Of a stretch of DNA of 64,000 bases, positions 1 to 64,000 are shown in pieces (position 1 is the stretch's first letter; each line of letters starts with the position of its first letter). The translations under genes were made by a program, and so were the position numbers. The DNA is taken from the NCBI GenBank assembly GCA_963835065.1, contig CAWIEK010000001.1:32001-96000 (forward strand), written 5' to 3'. This stretch comes from an uncultured Chthonomonadaceae bacterium. GTDB lineage: Bacteria; Armatimonadota; Chthonomonadetes; Chthonomonadales; Chthonomonadaceae. The notes beneath the pieces were generated by a model. The model saw nothing but the letters and a program-made list of their open reading frames with translations. It did not search any database and was not told where the DNA came from.

Positions 1-1
1 A

Positions 2-280
2 CTGCGCGCCGAACTGTTGGCGGCGCATGGCTACCATGTGCAGATGCTGGAGTTCGTGGACGCGGAACACACGCCCAAAAACCTGCTTATCCGCGCCACG
101 CAGCGCGCTGCTACCGAAAAAAAGGCGGTAAACGCGGCGGAAAATGCAGCCTTGCGGGAGGCGGCGCAGGAAACTTATGCCCGGTTCCGCGATTTTTGGC
201 ATGTTCAGCCTTATATGGAGCAGGCATTGCAGCAGGGGATGTCGAATCAAAACGTACCCGATGAGGCCCCATCTGACTGA
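2..280 (+). CDS. SAM-dependent methyltransferase, C-terminal part (truncated by window edge)
   Basis: Frame open from base 2: LRAELLAAHGYHVQMLEFVDAEHTPKNLLIRA, the EF-x4-HTPKN-xx-IRA ending typical of Methyltransf_32-type proteins. Confidence 0.7.
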   Translation: MRAELLAAHGYHVQMLEFVDAEHTPKNLLIRATQRAATEKKAVNAAENAALREAAQETYARFRDFWHVQPYMEQALQQGMSNQNVPDEAPSD

Positions 281-390
281 AGAATATCACTGTATCCCCA
301 TACGTAAATGCAGGGGGCTTAGCGATTTGAACTCTGATAATCCGATTTGAAATAACAGGTTCTCCCACATTGCAAGAAAGTGAGCGATCT

Positions 391-1488
391 ATGACAGCCA
401 ATTCTCACAACTCCATATCCAACGTTTCTCCGTTCGAACTCGCGGCCTCCAACTTTTCGCGGCGGCAGTTTCTCACGCGGACGGGACAGACGCTTGCCGC
501 TCTGACCGCCACAAACCTGCTCCTGACAGGACAGGCGCACGGCGATAAGGCTCCGATCAAAATCACGGTCGGCAGCGGGCATCACAAGTACGAATGGGTA
601 AGCGACTGGCTTGTGCCGCCCGACAATATCCATTGGGGCGATACGCAGGGCGTGACGCAGGACGCCAAAGGCAACATTTATGTCACGCACACGGTTGCCG
701 CCACCAGCCCGGTGAAGGACGCCATTGTGGTGTTCGACAAGAACGGCAAATTTCTGACCTCGTGGGGCAGCCGATTTGCGGGCGGCGGGCACGGCATTGA
801 CATTCGCAAGGAAGGCAAGCAGGAATTTCTGTACCACTGCGACACGTTTCACCGCGTGGTCGTGAAAACCACGCTGACAGGCGAAGTCATCTGGGAGAAA
901 GGCGCTCCGCCCGAACCCGGCGTCTACAAGGATAAAGCGCCCTTCGTGCCGACGAATGTGTGTTTCGCGCCCAACGGCGACTTTTACATTGCCGACGGGT
1001 ATGGCTCCAGTTACATCCACCATTACAACATTGAAGGCAGTTGGATACGAACGTTCGCCGGGCCGGGAACGGAATTGGGCAAATGCCACACGCCGCACGG
1101 CCTCTGGCTGGACACGCGGGGCAGTGAGCCGCTGCTGATGGTTTCGGATCGGGAAAACAACCGCCTGCAATACTTTTCGCTGGACGGTAAGGGCGTGTCC
1201 ATTGTGAAAGCCCCGATGCGCCGCCCGTGCAATTCCGACATTTACAAGGGCGAAATGGTCATCCCCGATCTGTCGAGCGTGGTGACGATTCTGGACAAAG
1301 ACAACAATGTGGCGGCCATGCTGGGCGACGGCGCGGGCGTGGAGGATTTGCGCGGGCATCCCCGCGCGGACTTCATCCCCGGCAAGTTCATCCACCCGCA
1401 CGACGCCATGTATCTGCGTAACGGCGATATTTTGGTCGCGGAATGGATTCCGATTGGGCGGCTGACGCTGTTGAAGAGAATGAAGTAG
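391..1488 (+). CDS. Tat-exported NHL-repeat beta-propeller (peptidyl-alpha-hydroxyglycine lyase-like)
   Basis: Twin-arginine SRRQFL signal; NHL repeats (FYIADGYG, PHGLWLD, VSDRENNRLQYF, HPHD); ATG at 391. Confidence 0.8.
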   Translation: MTANSHNSISNVSPFELAASNFSRRQFLTRTGQTLAALTATNLLLTGQAHGDKAPIKITVGSGHHKYEWVSDWLVPPDNIHWGDTQGVTQDAKGNIYVTHTVAATSPVKDAIVVFDKNGKFLTSWGSRFAGGGHGIDIRKEGKQEFLYHCDTFHRVVVKTTLTGEVIWEKGAPPEPGVYKDKAPFVPTNVCFAPNGDFYIADGYGSSYIHHYNIEGSWIRTFAGPGTELGKCHTPHGLWLDTRGSEPLLMVSDRENNRLQYFSLDGKGVSIVKAPMRRPCNSDIYKGEMVIPDLSSVVTILDKDNNVAAMLGDGAGVEDLRGHPRADFIPGKFIHPHDAMYLRNGDILVAEWIPIGRLTLLKRMK

Positions 1489-1588
1489 TCAGTAGTCAGT
1501 AGTCAGTAGAAATGCGTTTTCCTGCAACGCGTGCTTCTCGTGCAAAGAGGTAAGCAGAAGAGCGATTTTCTACTGACTACTGACTACT
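1484..1588. repeat. Inverted pair of heptamer tandem arrays (AGTAGTC)n ... (GACTACT)n
   Basis: 1484-1509 agtagtcagtagtcagtagtcagtag; reverse-complement array ctactgactactgactact at 1570-1588. Confidence 0.9.
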
Positions 1589-1603
1589 TCTGGAGGTCTT
1601 CCT

Positions 1604-2659
1604 TTGTATCGTGGAGTAATTGAACGCTATCGGGCGTGGCTGCCCGTTGGCGAAAAGACGCCGATTGTTTCGCTGCTGGAAGGGGACACGCCCTTGATTC
1701 CCCTGCCGCGTTTGGCGGCGGTTATCAGCCCGCATGTCACGCTATACGGCAAGTTCGAGGGCATGAACCCGACCGGCTCGTTTAAGGATCGGGGCATGAC
1801 GCTGGCCGTCACCAAAGCGCATGAGGACGGACAGCAAACGGTGATGTGCGCGAGTACGGGCAACACGAGCGCGGCGGCGGCGGCGTATGCGGCGCGAGCG
1901 GGCATGGGCTGCTTCGTGCTGGTTCCCGGCGGCAACATCGCGCTTGGCAAACTGTCGCAGGCGCTGATTCACGGCGCGAAAGTGCTGGCGATTGACGGCA
2001 ACTTCGACGACGCGCTGTGTCTCGTCCGCGACATATGCGCCCAATATCCCATCGCCCTTGTTAATTCCATCAACCCGTATCGGCTGGAAGGGCAGAAGAC
2101 CGCCGCCTTTGAGGTCGTGGACGCGCTCGGCCACGCGCCCGATTACCACGTTTTGCCGGTGGGCAACGCGGGCAACATCACGGCGTATTGGAAGGGCTAT
2201 TCGGAGTACCATGCGGCAGGCAAGTGCGCCAATCTTCCCAAAATGCTCGGTTTTCAGGCGGAAGGCGCAATGCCGCTCGTGACGGGCAAGCCTGTTTCCA
2301 ATCCCAACACGGTTGCCACCGCTATCCGTATCGGCAACCCGGCAGGCTGGCAAAGCGCAATCCGGGCGCGGGATGAATCGGGCGGGCGCATTGACAGCGT
2401 GACGGATGAGGAAATTCTGGACGCTTACAAACTGCTGCCCGCTTTAGAAGGCGTGTTCGTGGAGCCGGCAAGCGCCGCGTCCATCGCCGGCCTGCGCAAA
2501 CTGGCCGCGCAAGGCTTCTTCACGCAGCCCGTTACGATTGTCGCAACGCTGACGGGGCACGGCTTGAAAGACCCGGAACGCGCCGTGCAGCAATCCGGTG
2601 AATCTCTAATCTCGGTTCCCACAACCCGCAACGCCGTTCTCGCCGCCATTGGCTACTGA
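1604..2659 (+). CDS. thrC: Threonine synthase (PLP)
   Basis: [13 protein letters not shown] lysine motif, [37 protein letters not shown]. Confidence 0.95.
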
Positions 2660-2721
2660 AATGATAGAGGAACTCAGTCCGCGCCGAAAATAGTTCTTCA
2701 GGGTGCAGGGAGGGCTTGCAG

Positions 2722-3596
2722 ATGATGCAGATTTTTGACAGCACGATCAAAGACATTCTCAATGAGCGTCTTGACGCTCTTGAGAAGCACTTCGATGCTG
2801 ATATTGTCTTCTTCTTCGGAGAAATCTTTGTCGCCGTGGAAAAGTTCTTCCGCGACTGTATCGAAAAACTTAAGAAGATACAAGTCAGGAGAAACAAAGG
2901 CTGGTATTGTTTCTCAACACTCCCGGCGGCAGTGCCGAAACTGTAGAGAAAATGGTGGAAATTGTACGTTTCCACTATCAAGAAGTATATTTTGTTGTAC
3001 CGGACACAGCACTGTCTGCCGGAACGATTTTCTGCATGTCCGGCGATAAAATCTTTATGGATTATTCCTCTTCTCTCGGTCCCATTGATCCACAAGTTTT
3101 CAATGGCACACAGTACGTACCGGCTCTGGGTTATCTGGATCAGGTTGAGAAGATTCTGGAGAAAGCAAGAAATGGTACAATCACGCAGGCCGAATTCTTG
3201 ATTCTTCAAAATCAAGATTTGGCTATGCTAAATCAGTATGAGCAACAGAAGAATTTAACCATAACTCTGCTGAAGAAATGGCTTGTTGAGTACAAGTTCC
3301 GTGACTGGCAGACGCATGGCTCCAACCCTGCGAAACTTGGGCAAATTGTCACCGTAGAAGAAAAAGAACAACGCGCAGAGGAAATTGCCATCCTGCTCGG
3401 CAACAATCAAATATGGCATTCTCATGGCAGGTACATAAGCGCCAACACGCTTCAAACGTTCGTCAAGTTGAAGATTGAGGACTACTCCTCGGACGCAATA
3501 TTGAAGCCTCTTATTCGCGCGTATAACGACCTTCTCACCGAGTACATCAGACGCAACAACTATACTGTTTTTCTGCACAGCAAATTTTTGTTCTGA
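2722..3596 (+). CDS. SDH-family ClpP-class serine protease (one frameshift near 2875)
   Basis: ORFs 2716-2946 and 2907-3596 join; LNTPGG, ALSAGT (catalytic Ser), LGPIDPQ, WHSHGR motifs; lower GC than flanks. Confidence 0.8.
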
Positions 3597-3610
3597 GGAG
3601 AAGAAGCAAA

Positions 3611-3814
3611 ATGTCATTAGTGGAGAGAGTACAACAATGTGTAGCAGCCAACGAGCCTCAGCTTAACAATGACCCGGAGTTTGTGAAACTCCGCGATTTT
3701 TATCATGAGATGCAGCAGGCAGGCATTGCAAAAAAAGCAACCTACTCGTTGCCGCCGCTCGATACGGTAGGAAGAAGAGTTTACCAATTGACCGCCAGTA
3801 AAACACAGCGTTAG
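3611..3814 (+). CDS. Small hypothetical protein coupled to the SDH protease
   Basis: 67-aa ORF with GAGGAG RBS starting 14 nt after the protease stop; same low-GC character. Confidence 0.6.
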   Translation: MSLVERVQQCVAANEPQLNNDPEFVKLRDFYHEMQQAGIAKKATYSLPPLDTVGRRVYQLTASKTQR

Positions 3815-3896
3815 AACTCACTGCATTCGGCAAAGCGCCTGCCGGAGTTGCATTCGCAGCAACCCAGCAGGCATTTGTAATTGCATCGAGGCAAAC

Positions 3897-4224
3897 ATGA
3901 TTGAAGTCGAGCATGTAACAGCAACTGTTCAGATAATGCAAATCCTGCCCGGCAATCCGCTCGTCGCGCGGAACCGCGTCGCCACACAGCAAAGTGCATG
4001 TCCGGGTGAACTACAGCAACAAGGCGCTCGGTCTGATTACCTTGCAGGGAACAGCGGCGGATACCGTTGTACGGGCGGATAGAGAAGGCCACTGGCAGAC
4101 AGCGCCCATCAACATCGGCAGCATTTTGGGAAATCGGGGCGTGGAGTATACGATTGCAGTGACAGCCGCCAACGACGCGGGCGAGCAGTCCGAACCAACA
4201 ACGGCGCGTTTCCGTATCCGGTAG
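3897..4224 (+). CDS. Ig-like beta-sandwich fragment (frameshifted near 3970 or remnant)
   Basis: Joining frames gives ..NPLVARGTASPHSKVHVRVNY..EYTIAVTAANDAG, a bacterial Ig-like pattern. Confidence 0.35.
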
Positions 4225-4264
4225 AAAGCAGGTTATGCTAACAGCGTGTCAGAACTAGGGGATA

Positions 4265-4287
4265 GGCGCGGCAAGCAGCGCCCCTAC
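4265..4287 (-). repeat. GTAG-type REP palindrome
   Basis: ggcgcggcaagcagcgcccctac; near-identical copy at 55699-55723. Confidence 0.7.
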
Positions 4288-4441
4288 AACACGAACTTCT
4301 CATACACCGTTAGTATAGAAGCGCGGCAGGGCAGGGCAAATTCCTTTTGCTGACATGGCAAGGCTCATATAGCAGAAGGAGTTTGCCTGCGCATACTTTC
4401 ACCGGCGCAGGCTTCAAACGTATGTCTTCAGAGGAGACGCA

Positions 4442-4846
4442 ATGAGCGCGATCAAGGAATTTCAAACGTTTATACTGCGTGGCAATGTGGTTGACCTGGC
4501 GGTCGGCGTGGTCATTGGCGCGGCGTTTACGGGTGTCGTGACGGCGTTCACCAAAGACATTCTCACGCCCATCATCGGCATTCCCGGCAAAATGAATTTC
4601 AGCGAGTATGCCTTCACCATCAACGGCAGCAAGTTCCTGATAGGCGAATTCCTCAACACGCTCATCAGTTTTGTGCTGACCGCGCTGGTAGTCTTCTTCC
4701 TTGTCGTTCGGCCCGTCAACTGGCTGGTGGCGCGGCGCAAGGTGGACACGCCCGCCGAAGAAACCACCCGCGAATGTCCGCAATGCCTGAGCAAAATCCC
4801 CCTCAAAGCCACGCGCTGCGCGTTCTGCACGTCGGAAGTTAGTTGA
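4442..4846 (+). CDS. mscL: Large-conductance mechanosensitive channel with C-terminal Cys4 zinc ribbon
   Basis: EFQTFILRGNVVDLAVGVVIGAAF signature; CPQC..CAFC tail. Confidence 0.95.
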   Translation: MSAIKEFQTFILRGNVVDLAVGVVIGAAFTGVVTAFTKDILTPIIGIPGKMNFSEYAFTINGSKFLIGEFLNTLISFVLTALVVFFLVVRPVNWLVARRKVDTPAEETTRECPQCLSKIPLKATRCAFCTSEVS

Positions 4847-4880
4847 AGGTTGAGAGTTGAAGGTTGAGAGTTGAGAGTTG
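4842..4880. repeat. Heptamer tandem repeat (GTTGAAG/GTTGAGA)n
   Basis: gttgaaggttgagagttgaaggttgagagttgagagttg overlapping the mscL stop. Confidence 0.85.
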
Positions 4881-4953
4881 CGGGTTTACTGCCGCACACA
4901 TTCCTTGTCCTGCTCAAAATCCCATGTTGAGCAGGATAAGATTGGAAGGACGG

Positions 4954-5208
4954 TTATGGGGCGTCAATTTCTCTACTGCCCTGAATATTAGCGATACTGT
5001 AGCCTAACTGATTTAGGAACTGCTCCACTTCGTGAAGTGAACGAAAATAGTGTACTTCGCGTTTGCGATAATCCTCCTCTTTATGGTCAGCATCGCTGTC
5101 ATGTACGGCCTTACTGAGTTCGATGACAAGCGCCATAAACGGTCGTTCCTGCACATCACGCTTTTCCTCGACTAGCCTCATGTAGACTTTACGGTAGTGC
5201 CTAAACAT
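4954..5208 (-). CDS. Hypothetical protein
   Basis: Short ORF with protein-like composition; no recognised motif. Confidence 0.4.
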   Translation of the reverse strand: MFRHYRKVYMRLVEEKRDVQERPFMALVIELSKAVHDSDADHKEEDYRKREVHYFRSLHEVEQFLNQLGYSIANIQGSREIDAP

Positions 5209-5235
5209 TAAACAGCCTGCCTGAATGGAACAGGG

Positions 5236-6009
5236 ATGAAGAAGCCTTGCCAACAGTGTCTTCGCGCCTTCTTGGTCTTACTCTTGGTCTTCATCATGGT
5301 TCTGCGTCCCGGACATGCGCTGGAACAAAGGCAGCCGCGCCCAAAACGCCCCCTGTCCAAGCCTCCTTCGCTGGATATTGACAACTTGATCTCTGTCCTG
5401 CATCCTATGATCTTGGGCTGCGAACTTCCAAACGCGCATCTGCATCTGGTTATCAAAGGCTTCGCGGGTTTTCCGATGGAGGGTTGGGAATACATTCAGT
5501 TGAGGGACGGCAGGCAAGCGCGGATACTCCACACGCTCAATGATCTGCGCGGCCATGTTTCCATTACTGATGGCCCAACCGCTTTGCGCTATGTGCGTCT
5601 GCTGACTTCCCCGGAAACCTGGTTTTTGTGGAAGCAGAATCGTCTTGAGGTGGAAATCCTCGAAGCCGGAGAGGCTCTGTTTCTTCCCAATTACGGCTTG
5701 CAGGAGCAGTCACATTCTTTCTCTTCGCCGGACTTTACCCTTATGGGGGATGGCAGCATGGGAATACTGACGCGCAAGGCTTATCGCGCCGGAGGCTTTG
5801 CGCCTGCGGCGGTTGTGCCTGTCGCGGGAGGTTTTCAGATCACCCGTTGGCTGTACAGCGAAGAGATTGGCGACAACAGGGAGGCAGGCAGCGCGCGGCA
5901 AATACAGGAGTTCGTTGGCGCAGACGGAACCTACCGCCGTACCCTGCTGAAAACGCGCTCCGCGCCCTCCCTGCCGAACGCGCAATTAACCATCCCAAAG
6001 TTCGAGTAG
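5236..6009 (+). CDS. Hypothetical secreted protein
   Basis: 257-aa ORF with N-terminal hydrophobic signal-like stretch. Confidence 0.6.
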   Translation: MKKPCQQCLRAFLVLLLVFIMVLRPGHALEQRQPRPKRPLSKPPSLDIDNLISVLHPMILGCELPNAHLHLVIKGFAGFPMEGWEYIQLRDGRQARILHTLNDLRGHVSITDGPTALRYVRLLTSPETWFLWKQNRLEVEILEAGEALFLPNYGLQEQSHSFSSPDFTLMGDGSMGILTRKAYRAGGFAPAAVVPVAGGFQITRWLYSEEIGDNREAGSARQIQEFVGADGTYRRTLLKTRSAPSLPNAQLTIPKFE

Positions 6010-6019
6010 CGTACAGCCT

Positions 6020-7324
6020 TCATTCTGCGCTTTCTACAATCAGTTGCGCCACCTGCGTTTCCGGGTCGTCGAGTTGGAGTTCCTTGATCTTTCTGGCGAT
6101 ACGTTTGGCAATTGCTTTCGCCTGCGGGAACGCCTCGCTTGTCCAGTAGCGGTTTTCCTTGCTGAAGAAGCCGATCTCATGCAGGAACAGACAGGGAAAC
6201 TCGAAAAACTCGCCGATAGTGCCTTCATCGCCCAGGTTGAAGGAGCCGTCCGGTTTCAGCGACTTTGTAAGACAGAAATCCAGCATTTTGCGGATTTCGG
6301 TTTTGGCGGTGGCTTTCTGGGCGGCGGTCATGGCCGGCCAGCCATAGTGGAACAGGGACACAACATCATAGTTGTGATGATCCGACATTTGCCCCTCCTG
6401 CAGCCAGCCGTAAGGCCATTCCAGATTCTTCATTGCCAATGTGGTTTGGATTATCTGAGGCCAGCGCTTGACCTTGCCTTCACGGTAATGAATAATGTGG
6501 AACGTGGCGCTCATGTCGGCGGTTTTGCGGATGCCGCCGTCCTGCGTTTTGAACCAGCAGCCCCAAAAGCCGGTCTGCGGGTCTTGCCACTTGTTGTCTA
6601 CATAGTCCAGCATGGCCGCTTTGAGTTGCGGATGAAAAGCGTAGCCGGAGGGAAGCGTGCCCAAAATCAGGCGCACAAGATCGGTTCCGCTGAGGTTCAA
6701 CTCAAAGCGCGTGTCCTCGCCGGTTTTGCGCACATCGGCAATCAGCAGCCTGTCCATATAGGCGCGGAACTTGTCGGGGCTGTTGATTTCATCCAGGAAG
6801 CGCAGCGGGCGCTTGGGTTTGGCGTCCAGGTATTGCATGACCACCAGTTTGTCACACGCGGCATCCACCTTATAAAACCACGCTTGATTGCACGGGTTGA
6901 AACTGCCATCCACAGGAGATTGCTCCTTCGCTTCCGGGGGATCGGCGGATTGTTTGAGCAGGTCGCGCAAGGCTTGCAGCCGTTTCTCAATTCTGTCGAA
7001 ATTTGCGGTGTACTGTACCAGCCAGTGCGCTTCCACATAAATTTGCCGCGCGCAGGGCGTTTTGCGGCCAGATTTGGCCTGGCGAAACATCTCCTGTCGC
7101 AGCTGCTCCAACTCGTCTTTACACTTGTTGATTTTCGGGCGATATTGGGGATCATACGCCCGAAAGTCCGCAGCCGGGTCGTAACCGAAAACGCCCCATG
7201 CTTCACTGCGGGAGCGCGTCCCGGATTTTGCAGGGGCTTCCTGAGCGTACACAGACGCGGGGAACGTTGCTATCGCGGAAAAGATAAACAGGATCATTGC
7301 AGCCATGTTGGTTTTTGGGCGCAT
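6020..7324 (-). CDS. Secreted hypothetical protein, possible alpha/alpha-toroid fold
   Basis: Signal peptide ending VYA-QE; QDPQTGFW and LKPDGSF resemble prenyltransferase/squalene-cyclase repeats. Confidence 0.6.
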   Translation of the reverse strand: MRPKTNMAAMILFIFSAIATFPASVYAQEAPAKSGTRSRSEAWGVFGYDPAADFRAYDPQYRPKINKCKDELEQLRQEMFRQAKSGRKTPCARQIYVEAHWLVQYTANFDRIEKRLQALRDLLKQSADPPEAKEQSPVDGSFNPCNQAWFYKVDAACDKLVVMQYLDAKPKRPLRFLDEINSPDKFRAYMDRLLIADVRKTGEDTRFELNLSGTDLVRLILGTLPSGYAFHPQLKAAMLDYVDNKWQDPQTGFWGCWFKTQDGGIRKTADMSATFHIIHYREGKVKRWPQIIQTTLAMKNLEWPYGWLQEGQMSDHHNYDVVSLFHYGWPAMTAAQKATAKTEIRKMLDFCLTKSLKPDGSFNLGDEGTIGEFFEFPCLFLHEIGFFSKENRYWTSEAFPQAKAIAKRIARKIKELQLDDPETQVAQLIVESAE

Positions 7325-7512
7325 CCTTGTCCTCCTGGAAGCAGAAAACTGGAAGTGGGAAAGGGTTCTGCGCCACGCCCATTTTCTCCTGCTAAATGTT
7401 TGCGCAAAAGGACGGAATTTTAATGTGAGATACCCTCTTCTCCGACTTAGACCGGAGCAGAGGAGCGGCGCGCAAGAGGCAAGCCCTGAACAACCTTAAG
7501 GAGATTTCTGTC

Positions 7513-9556
7513 GTGTACTTTCGATTTCCTTCCCTTCAACCGCGCTGCTATGGCGCAGTTCGCAGTTTCGTCCTTATGGCGCTGTTGGCTATTGGCGGCC
7601 AGGCGGTTCGCGCGGATGCCGCGCGTGTTCTACATTCCCCGGATGGACGGCTTGAGGTACAGATACAAATGCCTGTACCCGGCTCCGCTGATACGCCGCA
7701 ATGGTCGGCGACCTTTGGCGGCAAGGCCATTTTGAGCAACTGCCGTCTGAGCCTGAACATTGCGGAGGAAGGCGACTTGCTTGCGGGTGTGCGGGTGCAG
7801 GAGGAACGCAGCCGTTCCTGGGATAAGCGAGTGCGTGTGCTATTCGGCAAGACTGACTATGCCAATGACCGCTGCCATGAACTGCGCTTTGTGTTCGAAA
7901 ACCCCCGTCATCGGCGCGTGGCAGTCGTGTTCCGCTGTTACAACGATGCCATCGCCTTTCGCTATGAAGTTCCAAAACAGGCGGGTATAAAGCGGCTGAT
8001 CGTGACCGAGGAAGGCACCTCGTTCACGCCGGTCGGCAATCCACGCGCTTACGTGCAATACCTCGAAAACTACCGGACTTCGCACGAACACAATGTCACC
8101 ACGACGCCCTTGCAGGACATAAAGCCGGATACGCTGCTGGATATGCCCCTGACACTTGCCCGCGAAGATGGTACGTATCTTGCCATTACTGAAGCCGCCT
8201 TGCGCCACTATGCCGGTATGTCGCTGATGCGGATTGCCAATACAGGGGAAGCCGCAGAGTTGATTTGCCGCCTCACGCCCCGCCCGGATGGAACGAAAGT
8301 GGCGCGCGACCTGCCCATGCAGACGCCCTGGCGCGTGGCGCTGGTCGGGGAGCGAGCGGGCGCGCTGTTGGAGTCCAATACGCTCTATTGCCTGAACGAG
8401 CCAAACGCGATTGGCGATACCTCCTGGATCAAGCCGGGCAAGTTGACATTCTCCTGGTGGAACGGCAATGTCGTCAAGGACGGGAAGGCCAGCCCGCCTA
8501 TTTTCAGCATGGAAGCGCAGAAGACGTACATTGATTTTTGCGCCGCCAATGGGCTGGCGTTTCATTCGGTGATTTGCGACAACGAAGACACGCCCTGGTA
8601 TCGGCAGACGCAGAAGGGAGTGGTTCCCGGCCCGGACACGGATGTGACGCAGGTAAGGGCGGATTTAGACCTTGCCGCCATTCGCCGGTATGCGCAGTCA
8701 AAAGGAGTACGGCTGTGGACGTGGGTGCATCAGGCCGCCTTGCGCGGGCGCGTGGAGGAGGCGTTTGCCGCCTTCGAGCGCATCGGGTGGAGCGGCATGA
8801 TGGTGGACTTCTTCGACCATGACGATCAGGAGACAGTGGAGTTTGCCGAGGAGATATTGCAGGCGGCAGCGCGGCATCACATCCTCATCCACTTTCATGG
8901 CGTCTGGAAGCCGACCGGCTGGCAGCGAACCTACCCTAACCTGATGAACCATGAGGGCGCGCTGAACCTCGAATACCTCAAGTGGAGCGACCGCTGCACA
9001 CCGGAACATACGCTCAACCTGCTGTTTACCCGTATGGTGGCAGGGCCGATGGACTACCACGCAGGCGGGTTCCGGGCCGTGACGCGAGAGGCGTTCAAGC
9101 CTATTTATATTGCGCCCAATGTGCTGGGAACGCGATGTTTTCAGTTGGCCTCGTATGTCTGCTTCGACAATCCCAATCCGATGGTGGCGGATTATCCTTC
9201 CGCCTACGAGGGACAACCCGGTTTCGACTTCCTCAAAGTGGTTCCGACATGGTGGGACGAGACGCAGGTGCTAATGGGCAAGGTAGGCGAGGTTCTGGTC
9301 ACGGCGCGGCGCAAGGGACGGAGCGTGGTACGTAGGCGGCATGGGCGCGAAACAGGCGCGAGAGTTGGCGCTGCCGCTCTCCTTCCTCAGTTCCGGGCCG
9401 TATACCGCGAAAGTTTGGAAGGATGCGCCCAATTCGGAGGCGGAACCAAACCGATTGCTGACGGAGGCGTTTACGGCTTCGTCCGGCGACATGCTGAAAG
9501 TACGAATGGCGCTGGATGGTGGGTTTGTCGCGCAGTTTTCACCCGCTGGAAGGTAA
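7513..9556 (+). CDS. Glycoside hydrolase family 97 (frameshift near 9320)
   Basis: SPDGRL N-terminus, WIKPGK, MVDFFD, HG-x-WKPTG, YPN-x3-EG, GPMDY; C-terminal domain WYVGGM..DGGFVA continues in ORF 9341-9556. Confidence 0.9.
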
Positions 9557-9602
9557 ACAAGTCTTTTTAGTTGATAGTTGCTTTAAAGGAAGGACACGCA
9601 TC

Positions 9603-9896
9603 ATGCAATGGGAGTTTTTGGGAACGCAGGAACTGCAAGAAAGCAGCGCCGCCCGGAAGGGCCATGTCTATGTCTTGTCTATGTGGCGTACACCGGTTCC
9701 GGGCGGATGGCTGCTGATGACGCTCAACAGTCGCAGCAACGACCCGCAACCCGTACAGAGTTTTTACCCGGACGCGCAGCATCTATGGACAGGCAAAACG
9801 CCTGCAGAAGCCGGTTACCTGCTGCGCGCGGCAGGCGCAGGCGCATTGCCTGCCGCAGACATGCTGCTGCTTCCGGCGGAGGAAAATACGGAATAA
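9603..9896 (+). CDS. Hypothetical protein
   Basis: ATG at 9603 preceded by AAGGA; MQWEFLG..WRTPVPGGWLL. Confidence 0.6.
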   Translation: MQWEFLGTQELQESSAARKGHVYVLSMWRTPVPGGWLLMTLNSRSNDPQPVQSFYPDAQHLWTGKTPAEAGYLLRAAGAGALPAADMLLLPAEENTE

Positions 9897-9971
9897 GGCA
9901 AGGCAACGGTGAAACCGGCTACAACCGCCTGCTGAACTCCAATCGCGTATAAAAACGCCCGGAACCGGTGT

Positions 9972-10529
9972 TCACTTTTCCTGCAGCAGTTTTTCAATGC
10001 TGCGGCTGAGCTGCGCTTCGCCGTCCGCGCCGTTGTAGCCAAGTTCGCCTTCCCAGTGTTGGCGGACATGGCCCTGTTTGTCAATGAGGTACACGGTGGG
10101 CCAATACTTCTGCCCCCAACGGTTCCAGTTCGCGCTGTTGCCATCCACAAGCACGGGATAAGAGATGTCGTGCTGCTTGATGGCGCGGGCGACATTCACA
10201 GTGGCTTTTTCGCCCCGCGTTTCGGGCGTATGGACGCCGATAATCTGCACATTCTGAGCCGCAAACTTCTTTTGCAGCCGCGCATACGCGGGGAGATTAT
10301 GCCGGCAATTGATGCAGCCATACGTCCAGAAGTGTACCACCGTCACTTTGCCTCTGCGCGACGCCAGCGTGACGGGCACGCCCTGCCGGGTGTTGAGCCA
10401 CGGCCCGCCGACCAATTCCTGCGCCGGTTTGTCGTCACGTTCCTGAGCGTTGGCAGGCACGAGGACGCCAATCGCGGTGGCTGCGCCAATCAAGCCCAAC
10501 AGTCGGGCAACATTGTTTCTGATGTTCAT
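9972..10529 (-). CDS. Exported thioredoxin-fold redoxin (DipZ/TlpA-like)
   Basis: FWTYGCINC, GVHTPE, YWPTVYLID, GEL; signal peptide. Confidence 0.9.
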   Translation of the reverse strand: MNIRNNVARLLGLIGAATAIGVLVPANAQERDDKPAQELVGGPWLNTRQGVPVTLASRRGKVTVVHFWTYGCINCRHNLPAYARLQKKFAAQNVQIIGVHTPETRGEKATVNVARAIKQHDISYPVLVDGNSANWNRWGQKYWPTVYLIDKQGHVRQHWEGELGYNGADGEAQLSRSIEKLLQEK

Positions 10530-10610
10530 TCTTCTAACGGTCTTTCTTCGTTCAGCCTACTCCGTTCACGCTAAGGAGTGGGGCGCTGAAAGTTCGTATT
10601 TCCCGCACTC

Positions 10611-10633
10611 CTATCAACTATCAACTATCAACT
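10611..10633. repeat. Heptamer tandem repeat (CTATCAA)n
   Basis: ctatcaactatcaactatcaact. Confidence 0.85.
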
Positions 10634-10635
10634 GC

Positions 10636-10950
10636 TTAAGAAGCAGACTTCGTATTTTGCTGCTCCACGAGCGTCATTTCCGCATCGAGGGCTTCGCGGC
10701 GTTCGGACGTTAAACCGGTGTTCGCGTTAGCAGGCGTTTCCGGCGCGTGATCCAATTGGTTCAAGTGGGAATGTATGTCTTCCAGGGCGGCCAGCGCTGT
10801 TCGGCATTTGGAACAGGTGGCAACATGGAACTTGGTATATAGCTTCGCGGGGCCTTTCAGCGAGCCGTCGGCCAGTCCGTTGACCATATTGTCCATGTGT
10901 TCGCAAGGCTCAATAACGCGCGGCAATTCGGCGTTTTGATTGGTTGTCAT
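10636..10950 (-). CDS. Zinc-binding (ZAS) anti-sigma factor
   Basis: HVATCSKC = Hx3Cx2C plus upstream Cys; directly downstream of an ECF sigma. Confidence 0.8.
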   Translation of the reverse strand: MTTNQNAELPRVIEPCEHMDNMVNGLADGSLKGPAKLYTKFHVATCSKCRTALAALEDIHSHLNQLDHAPETPANANTGLTSERREALDAEMTLVEQQNTKSAS

Positions 10951-10956
10951 AGCGTG

Positions 10957-11565
10957 TCAAGCTCTCCTTCGTTGGTGCGCGTAGTCGTACAGCGACGTGT
11001 GCAGTGTTTTGCGGGCGCGGGATAAGCGCGAACGGACGGTTCCAATCGGAATCTTAAGTTCGCGGGCGGCTTCGGCGTAATCCATGTCCTGAACATCCAC
11101 CAGAATCACGCACAAGCGCAATTCTTCCGACAGCGCGGCAAGGGCGCGTTCCAATGGTTCGTCCAGGATATGCGCCATCAGCGCGTCTGCGGGGCGGTCC
11201 GCCGGTTCGGCGCGCAGATTTTCGGGACTGGCATCGCCCTGCGCGGTCAGCGCTTCCACATCTATGCCCGCGTCCCATTTCTGCTTATGGCGGTATTCGT
11301 TGATGTATACGTTGGTCAGGATACGCAGCAGCCAGGCGCGCAGGTTGGTTCCTTCCGTAAACTTCCCTGCCAGAAACGCCTCATATCCGCGTACCAGGGC
11401 TTCCTGAACCAAATCCTGCGCGTAATCCTCGTTGCGCCCGCATAAGCGGTACGCCCCGCGCAGCAGCGCCGTTTCCTGTTGGCGTATCAGGCGCGTGTAG
11501 GTAGCGCGCCGTTCCGCAGTCACATCCCCGGAGGGTGCGGCGGCAGGAAAATTCGTTTTCGTCAT
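10957..11565 (-). CDS. ECF sigma factor (SigH/SigR-like)
   Basis: AQDLVQE, GTNLRAWLLRILTN, YAEAARELKIPIGTVRSRLSRAR. Confidence 0.92.
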   Translation of the reverse strand: MTKTNFPAAAPSGDVTAERRATYTRLIRQQETALLRGAYRLCGRNEDYAQDLVQEALVRGYEAFLAGKFTEGTNLRAWLLRILTNVYINEYRHKQKWDAGIDVEALTAQGDASPENLRAEPADRPADALMAHILDEPLERALAALSEELRLCVILVDVQDMDYAEAARELKIPIGTVRSRLSRARKTLHTSLYDYAHQRRRA

Positions 11566-11829
11566 CTCGCCTGCTTCCTGTGCGCGCCTATCTTTCTAAC
11601 AATCCAGGAGGCGCAGAAGTTCGATTGGGTGTTGTAACCTTCAAAATAGCGAATTCAATAACTGAGCATAATACCTGCTGTTCGCGCAGGACGCGCCGTT
11701 TTCCTTCTATACCGCAAACATATCAGGCTGACAAACGTTTTGAAGTGTAGCAATGTGTTGTCTGACGCTACAGCCAAAACACGTTTTACGAAACATCACC
11801 TTCTCTCGAAACGCGCGAACAAGCAAAAG

Positions 11830-12320
11830 ATGCCGGATATTTTCACTGTAGACAACTTTATTACCCTCTATGAAGGCGACAACCGCCGAATACGGTTTGC
11901 CTGGAACGGCAAACATGCTGACGATTTTGAAGACGCCAACGCAACATTCCGCGCTGCCATTCTTGCGCGTCTGTTGACAAATCCTGAACTTGCACCCCTG
12001 TCGCTTATTCGGGACGTGTTTGTTGCGGAAACGGCCTGGGCCGGGGAGTCGTGGCGCGTAAATAAACACCTGCACAATCTGGCTAATTTGCTGTTGACAA
12101 GGGGGCGCGGGGCTGTTCTGGATGATTTTCTTTTAGGCCGCGCCACCAGTTTTGATACGTACTGTGCCTGTACAAGAATTAACATCGAATCCAGGCTGCA
12201 GTGGAATTGCGGAACGAGATTGAACAACGCCTGAACGTGGAAACAGATCCGCAAATCCGCGCAATTTTTCAGGATGGTTACAAACTGTTTACAGACTATC
12301 TTGCCCGTCAAAAACCTTGA
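11830..12320 (+). CDS. Hypothetical protein (frameshift near 12190)
   Basis: ORF from ATG 11830 continues in another frame as AVELRNEIEQRLNVETDPQIRAIFQDGYKLFTDYLARQKP*. Confidence 0.5.
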
Positions 12321-12453
12321 CATCGCCCTTCAATCGCAAACCTTCTGCCGTAACAAACGTATAATTTTGCAGTGATATGCAGCCATTCCACAAGGCAAGT
12401 TGATTTTGTGAACAGAGGCTTTTCGTTTTAGGCAGTGAACAAGGAAGCAAGGC

Positions 12454-13218
12454 ATGGCAGAGGCAGAACAGGCGATTAACACCGAACAATCAAGCGCGGA
12501 AGAGCGGGCATTGGAGCAGCGCCTGACGGAACTGCAAATCAATCCACAGCAGGCCAACGAATTGCAGATGCTGGATACGGCGCAAGAAGAAGCCACAGGT
12601 GAAAACGCGGCAGAGGGAGAAAGCGGGCGCGGGCATCACCATGACACGCGCAGCCTGCTGCACATTGATACCATTTACATGGAACCGCAGGTCGAGGAGT
12701 ATGCGCGGGGCCGGGAAATTCTGGCAAAGTTCCCCCACGCCAGGCGCATTGAAATCGCGTCCCACTGGAAAATACCCGAACTGCACGGCAACGCCGAACT
12801 GGTGCAGGATTGGGTCAGGGTGAAACGCGGCGTACTGGTGCTGGGCGTGAAGAAGTCGCTGTCGGCTATGCCCTATGAGCGCAGTTGTGATTTTGTCGCG
12901 CCGTCTCATGCCAATGGCTGTTCAATGGCCTGCGCGTACTGCGTCGCGCCGGGAACGCTGATTTCAACGCCGCAAGGCCAAGTACCCGTTGAACAAATTC
13001 GGGAGGGCAGCGCCGTACTTGCTTTTGATAGTTCTGCGGGACGGCTGGTAACGGGGTTTGTTTCGGGAACGGCTTGCAGGGAAGTGGAGGAAGCGCTTGA
13101 AATCGAGGTGGACGGCACAACGCTGCGCGTGACGGCAGAGCATCCTATCTGGACGCGCCGGGGGTGGGTAAAAGCCGGCGAACTGACAGAAGACGATGAA
13201 GTTCTCTGTTTTTCATGA
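12454..13218 (+). CDS. Spore photoproduct lyase-family radical SAM protein, N-terminal half, fused to intein N-fragment
   Basis: SHWKIPELHGN..DW.RVKR.VLVLGVKK..DFVAPSHANGCSMACAY matches SplB-like proteins up to the CxxxCxxC motif, then Hint-domain sequence and stop. Confidence 0.85.
   Translation: MAEAEQAINTEQSSAEERALEQRLTELQINPQQANELQMLDTAQEEATGENAAEGESGRGHHHDTRSLLHIDTIYMEPQVEEYARGREILAKFPHARRIEIASHWKIPELHGNAELVQDWVRVKRGVLVLGVKKSLSAMPYERSCDFVAPSHANGCSMACAYCVAPGTLISTPQGQVPVEQIREGSAVLAFDSSAGRLVTGFVSGTACREVEEALEIEVDGTTLRVTAEHPIWTRRGWVKAGELTEDDEVLCFS
12940..13218 (+). other. Intein N-terminal splicing domain (blocks A and B only, 92 aa)
   Basis: Block A CVAPGTLISTPQG, block B LRVTAEHPIW (TxxH), GWVKAGEL..DEV; no block F/G (HN) before the stop. 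Confidence 0.88.
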
Positions 13219-13325
13219 TTCCATGATTGAGGAGATACGTCCCTCATGGTAATCATCGTAATCACATAAATCATGGTTCAGACAAAGGAGGGTCAGGCTT
13301 ATACTGCCGCTTCATGCGAGGATGA

Positions 13326-14057
13326 TTACTTGGATGGCTTGGGGTGAAAACTCGCGTCGGGCGTGTTGCCGTCGGCGTCCTTGCCTAATTCGGTCAGGCG
13401 ATTGGTGACGCCGACCACCATTTCGGCAAGGGCGCGGCTCATTTCCCCGCCTGACAACAGCTTGTCGTCGGCGGCCAGCAGGGGCGATTTGGGCAACACC
13501 ATATTCTTGTCAACAAGGTACGTCAGCGCGGCATACGCAGGGTGCGTTTTAGGCAGCGTGATTTTGGGCTTGGGCGGGAACACTTCAGACTTCGCTAAAT
13601 CTTTGGCGTCCGGGGTGGGGCGGGACAGCCCGGCGGACACGTAATCGCCCATGCTTGCCAGCACCTTCGCCAGTTCGTAGCGCGTCACGCGCTGCGTTCG
13701 CCAATCCCCATGCTCCAGCGGCTTCAACACCGTGTCGGCAACGGGACGCGACGGCTGCGCCTTCCACGTTCCCGCTTCCAGCATCTGCGCCAGTTTCGCA
13801 AGCGCGATTACAGCCTGCCCATGCGTCACCTTTGCCTCGCCATGAAACTCTTTCCCGTCCGGCAACGCCATCACGCCGTTGTCCAAGACTTCCTGTACAG
13901 ACGGCGCGGCCCAGTGGTCGGGGCGAACGTCAGGAGGTAATGATGAGTGATGAATGATGAGTAATGAATGATGAACACTCAGGCTATGACAAGGCGAAAT
14001 AAGGCAGAACAATGCCAGCAGCAGGTAAATTTTCAAAGCAGGGTTTGTACTCATCAT
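13326..14057 (-). CDS. S-layer homology (SLH) domain protein
   Basis: PDVRPDHWAAPSVQEVLDNGVM, TRYELA, HPAYAALTYLV SLH-like motifs; signal peptide. Confidence 0.8.
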   Translation of the reverse strand: MMSTNPALKIYLLLALFCLISPCHSLSVHHSLLIIHHSSLPPDVRPDHWAAPSVQEVLDNGVMALPDGKEFHGEAKVTHGQAVIALAKLAQMLEAGTWKAQPSRPVADTVLKPLEHGDWRTQRVTRYELAKVLASMGDYVSAGLSRPTPDAKDLAKSEVFPPKPKITLPKTHPAYAALTYLVDKNMVLPKSPLLAADDKLLSGGEMSRALAEMVVGVTNRLTELGKDADGNTPDASFHPKPSK

Positions 14058-14079
14058 TCATCACTCATCATTCATCATT
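13939..14079. repeat. Inverted pair of heptamer arrays (ATGATGA)n ... (TCATCAT)n; left arm inside the SLH CDS
   Basis: 13939-13975 aatgatgagtgatgaatgatgagtaatgaatgatgaa; 14052-14079 tcatcattcatcactcatcattcatcat. Confidence 0.85.
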
Positions 14080-14080
14080 T

Positions 14081-15091
14081 TCAGTAGTCGCTTTCACTAA
14101 TCGCCCGCCACTCTTCCAATGCCCGGCCCGTGCCGATGGCGACGCAGGAAAGCGGGTCTTCCGCGACATGGACTTCGATGCCTGTCGCCGCATAAAGCAG
14201 GCGATCCAGGCCACGCAGCAAGGCGCCGCCGCCCGTCAGGACAATGCCTCGCTCGATCACGTCGGCGGACAATTCCGGCGGGGTCTGCTCCAGGACGCGC
14301 TTTACTTTTTCCACAATCGCCAATACAGGTTCGGACAGGGCTTCGCGGATTTCCACGGACGTGACTTCTACCGTTTTCGGCAAACCCGCAACAAGGTCGC
14401 GCCCGCGCACTTGCAGGCTTAATTCCTGCTCTAAGGGATACGCCGAACCGACTTTGGTTTTGATTTCTTCGGCGGTGCGGTCGCCGATCATCAGGCTGTA
14501 CACGGATTTGACGTGCCGAATAATCACTTCGTCCATGCGGTTGCCGGCCACGCGCAGGCTTTCGCTGGTCACAATGCCATCCAAAGAAATCACGGCTATA
14601 TCCGTCGTGCCACCGCCGATGTCCACCACCATGTTGCCGCCCGGCATGGAAATCGGCAGGCCCGCGCCGATTGCCGCCGCCATCGGCTCTTCAATGGTGC
14701 GGGCTTCGCGCGCTCCCGCTTCTTTCGCCGCCTGAATTACGGCCCGCCGCTCCACGCTTGTCACCTGAGAGGGTACGCACACCAGAACGCGCGGCTTGAA
14801 ACGCACGATCTGCCGCTTGCCCACCACTTTGTTGAACAGGTACTCCAGCATTTTCTTGGTGGTGGTGTAATCGGCAATCACGCCGTCGCTCATGGGACGA
14901 ATCGCAACGATGTTGCCCGGCGTACGTCCGAGCATCAGGCGGGCCTCTTCGCCCACCGCCAGTACCCTTTTGCTTTGCGCCGCGATGGCGACAACGGAAG
15001 GTTCCCGCAGGACAATGCCTTTGCCGCGCACATAGACAAGGATGTTCGCCGTGCCTAAATCCACGCCCAATTCCGGGACGAGGCTGAACAC
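14081..15091 (-). CDS. mreB: Rod shape-determining protein MreB/Mbl
   Basis: [45 protein letters not shown] start overlaps murA TAG. Confidence 0.95.
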
Positions 15092-16368
15092 TACTGAACT
15101 CCTTCCGGCTGCGCGTCGGTTGTCCGCCATACCTGCGCGCCGAGCGCCTGCAGGTTCGGCACGATGTTTTCGTAACCCCGATCCAGGTGGTGCAGATTGG
15201 TGACAGTGGTTTCGCCGTGCGCCGCCAATCCGGCAACGACGACGGCTGCGCCCGCCCGCAGGTCCAGGCACTTCACGGGAGCGCCCATTAAGCGCTCCAC
15301 GCCATAAATCACGGCTGTCTGTCCCTCAACGCGAATGTCCGCGCCCATGCGCTCCAACTCCGTCGTATAGCGGAAACGGCTTTCGTAGACCGTTTCGCTG
15401 ACAATGGAAACGCCGTCCGCCAGACTGAGCATCGCGGTAAACGGCTGCTGCATGTCCGTTGGGAAGCCGGGATGCGGCATGGTCTTAATGTCCGTCGGGT
15501 AGATTTTACCCATGCGGCGTATGCGCAGGCCATCCGGTTCCTTCGTCACTTCCACGCCGATTTCCGTCAGCTTGCTGATGACGGGACGCAGATGCTCGGC
15601 AACGGCCTGCTTGACAACCACATCGCCCCCGGTGATGGCGGCGGCAATGGCATACGTGCCGGCTTGCAGGCGGTCCGGCAGGATGCTGAACTCGCAGCCG
15701 TGCAGTTCCTCCACGCCGTCAATCACAATCGTGGGCGTTCCCATGCCGGTAATCTGCGCGCCACAGGCGTTGAGGAACTCGGCCATGTGAACCACTTCCG
15801 GTTCTGCGGCGCAGTTTTCAATCACGGTGCGGCCCCGCGCCCGGCTGGCCGCGATCATCAGATGCTGCGTGCTGCCCGCGCTTGGAAATTCCAGATAGAT
15901 GTTGGCTCCATGCAGGCGCTTCACTTTGCCGTGATAGATGCCGTGTTCCAGATGCAGTTTTGCGCCCAGTTGTTCCAGCCCCTTGACGTGGAAGTTGACC
16001 GGGCGCGTCCCGATGTCGCACCCGCCCGGCATGGCAACCGCCGCTTCGCCAAAACGCGCCAGCAAAGCGCCAAGCACGTTGAAACTGGCGCGCATCTGGC
16101 GCACAAGGTCATGGGGCGTTGTCGTCGTGGTCAAATTCCCCGCGTCTACTTCCAGCGTGTCTTCGCTTAGCCACGTCGTTGTCGCGCCCATGCGCCGGCA
16201 AATCTCCGTAAGCGTATCAATGTCGCTGATACGCGGGACATTGCGCAGCACGGTTTTGCCGGGGACAAGGAGGGTTCCGGCGAGAATGGCGACCGCATCG
16301 TTTTTGCTGCCGCCGACCCGGACAGTGCCGGTCAATGGTGTGCCGCCGAGTATGGAAATCGTGTCCAA
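15091..16368 (-). CDS. murA: UDP-N-acetylglucosamine 1-carboxyvinyltransferase
   Basis: [39 protein letters not shown] start at 16368 after AGAGAGG. Confidence 0.95.
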
Positions 16369-16461
16369 ATGAAAGTGCCTCTCTGCTCCGGTTCGCTGCT
16401 CGATAATGGGGGGAGTTGCAGATAGTCCCAGACGCCCGCAGGATTGCCGCCAACTCAATTC

Positions 16462-16541
16462 GGTGTTCAGGTGTTCGGGTATTCAGGTGTTCGGGTATAC
16501 AGGCGTTGGCTTCTGTCTTCTGCCTTGTGTCTTCTACCTTC
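16462..16541. repeat. Octamer repeat (GGTGTTCR)n followed by degenerate (TTCTGCC)n heptamers
   Basis: ggtgttcaggtgttcgggtattcaggtgttcgggtata then ttctgtcttctgccttgtgtcttctacctt. Confidence 0.75.
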
Positions 16542-16668
16542 CGGTATTCTCAGGCTGAGGGTAAGACTCTTGACTTCAGAAGAAACTCGTAAGGCATATT
16601 TTGTCAAATACCACTTAGAGTATACAGATTTATAGGAAGACTGTCAATTGGGCGGGGAAAAAACGTTC

Positions 16669-16799
16669 AAGGCATCAGGCATTAGGCAGTAGGCATTAGG
16701 TATACTTGTGGCGTCAGGCAGTAGTAGGAGCGCATACGAGCATCAGATATAAGGAGCCTCTCGTAGCCTAATGCCTAACGCCTAATGCCTAATGCCTTG
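16669..16799. repeat. Inverted pair of heptamer arrays (AGGCATT)n ... (AATGCCT)n
   Basis: aggcatcaggcattaggcagtaggcattagg and cctaatgcctaacgcctaatgcctaatgcctt flank a ~65 bp spacer just upstream of uppP. Confidence 0.9.
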
Positions 16800-16815
16800 A
16801 GGAGAACCACCCGTT

Positions 16816-17742
16816 ATGAGTTGGCTGCAAGCGATATTACTGGGATTGTTACAGGGATTGACGGAGTTTTTGCCGGTCAGCAGTACGGCGCACATGGACG
16901 TAATACCGCAGTTGTTCGGAGGAAGCGATCCCGGCGCGGCGTTTTCCGCTGTGTGCCAGTTGGGGCCGATTGTCGCCATCATCGCGTACTTCCGCAAGGA
17001 TTTGGTACGCTATGTGCAGGGAATTTTGCGCAATCCCAACCCGATGAAACTGCCTCCCGACGATGTGGACGCGCGGCTTGGCTGGTACACGCTCATTGGC
17101 AGCCTGCCTATTTTCATCGCGGGCGTCCTGCTGGAAAAATACATTGACCATCACTTCCGGCGTCTGGACGTGGTTGCCACCGCGTTAATCGTTCTGGCGC
17201 TGGTTTTGCTGGTGGCGGAGCGCGTGGGGCGGAAGAAAGTATCGCTCAAAGGCATTTCGCTGGAGCAAAGCATCGCTATTGGGCTGGCGCAAGTATTGGG
17301 ACTGGTTCCGGGCGCGTCCCGTTCGGGTTCCACGATTACGGCGGGGTTGCTGCTCGGCCTGGACCGGGAAAGCGCGGCGCGGTTCAGCTTCCTGCTGTCG
17401 ATTCCGGCGATTACAGGCGCAGGGTTGTACAAACTGTTCAAGCTCGTCAAGGCGCACGAACTGCACGGCGACACCGCCAAATACCTGCTGGCCGCGTTTG
17501 TGGCGGGCGCGTTCGCGTATGCCGTCGTGCGCTGGTTCCTGGGCTACATGAAGGAACACAGCACGAACATTTTCATCGCGTACCGCATCGCCTTCGGCCT
17601 GCTGATTCTCATCTTGTTCCATTCCGGCAGGCTGCAGGAACATAAGGTGGAGGAACCGGCGGCAAAAAACCCGGCTACCGCCGCCCTGCATAGCCACGTT
17701 CTGCCGCGCGTTCTCCGCGCTCCGCAATTCGCGCAAAGGTGA
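16816..17742 (+). CDS. uppP: Undecaprenyl-diphosphate phosphatase
   Basis: QGLTEFLPVSSTAH, PGASRSGSTI, AARFSFLLSIP. Confidence 0.95.
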   Translation: MSWLQAILLGLLQGLTEFLPVSSTAHMDVIPQLFGGSDPGAAFSAVCQLGPIVAIIAYFRKDLVRYVQGILRNPNPMKLPPDDVDARLGWYTLIGSLPIFIAGVLLEKYIDHHFRRLDVVATALIVLALVLLVAERVGRKKVSLKGISLEQSIAIGLAQVLGLVPGASRSGSTITAGLLLGLDRESAARFSFLLSIPAITGAGLYKLFKLVKAHELHGDTAKYLLAAFVAGAFAYAVVRWFLGYMKEHSTNIFIAYRIAFGLLILILFHSGRLQEHKVEEPAAKNPATAALHSHVLPRVLRAPQFAQR

Positions 17743-18401
17743 ATGTGATTTTGATGAAAATAGAAGCCGGAAGCAAACTGGTGATGATTGGCGACAGCAT
17801 TACGGACGCGGGGCGGGCGCGTCCCGTTGGCGAAGGATTGGGCGAGACATTGGGCAAGGGCTATGTCAGCTATGTGGCCGCCCTGCTCGGAGCCGTGTAC
17901 CCGCAATCCAACATTCGCGTGGTCAACATGGGCAGCAGTGGCAACACCGTCCGCGATCTCAAAACGCGCTGGCAAACCGATGTGCTGGACTTAAAACCCG
18001 ATTGGCTGTCCCTGATGATCGGCATCAACGACGTGTGGCGGCAGTTCGACAGCCCGCAGCAGACGCACGGCCACGTTTACCCCGAAGAATACCGCAACAC
18101 GCTGGAAACGCTTGTGCGCGACACGCTGCCGACCCTCAAAGGTTTGGTGCTGATGACACCTTTCTACATCGAACCGAACGCGATGGACGCGATGCGGGCG
18201 CAGATGGATCGCTACGGAGCCATTGTTCACGATCTTGCCGTACAGCACAAGACGCTGTTCGTGGATACGCAGCAGGCGTTTGATGCCGCCCTGCAAACCT
18301 ACTATCCCGCCACGCTGGCCTGGGACCGGATACACCCCAACCACATCGGTCACATGATTCTCGCCCGCGCCTTTCTGCAGGCCGTAGACTTTGCGTGGTG
18401 A
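17739..18401 (+). CDS. SGNH/GDSL hydrolase
   Basis: GDSITD, G.SGN, IGINDVW, DRIHP. Confidence 0.92.
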   Translation: MNVILMKIEAGSKLVMIGDSITDAGRARPVGEGLGETLGKGYVSYVAALLGAVYPQSNIRVVNMGSSGNTVRDLKTRWQTDVLDLKPDWLSLMIGINDVWRQFDSPQQTHGHVYPEEYRNTLETLVRDTLPTLKGLVLMTPFYIEPNAMDAMRAQMDRYGAIVHDLAVQHKTLFVDTQQAFDAALQTYYPATLAWDRIHPNHIGHMILARAFLQAVDFAW

Positions 18402-18704
18402 TCGGTTTCAAGTTCCTTGTCGGCCTGCTGTTAATACACCCGCCGCGCCAGTGTATCTCCGGTGCGGCGGTTTTATGTTGCAGATACTCTTTTCGGGTAT
18501 GCTGTACTCGTTGAAACGACCTTATCAGGAAAATACGCTTTCCGAGGAGACCGTATTTCGTTGAGAAAACCTATGTTCAGGACGGTTATAGTCACTCTAC
18601 TGTACCCTTTTGAGGTACAATCCCTCTATACCAAAATACAGTAGAGAACTTTTCCTCTGCTGTTGATTTTAGAGCGTTCCAATACACTGCTTTGAGGTGG
18701 TAAT

Positions 18705-19218
18705 GTGGTTAGTGTAAATTCCGTTTTCATAGATATAGAAAACATCGAGATCGTCAGCGACGATGAAACTCTTGAGGAAACTTGGCAAGATGGACTCGAA
18801 GGCCAAGCACTCGATATTGTGAAGTCAGAGGTCATAGTGCGTGGGGCGGGCGAAGATGTGTATCCTGCGTCTTCTCGACAGCTTTGTCATTCGGAAGTGC
18901 GCCTGTTAACGCGTACGGCTGGTATCAACGATCTTCGGGAGCAAATCCGGCTTCAACAGGAGGAGCAGGAATACTACTTAGACGTGCATCCCGGTTTGTA
19001 TAACTGAAAATGTCTACATGGACGATCAGTTCTTAGCGCTAGGCTGCCTGTACGAAGCGGAGGTGCTCGTCGGTTATTTCGAGGAGTGTGAGGAACAGGA
19101 TGCGTCTGGCGGGTGGGAATGTCTCATCAACAAGGCTTGTCAGGAAACGCTCAAGCAGGCGGCCAAAAGCGGGCTAACGGGACCCTGCTGGTACGCCAGC
19201 GTGACTACAAAGAGGTGA
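18705..19218 (+). pseudogene. Fragmented acidic hypothetical ORFs
   Basis: Two short same-strand ORFs (18705-19007, 19018-19218) in a lower-GC stretch; no recognised motif. Confidence 0.3.
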
Positions 19219-19638
19219 AAGGTGTTTTTGAAGAACAATCGTGGAGGAACTGCGTAAGCCCATTGAAGGCGTGATCAGCGTCTTAACGGAAAAATGACAC
19301 TGAGCATCTGCTGCTGGAAGTGAATTGGTCTCTATGGCCGCAATCAGGCGAAGGCAAGCGCGTTTCGCTGGCGCGCTACTTCAATGACGTACGGGACTGT
19401 CTCCATGAACGTCAAGCGTATGTGTGTGAATACAGCAGAGAAACCATGTAGACAAACATGTACCTGAAAGAGAAATTAGGAAGCTATCCTATCGTCAGGA
19501 AGGGAACGCTGTCTGCGAACAATCAAGCCTGGAGCGCGTATAAAAAACATCCGCCAATGCACTGCGGCATGGATCGAAACCTCTTTCCTTCCGCCGCGCC
19601 TTTGCCTGATCCGATTGTTCGCAGAAAGGAAACCGAGC

Positions 19639-20373
19639 ATGAGAAACACAAATTTAGGATTGCCTGTTCTGACCGCGCTGATGCTGGCCGTCGCGGGATC
19701 AACGGCCTGGGCGCAGGACAATGGGCAAGCCCCTGCCGGAGCGCAGACGCCCGCCCCCGGCGCGCAGCGCCGACAGGCCGCGCCGCCTGTGCATATCTCC
19801 GACCTGACCGTTCCCGCTATGGATGCAACGCTGAAGTTGAGCGACGACCAGAAAACCAAAATTCAAGCGGTTCTGGACAAGCGCGCGGCGGATTATAAAA
19901 CGCTCGTGCTGCCGCCCGATCAGCAGGGAAGCGCGCCCGCTGTGCAGGAAGCCAACCGCAAGCGTCTCGACATGACCAACAAGGCCGATGCCGATGTGGA
20001 AGCCATTCTCACCGACGATCAGAAGAAAATGCTGCCGGACTTCAAGCGCAATGTGGGCGTGTACCAGCGCTCCGGCCTGCCGCTTGCCCTGATGGCCGAT
20101 TTGAAGCTGACCGACGACCAGAAGCAGAAGATCGCGGATCAGGCCATGCAAAACCAGCGTTCCATGCGCCAGAAAGCGCGCGCCGCGCAGCAGGCCGGCA
20201 CGGCAATGACCGGCGAACAGCGCCAGGCGATGCTGAAAGAAAACCGGGACAAGATTATGGCCCTGCTTACGCCCGAACAGCGCGCGCAGGTGGACAAGTA
20301 CGACAAGGAACACGCAGGCGCGGGCACGGCTCCCACAACAGGTGGCGCAGGCAACGGCACGAATAATCCATAA
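19639..20373 (+). CDS. Periplasmic Spy/CpxP-like (LTxxQ) helical protein
   Basis: Signal peptide AWA-QD; repeated LKLSDDQK, LTDDQK, LKLTDDQK, LTPEQR motifs. Confidence 0.75.
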   Translation: MRNTNLGLPVLTALMLAVAGSTAWAQDNGQAPAGAQTPAPGAQRRQAAPPVHISDLTVPAMDATLKLSDDQKTKIQAVLDKRAADYKTLVLPPDQQGSAPAVQEANRKRLDMTNKADADVEAILTDDQKKMLPDFKRNVGVYQRSGLPLALMADLKLTDDQKQKIADQAMQNQRSMRQKARAAQQAGTAMTGEQRQAMLKENRDKIMALLTPEQRAQVDKYDKEHAGAGTAPTTGGAGNGTNNP

Positions 20374-20434
20374 GCGCTCAACCTGCTTCGACAGGAGAAG
20401 ACCTGCCAACGTGGTATCGCCAGCCAGGTGAAGT

Positions 20435-21856
20435 CTATGAAGCGTGTCCTGTTGCCATTGCCCAGAGCATGAACGCGGCAGCCGCGCCCATCAACACTAC
20501 CGTCAGCCAGCCCACGAAGTTCGACACGCGCCCGTTGACCCGGTTTTGCACGATTTTGCGATTGTTGCAGACCAACATCAGAACGACCAGAAGCGGCACG
20601 GCGACAACGCCATTCAGAATGGCGGAGTAAAACAGCGCTTTTACGGGGCTGATGCTTTGGACGAAATTGAGCGCGAAACCGCCCACGACCATCGCCGCGA
20701 TAGTCAGGTAGAATTTTTGGGCGCGATGGAAACGGCGGTACAGGCCGTAGCGCCAGTTAAACGTTTCGGCAAGCGCATACGCGGCGGAACCCGCAAGCGT
20801 CGGGATCGCCAGCAGTCCCGTTCCCACAATGCCGAGCGTGAACAGCCAGTACGCGGCGGGGCCGAGCGGCTTCAAGGCTTCCGCCGCGTCCTGCGCCGTG
20901 CTGATGTCGGTTTTGCCCTGCGCGTGAAGGGTTGCCGCCGCGCAGATTATAATGAAAAAGCACACGGCCTGCGAAGCCACCATGCCGATAATCGTATCGG
21001 TTCGCAGCGCGCGCACTTCCGCTTCCGTCGCCGGCTGAAGCCGGTGTCCCGGCGCGTCGGCAAGCCCCCCGGCGATCTCGTCTTCCACTTCCTCGCCCGC
21101 CTGCCAGAAGAACAGATACGGCGATATGGTGGTTCCCAAAAACCCCACCACCGTCATGATAAACTCCGGCTTCCAGCTCCAGGACGGCACAAGGCAGTGA
21201 CGCGCAATCTGGCCCCAATCGTTGTGTACGGAGGGCATCAGGCCGACGATGACATAAGCGGCCAGCGACAGGCACAGCCACTTGAGGACGCGCACGTAAT
21301 AGCGGTAGGGAATTAAAATCTGCGCGGCCACAATCACAGCGGTCAGCCCGGCCAGCCAGAGCGTAAACGGGGCTGGAAACAGCATCTTCGCCGCCGCCGC
21401 CATGATGTTGAGGTCAGCGTAGATGTTGATGAGGTTCGCGCCGATCAGCAGCGAAACGCACCCGTACAGCAGCCAGCGCGGATAATTCTCTTTGATGACC
21501 GCCGCCAGCCCTTTGCCCGTGACCACGCCCACGCGCCCGCACATCTCCTGCACGGCGATCATCAGCGGCAGGCAGGCGGGAACAAGCCACAGCAGGCTGT
21601 ACCCGAATTGCGCCCCCGTCACGGAGTACGTGCCGATGCCCGAAGGATCATCATCCGCCGCGCCCGTAATCAGGCCAGGCCCGACGCATGCGTACCAGGG
21701 CTTGCGCGCGTCGCACTCCGGCTCTACAGCGTGGGCGCTTGCCAGGTCTGCCGCATCTTCAAGCGCGTCTTCAGGAGTGAAATTCTCCTCCTTATTGGAT
21801 TGCAGGCCGTCCGGCAGGAGTTGTGTTGTCGCTTTATTATCTTTTGGTAGCGTCAT
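20435..21856 (-). CDS. NRAMP-related transporter, NRMT (Mg2+) subtype
   Basis: GPGLITGAADDDPSGI and GTTISPY instead of canonical DPGN / MPH motifs; many TM segments. Confidence 0.88.
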   Translation of the reverse strand: MTLPKDNKATTQLLPDGLQSNKEENFTPEDALEDAADLASAHAVEPECDARKPWYACVGPGLITGAADDDPSGIGTYSVTGAQFGYSLLWLVPACLPLMIAVQEMCGRVGVVTGKGLAAVIKENYPRWLLYGCVSLLIGANLINIYADLNIMAAAAKMLFPAPFTLWLAGLTAVIVAAQILIPYRYYVRVLKWLCLSLAAYVIVGLMPSVHNDWGQIARHCLVPSWSWKPEFIMTVVGFLGTTISPYLFFWQAGEEVEDEIAGGLADAPGHRLQPATEAEVRALRTDTIIGMVASQAVCFFIIICAAATLHAQGKTDISTAQDAAEALKPLGPAAYWLFTLGIVGTGLLAIPTLAGSAAYALAETFNWRYGLYRRFHRAQKFYLTIAAMVVGGFALNFVQSISPVKALFYSAILNGVVAVPLLVVLMLVCNNRKIVQNRVNGRVSNFVGWLTVVLMGAAAAFMLWAMATGHAS

Positions 21857-22360
21857 TCGCGCCTTTCGTGTTATATGTCTCTATCTCGATATATGTTTTT
21901 ATCTATCGTTCGTTGGATAGACGGATAAACGCGGCCTTTTGTTTCTATGACGCTGGAACATTGTTTTTGCTGCACAAGTGCGGTATAATGGCATGGCTTT
22001 GCTTCCAATGCCCGCGCCGTCCAGTGCGGTTTTAAGTATCTGTCGTGTTTATGCAGGCATCCATTGTTGCCGGGCATGTTGAGGAGCGCCAGGATAGAGG
22101 AAATGTCTACCGATTGCAGTGCCAGTACCTACGGTCGTCGCGGCGGCGCAGAAGACGCAGACTTGCGGCGGCAGGATTGCCCCTAGCCCTTTCCCTCGGA
22201 GCGCGGCAGGGCACTCCTGCGCGCTCACGCCTTTTCGATCTGCTTCCATCTTCCCTCCATGACGGCCTCCTGAACCAATGACGCTCCTCCTGTCGGCGTG
22301 ATCCGCTTTGTCACGCCCGCCCAGGAGCGTTACCATCACCATCACCAGGGAGATGTCGCC

Positions 22361-23638
22361 ATGCTCAACCCTTCCCTGCGGCGGCGCTTCGCGTCGAGTC
22401 GCCTGTTTGTGTTCCTCAGCCTGTTGGGGCCGGGTATTATTGCCGCCAACGCCGACAACGACGCCAGCGGCATTTATGGCTACTCGCTCGCCGGCGCGCA
22501 GTATCGTTACGCCATGCTGTGGGTATTGGTGCTGTCCACCATCTCGCTCGGCGTGGCGCAGGAGATTTGCGCCCGCATGGGAGCCGTGACCGGCAAGGGG
22601 CTGGCCGATCTCATCCGCGAGGAGTATGGCGTTAAAATCACGCTGTTCGCCATGCTCGCCCTGCTTGCCGCCAACTTCGCCACAACGGTTTCCGAGTTCG
22701 CGGGCATTCTCGCCGCCGTAGAATTGTTCGCGGGGCCGAAGGCGCGGTTTTGGGCGCTGCCGCTTGTCGCGGGAGTTGTTTGGATGCTGGTGGCGCGGGG
22801 TTCCTACAAGCGTTTGGAGCGCATCCTGCTCGGCGCGTCGCTGGTTTACCTGCTTTACATCGTAAGCGCGTTTCTGGCGCATCCGAACTGGGGGCAGGTG
22901 GCGCGGGAAACGCTTGTTCCCAACCTGAAAGCCGTTTCGCCATTCAAAGATTACGTGTTTATGATTATCAACGTGGTCGGCACGACGATCACGCCCTGGG
23001 GCCAGTTTTATATCCAATCGTCCGTGCGGGATAAGGGGATTCAGGCCAGCGAGTACGCGCATACCCGCCTTGATGTTCTATTCGGCGCATTTTTCACCAA
23101 CTTCATCGCCTTTTTTATCATCGTGTGCTGTGGAGCCACGCTGTTTGCGGCGGGTATCCATCAGGTGGATGATGCGGGACAGGTGGCAAGAGCGCTGACG
23201 CCCCTCGCCGGTTCGCTGGCGACGGTGTTGTTCGCCATCGGCCTGTTCAACGCTTCGTGCTTCGGGGCTATTGCCGTGCCGCTTTCCACAGCCTACGCGC
23301 TGACCGAGTCGCTTGGCTCCGAGTCCGCATTGGGCAGACGGACGCGGGAAGCGCCCCTGTTCATCGGCACGTTTACCTTTCTGATTGTGGCGTCCGCCCT
23401 GCTGGTCATGTTGTTTCCCTCGCATTTGACAACGCTGATTCTGCTGCCCAACATCATCGGCGCGGCGCTGCTGCCGATCATTCTGGTGCTGATGCTCCTG
23501 CTCGTCAACAACAAGCGCCTGATGGGAGAGTTCACCAACAGCCGCATTTACAATGCTATTGCCTGGACGACAACCGTCGTGCTGATTGTTTTATCGCTCA
23601 TTCTCTTCGTGACCAACATCCTGCCCGTCGGGCACTGA
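22361..23638 (+). CDS. NRAMP-related transporter, NRMT (Mg2+) subtype
   Basis: GPGIIAANADNDASGI and GTTITPWGQFY; ATG 22361 after GGGAG. Confidence 0.88.
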   Translation: MLNPSLRRRFASSRLFVFLSLLGPGIIAANADNDASGIYGYSLAGAQYRYAMLWVLVLSTISLGVAQEICARMGAVTGKGLADLIREEYGVKITLFAMLALLAANFATTVSEFAGILAAVELFAGPKARFWALPLVAGVVWMLVARGSYKRLERILLGASLVYLLYIVSAFLAHPNWGQVARETLVPNLKAVSPFKDYVFMIINVVGTTITPWGQFYIQSSVRDKGIQASEYAHTRLDVLFGAFFTNFIAFFIIVCCGATLFAAGIHQVDDAGQVARALTPLAGSLATVLFAIGLFNASCFGAIAVPLSTAYALTESLGSESALGRRTREAPLFIGTFTFLIVASALLVMLFPSHLTTLILLPNIIGAALLPIILVLMLLLVNNKRLMGEFTNSRIYNAIAWTTTVVLIVLSLILFVTNILPVGH

Positions 23639-23645
23639 CAAGGGG

Positions 23646-23798
23646 AATTCTTCACCACCAAGACGCTAAGAACACCAAGAAGAGCGAGAAGAAAGACGTA
23701 ATAAAAACTACAGGAGTGAACGTAAACGTCTCCGGTTCTGTGCCTTTTTCGTTGCCTGTTTTCTCTTGGTGTTCTTGGCGTCTTGGTGGTGAAGAATT
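23646..23798. repeat. MITE-like element with 35-bp inverted arms
   Basis: 23646-23680 aattcttcaccaccaagacgctaagaacaccaaga versus 23764-23798, reverse complement with one mismatch. Confidence 0.85.
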
Positions 23799-23818
23799 AT
23801 GTGAAAGGAGGTTTTACC

Positions 23819-25253
23819 ATGATCTGGAGATTGCGCGTTGCGGGCAGGCAGGCGGCATTGTTAATCCGGCTGGCAGTTCTGGCGACTCTGTGCTGCCTTC
23901 CCTGTGGCGCGTTTGGACAGGCCGAGCCGACGCCTTCCGGCGGCAATCCGCAGAAGCCTGCGCCCGCCGCGCCGCCCAATCTGCCGCCCCGCGCCCTTCT
24001 GCCCTACGAAATCGGCCTGCAAGCCACGCTGATTGACCAGCAGTTGTTCAAGTTTCACAGTCCTTATGCCGGGCCGCTCAGTCTGCGCTCCCGAACCGAA
24101 AACGAGAAATCCGATACCTACACGCTGTATCTGGGCGTCCGGCTGACAAAGGGACTGGAATTTTTTATTAACCCGGAAATGGCGCGCGGCAACGGCATCA
24201 GCCAGGCGCTTGGGATTGGCGGGGTTCACGAACGGCGACGTGATCCGCAACCCCACGCTTGGACAGGACCCCTATTTCGGGCGCTACCTGCTGCGCGGCA
24301 CGGTTCCCCTCGGCAAAGAGGAAGAAGAGATTCCGCCGGGAGAAAATCAGATCGCGGGCACGAAACGCCCCGTTCATCGCGTGGTCATTACAGCAGGCAA
24401 ATTCGGAACCAACGATATTTTCGACACCAATGCGTATGCCAACAGCACCCGGACACAGTTTATGAACTGGTCGCTTATCAACAACGGCGCGTTTGATTAT
24501 GCGGCGGATACCAGGGGCTACTCGCAGGGGCTTGCCGTCGAATGGGTCAACCCGAAGTGGGCGCTGCGCGTCGGCTCGTTTCAAATGCCCACGGAAGCCA
24601 ACGGCATCAGCCTTTCCGACGACCTGATACACAGCCGGGGCGACCAGGCCGAAGTGGAACTGCATCCGCGTTTATTGCCCAAAAAGAACCCACTCGTGCT
24701 GCGGCTGTTGGGCTATCGCAACTTCGCGCGCATGGGCGATTATCGGCAGGCCGTTTCGCAGGCGCAGCAGGCCGGGACAACGCCCGATATTACCGCCACG
24801 CGCAGGCGCGGCAACGTGAAGTACGGTTTCGGAGTCAACTTCGAGCAGCCGCTTGCCGACGACGGCAACACGGGCGTTTTCGGACGCTATGGCTGGAACG
24901 ACGGGCGTACCGAAAGTTTCGCGTATACGGAGATTGACCGTACGCTTTCCTTCGGCGGGCAGTTGTCCGGCAAGCGCTGGAAACGAGCGGATGACCGTTT
25001 AGCGCTCGCCCTCGTGCAAAACGATCTTTCCAGTCCGCATAAGGACTATCTCGCGGCAGGCGGCCAGGGGTTTCTGTTGGGAGACGGCAGGCTCAACTAT
25101 GGCCCGGAACAGATTTTAGAAACGTACTATTCGTTTCAAGTGGCAAAGCCGCTGGCGCTGGCGCTGGATTACCAGTTCATCAACCATCCCGGCTACAACC
25201 AGGATCGCGGCCCCGTTTCCGTACTGTCGCTGCGGGCGCATCTTGAATTTTGA
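23819..25253 (+). CDS. OprB-family carbohydrate/metal porin (frameshift near 24213)
   Basis: FHSPYAG..LYLGVRL..NPEMARG + GLAGFTNG..FDTNAYAN..QFMNW..DYAADTRGY..PGYNQDRGP; terminal Phe. Confidence 0.85.
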
Positions 25254-25306
25254 ATGTCGGCTGCTGTCCAGATCAAGCAGGCAACGAAATCACGGCAGCA
25301 GCGTAA

Positions 25307-26752
25307 ATGGGTTCACGGGTTGATAATCTGCCGGGGGGAGAACACCAGATGAGTGCATCCAGAGAGCCGTTTGGGGAGCGACAGCGGCTGATGACCGTGC
25401 GCCGGGATGTGATGGAAGTGGCGCGGCAAATTCGCGCCACCCTCGCCCCGGAACAGGCGGCGCAGCTGCGCGAGGTTCTGCAAACCTACCATCCCGCCGA
25501 CCTTGCCGACGCCATGCTGTTTCTGGGCGAACACGAAGATACCGTCGTTTTCCAGGCGCTCGATACGGAAGAAGCCGCCGAAGTGCTGGACGAGGTAGAC
25601 GCGGCGACGGAAGCCCGGCTTATCGGCGTCACCAGCCCGGATAGGCTTGCCGACATGCTGGAACATCTGCCTCCCGATGAAGGAGCCGATGTGGTCGGCG
25701 GAATGTCCCGAGAGGAAGCCGAACGGGTCTTGACGCTGACGGATACGGTCACAGCGCGGGAAATCCGCGCGCTCCTCGCGTATCCCAAAGATACAGCCGG
25801 CGGCATTATGTCGCTGGGCTACGTGGATGTACTCGACACGGCGACGCAGGCGGACGCCATTGCCCGCTTCCGCGAAAAGCAGGACGCGGAACACATCTTC
25901 TTTGTCTATGTCGTGGACGCGCAGGGTAGCCTACGCGGGTCTGTAGACTTGCGGACGCTGCTTACCGCCAATCCCACAACGCCGATACGCGAACTTATGT
26001 GCGCGGAAGTGGTCACGGTCACGCCCGATTGCGACCAGGAACAGGTTGCCCACGTTTTTGCCCGCTATGACCTGACCGCCCTGCCTGTTGTCAGCCCGCG
26101 CCCGGAACACCGCTTGTTGGGCGTGATTACGTCCGATGACATTATTGACGTGATTCAGGAAGAAGCGGCGGAAGATGTCGCCCACATGTCCGGCTCGGAT
26201 GCGCAGGAACTGGAGAACAAATCCCCCGCGCGCGTGGCCGTCCTGCGCCTGCCGTGGATCATGGCGACCCTGTTCATCGAACTGCTGGCCGGGCTTGTGA
26301 TTCACGTTTTCGATAAAACGCTGACGAAATATATTCTGCTGGCCTCGTTCATGCCGATTATTTCCGCCATTTCCGGCAACACGGGCTTGCAGTCCGCCGC
26401 CATCATCATACGAGGCTTATCCACCGGACACGTTCAGCTTGCGCACTGGAAACATGCCGTGCTGCGACAGATAGGCACGACGGCGATTTTGGGCGGGGCC
26501 TGCGCCCTGACGCTCGGCCTCATTGGGGCAATCTGGGATCACCATTGGGCGTTCGGCCTGACGGTATTTTTGGGCATGTTTCTTGCCGTCAACATCGCGG
26601 GCATCGTCGGCACGATTGTTCCCCTGCTTTCCAAGCGGGCGGGCTTCGATCCCGCGCTGACGGCAGGGCCGTTTGAGACCGCCTTTCAGGACGTGATCGG
26701 CATCAGCATCTTCCTGAGTCTCGCCGCTTTCCTGCTCCACTGGCTGCGGTGA
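25307..26752 (+). CDS. mgtE: Magnesium transporter MgtE
   Basis: HPADLAD N-domain, TAGGIM + CBS pair, RLPW, GNTGLQS, DPA..GPF.TAFQD. Confidence 0.93.
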   Translation: MGSRVDNLPGGEHQMSASREPFGERQRLMTVRRDVMEVARQIRATLAPEQAAQLREVLQTYHPADLADAMLFLGEHEDTVVFQALDTEEAAEVLDEVDAATEARLIGVTSPDRLADMLEHLPPDEGADVVGGMSREEAERVLTLTDTVTAREIRALLAYPKDTAGGIMSLGYVDVLDTATQADAIARFREKQDAEHIFFVYVVDAQGSLRGSVDLRTLLTANPTTPIRELMCAEVVTVTPDCDQEQVAHVFARYDLTALPVVSPRPEHRLLGVITSDDIIDVIQEEAAEDVAHMSGSDAQELENKSPARVAVLRLPWIMATLFIELLAGLVIHVFDKTLTKYILLASFMPIISAISGNTGLQSAAIIIRGLSTGHVQLAHWKHAVLRQIGTTAILGGACALTLGLIGAIWDHHWAFGLTVFLGMFLAVNIAGIVGTIVPLLSKRAGFDPALTAGPFETAFQDVIGISIFLSLAAFLLHWLR

Positions 26753-26781
26753 AAACAACACAAACACATCTTGCAAACACA

Positions 26782-27583
26782 ATGGACGAGATCGCAAAAT
26801 ACAACAGGGAACGCTGGCAGGCGCTTGCGGATGCGGATGCGCTTTTTACGCGCCCCAACCTTGATCTTACACCTGCTTCAGCGCGGGAGTTTCTGGATGC
26901 CGAGGGGATGCTTGGCGAGGTGGCAGGCAAGGAGGTACTGTGCCTCGCTTCCGGCGGCGGGCAGCAGTCGGCGGCATTTGCCCTGTTGGGAGCCAACGTC
27001 ACCGTATACGATCTGTCGGAAGCGCAGTTGGAACGGGACAAACAGGCGGCAGCGCATTATCATATTGCCATCAAAACCGTACAGGGCGACATGCGGGACT
27101 TATCGGCATTGCTCTCTGCCTCCTTCGATCATCGTATATCAGCCCTTTTCGATTGGCTACGTTCCCGATGTCAGGATTGTGTTCGCGCAGGTGGCAAGAG
27201 TGCTGCGTCCAGGCGGAATGTATTACCTTGCGGGTGACAATCCGTTCCTGTGCGGCATGAGCGCGGCGGATTGGAACGGCGAAGGCTACACGCTGAAAGC
27301 GCCTTATCAGGACGAGGCGTTGTACGTCAGCCCCGACCCGGAGTGGGTGTACGCCCGCAGTGCGAAGCCCCTGCCCGATGTGCGCGAGTCGCGCTTGTAT
27401 CGGCATACGCTTGCCAATATGCTCAACAGCCTGTTCGAGTTGGGCTTTACCCTGCTGCATGTTTCCGACAGCAAGCACATCTACCCGGATACGAGCGCCG
27501 AGCCGGGCACGTGGGATCATTTTGTCGCTTACGCGCCCGTTTATCTCAGTTATTGGCTGCGCTACCAGCCCGCCACTTTGTAA
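26782..27583 (+). CDS. Class I SAM-dependent methyltransferase (frameshift near 27128)
   Basis: VLCLASGGGQQ, YDLSEAQL, GDMRDL, SFD/IVYQP, RVLRPGG. Confidence 0.85.
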
Positions 27584-27666
27584 TGGTCAGATTCTCCCCA
27601 AAGGCCGGGTACTTTCAGTACCCGGAACCTTCCTGCGCACACAAGATTGCGCCCTATTTTATGTCA

Positions 27667-28824
27667 TCAACGCGCCTGCACGGACACCCATTGCCGATGC
27701 TGTTCGCCCACATACACGGACTGCGGACGTATGAGGCGATTGAGGCGCTGCTGCTCGAAACAATGGGCTATCCACCCGGCGACGCGCCCGATGGCAAACG
27801 TAGGCGTGAATAGTTCTGTCGGCAGTCCCAAACCGTGCAGCAATAAGGCTGTATAGAATTCCACATTGGTTTGCAGATGCCGTCCCGGTTTGTATTCCTC
27901 CAAAAGACGCAGAGCGGTTTGCTCTACAGACAATGCCAGCGCGTACAGCGCCTTGTCTCCATCGTTGTTGAACAAACGCTCTGCCGCCGACGCCAGCACG
28001 TCGGCTCTTGGGTCACGAACCTTATAAATGCGATGTCCAAATCCCATCAGCCGCTCACCCTGTTCCAGTTTTGCCCGCAAATAAGCTTCGGCGTGTTCCG
28101 CTTGCCCGATTTCAAACACCATGTCTAAGGCCGGGCCGGGAGCGCCGCCATGCAGCGGGCCTTTCAGCGCGCCGACTGCGCCGACAATCGCGGACACCAG
28201 ATCGGACCGCGTGGCAATAATGACGCGGGCGGCAAAAGTGGAAGCGTTCAAGCCATGATCTACGACGGTGTTCAAATAGGTGTCAAGCGCGTGGCTCTGC
28301 TCGTATGTGGGTTCTTCACCCGTAAGCATGTACAGGTAGTTGGCGGCGTGGCCCAGATCAGGCCGGGGCGCAACGAGCGGCTTGTCGTTGAGCCGCCGCC
28401 AGTAAGCCGCGATGATCGTGGGAAAACTCGCTGTCAGCAGGATGGCTTCGCGCTCAATGCCGGAGGTTTGGCCTGCCCCGCTTCCAAACTGAGAGTGCTG
28501 GCCGCCATTCGCAGCGCATCCATCGGGAGCGTCTTTTTGGCCGCCGCCGCTTGCAGCACATGCAAGCGTGATTTCCGGCAGCGTTCTATGCGCTGAAAGC
28601 GCCTGCTTAAACTCTGAAAGTTGGGCGGCGTTCGGTAGCGCGTCATGCCACAGCAGATACGCCACTTCCTCAAAACCTGCCTGTGGCGCCAGTTCTTCGA
28701 CAGGAAACCCGGCGATTATCAACTCGCCCGCTTGCCCGTCCACGCCGCTGATGCGCGTTTCCGCGGCGACAACGCCCTCCAATCCCGCTTTTACCTGTGT
28801 TGCCGTCCCTGTTGTTGCTGTCAT
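27667..28824 (-). CDS. Citrate synthase family enzyme (two compensating frameshifts at ~28560 and ~28490)
   Basis: GLEGVVAAET, DHGLNASTF, GPLHGGA, MGFGHRIY..DPR, NVEFY, IRP; the PMDALR segment lies in the alternative frame. Confidence 0.9.
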   Translation of the reverse strand: MTATTGTATQVKAGLEGVVAAETRISGVDGQAGELIIAGFPVEELAPQAGFEEVAYLLWHDALPNAAQLSEFKQALSAHRTLPEITLACAASGGGQKDAPDGCAANGGQHSQFGSGAGQTSGIEREAILLTASFPTIIAAYWRRLNDKPLVAPRPDLGHAANYLYMLTGEEPTYEQSHALDTYLNTVVDHGLNASTFAARVIIATRSDLVSAIVGAVGALKGPLHGGAPGPALDMVFEIGQAEHAEAYLRAKLEQGERLMGFGHRIYKVRDPRADVLASAAERLFNNDGDKALYALALSVEQTALRLLEEYKPGRHLQTNVEFYTALLLHGLGLPTELFTPTFAIGRVAGWIAHCFEQQRLNRLIRPQSVYVGEQHRQWVSVQAR

Positions 28825-28897
28825 GCTCGTTCCTCCCGTTGCAAGGTGACTGTTCTTCCGGCTATAATATGAGACAGGAGTACTAGCATTGTCAATC

Positions 28898-28913
28898 TTG
28901 ATTCCGCAATCAA
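28898..28913. promoter_or_regulatory. Candidate operator palindrome TTGATT-N4-AATCAA
   Basis: ttgattccgcaatcaa in the ~125 bp divergent intergenic region. Confidence 0.45.
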
Positions 28914-28949
28914 TATATGATTTAGAGCAGGATGTGAGCGAACAGCGTA

Positions 28950-30221
28950 GTGAGCAAAGAGGAACCAAAACAGAATACGGGCGTGTACATGAGCGCGGCG
29001 GAAGCGGCGCAGGCGTTGGGCATCAGCCTGCCGACGCTGTATTCGTATGTCAGCCGGGGGCTGCTTCGTTCCGAGTTTGCGGACGCGAGGAAGCGAACGC
29101 GGCGCTACCATGCCGAAGATGTACAGCGGCTGAAAGAGCGGCAGGAAATCCGGCGCGACCCGCAGAAAGTAGTGGACACCGCCCTGCATTGGGGAACGCC
29201 CCTCCTGCCCTCCGCCCTGACGCTGATTGAAGGAGGACGCTTCTACTATCGCGGGCAGGACGCGCTTGATATGGCCGTAAACAGTACCGTTGAGCAGGTG
29301 GCGGCATGGATGTGGACAGGCAACGCGGCACAGGCAAATGTTCTCTTTTCACAGCCGCTTTTGCCCCTGCCGCCGCATGTCGAAAGCCTGTTGCCCTTGC
29401 TGCGCGAGGTGCCGCCGATGGAGCGTTTTCAGGCGGTTTTACCCCTCTTAGCGGCAGAGGATGTGGCGGCTTATGATTTTCGGCCTTTCCCGGTGGCGCT
29501 GACGGGCGCGCGCCTGCTGCGGCGAATGGCAATGCTTGCGGTAAACGAGGAAAAAGGTTCAGCGGAGGAAGGCATCGCGGGCTGGCTGCAGCAGGCGCAG
29601 AAGCCACAACACCCGCAAGCCGCGCCGCTCTTTAATGCCGCTTTGATTTTGTGCGCTGACCATGAATTGAATGTTTCTTCGTTTACAGCGCGGTGCGTGG
29701 CTTCGGCAGGTTCCCCGCCCTATGCCGTTGTCAGCGCCGGATTGGCGGCTTTGCAGGGCGTCAAGCATGGCGGGATGAGCGCGCGCGTGGAAGCCTTATT
29801 CCGGGAAACCGGCAGGCCGGAGCAGGCGCGCGATTTGATTGCGCAGCGTATCCGGCGCGGCGAGACTGTGCCGGGTTTCGGGCATCGGCTTTACCCTGAC
29901 GGCGACCCGCGCGGCAAACTGCTGCTGGAACTGGTAAAATCCGCGTATCCACAAGCGCCGAGTGTACAATTAGCTATGGCGCTGGCGGAAGCGGCGGAAT
30001 CAGCGTTGCGCGAACAACCCAACATTGATTTCGCTCTGGCGACTTTGTGTTCAACACTGGAACTGCCTTCAGGAACGGCCATTACCTTGTTTGCGCTGGG
30101 ACGGGCTATCGGCTGGATCGGACATGCGATAGAAGAATATCAGGCCGACCACCTTATTCGTCCGCGCGCTCACTACACCGGAAGCCTGCCGCAGGGTTCA
30201 AAGGCAACCGAAATAACATAA
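28950..30221 (+). CDS. HTH (excisionase/MerR-like) - citrate synthase-like fusion protein
   Basis: MSAAEAAQALGISLPTLYSYVSRGLL HTH, then DHELNVSSF, KHGG, GFGHRLY, DPR, NIDF, RPRA. Confidence 0.88.
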   Translation: MSKEEPKQNTGVYMSAAEAAQALGISLPTLYSYVSRGLLRSEFADARKRTRRYHAEDVQRLKERQEIRRDPQKVVDTALHWGTPLLPSALTLIEGGRFYYRGQDALDMAVNSTVEQVAAWMWTGNAAQANVLFSQPLLPLPPHVESLLPLLREVPPMERFQAVLPLLAAEDVAAYDFRPFPVALTGARLLRRMAMLAVNEEKGSAEEGIAGWLQQAQKPQHPQAAPLFNAALILCADHELNVSSFTARCVASAGSPPYAVVSAGLAALQGVKHGGMSARVEALFRETGRPEQARDLIAQRIRRGETVPGFGHRLYPDGDPRGKLLLELVKSAYPQAPSVQLAMALAEAAESALREQPNIDFALATLCSTLELPSGTAITLFALGRAIGWIGHAIEEYQADHLIRPRAHYTGSLPQGSKATEIT

Positions 30222-30290
30222 CGCGCTTTATGGCGCAGGCCCTCAGCCTTGCGCAGAGGCTTGGCGGCGCGCAAAGAATAGGATTTTCAG

Positions 30291-30671
30291 ATGAATGTGA
30301 AAAATGTATTGGGCGAAGCGTTAGAGCCGTGTTCCCTGCAGCCGCTGACGGGCTTTCGGCGCGACGGCTGCTGCAGCACGGACGCCGATGATGGAGGCTT
30401 GCATCTCGTCTGCGCCCAGGTGACGCAGGACTTTTTGGAGTACACCAAAGCGCAGGGCAACGATCTTTCCACCCCGATGCCCGCGTATGGCTTTCCAGGC
30501 CTGAGACCCGGCGACCGCTGGTGCCTGTGCGTGGACAAATGGCTGGAAGCCAAAGAAGCCGGAGTTGCGCCGCCCCTGATTTTAAGCGCCACGCACCAGA
30601 AAACCTTGCAGCACATCTCCCCGGAAACCCTGACCGCGCACGCGCTCGACGCGCCGAAAACTGATATTTAA
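30291..30671 (+). CDS. DUF2237 family protein
   Basis: NVLGE.LEPCS..P.TGF.RDGCC..G.H.VC..GNDLSTP..FPGL.PGDRWCLC. Confidence 0.9.
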   Translation: MNVKNVLGEALEPCSLQPLTGFRRDGCCSTDADDGGLHLVCAQVTQDFLEYTKAQGNDLSTPMPAYGFPGLRPGDRWCLCVDKWLEAKEAGVAPPLILSATHQKTLQHISPETLTAHALDAPKTDI

Positions 30672-30714
30672 CCAAGAAACCATGACGCCTGTTATAAGTC
30701 CAAAGGAGACATCA

Positions 30715-31071
30715 ATGATAACCGTTGCCAACCGCATCTTCGTAGCGCCCGAATATGCCGAACAGTTTGAAGAAGCCTTTCGCAAGCGCGCGGGCCTTGT
30801 GGATGGGATGCCGGGCTTCCTTTCCAACCAGGTGTTGCGCCCCGTTAATCCCGGCGATCCTTACATCGTTCTGACGCTGTGGAATGCGCGCGCCGATTTT
30901 GAAGCCTGGATACGCTCTGAGGCGTTCATGCAGGGCCATGCCAAGTCCGGTTCCCTGCCGAAAGAAGCCTTCAGCGCCCCGAACAAACTGGAAGTGCATG
31001 AAGTCATTCAGGATTCCAGCCGCCCTGACCTTGCTCCCGAACCCCACGGCGAGCCGTTCAAAATGCACTGA
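30715..31071 (+). CDS. Antibiotic biosynthesis monooxygenase, IsdG/MhuD-like heme-degrading type
   Basis: VANRI..FEEAF..PGF..W..FEAW..SEAF..GH with the Asn/Trp/His pattern. Confidence 0.8.
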   Translation: MITVANRIFVAPEYAEQFEEAFRKRAGLVDGMPGFLSNQVLRPVNPGDPYIVLTLWNARADFEAWIRSEAFMQGHAKSGSLPKEAFSAPNKLEVHEVIQDSSRPDLAPEPHGEPFKMH

Positions 31072-31217
31072 AAAAGCAACGACACAAACAAGTGTACGCA
31101 AAAAAATGCTTCTTCTATTTCGCGCAACATGACGTTTGAGGAGTTTTGGAATGGTTGGAGTGAGGTAATCCGCGCAAAGTCGCTAACAACCATGTGAAGA
31201 TTCGTGTAGAATAGAGT

Positions 31218-31934
31218 ATGCAAACGGAAACAAATGACAGTTGCAATAAACGCGCGAACGGAACGCGGCGAACTTTTTTTGCCGGGGCTGCCGGCGCGCT
31301 GCTTACTCTATTGAGCGGCTGCGTGGGGCAGCCGGCGCTTTCTACGGAAACGAACACAGCCATGACGCCATTACCGACAACAACCATTGACGCGCCGCAG
31401 GGCCGGGAAGTCGCGACCTTCGCGGGCGGCTGCTTCTGGTGTACCGAAGCGATTTTCACCGAACTCAAGGGCGTGGACAAAGTGGTTTCCGGGTACGCCG
31501 GCGGCCACATTCCCAAGCCGACCTACGATCAGGTTTGCGGCGGCAATACAGGACACGCCGAAGCCATTCAGATCACGTTTGACCCGAAAGTGATTTCGTA
31601 CCGTGACCTGCTGCACATCTTCTTCACGACGCATGATCCGACCACGCTGAACCGACAGGGCGCGGACGCGGGAACGCAGTACCGCTCCGCCGTCTTCACG
31701 AGCAGCGCGGAACAAAAACAGGCTGCGCAGGAAGTGATTAAAGAAGTCAACGCGGAGCATATCTGGGATAATCCCATCGTGACCGAAGTAACCGACTTTA
31801 GCAACTTCTACGCGGCGGAAGCGTATCATCAGGACTATTTCGCGCAAAATGGCGGGCAGGGCTATTGCCGCGTCGTCATCGCTCCTAAAGTGACGAAGTT
31901 CCGGCAGAAGTATCAGAACCTGCTGAAACGGTAA
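31218..31934 (+). CDS. msrA: Peptide methionine sulfoxide reductase A with Tat/lipoprotein-like signal
   Basis: GGCFWC, GYAGG, TGHAE, HDPT..NRQG.D.GTQYRS, AEAYHQDY; N-terminal TRRTFF...LSGC. Confidence 0.95.
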   Translation: MQTETNDSCNKRANGTRRTFFAGAAGALLTLLSGCVGQPALSTETNTAMTPLPTTTIDAPQGREVATFAGGCFWCTEAIFTELKGVDKVVSGYAGGHIPKPTYDQVCGGNTGHAEAIQITFDPKVISYRDLLHIFFTTHDPTTLNRQGADAGTQYRSAVFTSSAEQKQAAQEVIKEVNAEHIWDNPIVTEVTDFSNFYAAEAYHQDYFAQNGGQGYCRVVIAPKVTKFRQKYQNLLKR

Positions 31935-31989
31935 TGGCTTTTCGATTTTATACTAATCGTAAATCAAACGTTCAAGATGCTTCAAGGGC

Positions 31990-32036
31990 GGGCTTGATGA
32001 ATCAAGATAAGTGGGCTTGATGAATCAAGCCCCTAC
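31990..32036 (-). repeat. GTAG-type REP palindrome, tandem partial + full copy
   Basis: gggcttgatgaatcaag ... gggcttgatgaatcaagcccctac. Confidence 0.75.
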
Positions 32037-32149
32037 AACTTGTACTTTTTTGGTTCTGAACAACAACTGAACCCCGCTCCATGCTTTGTATGTTGAGCGG
32101 GGTTTGCTTTCACGCCGTTTTGATTGCGGCAGCAGGGAGAGGAAAACGA

Positions 32150-32908
32150 ATGTACCGAAAGAACGCAACGCGCATTGTAGCGCTAACAGCCTTATGCGGC
32201 GTATCGGCGGCAATTCTGGCTCCGCATCTGCGGGCGGTTCCGCGCGGCGGGCAGGAACAGGGCGCAGCAGCGCCGGCCATGACAATGTTCGCGCTGTCGG
32301 CGCGTCCGCCCAAAGGAGCGGTTGTCCTGATTGGCGGCAAGGCGGAGGACATGGCCGCCAACTGGTACAAGCGCCGCAGCCTGGAACCGGCGACGTGGAC
32401 GATAGATGCCAAAGGCGTGGCGACCCCGCAAAAAGTGGACATTACCAGCAAGCAGGAGTTCGGGGACAGCTACGTTCACGCCGAATTTCGCGGCATGTTG
32501 GACGATGCGGGCAAGCCGATGGGCGGCGGCAACAGCGGCGTCGGCTTACAGGGGCGCTACGAAATCCAGATATACAACTCCTACGGCCAGAAACCGGAAT
32601 CGCATGGCTGCGGCGCGCTGTACAGCCAGAAAGCCCCGCTCGTGACCGCCTGCAAACCGGCGGGCGAATGGAATACCTACGACATCATCTTCCGCGCCCC
32701 CCGCTTCGACAGCGACAACAAGGTGACGGAAAAGCCCCGCGCCACCATTTTCCTCAACGGCATTCTCATTCAGAACAACGAAGAGTTCACGGGCATGACG
32801 GGCATCAATTACGAAGTCTACAAGGAAATGACCAGAACCGGCCCTCTCGTCCTGCAAGGCGATCACGACCCGGTTCAGTTCCGCAACGTGTGGGTCGTGC
32901 CGATGTGA
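32150..32908 (+). CDS. DUF1080 / 3-keto-disaccharide hydrolase family protein
   Basis: FGD..H.EF, GNSGV, YEIQI..SYG, GEWNTYDI, LQGDH.PVQFRNVW. Confidence 0.88.
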   Translation: MYRKNATRIVALTALCGVSAAILAPHLRAVPRGGQEQGAAAPAMTMFALSARPPKGAVVLIGGKAEDMAANWYKRRSLEPATWTIDAKGVATPQKVDITSKQEFGDSYVHAEFRGMLDDAGKPMGGGNSGVGLQGRYEIQIYNSYGQKPESHGCGALYSQKAPLVTACKPAGEWNTYDIIFRAPRFDSDNKVTEKPRATIFLNGILIQNNEEFTGMTGINYEVYKEMTRTGPLVLQGDHDPVQFRNVWVVPM

Positions 32909-33161
32909 AGAAAAGAAGAAAAGAAGAAGAGAAGAAAAGAAGATAGGGAGACTTGGGTTTTGTTTGTCTTTCCGGCGTTACGGAATGTTCGTTCGCAGAC
33001 AACCGCATGGAAAGGAAGTGGTTGCCGGGAGGGGCGCGAATGTGTTAAAATGCACCATTCCGCTTTTACTCTCACTTTTACGAACGAGCGGCGATGTGTG
33101 CCAACTTTCTGCGGACGTAAGCCTTCTGCGGGCGCAAACGCGCTGAATACTACAACACTTT

Positions 33162-35195
33162 ATGACAAACGAAAACAATGGTTCCGCTGCCGCGCTGCGC
33201 GATGTTTCTTCTGACGCCGCGCCGCTTCCCGCTCCCGCACAGGTGCGCAGTATTCTGGCGACGGACTGCGGCAGTACCACGACAAAAGCCATTTTAATCG
33301 AGCGGCAGGCCAATGGCGAGTACCGGCTGACCACGCGGGGCGAAGCGCCGACAACGGTTGAAGCGCCGTTCGATGATGTGACCGTTGGCGTGGTCAATGC
33401 GGTGCGCGAAGTGGAGGAACTGAGCGGCAAAACCATTTTGGGAACGCCGCAAACCAATGGCGGCAGGCCGATGACGCCCGCGCAGGACGATAAGACGGGC
33501 GTGGATTTGTACCTTTCCACATCGAGCGCGGGCGGCGGGCTGCAAATGACGGTTGCGGGCGTGGTCAAAGCCATGAGCGCGGAAAGCGCGCAGCGGGCGG
33601 CTTTGGGCGCGGGCGCAATCGTGATTGATGTTATGGCTGTCAATGATGGCCGCAAGGAACATGAGCGCGTAGAACGCCTGCGCCAATTGCGCCCCGATAT
33701 GATTTTAATGGCGGGCGGCACGGACGGCGGTACGGTCACTCACCTCGTGGAAATGGCCGAAATGCTGGTTTCCGCGGACCCCAAGCCGCGTTTGGGGTTG
33801 GGATTGAACCTGCCGGTGATTTACGCGGGCAACAAGCAGGCGTATGCGCCCGTCGCGGAACTGCTGGAGGAGCGTGTTTCGCTGCGGCAGGTGGACAATC
33901 TGCGCCCCGCGATGGAGCGCGAAAATCTATTGCCCGCCCGCGAAGCCATTCACGAGTTGTTTCTGGAACACGTCATGCAGCAGGCTCCGGGTTACGGCAA
34001 ATTGTCTGCGTGGACAAGCACAGGTATTATGTCCACGCCCAACGCAGTCGGCAAAATCATGGAAACCATTGCCGCGCAGCGGGGCATCAACGTGCTGGGC
34101 GTGGATATTGGCGGCGCGACAACGGACGTGTTTTCCGTGTTCGGCGGCGTGTTCAACCGGACGGTTTCGGCTAATCTGGGCATGTCGTATTCCATCTGCA
34201 ACGTGCTGACCGAAGCGGGCGTCGCCAACATCCGGCGCTGGCTGCCCTTTGACGTGTCCGAGGCCGACCTGCGCAACCAACTGCGCAACAAAATGATTCG
34301 CCCGACGACCATTCCGCAGCGCCTGCAAGACCTGCAAATCGAGCAGGCCGTGTGCCGCGAAGCCCTGCGGCTGGCCTTCGACCATCACAAATCGCTTGCG
34401 CGCGGTTTGACCGGCGTGACGACCGACAAAAACGTGGGCAACGTGTTCGACCAGAAGGGCACGGGGCTAACGCTTGTCAATCTGCTTGCACTGGACATGA
34501 TCGTCGGTTCGGGGGGCGTCCTGTCCCACGCGCCGCGCCGCGCCCAATCCGCCCTGATGATGCTCGACGCTTACCAGCCCGAAGGCGTCACGCTGCTTAC
34601 GGTTGACTCCATTTTTATGATGCCCCAGCTCGGCATCCTTTCCACCGTTCACCCCGAAGCCGCCACGCAGGTCTTTGAGCGCGATTGTTTGATCGTCCTG
34701 GGAACCTGTATCGCGCCAATCGGCGTAGCTAAAGAAGGCGAGCCGTGCGTCACCATAGAGTGGGAAGGCCGCGTCGAACACATTCCGTTCGGGACGTTGC
34801 GGGTATTTAGGATTCAGGGAACAGGGAACAGGGAACAGGGAACAGCAACGCAATCCACAATCGGCAATCGGCAATCGGCAATCGAAAATCCCAACACCCT
34901 TACTATTACTCCCGCTAAAGCGTTCGATGTGGGCGCGGGGCGGGGCAAGGCGATTACGGCGCAGGTTCAGGGCGGCGTTGTCGGCTTGATGATAGATGCG
35001 CGGGGACGGCCCTTGCAGCTTCCAGGTGAAGACCGCGCCCGCGTTGCCAAACTGCGCGAATGGCTCCGCGCTCTGGACATTCCTACCGGGGAAAACGACA
35101 CACCCATGCCGGCGAACGCGATTTCTACAGGGGCAAATGCAACTGTCGGCACACCAGAACACAGGTCAGGAGAACAGCGCAATGGAAAGGTCTGA
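33162..35195 (+). CDS. GlmL/MutL(glutamate mutase L)-family ASKHA ATPase
   Basis: TDCGSTTTK, SSAGGGL, GGTDGG, VDIGGATTDVFS, RTVSANLGMSYS, GSGGVLSH, GG.VGL.IDARGRP. Confidence 0.85.
   Translation: MTNENNGSAAALRDVSSDAAPLPAPAQVRSILATDCGSTTTKAILIERQANGEYRLTTRGEAPTTVEAPFDDVTVGVVNAVREVEELSGKTILGTPQTNGGRPMTPAQDDKTGVDLYLSTSSAGGGLQMTVAGVVKAMSAESAQRAALGAGAIVIDVMAVNDGRKEHERVERLRQLRPDMILMAGGTDGGTVTHLVEMAEMLVSADPKPRLGLGLNLPVIYAGNKQAYAPVAELLEERVSLRQVDNLRPAMERENLLPAREAIHELFLEHVMQQAPGYGKLSAWTSTGIMSTPNAVGKIMETIAAQRGINVLGVDIGGATTDVFSVFGGVFNRTVSANLGMSYSICNVLTEAGVANIRRWLPFDVSEADLRNQLRNKMIRPTTIPQRLQDLQIEQAVCREALRLAFDHHKSLARGLTGVTTDKNVGNVFDQKGTGLTLVNLLALDMIVGSGGVLSHAPRRAQSALMMLDAYQPEGVTLLTVDSIFMMPQLGILSTVHPEAATQVFERDCLIVLGTCIAPIGVAKEGEPCVTIEWEGRVEHIPFGTLRVFRIQGTGNREQGTATQSTIGNRQSAIENPNTLTITPAKAFDVGAGRGKAITAQVQGGVVGLMIDARGRPLQLPGEDRARVAKLREWLRALDIPTGENDTPMPANAISTGANATVGTPEHRSGEQRNGKV
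34814..34891 (+). repeat. In-frame heptamer arrays (CAGGGAA)n and (AATCGGC)n inside the GlmL-like CDS
   Basis: cagggaacagggaacagggaacagggaaca..caatccacaatcggcaatcggcaatcggcaatcgaaaatc, read as QGTGNREQGTATQSTIGNRQSAIENP. Confidence 0.9.
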
Positions 35196-35643
35196 GGCCA
35201 GGCGGCAGGGAACGCTTGTGGAACCGTTTACGTTCCAGGTGGAGGAGTGGCCCGCGCCTCAGTCCGTCCAAGCCGTCAAGCAGCTTCTTAACCGCTATAA
35301 TCGGGAAAAGATCGGCGAGGACGACCACCAGCATCTGGCCGTCGTGCTGCGCGACGCCACGCAACAAATCGTGGGCGGGCTGTGGGGCGAAACCTACTGG
35401 GGCTGGCTATACGTGGACGTGCTTGCCATTCACGAAACGGCGCGCGGTCAGGGATGGGGCACGCGCCTGATGCAGATGGCCGAAGCCGAAGCCCTGCGGC
35501 GCGGCTGCCACCATGCCCATCTGGATACCTTCGACTTTCAAGCCCTGCCTTTTTATCAAAAACTGGGGTATTCCATCTTCGGTACGCTCGACCAATTTCC
35601 CGGCGAGCATAAGCGGTACTTTCTTCAGAAGGCATTGGGGTAA
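35182..35643 (+). CDS. GNAT N-acetyltransferase
   Basis: WLYVDVLAI..RGQGWG..AE.EA..RGC..LDTFDFQA.PFYQKLGY. Confidence 0.92.
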   Translation: MERSEARRQGTLVEPFTFQVEEWPAPQSVQAVKQLLNRYNREKIGEDDHQHLAVVLRDATQQIVGGLWGETYWGWLYVDVLAIHETARGQGWGTRLMQMAEAEALRRGCHHAHLDTFDFQALPFYQKLGYSIFGTLDQFPGEHKRYFLQKALG

Positions 35644-35698
35644 TGATGAATGATATTTCGTCTTCCATTCATCGTTCATCATTCATCATTCATCATTT
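35642..35698. repeat. Heptamer array (TTCATCA)n with short inverted arm
   Basis: aatgatgaatga ... cattcatcgttcatcattcatcattcatcattt. Confidence 0.8.
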
Positions 35699-35716
35699 CT
35701 CTACAAAGGCGCAATC

Positions 35717-36385
35717 ATGAACAATCCTTCCGAAACTTCTACCCTGCCGCGCCCGGAGCGCAAGGCCACGCTGCGATTGGGACAGCGCCATCTTAGCCTG
35801 ATGTCGCTGGCCGTCATTGTGGTTATTGTGCTTGGCCTGGGGGCGGGCATGTACTCCATGTACATTCAGTTCAAAATCACCCGTGACCTGAGCGTGGCAG
35901 AGGCTAATATGCATGAGTTGTACCAGGCCATGCACGGGTATGCGCTGGATACGGACGAGCAATTGCCGCAGGCCGACAAATGGACGGATCAAGTATCCGG
36001 CTATTTGTCTGCGCCTCCCGGTACGCCCGGCGGCAGATTGGCTTATCTGCATGGCGAGGACGAACACGGGGGCGGCATTCATTACGTGTACAACGACCTT
36101 GCAAGCGGACTGAGCCTCGACCCGGTGAACCCGAAAAAGAACGTCAAAACCTACGACCTGAGCCGCCTTGTGTTGCTGATAGAAGCGCCGGGTTCGGGCA
36201 GCAACGAACACGTTTCAATCCCGCCGCGCAACACGCCCGAAGGCGAGGAAGCGCTTGCCAAACTGCTCAAATTCCCGCACAACGCCGACGACCCCAACAA
36301 AGCGACGACGGTCATTCTTTATGCCAACGGCAACCCGGAGCGCATTACGAGGAAAGATGTGGAGAGAGTAGGCATTAGGCATTAG
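35717..36385 (+). CDS. Membrane-anchored hypothetical protein, pilin/DUF1559-like organisation
   Basis: N-terminal TM helix, then NMHELYQAMHGYALD..LP, YVYN, VILYANG. Confidence 0.6.
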   Translation: MNNPSETSTLPRPERKATLRLGQRHLSLMSLAVIVVIVLGLGAGMYSMYIQFKITRDLSVAEANMHELYQAMHGYALDTDEQLPQADKWTDQVSGYLSAPPGTPGGRLAYLHGEDEHGGGIHYVYNDLASGLSLDPVNPKKNVKTYDLSRLVLLIEAPGSGSNEHVSIPPRNTPEGEEALAKLLKFPHNADDPNKATTVILYANGNPERITRKDVERVGIRH

Positions 36386-36480
36386 GCATTAGGAACATGC
36401 TTTGCAGAGAGTGACTTATGCGGCTAAGTCAAACCTGACGAGGAGTGTTTATAATGCCTGATGCCTAATGCCTGATGCCT
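36369..36480. repeat. Inverted pair of heptamer arrays (AGGCATT)n ... (ATGCCTR)n
   Basis: taggcattaggcattaggcattagg supplies the upstream stop; aatgcctgatgcctaatgcctgatgcct overlaps the next start. Confidence 0.9.
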
Positions 36481-37667
36481 ACGCTCCGCAGGAGCAAAAC
36501 GTGGGAAGCGCATACACGCCGGGGCTGAAAGTGAGCGCCCGCGCGACGGTGGAAAAGATGCGGCGGCTGCCGCTCAAGGGCACGGTGCTGGTGGCGGAAG
36601 GGGACGTGGTGCAGCCGGATACGGTGGTGGCGCGCACGTTTTTGCCCGGCCTGATGCACACGGTACGCCTGGCCGAACGCCTGGGCGTGGACCCGGCAGA
36701 CGCGCCAGGATTATTGCGCATACAGAAGGGCGACCCGGTTGCAGTCGGGGAGTTGCTGGCGGAAACCAAGGGCGTGTTCGGCAAATACTTTCGGACGCGC
36801 ATTGTCGCGCCGGTGTCGGGGCATGTGGAACTGATTTCGTCCACAACCGGGCATGTGGGCATCCGGGAAGCGCCGCAGCCTGTGGAGCGCACGGCCTATA
36901 TTCGGGGAATTGTCAGCCGCGTTTTGCCGGAAGAGGGCGTTGTCGTGTCCACGCAGGGCGCATTGATACAGGGCATTTTCGGCGTGGGCGGCGAACGGTT
37001 GGGCGAAATCGCCGTTGTCAGTTCCAACCCTCGACAACCCCTGACCGCCGACCTGCTGACGGAAGCGCACCGGGGCAAAATCGTTGTGGGCGGAGCGCAG
37101 ATCGTCGGGGATGCCCTGCCCCGCGCCGCCGATCTGGGCATTATCGGCATCGTTGGCGGCGGCATCATTGACCGCGAACTGATGGACTACCTTGCCGTCG
37201 CCCTGAACCAGCCGGGTTACGACATCGGCGTTGCTATCACGGGGCAGGAACCCATAGCGTTTTCCCTGATGGTAACGGAAGGCTTCGGCGCGATTGAAAT
37301 GGCCGCGCGCACGTTCGCCCTGTTTCAATCGCTGGAAGGCAAAACCGCGTCCATCAACGGCGCAACGCAGATAAGGGCCGGCGTCATCCGCCCCGAAGTG
37401 ATTGTTCCCCTCGAATTTTCCGTGGCTTCCTTCCCTTCCGGCGTTGCTTCTATGGACGCGGACACGAGCGGGCAGTTAAGCATCGGTACGCCCATTCGCA
37501 TCATCCGCGAACCCTATTTCGGCCTGCTTGCGAGCGTCACCGCCCTGCCCTCCGAACTGGTACAAGTGGAATCCGAAACCCTCGTGCGCGTCCTCCAGGC
37601 CCAACTCGCCGATGGCAGCCACGTCACCGTTCCCCGCGCCAACGTTGAAATCATTGAAGGAGCGTGA
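36468..37667 (+). CDS. Conserved hypothetical protein with barrel-sandwich hybrid and KOW-like segments (GlmL-associated)
   Basis: AYTPGLKV..RRLPLKG.VLV..GD.V, QGIFGVGGE, TEGFG, GATQIRAGVIRPE, IRIIREPYFG, VPRANVE. Confidence 0.75.
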   Translation: MPDAYAPQEQNVGSAYTPGLKVSARATVEKMRRLPLKGTVLVAEGDVVQPDTVVARTFLPGLMHTVRLAERLGVDPADAPGLLRIQKGDPVAVGELLAETKGVFGKYFRTRIVAPVSGHVELISSTTGHVGIREAPQPVERTAYIRGIVSRVLPEEGVVVSTQGALIQGIFGVGGERLGEIAVVSSNPRQPLTADLLTEAHRGKIVVGGAQIVGDALPRAADLGIIGIVGGGIIDRELMDYLAVALNQPGYDIGVAITGQEPIAFSLMVTEGFGAIEMAARTFALFQSLEGKTASINGATQIRAGVIRPEVIVPLEFSVASFPSGVASMDADTSGQLSIGTPIRIIREPYFGLLASVTALPSELVQVESETLVRVLQAQLADGSHVTVPRANVEIIEGA

Positions 37668-37696
37668 AAACACTTCTTATCGCAGTTGGTGGCATC

Positions 37697-38188
37697 CTAT
37701 GCCTCCGAAAATAGTATAGATTTGAGTTCTGCCGGAACGCGCTTTAGCTCTTCGAGATTATGTTTGAGCAGGTCATTACTCCATATTTCTGAGATTTTAT
37801 CCGGGCAGCCATCCGCAAGCATTTCTCCAATTTTTTCGCGTGAGGTGTGGTTCAAAAGTTGTTGCAGATTCTCAGGCTCCGACCTCACGCCTAATATAAA
37901 CACTCTGTCCTTCAGTTCTGAGGGTATCACCTTTTGCGCTTCTTCATAACGGTCATCCTGCTCATCGAAATCAATCAATAACACCATGTATCGAGAGGTA
38001 TATCTACTCATTTCAGCCGCATAGATAGCTTCGAAGTCTTCTAAAACCTTGCGCCAACCGCCCGCTGGCCGCAATACAAGAAATAATCTTTGATTTAGTC
38101 CGGGCGCGAGCAGAAAGCCATTTGCGAGGTCTTCATCTGCTGCATCTTCCGGCAGAATGTGAATATGCGGTTTGTACTTGTTAGCCAT
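37697..38188 (-). CDS. TOPRIM-like nuclease partner of AAA ATPase
   Basis: ILPED, GGW, LLIDFD (DxD), EPE; ATG overlaps ATPase stop (TAATG). Confidence 0.65.
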   Translation of the reverse strand: MANKYKPHIHILPEDAADEDLANGFLLAPGLNQRLFLVLRPAGGWRKVLEDFEAIYAAEMSRYTSRYMVLLIDFDEQDDRYEEAQKVIPSELKDRVFILGVRSEPENLQQLLNHTSREKIGEMLADGCPDKISEIWSNDLLKHNLEELKRVPAELKSILFSEA

Positions 38189-39294
38189 TAGACGTGTACA
38201 TCATCTCGGAGCAATGCATCTTCAAGGTTCCCGTTAATTTGCACATCGCTAATTGACCGCACCAGAGTAGGTTCCAGATGGCTATGCCGATAAAGAAGCA
38301 ATGTATTCTCATCAGAGAATTTCCGAATAGCCTCTAAATTATGCGAGGTGACTAATAGTTGGCTTCCGTTTCGAAAAGAGCGTCGCAAAGCCAGCACAAA
38401 ATGGCCCACTTCTGAGGGCGACAGATAATTATCAGGCTCATCCCAGAAGCAAAAGAGTGGCCCGTAGGATTCATTGGCTGCCAGAACCAGCGCGCAAATA
38501 AAGAAGCACTTTTCGCCATCCGACAAATCGCGCAACGGAAGACTTAGCGTAGCCTGGTCCTGTTGAAATTGAACAGTGAGACTCCGAAAATCTGCTCTGC
38601 TGACAGGATTTTTGATATCTTTGAAATCAGGCATGACTTCCCGTAAGTATCTGTCAATTTGTGTATAAGCCGCCGGCGACTGCGCTATCAAACCCGAAAA
38701 CCACTCCCCAAAGTCAGTCACCTGCCGCTTAGGGGACAAGGTTTCGCCTTCCGAATCCCCAGTTATCAAGCTGGGAATAGGCGCAAGAATCAACATTCGA
38801 GCAAGCCAGGTCTTAAAAATGTATAGTGGATCCGCAGGCTGTTCTTGAATCACCGGCAAAGCGATTAGATGCCAATCAACCTGAAAATTCGCTTCTTTAT
38901 TCTTTCCCTTTGCAGGGAGTTGCACCTTAGAAAGATCGCGGGAATAGATTGGGCTTCCCTCAACGGTAAGATTTTCTTCCCGTACCCTTAATTCCCTAAA
39001 TCCATCCGGCAACTCTAAAGCAAGAGTGTAGCTATAAACCCTGCCTCCAATTACGGCTTCCATCTCGAAGCGCATGGGAATGTCTGAGCGTCCACGAGCA
39101 AAATCTGAGAGTTTTACAAGTTGTCCGACCCGGTTTGTGCCCCGTCCAATACTCTGCAAAACTTCCAAAGCGTAACTCACTGTAGATTTGCCCGTCCCGT
39201 TCTTACCTATCAAGAGCGCGGATGGCTTATCGGAAAGCGAAAGCTCGAAATTCTCCAAGCATCTAAAATTATGCACGTACAGACGTTTAATCAT
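38188..39294 (-). CDS. AAA_21/ABC-type ATPase
   Basis: Walker A GKNGTGKS, signature LSDGEK, Walker B FWDEPDN, VTSHN; lower GC. Confidence 0.9.
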   Translation of the reverse strand: MIKRLYVHNFRCLENFELSLSDKPSALLIGKNGTGKSTVSYALEVLQSIGRGTNRVGQLVKLSDFARGRSDIPMRFEMEAVIGGRVYSYTLALELPDGFRELRVREENLTVEGSPIYSRDLSKVQLPAKGKNKEANFQVDWHLIALPVIQEQPADPLYIFKTWLARMLILAPIPSLITGDSEGETLSPKRQVTDFGEWFSGLIAQSPAAYTQIDRYLREVMPDFKDIKNPVSRADFRSLTVQFQQDQATLSLPLRDLSDGEKCFFICALVLAANESYGPLFCFWDEPDNYLSPSEVGHFVLALRRSFRNGSQLLVTSHNLEAIRKFSDENTLLLYRHSHLEPTLVRSISDVQINGNLEDALLRDDVHV

Positions 39295-39548
39295 TACAAC
39301 ATGATACCCGATATGAGGATATAGACGCGTTGCGGCCCTTCACTTTCGTACAGCCTTGAGAATACGATGTTCTGTCACATTTACACATTGCGGTGATATA
39401 GCAAGTAGCCTGCCCGAAACCTTCTGCTATAAACGCGCGGAACATATAGTATACTTTTAGATCAGGTTTGATCAGGTTCTCATACGTCCTGAGTTGCTGC
39501 CAATTTTGTGCCACAAATTGTGCTGATCTTACGTGAGGAGAAAAAGCC

Positions 39549-40154
39549 ATGCCCCAGGTCGCGCCACCCCTGTCTGATGTTCCCGAACGCTTTCCGAACC
39601 GCATCCGCTGGACCAAAAGCCAGTGCCGCGCCATGCAGGAAGCAGGCATTCTAACGGGCCGCTACGAGTTGATTGACGGAGAAATCTTTACCAAAATGAG
39701 CCAAAATCCGCCCCATGCCTGCGCTGTTCGCCTCCTGATCGCCTGGCTGACAACTCTGTTCGGCGTGTTACACGTTCAGTGCCAGTTGCCCATTGCCGTT
39801 GGGGACGCCGACCCGGAACATAACAACCCCGAACCGGATGGGGCGGTGACAATCGGGCCTGCCGCCGACTTTGCCGCGCGGCATCCCGGCCCTGCGGACC
39901 TGCTTCTTGTCGCCGAAGTGGCAGACTCGACGCTGCGCTCGGATCGCCTCGCCAAAGCCGCATTGTACGCCCGCGCCGGTATTGGCGAATACTGGCTGCT
40001 CGATATTGCCGGACGGCAGCTGCTCGTTCACCGTCAGCCGGACGCGGTAGGCTACGCTGATGTCGTGGTTTACGGGGCGGATGAGTTGGCCGCAACGCTT
40101 GCCTTGCCTGACGCGCCTGTTCGGGTTGCCGACCTGCTTCCTGCCGTAGCCTGA
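39549..40154 (+). CDS. Uma2-family endonuclease
   Basis: YELIDGEI, PEPD, LLVAEVADST..DR..K..LYARAGIGEYW. Confidence 0.92.
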   Translation: MPQVAPPLSDVPERFPNRIRWTKSQCRAMQEAGILTGRYELIDGEIFTKMSQNPPHACAVRLLIAWLTTLFGVLHVQCQLPIAVGDADPEHNNPEPDGAVTIGPAADFAARHPGPADLLLVAEVADSTLRSDRLAKAALYARAGIGEYWLLDIAGRQLLVHRQPDAVGYADVVVYGADELAATLALPDAPVRVADLLPAVA

Positions 40155-40321
40155 TGCCCTGCTGACCAAAACCTGAACGGGTTTAACATCGCTATTTCCC
40201 GTGCCAATGTGGAAATTCGGGAACGAATGTTACAAAGAGACTACATTACGGTCCCGTAAATCTTTAACTTCCTGAACCAGTGGGTAGCTCGATCTTTGTC
40301 AACGGGAAGTGGCGCGAACAA

Positions 40322-40357
40322 AGGATGAAGGATGGCAAGACAAGGATGAAGGATGAA
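40322..40357. repeat. Heptamer repeat (AGGATGA)n
   Basis: aggatgaaggatgg..aaggatgaaggatgaa. Confidence 0.7.
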
Positions 40358-40770
40358 AGCGCCGGAAAAAGGGCATGTAGAAAAAAGAGTATGTAGAGTC
40401 ATCGTCGAAATCTTGGCAATACAGCGCTTCCAGCCCGATGTCTCATTGTGTCTGGTTGTAGGAGAGAGGCGTCGTGACCTCAGCAGCGTCAGGGCGAGCG
40501 GGAGGGGTGTGGGAACATAGGACTGGCACCTCCCTTCCGGTGTCTAACATTGAATAGTAGACTTTGTTCTGCTATTTAGACGGCTGTGGGGGGGGCAAAG
40601 GTTCACTGTTCTCGCGTTATTTTGCTCTTTTTTCCAAGTTTTTTATTTTTATGGGATTGTTTTTGCGGGAGTGTTGCTGTTGGCCGTGTGTGGGAACGGG
40701 AATGGGGCGCTTGCTTTGGGGCTGGAAATCTATCACTTCTCGGCGGGCACACGCAAGCAGGATACAAGGA

Positions 40771-40794
40771 GGGCACAACATGTTGTGCCCCTAC
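40771..40794 (-). repeat. GTAG-type REP palindrome downstream of hsdR
   Basis: gggcacaacatgttgtgccc perfect palindrome followed by ctac. Confidence 0.75.
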
Positions 40795-40819
40795 GTTTGG
40801 GAAATTAAAATTACAGCCC

Positions 40820-43800
40820 CTAAGAGGACCAATGATCCGAGAGGGCTTCGGCCTGCTTGAGGACGAGATTAATGGCTTCTTCTTCTCCCGTTGGGCGGGT
40901 ATTTCCATTTCTTGAGCGTGCGCCGGACGAGAATACGCAGACGAGCGCGAACGCTCTCCTGCTTCTGCCAGTCTACCGTTGTGCTGGCGCGAAGTTTCTC
41001 CGTGATTTCTACGGCTATTTTTTTCAATGTGTCATCGCCCAATTCGCGAACTGCGCCTTCGTTGTCGGCAAGCGCGTCGTAAAAAGCCACTTCGTCAGGC
41101 GTCAGGCCAAGCGCGTCTTCCCGGTGCAGCGTGGCCTGATATTCTTTCGCCATCTGAATCAGTTCTTCGATAACCTGCGCTGTTTCAATAGCTCGGTTGT
41201 GGTAGCGGCGCAGGGCTTCAGCCAGTTTTTCGGAGAACTTCGTTTCCTGTACAACGTTGGCGCGGGTTCGGGATTGAATGGCGTCGCGCAGCAGGCGTTC
41301 CAAGAGCGCCAAGGCAAGGTTTTTCTTCGGCATCGCGCGCACGTCTTCAAGAAATTTATCCGACAGCAGCCCGATGTTGGGCTTTTCCAGTCCCGCAAGC
41401 GCGAATATGTCTTCTACACCCTGGGCAAGAACGGCATTATCTAAAATGCGCTTTAACAGCGTATGTTTTTCGGCTTCGGCGCGTTTTTTATCTATCGTCG
41501 TGTACTTCAGGATTGCCGCGCGAACGGCCTCCATGAAAGCGATTTCCGTGCGGAATTCCAGCGCGGCATCCAGCGTTCCGCAAAGCGCTTCGGCTTTGGT
41601 CAGCGCGGTCATCGCGTCCAGAAAACGCTCTTTCTTGCCGGGAACTGACAGGATGTGATCGGCGGCAGGCACGAGCAGGGCAATGGCATCGGTTTCAAAG
41701 TCGCTGTAATCGAAGCCGTGAAACAGGCCGCGCACCGTATCTAATTTGCCCACCATGACGGTAAACGCCTGCGAGGTATCCACAGCGGGCTGCCCCTTGC
41801 CGTTTGCTTCCACATAGTTTTTGAGGGCGGCGCGCAGGTCGGGCGCAATGCCGATGTAATCCACTACGAGGCCACCGGGCTTGTCCCCGAATACGCGATT
41901 TACGCGGGCAATGGCCTGCATCAGATTGTGTCCGTGCATGGGTTTGTCAACGTACATCGTGTGGCAGCAGGGCGCGTCGAAACCGGTCAGCCACATGTCG
42001 CGCACGATTACCAGTTGCAGCGGATCGTTGGGGTCTTTGAACCGGCGCTCCAATCGTTTTTTCGTCAGCGCACTGTACAGATGCGGATGCAGCAGGGGTT
42101 TATCTGCCGCCGAACCCGTCATAACCACTTTGATTGCGCCCTTTTCCGGGTCGGGATCGTGCCAATGGGGACGCAGGGCAATGATTTCCTGATACAGCAG
42201 GGCGCATATATCGCGGCTCATGGCGACAATCATGCCTTTGCCGGGAAAGAGGGAGGTTCGGTTCTCGAAGTGGGTGACAAGATCGGCGGCGACTTCCTCA
42301 AGCCGGGGTTTCGCGCCGACCAGAGCCGCAAGCTGCGACCACACACTCTTGGTTTTCTCCCGCGTCAGCAGGTCTTCCTCGTCCTCAACCACTTCCTCAA
42401 CCTGCGCGCTCAGGGTTTCGATTTGCTGACGGTTGATGTCCAGTTTGGCAAGGCGGCTTTCGTAATAGATTTGAACCGTCGCGCCATCCTGAACGGCGTC
42501 CTGAATATCGTAGATGCTGATGTAATCGCCGAAAACGGCGCGGGTGTCTTTGTCTTCGCGGGACAGGGGCGTTCCGGTAAAGCCGATGAAGGTGGCGTTG
42601 GGCAGGGCGTCGCGCAGGTGTTTGGCGTAGCCGTACACGTACTGCCCGGTTTTGGTATCCAGGCGGGCTTTTGTTCCGTACTGGCTGCGGTGCGCCTCGT
42701 CGGAAATGACCACAATGTTGTCGCGCAGGGAAAGCGGAGGATGTTGCGCCTCGGCATCAAGGAGGGCAAACTTCTGTATCGTGGTGAAAACAATGCCGCC
42801 GGACTCGCGCTCGGACAGTTTTGTACGCAGGTCGTCGCGGCTTTCGGCCTGTTCGGGCGTCTGGCGCAGCAGGTCGCGGGCGGCAAGGAACGTGCCGAAA
42901 AGCTGACTGTCCAGATCGTTACGGTCGGTGACGACAACAAACGTCGGGTTCCGCATTTCCGACTGCTGCTGCAGTTTGCCGGAGTAACAGACCATTGTGA
43001 CGCTTTTGCCCGATCCCTGCGTGTGCCAGACAACGCCCGCTTTTTTCGATCCCGGCTCTACTTTGTCGCCATAGGTGGCCCGTTCTTCGAGCAGGGCGTG
43101 TTCCCGTTCCGCGCTGCTGCGGGACGCGATGAGGGTGACACGCACGGCTTCACGGACGGCATGAAACTGATGATACCCGGCGATTTTCTTTACCAGCCGG
43201 TCGCCATCCGGCTCGAAAAGGACGAAATAGCGGATGTAATCGAGGAACCGTTCCGGGTCGAACAGGCCGCGTATCAGGGTTTCCAGTTCGTATTCCACAA
43301 GCGGCTGGTCGTCCTCATTGCGGATGGAACGCCAGGGCAGAAACCGTTCCCGGTCAGCGGTAAGCGAGCCGAACCGGGCGGTCAGGCCGTCGCTGATAAC
43401 CAGAACTTCATTCGTGGTCATCAGGTCGCTGATTTCGGCTTTATAGGTTTGCAGTTGGTTGTAAGCGTCCCAAATGTCGGCGTTGGTATCTGCGGGGTTC
43501 TTGAGTTCCAGCACGGCAAGGGGCAGGCCGTTGACGAAGGCAACCATGTCGGGGCGGCGGTTCTGATAAGGGCCGGAAACGGTGAACTGATTGACAACCA
43601 GAAAGTCGTTGCGGGTGGGATTGCTGAAATCTATCAGGTAGGCAACATCGGCTTCCTTGCGCCCGCCGCGCTCCACTTCGACGGGTACGCCGTCCAGCAA
43701 TAGGCGATGAAACGGGCGGTTGCGCCCGACAAGAAGGGGATCGCTGAGGGCATGAACGGCATGAACGGCCTGCTCCAGCGCGGCGGGAGACAGATGGGGA

Positions 43801-43970
43801 TTGAGACGGGCGAGGGCAGCCGGAAAGCGCCGGTTCAGCACAACCTCTTTCCAGTCGGCGCGTTCGGGCGTATCGCTGTCGGGCGCAATCGTCGCGCCAT
43901 GCACATAGCCCCAACCCGCTTCCTGAAACCAGCCAATCGCCAGTTTTTCCAATTGCGCTTCGGTAATCAT
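40820..43970 (-). CDS. hsdR: Type I restriction endonuclease subunit R (frameshift near 40890)
   Basis: RPD..NGLPL..ELK nuclease, HTQGSGKS, DEAHRSQY, GFTGTP, MWLTGFD, QAIARVNR; tail EEEAINLVLKQAEALSDHWSS* in shifted frame. Confidence 0.95.
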
Positions 43971-44012
43971 CTCGCCTCCTCCTTCATTTCTAATTCACTC
44001 CCGGCGGGCGGC

Positions 44013-45303
44013 TTATTCAGGAAACGCGCCGGAAAGAAGTTTGGGGAGAAGCGTATCTCGAATGGCGGCTAAGGTGAGGGATTCTTTTTCAGCAAGCGTG
44101 ATGCGGTCATACATAGGCGCGACCATTTTCTCGTAGGCAGACAGAACAGTCTTGCCGGGCAGGATTACGGGAAGCGGTCGGAAACTGGACTTGCTGATTT
44201 CCAGAAACGTAGAGCCATTCGCATGGGCTTTGATTGTTTCCAGATTTACTTTTGCCCAATTAAGAAGAAATACTGAGGGTACGCCTTTGGTTGGCTTCAT
44301 GGCGATAAACCCTTGATTGATGGCTACGGGAATTTCGGTTATGGCAATATAGCCAATCGGTGCGCGTGAAGACATGAGAAGCGTACCTTTCGGCAACAGC
44401 CCCGAACTAATTGTATTCAATCCTTCCTGAGTAATCCGCCGTTCTGTGGCAAGGAGAACAGGCAAAGTTAGTTTGGACATATCTTTTGGCGTTACCCAGG
44501 CAATGTCACCGTTCCAAAACTTATCTTCCGCTGTGCTGGGAGTGCCGCCGCCAACAATGTCTGCACATTCCCCAATAGGCTTCACTTGCCATTGCTGAGG
44601 AACTTCACCAATCTTGGATGCAACAAGGCTATCAGGAAACAAGGATGCCATATCAGCAAGAGAGGCAAAGGCTTCGGCAGGCAATGCGTCAAGTTCCGCG
44701 TCCGTCTTGCCACTAATCGCCGTCATTGCGGCGCGTTCGGGGCTGTGTCCTTCCGCCAGAGCCTTCATCTTTGCCTTCACCGGATCGAAGTTCACGAACC
44801 ACGATTGGAAGATGGTTCGCGCTATTTCCTCTAACGTCGCGCAGATTTGACGATTGAGTTCTATTTTGTCGTCCAATGCTCCAAGAAATCTGAAATAGCT
44901 CTTTGTTGCTCTAATGTTCGAGGCCACATTACCGGCAGGGGGTGAACATGATTACGATTGAGAGTAGGATTCGAGGTTCCAACATCAAGGGTTGTCAGCA
45001 CCGGAGCGAAATACAAGAAAAAGTAGTAAACGAAGCGTGGGTCATTCCCTTTGAAGTCTTTGACCCATAAGGTTGTATCATGGGGCCAATAGGGGCTGTT
45101 GATGTAATAAACTGTTCCTACAGTCCCTTTACGGCCAAGAATAACGCCAGGCCCTTCAGACAAAGCACGATTATGATAACTGGACACGCCTCCAGACTGA
45201 CTACCGGAATCGCGCCTGCTATTTGCTGAGTTTTGGTAATATCCGCGCCGCGCTGTAGTGTCAGCTGATCGCCAATAGTTGTTTCATACCACTCAACTTG
45301 CAA
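44013..45303 (-). CDS. hsdS: Type I R-M specificity subunit (frameshifts near 45190 and 44880)
   Basis: Three ORF pieces join: LQRG.DI, GRKGTVG, EQQRAI..LGALDDKIELN, GGTPST, SRAPIG, NQGF, RDTLLPKLLSG. Confidence 0.9.
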
Positions 45304-45339
45304 TATCTACCTCCATTTACACAGCCGGACATATTCTTG

Positions 45340-45471
45340 CCAGGGGTTGAAAACCCCTGTCTATGTGGCGTTCCGCCAAGCGTCCTACGGACGCAGAACA
45401 CTGTACATAAAGAATTCCGTCCGTAGGACGCTTGGCCGCAGGCCATACAGACAGTGGTTTTCAACCCCTGG
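45340..45471. repeat. Nested palindromic MITE/REPIN-like element between hsdM and hsdS
   Basis: 23-bp outer arms 45340-45362 / 45449-45471 (one mismatch); perfect 18-bp inner arms 45376-45393 / 45418-45435. Confidence 0.85.
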
Positions 45472-47140
45472 TTAAAGGTATCGTGTAGTGAAATGCCATT
45501 AAACTTTTCGTCACTTGTGCTTCTAACTTAGTGTTCTCCTCAAACTGCTTGTAAAGTAGCTTCGTCAACCGCGCCATCTTCTCCGCAAACAGTTCCCCAT
45601 CCTCTGCAACATCTGCTCTTTCGACATAACGCCCAGGAGTAAGAATGTACTCACTATGGCGTATCTTCTCTAATGTTACTGCTTCACAAAAGCCAGGTAC
45701 GTCCACGTAACATTCACCGCTCTGCCACCTGTAAAATGCCCCGGCTATGTTGTGAATATCTTCCTGTCTGAAGTCGCGCAGAACGCGGTCTTTCAGGTAG
45801 CCTTTTTGCCGGGCGTCTATGAACAGGAACTCGCCCTTGCGGTTGCGCTTTGCGCTGTTGCTTGTGCCGCGCTCCTGCTTGTTTTTGGTGAGAATCCAGA
45901 TGCAGGCGGGAATCTGCGTGTTGGTGAACAGTTGACCGGGCAGGGCGACGATGCACTCCACCAGATCGGCCTCAATGAGATTTTTGCGGATTTCGCCCTC
46001 GTTGTTGGTGTTGGAACTCATGGAGCCGTTTGCCAGCAGGAGGGCCATGCTGCCGGTCGGCGCAAGATGGTACAGCATGTGCTGCATCCACGCGAAGTTG
46101 GCGTTGTTGGCGGGCGGGGTTCCGTGCTGCCAGCGCGGATCGTTTTCTTCGCGGCCCCACTCCTTCATGTTGAAGGGCGGGTTCGCCATCACGTAATCGG
46201 CGCGGAGGTCGGGATGCTGGTCGTTGCGGAACGAGTCGGCGGGGCCGTCGCCAAAGTCGAATTCAATGCCCCGTATCGCCATGTTCATCGCGGCCAGCCG
46301 CCACGTTGTCGGGTTGCTTTCCTGCCCGTACACGCTGATGGCTCCGATTCTGCCGCCCACTTCCTCAACAAACTCCTCGCTTTGCACGAAGAAGCCGCCG
46401 GAACCCATCGCCGGGTCGTACACGCGCCCCTGAAACGGGCGCAGCATTTGCACGATGAGGGTGACAATGCTTTTGGGCGTGTAATACTGCCCGCCCTTTT
46501 TGCCCTCGGCCTGCGCGAACTCGCCCAGGAAATACTCGTAAACGTGGCCTAAAATGTCCTTGCTTTTCAGGCTCAGGGGCTGTCCATTGTACTCCCGCGC
46601 GCTGAAGTTGGTGCTGCTGAACAGATCAATCAGGCCGGTCAGCGTGGTTTCCGGCACTTCGTATCGGGTGAAAGCGTCGGCAGCCAGCACCTTTTTCAGT
46701 TTGGCGTTGTCGTTGCCAAGCGCGGCCAGGGCGTCATCAAGCAGAAAGCGGACGCCGCGCATTTTCTTGTTCCAGGGCAGGATTTCGCCATTGGCAAGTT
46801 TGGCGTTGTCGCGCAGGTTGTTCCAGCGCGCCTCGAGGGGAACCCAAAAAACGTTCACTTCACGGTAGTAATCGCGGTTTTCCAGTTCCGTTTCGATGTC
46901 GTCTTCCAGCGTCAGGCCGTAGTCCGCCGCGTCCATGTAATACTCATCGCCGGGATCGCGGAACTTGCGCGCCAACTCCTGCCGCCGATCCTCGAAAGCG
47001 TCACTGGTGTATTTCAGGAAGATCAGCCCCAGCACGACATGCTTGTAGACCGCCGCATCCAGGGAGGAGCGCAGGCGATCCGCCGCGTTCCACATCTTCT
47101 TGTCAAGATCGTTGAGGAACTGCTGTTCCGTAGTGTTCAT
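45461..47140 (-). CDS. hsdM: Type I R-M N6-adenine methyltransferase subunit
   Basis: W.AAD.LR, LGLIFLKY, GQYYTP, YDPAMGSGG, ANPPFN, LTPGRYV. Confidence 0.96.
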   Translation of the reverse strand: MNTTEQQFLNDLDKKMWNAADRLRSSLDAAVYKHVVLGLIFLKYTSDAFEDRRQELARKFRDPGDEYYMDAADYGLTLEDDIETELENRDYYREVNVFWVPLEARWNNLRDNAKLANGEILPWNKKMRGVRFLLDDALAALGNDNAKLKKVLAADAFTRYEVPETTLTGLIDLFSSTNFSAREYNGQPLSLKSKDILGHVYEYFLGEFAQAEGKKGGQYYTPKSIVTLIVQMLRPFQGRVYDPAMGSGGFFVQSEEFVEEVGGRIGAISVYGQESNPTTWRLAAMNMAIRGIEFDFGDGPADSFRNDQHPDLRADYVMANPPFNMKEWGREENDPRWQHGTPPANNANFAWMQHMLYHLAPTGSMALLLANGSMSSNTNNEGEIRKNLIEADLVECIVALPGQLFTNTQIPACIWILTKNKQERGTSNSAKRNRKGEFLFIDARQKGYLKDRVLRDFRQEDIHNIAGAFYRWQSGECYVDVPGFCEAVTLEKIRHSEYILTPGRYVERADVAEDGELFAEKMARLTKLLYKQFEENTKLEAQVTKSLMAFHYTIPLTRG

Positions 47141-47235
47141 ACTGTCCTCTGGCTATGGGGTTCCCATAAACAATTACTTGCCGCGTCCGCAGGCAACCGG
47201 AACCATAATTCGCCATCCAGCCGAAAATACCTGCT
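46694..47235. repeat. Direct repeat copy 1 (hsdM 5' end plus upstream region)
   Basis: Near-identical to 52042-52583. Confidence 0.92.
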
Positions 47236-47370
47236 AATCCTCGCAGGCGAGCGTTCAGAAAGAAACATAACTTGCAGGAAGCTGTTGACTGGATGGTCGG
47301 AATGTGTCAAGGATTTTGAGACAAAAAAGTGAAAGTATTATTATGTAGCGAGCAGTCACTTTCTGCAACG

Positions 47371-48405
47371 TTACACCGCGCAAACAGCCGCTGCCGTTGC
47401 TTCTACACAAAGAGCAGGCGCATTGATCCAGACGACAGCGGGCAACTTTCCTGCCTGCGGACGCGCCTTGAAGCGTTCGGGATGGGCGGCATAGGCTTTA
47501 TCTAAAGTGATCTGCCGTTGCGCCAACAACTGGGGCGCGTCCCCGAAATGCACCTGTTCGGGCGTGAGCAGCACCAAGGCGGTATGGTGATGCTGGGTGT
47601 TATACCAGACAAAGTAGTCCTGGCAGAAGGTCTGCGCGTCTTCCTGTGTGCCGAAGCGCTCCGGGAAGTGGGCGCTGTACTTCATCGTTTTGAACCCGGC
47701 TTCCGAGTACGGGTTGTCGTTGCTCACCCGCGGGCGGCTGTGCGAACGGTTCACCTGCAACTCCAATAAGAGTTGCTCGACCGGCTTGCTTTTCATCGGT
47801 CCGCCTCGATCCGCATGGATGGTGAGTTGGTTGGGCGCAATGTGGTATTTACGACAGGTTTCTTGCAGCAGCTTGTGTGCCAGGAGGGCGCACTCGCGTT
47901 CGGCCAGCATCCAGCCAACGACATAGCGGCTGTAAATGTTGATCACCACATATAAGTAGTAGAAGCGTCCCCGGATGGGCGTCTTCAAGTAGGTGATGTC
48001 CCACGTCCATACCTGGTTCGGACCCATTGCCTTGAGTTCGGGCTTGCTGTACGCCGGATGTCTGCGCACCTTGCGCCGCTCACACACGGCCTGATGTTCG
48101 TGCAACAGGCGGTACATGGTGCGGTACGAAGCGTGATACACGCCTTCTTGCAGCAGTTGCGCATACACCTGGCGCGGCGAAGCATCCACAAAGCGCTCCG
48201 AGAGCAGCAGGTTGAGCAAAAGGGCGCGTTCCTCTTCCGAAAGGCGACGAGGAGAACCCCGTTGTGCTTTGGAGAGAAGAACGGGTTCGGGCGCTGTCTT
48301 CGTGCGGGCACGTCGCTCCCGATAGAAGCGGGCGCGGCTGTAGCCGACGGCAGCACAGGCGCGTCCCAGGCCGGTCGTTGCGCCCGCTTCGGCAATGAGG
48401 CTTAT
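47371..48405 (-). CDS. IS3 transposase OrfB (DDE integrase core)
   Basis: PNQVWTWDIT, HADRG, SRPRVSNDNPYSEA.FKTMK; frame open back through the orfA stop. Confidence 0.92.
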   Translation of the reverse strand: MSLIAEAGATTGLGRACAAVGYSRARFYRERRARTKTAPEPVLLSKAQRGSPRRLSEEERALLLNLLLSERFVDASPRQVYAQLLQEGVYHASYRTMYRLLHEHQAVCERRKVRRHPAYSKPELKAMGPNQVWTWDITYLKTPIRGRFYYLYVVINIYSRYVVGWMLAERECALLAHKLLQETCRKYHIAPNQLTIHADRGGPMKSKPVEQLLLELQVNRSHSRPRVSNDNPYSEAGFKTMKYSAHFPERFGTQEDAQTFCQDYFVWYNTQHHHTALVLLTPEQVHFGDAPQLLAQRQITLDKAYAAHPERFKARPQAGKLPAVVWINAPALCVEATAAAVCAV

Positions 48406-48839
48406 TCGCTCGGGGTCTCGGCCAGCGAGAGGTCGAGCAAGGCCGCCACTTTTTTTTGGAGTTCCAGCAGCACGCGCAACTTCTGGTTCTCGGTTTCGAG
48501 CGCGGCCAGGCGACGGGCATCGCGTTGGCGGGCGGCTTCTTTGTCTTTGCGCTGCTGCGCCTGAGCCGGGTTCGTTTCCCCCAGTTTGCCCGCCGTGCGC
48601 AGTTTGCGGAAGTTGGCGAGTGTGGAGGAGTACAGCCCTTCGCGGCGAAGTAACGCGCCCAACTCTCCCGGCTGGGTGCAGGCATCCGCTTCTTTCAGGA
48701 TACGCGCCTTGTAGGCAGTCGTGAAGCGGCGGCGCGAAGCGCGCTCAGGAACCTGCGGATCGGGACGCAAGGCGGTGGACGGCGCATGTCCGTTGTTGGC
48801 GAACTTGGTTGCCGGGTTGTCTGTCAATGGCGTATTCAT
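48402..48839 (-). CDS. IS3 transposase OrfA (HTH)
   Basis: RRRFTTAYKARIL.EADAC..G..GALLRREGLYSS, leucine-zipper tail LELQKKV. Confidence 0.9.
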   Translation of the reverse strand: MNTPLTDNPATKFANNGHAPSTALRPDPQVPERASRRRFTTAYKARILKEADACTQPGELGALLRREGLYSSTLANFRKLRTAGKLGETNPAQAQQRKDKEAARQRDARRLAALETENQKLRVLLELQKKVAALLDLSLAETPSE

Positions 48840-49107
48840 CTGAGAAATCCTCTTCTCCGCCCTGGCGATCTACACTATTTCGTGTACGGGATTCTGTCTC
48901 ACACCATTATGGCACATAGGGGGTGAAAGATGTGGCGAGAAGATGGAAAGCCTGCCGCCGTTCGCAGACAGATTGCCCCGTAATACTTCACAGGAGATAA
49001 AACAGGCCATAGCAAACGGTATGCGCACGGTTCGTACCTATGTGCAAATAGAGGCTTCTGAAACAAAACCAGTGTACAAAGCGTCACATAATAGCACAGG
49101 AGCAAAT

Positions 49108-49998
49108 ATGGACAGGATTGAGCGCGCTTGGTTTGATTTGAAATTTGAGGTAAGTTACCTGCGAAGTCGGGGCGATGCTTTTCAGGAACTCTTCGCTAAC
49201 ATCATGGGACGCTGCCATCCCAACGACTTTATAAAAGTACGCCCCTGGGGCAACGTTGGCGACCGCAAAAACGACGGTTATCTGCGCTCGGAACGGCTGT
49301 TGTTTCAGTGCTATGCCCCTAATGAAATGACGGCAGACAAAGCCCTCAGCAAAATCAACGAAGATTTCATGGAGTGTTTGCCACACTGGCAGCAGCATTT
49401 TGATGAATGGATATTTGTGCATAACGCCGATAACGGATTAGGGCCGCAGGTGACGGCCCTCTTGCTGGAATTGAAACAACTATATGCCCCGCTTCGCGTT
49501 GGTCATTGGGGACTGGTGGAAATACAGAACCGTTTTCGCCGCCTCCGTTTGGAAGACTGTGTTGCCTTATATGGTCTTGCACCCACGCAGGAAGCAGTTA
49601 CACAGGTGCGCGCCGCCGATATAGCCGGATTGTTAACAGCAATTACTATTATGCCCGAAGTCTCGACCGGCGCGATCCATCCGGTTCCTGTTGACAAACT
49701 GGACATCAATGGTCTATCCTCCAATGCAGCCATTTTGCTGGACGCCGGACGTCGCAAATCAACGGTCGTGAATCTCTTCTTTTCGCGCTATCCTGATCCC
49801 CGCTTTGGAGATCAGGTCGCGGAAGCGTTCAAGCAACGTTATCGCGAAGTACGCGAACAGCAGTTTCTGCCTGATGCCATTTTTGATGAGATGCTCATGT
49901 TTGCCGGGTTCGGTCAGCCCACCCATCGGGCAGCAGCGCTGGCGCTAGTCGCGCATTTGTTCGATACCTGCGACATTTTTGAAGGAACTCGGGGCTGA
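49108..49998 (+). CDS. lmuA: Lamassu/ABC-3C effector LmuA, restriction-endonuclease-like domain + CTD
   Basis: FQELF..IM, G..GDRKNDG, FQCYAP nuclease pattern; C-terminal DKLDINGL..LFDTCDIFE; CAGGAG RBS before ATG 49108. Confidence 0.8.
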   Translation: MDRIERAWFDLKFEVSYLRSRGDAFQELFANIMGRCHPNDFIKVRPWGNVGDRKNDGYLRSERLLFQCYAPNEMTADKALSKINEDFMECLPHWQQHFDEWIFVHNADNGLGPQVTALLLELKQLYAPLRVGHWGLVEIQNRFRRLRLEDCVALYGLAPTQEAVTQVRAADIAGLLTAITIMPEVSTGAIHPVPVDKLDINGLSSNAAILLDAGRRKSTVVNLFFSRYPDPRFGDQVAEAFKQRYREVREQQFLPDAIFDEMLMFAGFGQPTHRAAALALVAHLFDTCDIFEGTRG

Positions 49999-50001
49999 CG
50001 C

Positions 50002-50247
50002 ATGATCTTGCCAACCAAACGTATTACACAACATCAGGCGCTTTTAACCATTGGCGGCGACGTTCTCGCGCTCCTGAACACGCCCCGTACTGTTTCTTAT
50101 GTGTGGCGCTCCATCAAGGAACGCCGCAGCGCATTATCCGAAACCGAAACACTTACCTACGACTGGTTTATTCTGGCTCTGGATTTGCTTAATATTCTGG
50201 GACTGGTTGAATTTCGCAATGGCCGCTTGCGAAAGGTACGCTCATGA
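50002..50247 (+). CDS. lmuC: ABC-3C middle component (LmuC)
   Basis: MILPTK.I...ALL.IG..TVS..W..YDWFILALDLL..LG; between effector and ATPase, ATGA overlap with lmuB. Confidence 0.8.
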   Translation: MILPTKRITQHQALLTIGGDVLALLNTPRTVSYVWRSIKERRSALSETETLTYDWFILALDLLNILGLVEFRNGRLRKVRS

Positions 50248-52013
50248 TTCGCCGTACATTCAGCACATTACCGACCTTCAAGGCTATGGAATTCCATTCC
50301 GGGCTGAATATTGTGCTGTCTGAAAAAAGCAAGGAAGCCACGCTTCGCCACACACGCAACCGCGCCGGCAAAACTAGCCTGATTGAATTGTTTCATTTTC
50401 TGCTTGGCGCGAATTGCTCCACAGACTGTTTGTTCCGCCACGATGCGTTGCGCGGCGAACGTTTCGGAATGGAGTTCGACCTGGACGGCAAAAATATTGT
50501 CGTTGAGCGTTCAGGAACGTCTCCTACCAACGTTCTGCTGCCTGTCGCGGATACCCTTCTATGGCCCAAAAAACCTGCCAAAGACAAGTCCACTGGCGAG
50601 TGGTATCTGTCCAACACTCACTGGAAAACAGTTCTGGCGCAGATGATATTCGGCTTGCGCGGCGATGATGATGAACTGAACACGAAATTCACTCCCACAT
50701 TTCGCTCATTGCTCGCCTACTTTATCCGGCGACAGTCGGCGAATGGCTTTATCGAGCCTGTACGCCAATCCGAGGAACAGCAAACCTGGGATCAGCAGGT
50801 CGCCATTACCTATCTCATAGGGCTGGACTGGACAATTCCGCAGGCATGGCAGCAGGTGCGTCAGCGTGAAAGGGCGCTGGACAACCTGCGCGCCGCCGCC
50901 AAACAAGGGCTATTAGGTGACAGTATTGGAACAGCGGCCGCGCTTCGCACCCAGTTGACCAGCGCGGAAGAAGCTGTTCGCCGTATGCGCGAAAATGTTC
51001 AGCAGTTTCGTGTTCTGCATGAATACCATAGTTTTGAGGTTGAAGCATCGGAAATTACGGGGCAGCTAAACGCCATTGCGGACGCAAACACTTCAGATCG
51101 CCAGCTTCTTAAAGAACTACTGGACGCGCTTGATAACGAAAAAGCCTCTCTTCCTGTCTTGGATGATTTGGCGCGATTATATTCAGAAGCGGGATTGGTT
51201 TTGCCTGATGCAGTCAAACAACGCTATGAAGATGTTCAAAAATTTCATAAATCTGTAATACAAAATCGCCGGACAAGCCTGCAAAATGAGATTTCTGAAA
51301 TTCGATTGAGACTGGTGCGGCGCGATGAGGAGAAGCGAAATCTTGATTTGCGTAAAGCCCAACTGATGAGCATATTACAGGCGCATGGCGCATTGGAAAA
51401 CTATACGGCGCTGCAATCGGAGCTGTCGCGCCTGGAAGCCCGCGCCGACTTCTTACGCGAACGCTATAAATCTGCGGAGGCATGGGAGAGCCAGTCTAAA
51501 TTGCTGGAGGCGGAGCGGTCCAGTCTTGCTATCCGCCTGCTGCAAAACTTTCGTGAAGAAGAAGAAACCTTGCGCCGCGCTATCCTTGCTTTTGAGGACA
51601 TTTCTAATCTGCTATATGGCAAGCAATGCGGCAGCCTGACGATTAGCGAAACCGCCGACGGCCCGGAGTTCAAAACAGAAATACAGGGCGCCACAAGTCG
51701 AGGCATCAATAACATGCAGATATTCTGCTTCGATATGATGTTGATGCAGTTGAGCATAGAACAAAAAAGAGGCCCGGGATTTCTCATTCACGACAGCCAT
51801 TTGTTTGACGGCGTAGATAATCGTCAGATTGGCAATGCCCTGAAAGTAGGAGCGGAATTGGCGGATAAGTTCGGTTTCCAATATATTGTTACAATGAACT
51901 CGGACGATATGCCAACAGAGTGTCCTGACGGCTTCTGCGTAGATAATTATATTTTGCCGATAACACTAACAGATGCTACCGAAAATGGCGGATTGTTCGG
52001 TAAGCGATTTTAA
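50244..52013 (+). CDS. lmuB: SMC-like ABC ATPase, DUF2326 (LmuB)
   Basis: F..GLNIV, RNRAGKTS Walker A, long coiled coil, SRG, IFCFD, FLIHDSHLFDGVD, QYIVT, LFGKRF. Confidence 0.85.
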   Translation: MIRRTFSTLPTFKAMEFHSGLNIVLSEKSKEATLRHTRNRAGKTSLIELFHFLLGANCSTDCLFRHDALRGERFGMEFDLDGKNIVVERSGTSPTNVLLPVADTLLWPKKPAKDKSTGEWYLSNTHWKTVLAQMIFGLRGDDDELNTKFTPTFRSLLAYFIRRQSANGFIEPVRQSEEQQTWDQQVAITYLIGLDWTIPQAWQQVRQRERALDNLRAAAKQGLLGDSIGTAAALRTQLTSAEEAVRRMRENVQQFRVLHEYHSFEVEASEITGQLNAIADANTSDRQLLKELLDALDNEKASLPVLDDLARLYSEAGLVLPDAVKQRYEDVQKFHKSVIQNRRTSLQNEISEIRLRLVRRDEEKRNLDLRKAQLMSILQAHGALENYTALQSELSRLEARADFLRERYKSAEAWESQSKLLEAERSSLAIRLLQNFREEEETLRRAILAFEDISNLLYGKQCGSLTISETADGPEFKTEIQGATSRGINNMQIFCFDMMLMQLSIEQKRGPGFLIHDSHLFDGVDNRQIGNALKVGAELADKFGFQYIVTMNSDDMPTECPDGFCVDNYILPITLTDATENGGLFGKRF

Positions 52014-52041
52014 TGTTGTCGCTATTGGGAATTTTGCCCGA

Positions 52042-52583
52042 TTTCAGTTTGGCGTTGTCATTGCCAAGCGCGGCCAGGGCATCGTCGAGCAGGAAGCGGA
52101 CGCCGCGCATCTTCTTATTCCAGGGCAGCAGTTCGCCATTGGCAAGTTTGGCGTTGTCGCGCAGGTTGTTCCAACGCGCTTCCTGCGGAACCCAAAAAAC
52201 GTTTACTTCGCGGTAATAATCGCGGTTTTCCAGTTCCGCTTCAATGTCATCTTCCAACGTCAGGCCGTAGTCCGCCGCGTCCATGTAATACTCATCGCCG
52301 GGATCGCGGAACTTGCGCGCCAGCTCCTGCCGCCGATCCTCGAAAGCGTCACTGGTGTATTTCAGGAAGATCAGCCCCAGCACGACATGCTTGTAGACCG
52401 CCGCATCCAGGGAGGAGCGCAGGCGATCCGCCGCGTTCCACATCTTCTTGTCAAGATCGTTGAGGAACTGCTGTTCCGTAGTGTTCATACTGTCCTCTGG
52501 CTATGGGGTTCCCATAAACAATTACTTGCTGCGTCCGCAGGCAACCGGAACCATAATTCGCCATCGAACCGGAAAAACCTGCT
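52042..52583 (-). pseudogene. hsdM: Truncated duplicate of hsdM 5' end plus upstream region (direct repeat copy 2)
   Basis: ATG 52488; ~149 codons nearly identical to hsdM (T>A, L>Q, I>L plus silent changes); homology ends at 52042. Confidence 0.92.
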
Positions 52584-52679
52584 TAAATTTCATTAGATAA
52601 GGCAACTCTCTCGCTAAATACGCAGGATTTTGCTTGCTGTGAGTTGAATGAGTGTATCAACAAATAAGGCAGGTCAGAG

Positions 52680-52838
52680 ATGGCAGATAGTTTCGGACAG
52701 GAAACAGAACCGCGCTGGAAACAAATTATTGGCGTGTTCAAGAACGATCCGCTTTTCGATGAAGCGGAACGCTTAGGGCGCGAAGGGCGCGAAGCACAGC
52801 GTATGGAGTATGACGACGATGCCGATACACCTGCCTGA
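52680..52838 (+). CDS. Small acidic protein, antitoxin-like
   Basis: MADSFGQETEPRWKQIIGVFKNDPLFDEAERLGREGRE..; 52 aa, not in the ORF track. Confidence 0.45.
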   Translation: MADSFGQETEPRWKQIIGVFKNDPLFDEAERLGREGREAQRMEYDDDADTPA

Positions 52839-52921
52839 AGGTGGAAGACTGGTCGGTTTGAGGATTCGCGGCCTGCCTGATAATGGAAGCGCGATTGACA
52901 AATTTTTGGAGGGTATCGCGC

Positions 52922-53911
52922 ATGGCACGGCCTAAAATTGGCGTTTTGATTCACGCTCCCCTGCGAGAGCAATTGTTTCGCGCGGAAGATTGGCGGCATC
53001 TGGAAACATTGGGCGAGGTCGTGGCTACGGACACGACAGCGCCGATTTCCGTGGATGCCGCCTGCGATTTGCTTGCGGACTGTGAGGTTGGTATCGGCTC
53101 GTGGCAGACGCCCTGGCCGAACGCCCTGCTGCTGGACGCCTGCCCAAAACTGAGGCTGTGGGAACACGCGGCGGGAACCGTGAAACATTTCTTCGGGCCG
53201 CATCTCGATGGCCGCAATCTCACCATCGCCTCCTGCAAAACCGCCATTGCCGACTGCGTGGCCGAAATGACGCTGGCGGAAATCATTCTCGGATTGCGGG
53301 GCGTGTTCCCCAATGCGGCTGCCAACCGCAAGGCCATTGCGGCCAAACCCGCCCGTATGCGCGTACTGTTCGGCTCCACGATTGGCGTCATCGGCGCGTC
53401 GGAAGTGGGCCGGCGCGTAATTCGACGGCTTGCGCCTTTTGAGCCGACCATTCTGCTGTATGACCCGTTTGTTTCCGACGCGCAGGCGCGGGAATTGGGC
53501 GTAACGCTTGTGGAAGATTTATTTGACCTGTGCCGCGCCTGCGATGTAGTCACGCTGCACACGCCCGACATACCCGCCTGCCGCCCCGCCCTGTCCGCGC
53601 CCCACTTCGCCGCCATGCAGGACGACGCGATTTTCATCAACACGTCGCGGGGCGCCTGCATTGACGAGCCGGCTCTAATCGCGGAATTAGAGCGGGGGCG
53701 CTTGTTCGCGTTTCTGGACGTGTCCGCGCCCGAACCCGCGCCCGCAGACAGCCCCTTGCGTTCGCTGCCCAACGTGGTCTATACTTCTCATATCGCCGGT
53801 CCGCCCGCCACGCTTATCGGACGCCAGGCTGTCCGTGATGTGGAAGCGTTCCTATCCGGCGGCTCGCCCCTGTGCGTCGTCACGGCAGACACGCTGGCGC
53901 ATACCGCATGA
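52922..53911 (+). CDS. D-isomer-specific 2-hydroxyacid dehydrogenase
   Basis: HAAGTVK, VAEMTL, GVIGASEVG, YDP, LHTP, INTSRG, LDV..PEP, SHIAG. Confidence 0.9.
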   Translation: MARPKIGVLIHAPLREQLFRAEDWRHLETLGEVVATDTTAPISVDAACDLLADCEVGIGSWQTPWPNALLLDACPKLRLWEHAAGTVKHFFGPHLDGRNLTIASCKTAIADCVAEMTLAEIILGLRGVFPNAAANRKAIAAKPARMRVLFGSTIGVIGASEVGRRVIRRLAPFEPTILLYDPFVSDAQARELGVTLVEDLFDLCRACDVVTLHTPDIPACRPALSAPHFAAMQDDAIFINTSRGACIDEPALIAELERGRLFAFLDVSAPEPAPADSPLRSLPNVVYTSHIAGPPATLIGRQAVRDVEAFLSGGSPLCVVTADTLAHTA

Positions 53912-54039
53912 AGGAATCGGAGCAGAAAAGAAGAACTTAACAGACAAGTATCATCAGATAAATTCAACGACATATTCTGTACACTGCAAACGGACGAATT
54001 CTGCGCTGTGCAAGCAGGCGAGAACGAGGAGTAGGAGTT

Positions 54040-55056
54040 ATGCGCGTACTGGTGTTGGGCGGGACGAAGTTTATTGGGCCGTTTGTAGTGCGCAGCCTGC
54101 ACGGGATGGGGTGCGAGATTGCCGTGTTTCATCGGGGGCAGAGCCAGGCGGATTTGCCGGGGGGTATACAGTATATACTGGGCGACCGTAACGCGCTGGA
54201 AGACTTTGCGCCCGCGTTCCATGCCTTTGCGCCCGAAGTGGTTTTGGACATGCGGCCACTCGGCGAAGCGGACTCGCAGCGCGCGATGAACGTGTTTACG
54301 GGCAAAGCGCGCCGCGTGGTGATGGTCAGCAGCGTGGACGTGTACCGCAATTACGACGTGCTGCGCGGCAAAGAACCCGATCCTGCCGACCCAGCTCCGC
54401 TTACCGAAGACTCGCCCCTGCGCCCGCAGCTCTACCCGTACCGCGAACCTGGCATTGCCGACCCCAACGACTTCCGCAATGTGTACGACAAAATTCTGGC
54501 CGAGCGCGTTTATTTGAGCGATACCGGTCTGCCGGGAACGGTCTTGAGATTGCCGTTTGTTTATGGCCCGGGCGACTATCAGCACCGCTTGTGGACATAT
54601 TTGAAGCGCATGGACGACGGACGTCCCGCCATTATTCTGGCGGACGAGTGCGCCCAATGGCGTTCCGGGCGCTGCTATGTGGAAAATGTCGGTCACGCGG
54701 TTGCCCTTGCGGTTGTCAATGACCGAGCCGCCAACCGCGTTTACAACGTGGCGGAACCGGAAGGCTGGACGGAACAGGAATGGATTACCCTTATCGGGCG
54801 CGCGGCGAAGTGGAACGGGCAAATCGTTACGCGCCCCAATGCCGGCTTGCCTCCCTCCCTGCAATGTGAAGGCAATATGGCCGCGCCTCTGACCACTTCC
54901 AGCCAACGCCTGCGCGACGAATTGGGCTATCAAGAGGTCGTGGCGCAGGACGAAGCGCTTGCCCGGACTGTCGTTTGGGAGCGCGCCAACCCGCCCGGCC
55001 AATCGCCACCCGATGCTTTCGATTATGAGGCGGAAGACGGAGTGCTTTCAGGCTAA
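54040..55056 (+). CDS. NAD-dependent epimerase/dehydratase family protein
   Basis: VLGGTKFIG, SSVDVY, YDKIL, LRLPFVYGPGD. Confidence 0.9.
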   Translation: MRVLVLGGTKFIGPFVVRSLHGMGCEIAVFHRGQSQADLPGGIQYILGDRNALEDFAPAFHAFAPEVVLDMRPLGEADSQRAMNVFTGKARRVVMVSSVDVYRNYDVLRGKEPDPADPAPLTEDSPLRPQLYPYREPGIADPNDFRNVYDKILAERVYLSDTGLPGTVLRLPFVYGPGDYQHRLWTYLKRMDDGRPAIILADECAQWRSGRCYVENVGHAVALAVVNDRAANRVYNVAEPEGWTEQEWITLIGRAAKWNGQIVTRPNAGLPPSLQCEGNMAAPLTTSSQRLRDELGYQEVVAQDEALARTVVWERANPPGQSPPDAFDYEAEDGVLSG

Positions 55057-55698
55057 TGTCGGTTCGCCTGTCTCGGTATACAGAAAAATAGGAGGAAAGT
55101 TCCTGAAAACCCTCTTTACTTTGGATTCAAGAAAATGGTATTCTTACAGAAGCATGTGAAAAGTCCCTCTAGTTTGGTTTTCACGCTGCCGATACTTCAT
55201 TTGGGATCAGGAAGTACCCCTCGCCTCGCAGCGCGTTGATTTCCCCCTTGCTGTCCAGTGGCCTTGCTGACGTGGCATTTCTGCCGCGCAGCGCGCGCTG
55301 TCGGCCAGGTTTGCTCACATCGTTTTTCCTGCGCGGTCACACAAACCGGCATACTCTGTTGCGCCTGCCTCCCCGATGGCACAATGCCCTGCGCGGTGTT
55401 GTTGGCTGTTGGATTGTCGCGCTGCAGCCGTGTCCTGTGTCGTTTGGTTTGTGTGAGCCGGTTTGTATTCGCGGGTTGTTATTTCGTTTCGACGCTTGTC
55501 CTGCCGCGCGTCTTCGTTTGTATTCGTTGCAGCCAGCCATGTCAGCGCTTTTCCTGTTTCTTCCGCTTGCGAACCCACTTTTGCGGTCGCGGCGGTTCCT
55601 CGCGCTGCCTGGTGTTGTCCGTATGCCAACTCTTCTCTTCTTCCCGGCATTCACTGCAATTCCTTAGGGCCTGTAAATCTATAACTTCCCGCTGTATT

Positions 55699-55723
55699 GG
55701 GCGCGGCAAGCAGCGCCCCTGAC
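55699..55723 (-). repeat. GTAG-type REP palindrome (variant)
   Basis: gggcgcggcaagcagcgcccctgac, matches the 4265-4287 copy. Confidence 0.65.
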
Positions 55724-56009
55724 GGTCTTCTGGAACTTGTTCTTTTACGAACCCTTAGCGCATCGCTGAAAACACGGTTTCCGTTCGCAGCCTTGCGCTG
55801 CTTGTCCAAAACCGGCGAGATTACCTTCTCAACCCTTACCCGAAATCGGGAAAATTACAATCGGAAACCCTTGCGCGGATGGCGCAAAGGGTTAAGTGAC
55901 AGTGGGAAACCTGCGGCGTGTCCACGCCTGCTTTCCAGCGTGGACACGCCGCGAATGCTTTGTAGCTCCGTGACGGGCTTCTACTAACTGTAATTACGGA
56001 GACAATTTG

Positions 56010-57587
56010 ATGCGAATACGACATACTTTACTTGCGGCCCTGTGCCTGCTGTTGTGGACAAGCAGCGCGCTGGCGCAAAACAATACGATTTCCTGGGATG
56101 GCAAGAATATGTACTTGCTCGGAACCAACATGCCCTGGAAAAACTACGGCACGGATTTTGGAACGGGGGGTTGGGGCAAGTTTACCGACTGGAACGACAT
56201 CGGCGGTAACTTCCAAACCATGCAGGCGCAGAAGGTCAACACGGCGCGCTGGTTTATGTTTGCCGATGGCCGCTATTCCCCGGAATTTAACGCGCAGGGA
56301 AAGGTGACGGGACTGGACAGCCAGTTCTTTACGGATGTGGATTATGCGATGTGGCTTGGCACTACCCAGCATGTGTACTTGATGCCCTGCCTGCTGGATT
56401 TTATCGCGTTCGGCGGTATCCAGTCGGCAGGCGGCGTGACGGGCGGCGGACACAGCGCCATCATCACCGACCCCGTTGTGCAGCAGAGCTATCTGGACAA
56501 CGCGCTCAAGCCCCTGCTGCAGCATGTGGCGGCCAGTCCTTATCGCGCTTCGATTCTGGCGTATGATATTTGTAACGAGCCGGAATGGATGATTAAGGAA
56601 ATCGGGTACGGCGGAAGCCTGCCGATGGCGCAGGTGCAGACGTTCGTCAAGCGGTGCGCGGATTACATCCATCAGTACGGCGGCGGCGCCTATGCCACGC
56701 TGGGAAGCGGCACGCCCTGGTGGACATCGAACTGGAAAGGGCTGGGATTGGACTTCTACCAGGCCCACTACTATCCTAATTACGACTGGCATGACGGCGG
56801 CTATGCGGGCGCGGCGCTTGTGCCTTGCAGCAGCCTGGGGTTGGACAAGCCCTGCATCATCGGCGAGTTTACCACCGCCAACCCCAACTATGCGATTGGT
56901 AATACGACGCCTTTAAGCGCGCAATGGCACCTGGATACCATTTACAAGAACGGCTATGCCGGGGCGCTGGGATGGAGCTTCGTGAGCGTGGACAGCGAAA
57001 GCGATTGGCGCAGTTTTGCGCCGGTACTCACGGCCTGGGCCAACGCGCATAATACGATAGCCCCCGCTGCCACGCCCACTACGGCGGCTTTTGTCAAATC
57101 CGACGCGGGTACATTGGGGTCGTGGAAGGGTAAGTACGGGACGGCGGGCAATGGTATCGTCGCCATGACGCCAAGTTTGCCGGCTTACGCGACGGTTGCT
57201 TCGAGTGGATACTCAACCTGGGTATGGGAGGCGTCCACCACAAATTACGTTGCCTTGCAAAAGCCGGCTTCTACGACGGATCGCATGGCCGCGTGTATGT
57301 ACTCCGCTACCAACTTCCTGGTAGACGTGTATCTGTCGGACGGAAAAACGCATCAGGTAAGCCTGTATTGCACGGATTATGACGCTTATAACCACTGGCA
57401 TCGAGCGCAAACCATAGACGTACTGGACGCCAGCACCAACGCGGTTCTGGATAGCCGCGCCATGAGCAACTACCAGAACGGCGTGTACATGGTGTGGAAC
57501 ATCAAGGGACACGTCAAGTTCCGCCTGACCAATACGGTTGCCGGACAAGGCCCCAACGCGGTTCTCAGCGGTATGTTCTTCGATTAG
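56010..57587 (+). CDS. Secreted clan GH-A (GH5-like) glycoside hydrolase with C-terminal beta-sandwich
   Basis: Signal peptide ALA-QN; G.NMPW, CNEPE acid/base, FYQAHYY, IIGEF nucleophile, ALGW. Confidence 0.85.
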   Translation: MRIRHTLLAALCLLLWTSSALAQNNTISWDGKNMYLLGTNMPWKNYGTDFGTGGWGKFTDWNDIGGNFQTMQAQKVNTARWFMFADGRYSPEFNAQGKVTGLDSQFFTDVDYAMWLGTTQHVYLMPCLLDFIAFGGIQSAGGVTGGGHSAIITDPVVQQSYLDNALKPLLQHVAASPYRASILAYDICNEPEWMIKEIGYGGSLPMAQVQTFVKRCADYIHQYGGGAYATLGSGTPWWTSNWKGLGLDFYQAHYYPNYDWHDGGYAGAALVPCSSLGLDKPCIIGEFTTANPNYAIGNTTPLSAQWHLDTIYKNGYAGALGWSFVSVDSESDWRSFAPVLTAWANAHNTIAPAATPTTAAFVKSDAGTLGSWKGKYGTAGNGIVAMTPSLPAYATVASSGYSTWVWEASTTNYVALQKPASTTDRMAACMYSATNFLVDVYLSDGKTHQVSLYCTDYDAYNHWHRAQTIDVLDASTNAVLDSRAMSNYQNGVYMVWNIKGHVKFRLTNTVAGQGPNAVLSGMFFD

Positions 57588-57620
57588 TCCCCCGCAGCCT
57601 TGCGGCCTGCACTGCCATTT

Positions 57621-57670
57621 GAACACGCCTCTCCTTTTCTCCTGTTTTGGAGGAAAGGGGAGGCGTGTTC
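57621..57670. terminator. Stem-loop after the GH5-like gene
   Basis: gaacacgcctctcctttt..ggaggaaaggggaggcgtgttc long stem followed by cgtttt. Confidence 0.65.
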
Positions 57671-57748
57671 CGTTTTAAATCTTTTTGCCGAACGCCTAAC
57701 AAAGTTCTATCCTGTACCCGTCTGAGTTATTGGAAGGGGCAGGGGCGG

Positions 57749-58351
57749 ATGAGCGGCGAAATTGAAATCACATATCCGGCAGCGCCGCGCAGCGTGGAAG
57801 ACGAGGCCGATGAGAGTCGGCTGCTGGCGCGGGCGCGCGTGGGCGACCAGGCCGCTATCGGGTGTCTGATTGCCCGCTATCGGCAACGGACGGTACGCCT
57901 GGCGGCGCGTATTCTGCGCCGCCCGGATGAGGCGGAAGATGTGGCGCAGGAAGCGTTTGTGCGCGCGTTCCGTAATCTGCATGCCTTTCGGAGCGAAGGC
58001 CGTTTCTACACGTGGCTTTATCAGATTGTTGTTCGCCTTTGTCTGGATCGGCAGCGCATCCGCAGATGGAATTTGGAAGAACCGCTTGATATGGACGCGC
58101 TGCGCATGGAAGCGGCGCATTTGCCCTCAGAAGCCGTAGAAAACCATGTTTTGGTCGAAATGCTGCTGGACCGGCTCAGTCCGCCCATGCGCGCCATGCT
58201 GGTGCTGCGCGAACTCGAAGGGCTGGAGTACGAAGAAATCGCGGCCATGCTGGATATTCCCGTCGGGCGCGTCAAATGGCGGCTGCACGAAGCGCGTTCT
58301 CAGTTCCGCGTTTTGTGGGAGTCGGTTATGGAGGAGGTAAGCCATGTTTGA
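57749..58351 (+). CDS. ECF sigma factor
   Basis: AEDVAQEAF, FYTWLYQI, LRELEGLEYEEIA..L.IPVG.VK.RL..AR. Confidence 0.92.
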   Translation: MSGEIEITYPAAPRSVEDEADESRLLARARVGDQAAIGCLIARYRQRTVRLAARILRRPDEAEDVAQEAFVRAFRNLHAFRSEGRFYTWLYQIVVRLCLDRQRIRRWNLEEPLDMDALRMEAAHLPSEAVENHVLVEMLLDRLSPPMRAMLVLRELEGLEYEEIAAMLDIPVGRVKWRLHEARSQFRVLWESVMEEVSHV

Positions 58352-58760
58352 CCCTGCGGAAAATTCCCGTTCCGACCAAGCCCTGCGCGTCGGATTGCGG
58401 GAACTGCCGACACCCCACGTGTCGGCGGATTTCGATGCCCGCATACAAGCGGCTTTGCAGCCCCGGCCCGCATGGTGGCAACTCTGGTGGACGCACGCGC
58501 GGCCCGCGTTTCCCATTGCGGTTGGGACATGCGCCGCGATGCTCCTGCTCCTGCATGGGATACAGAACACGTCGCCCAGCCTGCCAACCGCTGCTTCGAT
58601 TGCAAGCGCCCGTTCCGAGGTGAGACAGCAGGCCAATTCCCTGTCCGCTGAATGGCAGGTGAAACAACCGGAAGAAGCGGTTGAAAACATAGACTTGACG
58701 GACGCTTCGCTGCTTTTTTTCAGCCGTCCCTTGCATCGGCGCACAAGCAAAAGCGGCTGA
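58344..58760 (+). CDS. Putative membrane anti-sigma factor
   Basis: Overlaps sigma stop, GGAGG RBS; LRELP.P..S.DFDARI then a TM helix. Confidence 0.65.
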   Translation: MFDPAENSRSDQALRVGLRELPTPHVSADFDARIQAALQPRPAWWQLWWTHARPAFPIAVGTCAAMLLLLHGIQNTSPSLPTAASIASARSEVRQQANSLSAEWQVKQPEEAVENIDLTDASLLFFSRPLHRRTSKSG

Positions 58761-58782
58761 AATTCAGCCTTGAACCCTCACT

Positions 58783-60786
58783 ATGGGAGCAAACATGATA
58801 GACGCAATACCTACCGAATCGCATGAACGGTTTGCCGCAAAGTTTACGCGCCGCTGGAATGTCAGGCTGGCGGGAGCCGCAGGCGGACTTGTGCTGGCTC
58901 TGCTGATCTCGCCCGGCAGCCGTCGTCTGCTGGTCGCGCAGGCGGAATTGACCGTACCGGTATCCGCAAATGTCGCTTCGCTTGCCGGCGGTCAGCTTGG
59001 CATTCAGGCCAACCCGTTCGAGAGCCGAACTGCGGCAAGAGTATCGGCGGCGACTGCCGAGCGGCATCCTGACGACTTGCAGGTTCAGATTGCCAATGCC
59101 TGCTCGCTGCTGCCGGACGGCAAAACGCCGACTTCCCTGCAAAAAGTACAGCGCCTTCGCGCGCTGAAAAGCCGCTTCGGAGATAGCCCCTCCCTGTATG
59201 CCAATGTCCTGCGTTACGATATAATGGGCGAAATCAGCGCGCATCATAGCGTTGACCAGCGCGACCTGAGCGGCGAACCCATTACAAATGATATGTTGGA
59301 AAACGCGCGCAAAGAGGAGGCGCAATCCCTTAATTTGGTGGCATACAGCGCGTACGACCAAGATTGCGCTGAGGGCGAGCGATTGGACCCGGACAACGCT
59401 TATTTCCCATTTATGCGCGCCATTGGACTTTTCGGCGTTCATCGTGACGGTGAGGCGCTGGAAGCGGTAGCCCTCGCCGCCCGTAAACCGCTCTGGCGCG
59501 AGTATTACAATGACGAGGTGCGGGGCCAGTGGCGATTGCAGGATGAAGGATTTGTCAACAACAGCGCGATTCTTCATTCCCTGTCCGCCATGTTCCTCCT
59601 GTTTCCGCAGTACGCTCAGATGCGCTCGGCGGCTCGCGTGACGATCCATGCGGCGATGCAGGCGGAACAGTCGGGCCATGTCAAAGAAGGCTTGGCGATG
59701 CGCGAAAACGTCGCGCGTCTTGGCAGCCTGATGAGCGCTCATTCCGCCAGCCTGATCGGTTCGCTGGTGGGAAACGCAGTCACTGAAACCGCTATTGCGC
59801 GGCCCGGCGGCGAGGAAGCCATCAAGTCCGACGAGCGCAACGAAAAACAGACGATTGCGGCGCGGCGGGGTCGCTTCGACGCTTATCTGCGGCGCATAAA
59901 CGCCGGGGATGCGCAGGACACGTTTCATGCGGCGCAGCAGGCAAGCGACCAGGCCAGAGAGATTGTCCACGAGGGCAGCAAGCTGGAAGTGTTTGAGCAG
60001 CCGCTCAAGAATCTGATTACCTGGTGGGTGGTGGATTTGGTGACGCTTGCCAACATTCTGTGGCTGCTCGTGTTGGGCGGAATTGCCGGATTGTGTCTGC
60101 GCAGTCCGCGATTGCGGGCGGGTACTGGCCTGCCGGGGTATGCGCGGTTCGCCCTGCCGACGGGCATTGTCGGCGGCATACTGGCCGCGCCCTTCCTGTT
60201 GGCCGGTGGCTCTAACTGTTTCCAGAGCATTGCGTTTGACGACAGAAGCAGGCTGATGTTTGCCGGTCTTACGCCGCTGCTGTTTCTGCTTGTGTTTCCT
60301 GCCGCGACTTTCCGGGAACGGATGAATCGCGTGGGCGTGTTTGCCGGCAGTTGGCTGGCCGGGGCTGTCCTGACGGGGGGCTTCTTCTGGCAGGCGCGGG
60401 GCGCTGCCGGGATCGCTTTGCTGATGCAGGTTTGCTTCAACCTGTCCAATTGGAACGAATCGGCAAGTTCCGCCCTCACTTCCGGCCTGCTGTGGCTCAC
60501 GCCCTGCGTGTCCCTGCTGATGCTGATAGGAATCGCGATTGGCTGCCGCGTCTGCCGCATCCCGCTTTCGGTCGGGCTGGCAAGAGGCTTTCGCGGGCTG
60601 ATGGTTCCCCTCGCGGCGATCCTGTGCCTGATTTACGGCGGCATGTTGGTGTTCACCATCCGCGCCGAAGCCGCCGTTCAGTACAGCCTGGAACGGACGC
60701 TGGACAACGAGGCGCAGTACATCGCCGATATGTCCGGCAAGCAGTGGCCGCGTACCGACGCCAACAAAGCAGTGGGTTCCAAGTAA
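58783..60786 (+). CDS. Multi-pass membrane protein with TPR-like helical domain
   Basis: GERLDPDNAYF TPR-like turn; N-terminal TM and several C-terminal TM helices; operonic with sigma/anti-sigma. Confidence 0.7.
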   Translation: MGANMIDAIPTESHERFAAKFTRRWNVRLAGAAGGLVLALLISPGSRRLLVAQAELTVPVSANVASLAGGQLGIQANPFESRTAARVSAATAERHPDDLQVQIANACSLLPDGKTPTSLQKVQRLRALKSRFGDSPSLYANVLRYDIMGEISAHHSVDQRDLSGEPITNDMLENARKEEAQSLNLVAYSAYDQDCAEGERLDPDNAYFPFMRAIGLFGVHRDGEALEAVALAARKPLWREYYNDEVRGQWRLQDEGFVNNSAILHSLSAMFLLFPQYAQMRSAARVTIHAAMQAEQSGHVKEGLAMRENVARLGSLMSAHSASLIGSLVGNAVTETAIARPGGEEAIKSDERNEKQTIAARRGRFDAYLRRINAGDAQDTFHAAQQASDQAREIVHEGSKLEVFEQPLKNLITWWVVDLVTLANILWLLVLGGIAGLCLRSPRLRAGTGLPGYARFALPTGIVGGILAAPFLLAGGSNCFQSIAFDDRSRLMFAGLTPLLFLLVFPAATFRERMNRVGVFAGSWLAGAVLTGGFFWQARGAAGIALLMQVCFNLSNWNESASSALTSGLLWLTPCVSLLMLIGIAIGCRVCRIPLSVGLARGFRGLMVPLAAILCLIYGGMLVFTIRAEAAVQYSLERTLDNEAQYIADMSGKQWPRTDANKAVGSK

Positions 60787-60819
60787 CTAAGGATGTATTA
60801 TGTTCTGACCAAAGGACAA

Positions 60820-60855
60820 CAGGCGAACCATGAAAATTTCTTCATGGTTCGCCTG
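60820..60855. terminator. Hairpin between convergent genes
   Basis: Perfect 15-bp stem caggcgaaccatgaa / ttcatggttcgcctg. Confidence 0.75.
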
Positions 60856-60907
60856 CTTATTTCTCAGTGGAAACCTGCAACAGCGCGTTAAAACGCCGAA
60901 ATTCAAC

Positions 60908-60942
60908 TAACCACCAACCACCAATCACCAGCAACCAATCAC
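60908..60942. repeat. Heptamer repeat (ACCACCA/ATCACCA)n
   Basis: aaccaccaaccaccaatcaccagcaaccaatcac. Confidence 0.7.
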
Positions 60943-60943
60943 G

Positions 60944-61786
60944 TCAGTACGCGATAAACTGCTCCAGGTACTTTTTGCCGATTAGGAAGCCTTCTTCGCG
61001 CTCTACGGCGTCGTCCTCATGCTCGATGGAAATCACGCCGTTGTAGCCGTTGCGGCGCAGGGCGGCGATGTACTCGCCCCACTTGATTTGTCCCAAACCC
61101 GGAATCACGTAGCGCCACCAGCCACTGCCCTGATTGCCGACGATGCGCTTGACGTGCGTTTTTACTTCCGTATCCTTGCCGTGCGTGTGGAAAATGCGAT
61201 CCGCGAACTTGTCTACGGCTTCGATGTAGTCAATGTCCTGCCACAGCAGGTGCGACGGGTCGAAGTTCAGGCCCAGGTTGTTCTGCGGCAGCACTTCAAA
61301 CAATCGCTGCCAGTGGGCAAGGTTTTGGATGTTGGTGGCCGTCCAGTTTTCCAGCGCCAGGCTGACGCCCTTTTCCGAAGCGTGATCCAGGATAGGCGGA
61401 AACACTTGCAGGCAGTCTTCCTCAATGGTCTTGAAGCGATCCTTGCCATTGGGCGGCAAACCGGCCATCGTGGTGACGACGCTGACGCCGAGCAGCGCGG
61501 CGGCGTCAATGGCGTTGTAAAGCGTTTGGATGTTGGCTTCCCGCCGGGCAGGGTCGCCGTCCGTGACATTGGTGTACGCGCCCACCGCCGAGATTTGCAA
61601 TAGCCGTTTTTCCATCAGCGCTTTGATGACTTCTGCGCGTTCGGGCGTGAAGTTGCTGGTGTCAATGTGCTTGCTGCCCGGCCCCGCCGCCACTTCCAGG
61701 CCGCCAAAGCCGTACTCGCCCGCAAACGCGGCCACGATTTCTAAATCTTCCCGGCCAAACGGCCCGGTTAAAATGCCTACATACAT
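60944..61786 (-). CDS. Sugar phosphate isomerase/epimerase (xylose-isomerase-like TIM barrel)
   Basis: GLEV, ALEN, GLNFDPSHL.W, HTHGKD, PGLG.I.W, SIEHED. Confidence 0.9.
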   Translation of the reverse strand: MYVGILTGPFGREDLEIVAAFAGEYGFGGLEVAAGPGSKHIDTSNFTPERAEVIKALMEKRLLQISAVGAYTNVTDGDPARREANIQTLYNAIDAAALLGVSVVTTMAGLPPNGKDRFKTIEEDCLQVFPPILDHASEKGVSLALENWTATNIQNLAHWQRLFEVLPQNNLGLNFDPSHLLWQDIDYIEAVDKFADRIFHTHGKDTEVKTHVKRIVGNQGSGWWRYVIPGLGQIKWGEYIAALRRNGYNGVISIEHEDDAVEREEGFLIGKKYLEQFIAY

Positions 61787-61797
61787 GACAAACCCCC

Positions 61798-62020
61798 GAT
61801 TGTGGATTGTGGATTGACGATTTTCGATTGACGATTGTGGATTGCCAATTAGTTACGTTCCGTTCGTCAATGTGTTTCATGCGGACTTATTCTGGTTTTG
61901 GGCTGCCACTTCCTGCCCAATTTTCGCCGTCAGCAAAGTGAAACGAAAAAACAGCCCGCGCAAGAGCAGCGCAGGCTGTTAAATCGTCAATTGCAAATCC
62001 ACAATCCACAATCGAAAATC
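61798..62020. repeat. Inverted pair of heptamer arrays (GATTGTG/GATTGAC)n ... (AATCGTC/AATCCAC)n
   Basis: 61798-61845 gattgtggattgtggattgacgattttcgattgacgattgtggattg; 61982-62020 aatcgtcaattgcaaatccacaatccacaatcgaaaatc. Confidence 0.85.
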
Positions 62021-63948
62021 TACTTGATGCTTGCTGACTGCTTGAGCGGCGGGTCGGACTTGACGGCGAGTTTTTCGGCGTCTTTGGTGTAGGTCAGGAA
62101 CGCGATGCACATTTCGTCTGTTGTCTGCTCGCCCCACGTCACATCTTTATGGCTGACCTTGTTGGGGTTGCGCGGGTTCTTGTCCGAGTTGTCGTAGTAG
62201 GCCAGCAGGTGCAGGACGCTGCCCTTCGGCAAGGCAATGGGTTCTTTCAGTTGGTAGGTCATCTGCCAGTTGAAGTCCCAATCCTTGATCCAGACGAGTT
62301 CCTTTTCGGTATTGTCCGGCAGGGTCGCCCAGATTTTCATTTCGCGGCCAAGCAGGTGCATGTGCGGCATCACGGTGAGGATATGGCAGTCTTCCCGGAT
62401 GACCGTTTTGGCTTTTACTTCCCGGCGGTCTTCGCCATACGGCAGTTTGAAGCCGAAGTTGATCAGGATGTTGGTACGCGCCAGTTTTTCAATCGTGCCG
62501 TGCTGGAAGTACAGGCCGATTTTGGTCAGGTCGGTTTCCGGCTTGCCATCTTTGTGGTAGTGTACCTGAATGACCAGGTTCGCGCCTTTGGGCAGCAGGG
62601 TTCCCACGCCGGTCGCCAGCTCGTTGGGATCGTTACCCGGCGCCCATCCGCCCAAAAAGCCCGACTGGGCAAAGCCCGGACCGCCGCCCGAAGCCGTGAA
62701 ACCTGGTTCGCCGTCCTTGTCCTGCCCTTCCATTTTGTCGGTCACGCGGTTGGCGTCAATGTAGTTGATAACGTGGTGGACGACGGCGCGGTTGCCCGGA
62801 CGACACTCTACGGAGCGCAGCCATACGTCTGTCGGAAAGTTGGTCTTCACAATAAAGTTGCGGTACACGTCTTCGCCGTCCGCGCTGAGGTGGTAGGCTT
62901 TTTCCGGCTGCAGCACCACGTCCGGCGTTCCTAACTGCCAGCCACTGGCGAATTTGGCGGGCGCGGGCAGGTCTTTGGCATTGCCGAGCGGAGCGCCGTT
63001 ATCGGCCCAGGACGCTAAAACGGTTTTTTCCTTCTCGGAAAGCGTGTGCGCGGCCACATCCTTGAACTCGCCGTAACCGGGCGTGGGTTTCCAGGGCGGC
63101 ATTTGATTGTTCTGCGTGTAGCGCTTGATGTCGGACGACCACGCTTTGGCCTGCTTGTAATCGTTGAGCGTGAAGGGCGCGACTTCCCCGGCGCGGTGGC
63201 AGCTTTCGCACTTGGCGCGCAGGATAGGAGCCACATCGCGGCTGTACGTCGGCACATTGGCGGCAAGCGTCAGGGTCGGCTTGCTGTCGCGGCGAATGGC
63301 GCAGCCGAACGCGAGTTGGGTGGGATGCGCAACCGTTTCGCCCTTGACAACCGCGTTGAGCGTATCGGCAAGGTCATGTTGCGCAACGCGAGTGGCAATC
63401 GCGTTGTCGTCAATGCGGCCCCGGTAGCGAACCACGCCCTGCGCGTCCACGACAATCGCTTCCGGCGTCATTTTCGCGCCAAGCGCATCCGTCAATTTGC
63501 ACTGCGGATCGCGCACAACGGGAATGGCAAGGCCGCGGGATTTGACGTCTTTGGTGACTTCCGCCAGGCTTTCGTGGCTGTCCGGGTACACGGCGAACAT
63601 CTGTACGCCCTGTTTGGCGTATTCGGCGGCAAGCGCGTTGACGCGGGGCATGTACACGTTGCACACAGGGCACTGGCTGGAAACAAACAAAAACACGGTG
63701 GCTTTGTGACCGCTCAAATCGGCGCCGGTATACGTCTTGCCGCTCAGGTCGGTAAAGGCTGCGAATTTAAGAGCGCTGTTTTTCGCGGCTGCCGGAGCCG
63801 ACGTTTTTCCGGCACGGGGCGCGGGTTTCTTTTCCGCTTCGACGCGGCTGCTCCAGGCGGTTGCCCCGATCACAGCAAGCGCGCCCATGCCGCACAAAGC
63901 GCGGGTGGCGCGGGCGGGAAGGTGTGTTTTCATGTGTGTCCTTATCAT
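62020..63948 (-). CDS. Redoxin + cytochrome c + copper type II (PHM-like) monooxygenase fusion
   Basis: CPVC redoxin, YRGRIDD, GCAI; CESCH heme site, MPPW; VVHH, VHYH, PHMH, DEMC Cu-ligand motifs. Confidence 0.85.
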   Translation of the reverse strand: MIRTHMKTHLPARATRALCGMGALAVIGATAWSSRVEAEKKPAPRAGKTSAPAAAKNSALKFAAFTDLSGKTYTGADLSGHKATVFLFVSSQCPVCNVYMPRVNALAAEYAKQGVQMFAVYPDSHESLAEVTKDVKSRGLAIPVVRDPQCKLTDALGAKMTPEAIVVDAQGVVRYRGRIDDNAIATRVAQHDLADTLNAVVKGETVAHPTQLAFGCAIRRDSKPTLTLAANVPTYSRDVAPILRAKCESCHRAGEVAPFTLNDYKQAKAWSSDIKRYTQNNQMPPWKPTPGYGEFKDVAAHTLSEKEKTVLASWADNGAPLGNAKDLPAPAKFASGWQLGTPDVVLQPEKAYHLSADGEDVYRNFIVKTNFPTDVWLRSVECRPGNRAVVHHVINYIDANRVTDKMEGQDKDGEPGFTASGGGPGFAQSGFLGGWAPGNDPNELATGVGTLLPKGANLVIQVHYHKDGKPETDLTKIGLYFQHGTIEKLARTNILINFGFKLPYGEDRREVKAKTVIREDCHILTVMPHMHLLGREMKIWATLPDNTEKELVWIKDWDFNWQMTYQLKEPIALPKGSVLHLLAYYDNSDKNPRNPNKVSHKDVTWGEQTTDEMCIAFLTYTKDAEKLAVKSDPPLKQSASIK

Positions 63949-64000
63949 GGCTCGGAAACTCATCAGTTGAAATCTGCTGCGTCGAGTGAGGTCATTATCC

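Follow-up and report, generated by a model that had tools for sequence, protein, structure and literature searches.

Two unlinked genes very probably encode the halves of one SPL-like radical SAM protein, which would be joined by trans-splicing through a predicted pair of split-intein fragments, IntN and IntC. The N half lies in the window, the whole stretch of 64,000 nucleotides analysed here (G000:C1:32001-96000), taken from a metagenome-assembled genome of 8.0 Mb in 71 contigs (91.9% complete, 3.7% contamination); the C half lies on another contig. We hypothesize that the acidic IntN and the basic IntC bind each other and splice both halves into one chain, and trans-splicing would be the only way to complete the three-cysteine iron-sulfur motif of the enzyme. 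That the halves splice functionally is, in our view, highly probable; trans-splicing, homing and expression are all predicted here from sequence.

A broader reading is likely as well. About 270 nt would encode, on opposite strands, the beta-rich N half of a split intein and, from its own HNH homing nuclease, the metal-binding helix with a folded, helical tail; this mobile cassette would invade the Fe-S motifs of radical SAM proteins both in phages and in bacteria of two or more phyla. Empty, fractured, re-fused and dispersed stages would then coexist among close relatives, and this genome would represent a young, DnaE-like end state in which the enzyme is made only by trans-splicing.

The two half-genes and their predicted product

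The ORF at 12454-13218 (+) encodes 254 aa, made of a 162-aa N-extein ending in NGCSMACAY and 92 aa starting at 12940 (Table 1). This agrees exactly with the sequence-only reading, which had described a SplB-like N-terminus up to NGCSMACAY followed by a 92-aa fragment with no C-terminal block; our recount of the charged residues in this acidic fragment (15 D/E against 7 K/R) was also identical. The N-terminal features of a class 1 intein are present, with a Cys encoded at 12940 and the block B motif T-x-x-H (T-A-E-H), and the second Cys ligand of the iron-sulfur motif occupies position Cys-3 relative to intein Cys1. The HN dipeptide and the +1 nucleophile are absent from the ORF. PT-HINT and Hint_2 scored above their Pfam cut-offs in the intein fragment, and the N half matched NF038136 across the extein/intein junction; the intein N-terminal model TIGR01445 reached 17.2 bits on IntN, under its cut-off of 24.5. 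The closest profile match of IntN was PT-HINT and its closest solved structure a bacterial intein-like domain. Downstream of the stop, the other two forward frames close early, as had been noted, after about 4 and about 11 codons past 13218, and the convergent gene placed about 110 bp further on is an SLH gene that ends at 13326, 107 bp later. RNA folding of the stretch after the stop gave no signal (z -0.28).

Table 1. Features of the split gene. Positions are those of the window unless a contig is named.
Feature	Position	Strand	Evidence
N-extein, 162 aa: acidic leader and N-terminal part of TIGR03886 SPL-like radical SAM protein	12454..12939	+	TIGR03886 1-96, E 5.5e-40; alignment to intein-free P0002 up to residue 158
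C-S-M-A-C-A-Y: Cys ligands 1 and 2 of CxxxCxxC	12919..12939	+	sequence; aligned to SP lyase Cys90/Cys94
IntN, 92 aa: Cys1, block B T-A-E-H, 15 D/E vs 7 K/R	12940..13215	+	sequence, Hint family matches
Decaying antisense relic of HNH C-terminal tail; one in-frame stop opposite 13145-13147; no start, no N-terminal part	12962..13204	-	tblastn 40-49% identity, E 1e-9 to 1e-14
Left-truncated copy of ~100-bp palindromic dispersed repeat	13207..13287	.	79 blastn matches in G000, 9 starting at 13207
IntC and C-extein gene, outside the window	G000:C32:33467-34348	+	family search, C-terminal intein match
Strain copy of the C-half gene	C63:17709-18590	+	family search

A distant gene with a short basic IntC ending in HN and followed by C-Y-V had been predicted, and it was found on contigs C32 and C63. 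The family search of the genome returned three matches, the N half in the window and two C halves spanning positions 83-346. Each C gene encodes 293 aa, a 39-aa IntC ending in T-H-N and then C-Y-V with the radical SAM core. The two halves are unlinked (C1 against C32/C63) and complementary in charge, IntC being basic (5 K/R against 1 D/E, as compared with 7 against 15 in IntN). TIGR01443 scored 31.5 bits on IntC (cut-off 15.6), with T-H-N directly before the Cys in both copies. The contigs C32 and C63 overlap end to start over about 27 kb at 97.7-98.7% identity; they were read as strain versions of one locus, and two true copies of the C-half gene were discarded as an explanation. Since both halves lie mid-contig, they must be at least about 77 kb apart. 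Intein C-terminal matches numbered nine in the genome, and no competing free IntC is among them, because two are the C32/C63 copies, six lie deep inside frames of 691-1129 aa and one is noise (E 7.6). Block F of many class-1 inteins contains an Asp and a His; here it has neither, a feature common to the whole family. A promoter scan around the C half was uninformative (1 site, 0.9 expected).

Aligned singly to the intein-free homolog P0002, the N-extein runs to residue 158 and the C-extein starts at residue 159, leaving no gap, with identities of 78% and 92%, respectively. Joining the halves would restore C-x3-C-x2-C and the following Tyr, which in the alignment correspond to Cys90/94/97 and Tyr98 of SP lyase. 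The proposal that the +1 Cys after IntC provides the third ligand of CxxxCxxC agrees with both the C-half sequence and the P0002 alignment. Cys1, T-x-x-H, His-Asn and Cys+1 are all kept and the exteins abut exactly, which supports a split intein. No intact copy of the gene was found in the 92%-complete assembly. A truncated pseudogene devoid of a partner is refuted by the presence of the C half in the same genome.

By its profile scores the host family is TIGR03886, SPL-like, and not spore photoproduct (SP) lyase proper. P0002 reached 577.8 bits with TIGR03886 (cut-off 437.55; the halves scored 137.6 and 424.3 separately). The protein resembles the spore photoproduct lyase SplB (TIGR04070; PDB 4FHC), whose functional residues are defined in the accessible text of PMC3467042, in its fold, its CxxxCxxC motif and a Tyr at the Tyr98 position. 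Unlike SplB, it stays far below the TIGR04070 cut-off (116 bits for P0002 against 400), the H-donor Cys140 aligns with Thr, and the Ser76/Cys77 site (clostridial Cys77) aligns with Tyr. Among the best 120 homologs, the Cys140 position is Thr in 86, Glu in 22, Cys in 7 and Ser in 1, with 4 unparsed. A model of a natural relative with a contiguous (cis) intein (pLDDT 82.5) matched SP lyase with a TM of 0.83 of target and Hint domains with a TM of up to 0.88. Fold and family name make a role in the repair of DNA or nucleotides plausible; the DNA-repair role put forward in the sequence-only reading was not supported, the SP-lyase H-donor Cys being aligned with Thr.

An inverted nuclease gene in related loci

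A search for the same split in relatives indicated that it is a family trait, with 40 N-half and about 30 C-half proteins in total. Homologs of the C half were analysed as the best 120 of 3155 in a length-limited search: 31 start with an IntC (the partner of the window gene included), 16 carry a cis intein, 69 are intein-free and 4 were unparsed. The IntC measures 37-39 aa in 30 of these 31 and 61 aa in one. On the N side, 40 of the 56 matches consist of N-extein and IntN followed by a stop, and 38 of the 40 have an IntN of exactly 96 aa. Some N-half matches sit on short contigs, others on contigs of 0.2-7.4 Mb; in three named N/C pairs the accession numbers of the halves differ by two. The split form occurs in the named cultured cyanobacteria Leptolyngbya sp. 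NIES-3755 and DQ-M1 and Nodosilinea sp. TSF1-S3; in a sample of 401 genomes of a cyanobacterial class, 17 have the gene, of which two are split and one is cut at a contig end. In the class of our own genome the gene was found in only 6 of 68 genomes (three intact, G031 intein-free but frameshifted, G032 cis, G000 split) and is therefore dispensable. The frameshifted allele L026, in the same genus (G031:C7:95714-96752), gave four matches, and its frameshifts may reflect a sequencing error or decay.

The intein is inserted at a conserved host site, for which intein-free alleles exist (the 69 among the best 120 homologs). Contiguous relatives had been named beforehand as a sign that the window gene is a truncated pseudogene. 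Such relatives do exist (G032; P0349, with 92.5% C-extein identity; the 16 among the best 120), but they do not make it one, because the C half is intact and the nearest cis gene holds a nuclease relic. Two short proteins, P0163 and P0162, have an IntN start that runs into the last residues of the extein or into unrelated sequence and are likely decayed alleles.

In five cellular or metagenomic loci (L030, L095, L096, L193 and L194) the two halves are co-oriented, 560-585 bp apart, with an HNH ORF of about 275 aa on the opposite strand; in G560 these three matches recur in identical order. The HNH ORF overlaps the IntN coding sequence in antisense by 266-272 of 291 nt. The overlap encodes HNH residues 188-275, the last ~88 codons, including His195 and His199, and this arrangement accounts for the fixed 96-aa length of IntN. 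H169, N186, H195 and H199 are invariant in 22 HNH sequences, which have the HNH motif and Zn-type Cys pairs. The Pfam HNH model scored 23.3 bits on the nuclease (cut-off 21.4), and NUMOD1 was weak. A structural model of the nuclease had a mean pLDDT of 88 and a confidently helical tail; Foldseek returned zero PDB matches at E<=0.001, and its top matches among viral models were mostly HNH proteins. One of the five loci, L193 (G381), has an early in-frame TGA in the HNH gene and N-D instead of N-G in IntC, a possible first step of decay.

Of 492 viral loci the best 80 were analysed: in 34 the gene is split and accompanied by an inverted HNH gene, 44 lack an intein, and 2 either run into a contig end or could not be parsed; the ranking was by similarity to a split query, so the share of split loci is inflated. 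The nuclease is inverted in all 5 cellular or metagenomic and all 34 viral split loci parsed. In 25 viral loci the identities were 81% for IntN, 86% for IntC and 67% for the C-extein. A profile search with the nuclease gave 33 representatives (50% clusters) at E<=1e-30, most of them with the tail. Four viral scans for distant relatives of the nuclease yielded one full-length locus, on the viral contig L201, with the same cassette at the same site in a divergent SPL-like gene. This viral gene (L201:1242-4952) has a very short N-extein of 36 aa, with a thymidylate synthase gene nearby. The nuclease tail also occurs in about 30 divergent HNH clusters (P0191-P0235), some with insertions or deletions, and their host genes may include split inteins outside the SPL-like family; in the phage and plasmid record collections the search for the host genes of these distant relatives gave no full-length match.

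Over 72 IntN codons the antisense frame was free of stops in 5 of 5 HNH loci, and the identity of its translation to other tails was 0.585-0.746, as compared with at most 0.33-0.43 in 2000 synonymous recodings of each. The frame was also open in 25 of 25 distinct viral IntN sequences (mean chance 0.018), 9 of the 34 having been left out as duplicates or incomplete. Codon use was then compared position by position at sites with the same residue. In six cellular or metagenomic loci the same-codon fraction was 0.755 for IntN, 0.447 for IntC, 0.424 for the non-overlapped HNH part and 0.477 for the C-extein; in 25 viral loci the corresponding values were 0.938, 0.773, 0.662 and 0.605, and because related loci are not independent these codon counts overstate significance. 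Synonymous sites are frozen in the overlapped part only. Recent homing was rejected as the sole cause of codon conservation in IntN, since two other parts of the cassette, IntC and the non-overlapped HNH stretch, lack a comparable degree of conservation. Antisense dual coding is a feature of the putative ancestral cassette that the sequences support well, and the antisense HNH tail is predicted to be translated.

We propose the following origin. An HNH gene would have inserted backwards into the loop that usually holds the endonuclease of the intein, splitting the gene; its last ~88 codons, with the two His of the metal-binding helix, would be read antisense to IntN and would have fixed IntN at 96 aa. 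Homing is the likely means by which the three-gene cassette passes between phages and bacteria.

History of the split

In our genome the free-standing nuclease found between the halves in relatives is reduced to the relic under IntN, the sole HNH match obtained by tblastn; no intact HNH gene was found elsewhere in the assembly. The relic retains an identity of 0.428, as compared with at most 0.344 in 2000 synonymous recodings. Synonymous conservation is relaxed in the window IntN (105/232, against 88/221 in the N-extein). The break falls after V-L-C, and the nuclease is gone up to about His195. Intact copies of the dispersed repeat hold the same T-run/CATGATT stretch, and the repeat is the likely source of the last two IntN codons (F-S) and of the TGA stop at 13216-13218. 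We suggest that a rearrangement in this lineage, probably at the dispersed repeat, cut the catalytic helix of the nuclease and trimmed IntN to 92 aa, and that the same event left the halves at least about 77 kb apart, like those of cyanobacterial DnaE.

Three observations concern the surroundings of the break. The ~100-bp imperfect palindromic repeat family is also abundant in soil and biocrust runs. Some 60 bp before the start of the C half there is another short repeat. A 622-bp stretch of the window (11712-12335), with an ORF at 11740-12234 that matches no family over cut-off, is skipped in a contig of sequencing run X2 and represents a strain-variable insertion just upstream of the N half.

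The dispersed state could also have arisen by breakage of a re-fused cis mini-intein instead of directly from the HNH-fractured locus. The nearest relatives do include cis alleles (G032 and P0349), and repeats flank both break points. However, the IntC of our genome has its Met at the offset shared by nearly all split C halves, 38-39 aa before the junction, where cis alleles have Thr, Gly, Lys or Glu, and a new break would need to recreate this start. The Met favours direct descent from the fractured state, and we consider a cis-break history possible but unlikely.

In sister lineages the nuclease was likely deleted instead, and re-fusion gave cis mini-inteins. The cis gene closest to that of the window, L029 (the same protein as in G032), still has an open antisense tail with an identity of 0.668, which points to a recent re-fusion; the distant cis allele L097 has three antisense stops and no signal. 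On an unrooted IntN tree (64 rows, 90 columns) the cis and split states require 7 changes, at least 4 of them forced by strongly supported branches. Since this tree lacks a root and is short, we base the sequence of events on the relic under IntN and on the Met at the shared offset instead.

Between the window gene and its cis relative, dN/dS was 0.11-0.14 for both exteins and for IntN, a span that includes time before the split, and IntC was saturated. Very little variation postdates the split, and most of it is synonymous: this holds for 5 of 6 differences in X2, and C32 differs from C63 by two synonymous changes and one replacement. The sequences flanking the gene in G031 and G032 correspond to other contigs of our genome (C53 and C22), and neither half is located there.

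Alternative readings and known systems

The sequence-only reading had also regarded the split as a post-translational regulatory switch, for which we found no supporting evidence. Adaptive maintenance of this kind, with redox or stress gating of a DNA-repair enzyme, would be compatible with trans-splicing and is unlikely. The spacing of Cys-3 and Cys1 is that of the Pyrococcus abyssi MoaA intein, in which a disulfide between the two controls intein activity according to the available part of PMC3922620, and unlinked genes permit separate control. Cys-3 is needed anyway as a cluster ligand, though, and intein-free alleles dominate (69 of the best 120 homologs). The IntN tree shows at least 4-7 switches between the cis and split states, the pattern expected of a selfish element.

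It is very unlikely that the halves only look intact and are in fact dead remnants of a dispensable gene, broken by a recent rearrangement and no longer able to splice. The rarity of the gene in its class (6 of 68 genomes), the frameshifted copy in the same genus (G031) and an IntN shorter by four terminal residues would fit such decay. Both frames are nevertheless open, every splice-junction residue is kept, and most strain differences are synonymous. The same 92-aa IntN is common to three assemblies (89-92 of 92 residues identical), and a further assembly has a separate 293-aa C half with 97% extein identity.

A non-covalent heterodimer, in which the halves pair through the Hint domain or cleave it off and are never ligated, is highly improbable. 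The best matches of IntN, PT-HINT and a bacterial intein-like domain, would allow it, and Aeh1 NrdA is assembled from two chains (PMC2677866, as far as its accessible text goes). Here, however, the break falls inside the 8-residue cluster-binding loop (as delimited in the excerpted PMC3467042), Cys1, His-Asn and Cys+1 are all retained, and intein-free alleles join exactly at the site.

That the gene is truly split is almost certain. Four sequencing runs were compared over 12880-13340 as contigs, not reads, and X1 could be the source sample. A 96-nt contig of X1 spans the stop with zero differences; contigs of X2 and X3 agree through 13221, with no difference listed at the stop, and then diverge; X5 covered the downstream repeat only. 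The stop is reproduced in 3 of 4 runs, from 3 studies. The check around 13218 proposed in the sequence-only reading thus came out in favour of a genuine stop, X1 bridging it and X2/X3 matching through 13221. A frameshift or misassembly at 13218 was ruled out by the early stops in the other frames and by these three runs. An assembly or binning artefact is barely credible: the 71 contigs, 3.7% contamination, strain-duplicated C32/C63 region (97.7-98.7% identical) and contiguous close relatives would be set against halves that both lie mid-contig, a stop recurring in 3 of 4 runs and split forms that occur in named cultured strains as well as on contigs 1.2 to 7.4 Mb long.

The arrangement resembles the fractured genes of Dassa et al. 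2009 (PMC2677866), whose available text describes 26 loci with three genes on one strand and GIY-YIG or Vsr-like nucleases; the downstream gene is overlapped by 6-69 bp, and the hosts are eight replication enzymes, mainly of phages. As in those loci, the break in the host gene falls inside the intein, after block B and before block F, and relatives have a free-standing nuclease gene between the two halves. Their model predicts later nuclease loss and unlinking (steps III-IV in the same text), the state seen in our genome. Unlike their loci, the nuclease is of the HNH type, is inverted in all parsed split loci and overlaps IntN in antisense by about 270 nt. Their hosts also differ from ours, a radical SAM protein found both in bacterial chromosomes and in phages.

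Similarly to the split inteins of cyanobacterial DnaE and Nanoarchaeum equitans PolB, the gene consists of two unlinked parts with an acidic IntN of about 100 aa, a basic IntC of about 36-40 aa and the standard split site; those hosts are replicative polymerases, whereas the present host is patchily distributed. DnaE is thought to have been broken once, irreversibly (PMC2677866, in the portion available). Unlike DnaE, intein-free, fractured, contiguous and dispersed alleles coexist here among close relatives. In Aeh1 phage nrdA too, an HNH nuclease gene, presumably mobE, breaks an enzyme gene in two. Unlike here, that system has no intein, its chains assemble non-covalently and its three genes are co-transcribed (PMC2677866, same portion).

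Inteins in radical SAM hosts are represented by P. abyssi MoaA, with the same Cys-3/Cys1 pair (PMC3922620), and by actinobacterial SplB/COG1533 (NF038136), of which 48 are tabulated in the part of PMC4760082 at hand. As far as these sources extend, those inteins are contiguous, so that an intein in a radical SAM protein is not new and a natural split is. The accessible text of PMC12707363 and PMC11766414 gives typical split-intein sizes, with no radical SAM host among those listed. Our searches, largely of open-access literature, found no account of an SPL-like split intein or of an antisense nuclease-intein overlap; intein lists in supplements could bear on novelty.

The origin and unlinking of split inteins have so far been a model drawn from scattered phage loci and two end states. 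In the present family, close relatives show the predicted stages at a single insertion site, and cultured cyanobacteria are among them, so that each step is testable. The long antisense overlap of two conserved proteins, with codon support on both strands, would be a clean case of gene birth by overprinting, and it would couple nuclease and intein so that neither is easily lost alone. As candidate reagents for protein ligation, the family offers dozens of small, naturally occurring IntN/IntC pairs (92-98 and 37-39 aa). If splicing is required, the iron-sulfur site would be complete only once two gene products meet.

Other inteins are present in the genome. A GTP cyclohydrolase I gene, folE (L352:549-1787 (-), contig C49), contains a contiguous intein ending in HN before the Cys, the FolE match scoring 252 bits in two stretches; to our knowledge FolE is an unusual intein host. 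Six more intein C-terminal blocks lie in long frames on contigs C44, C49, C53 and C3 (L007, L008, L011-L014), in hosts that we take to be GyrA, NrdJ (two), DnaB (two) and an AAA ATPase, making this an intein-rich genome.
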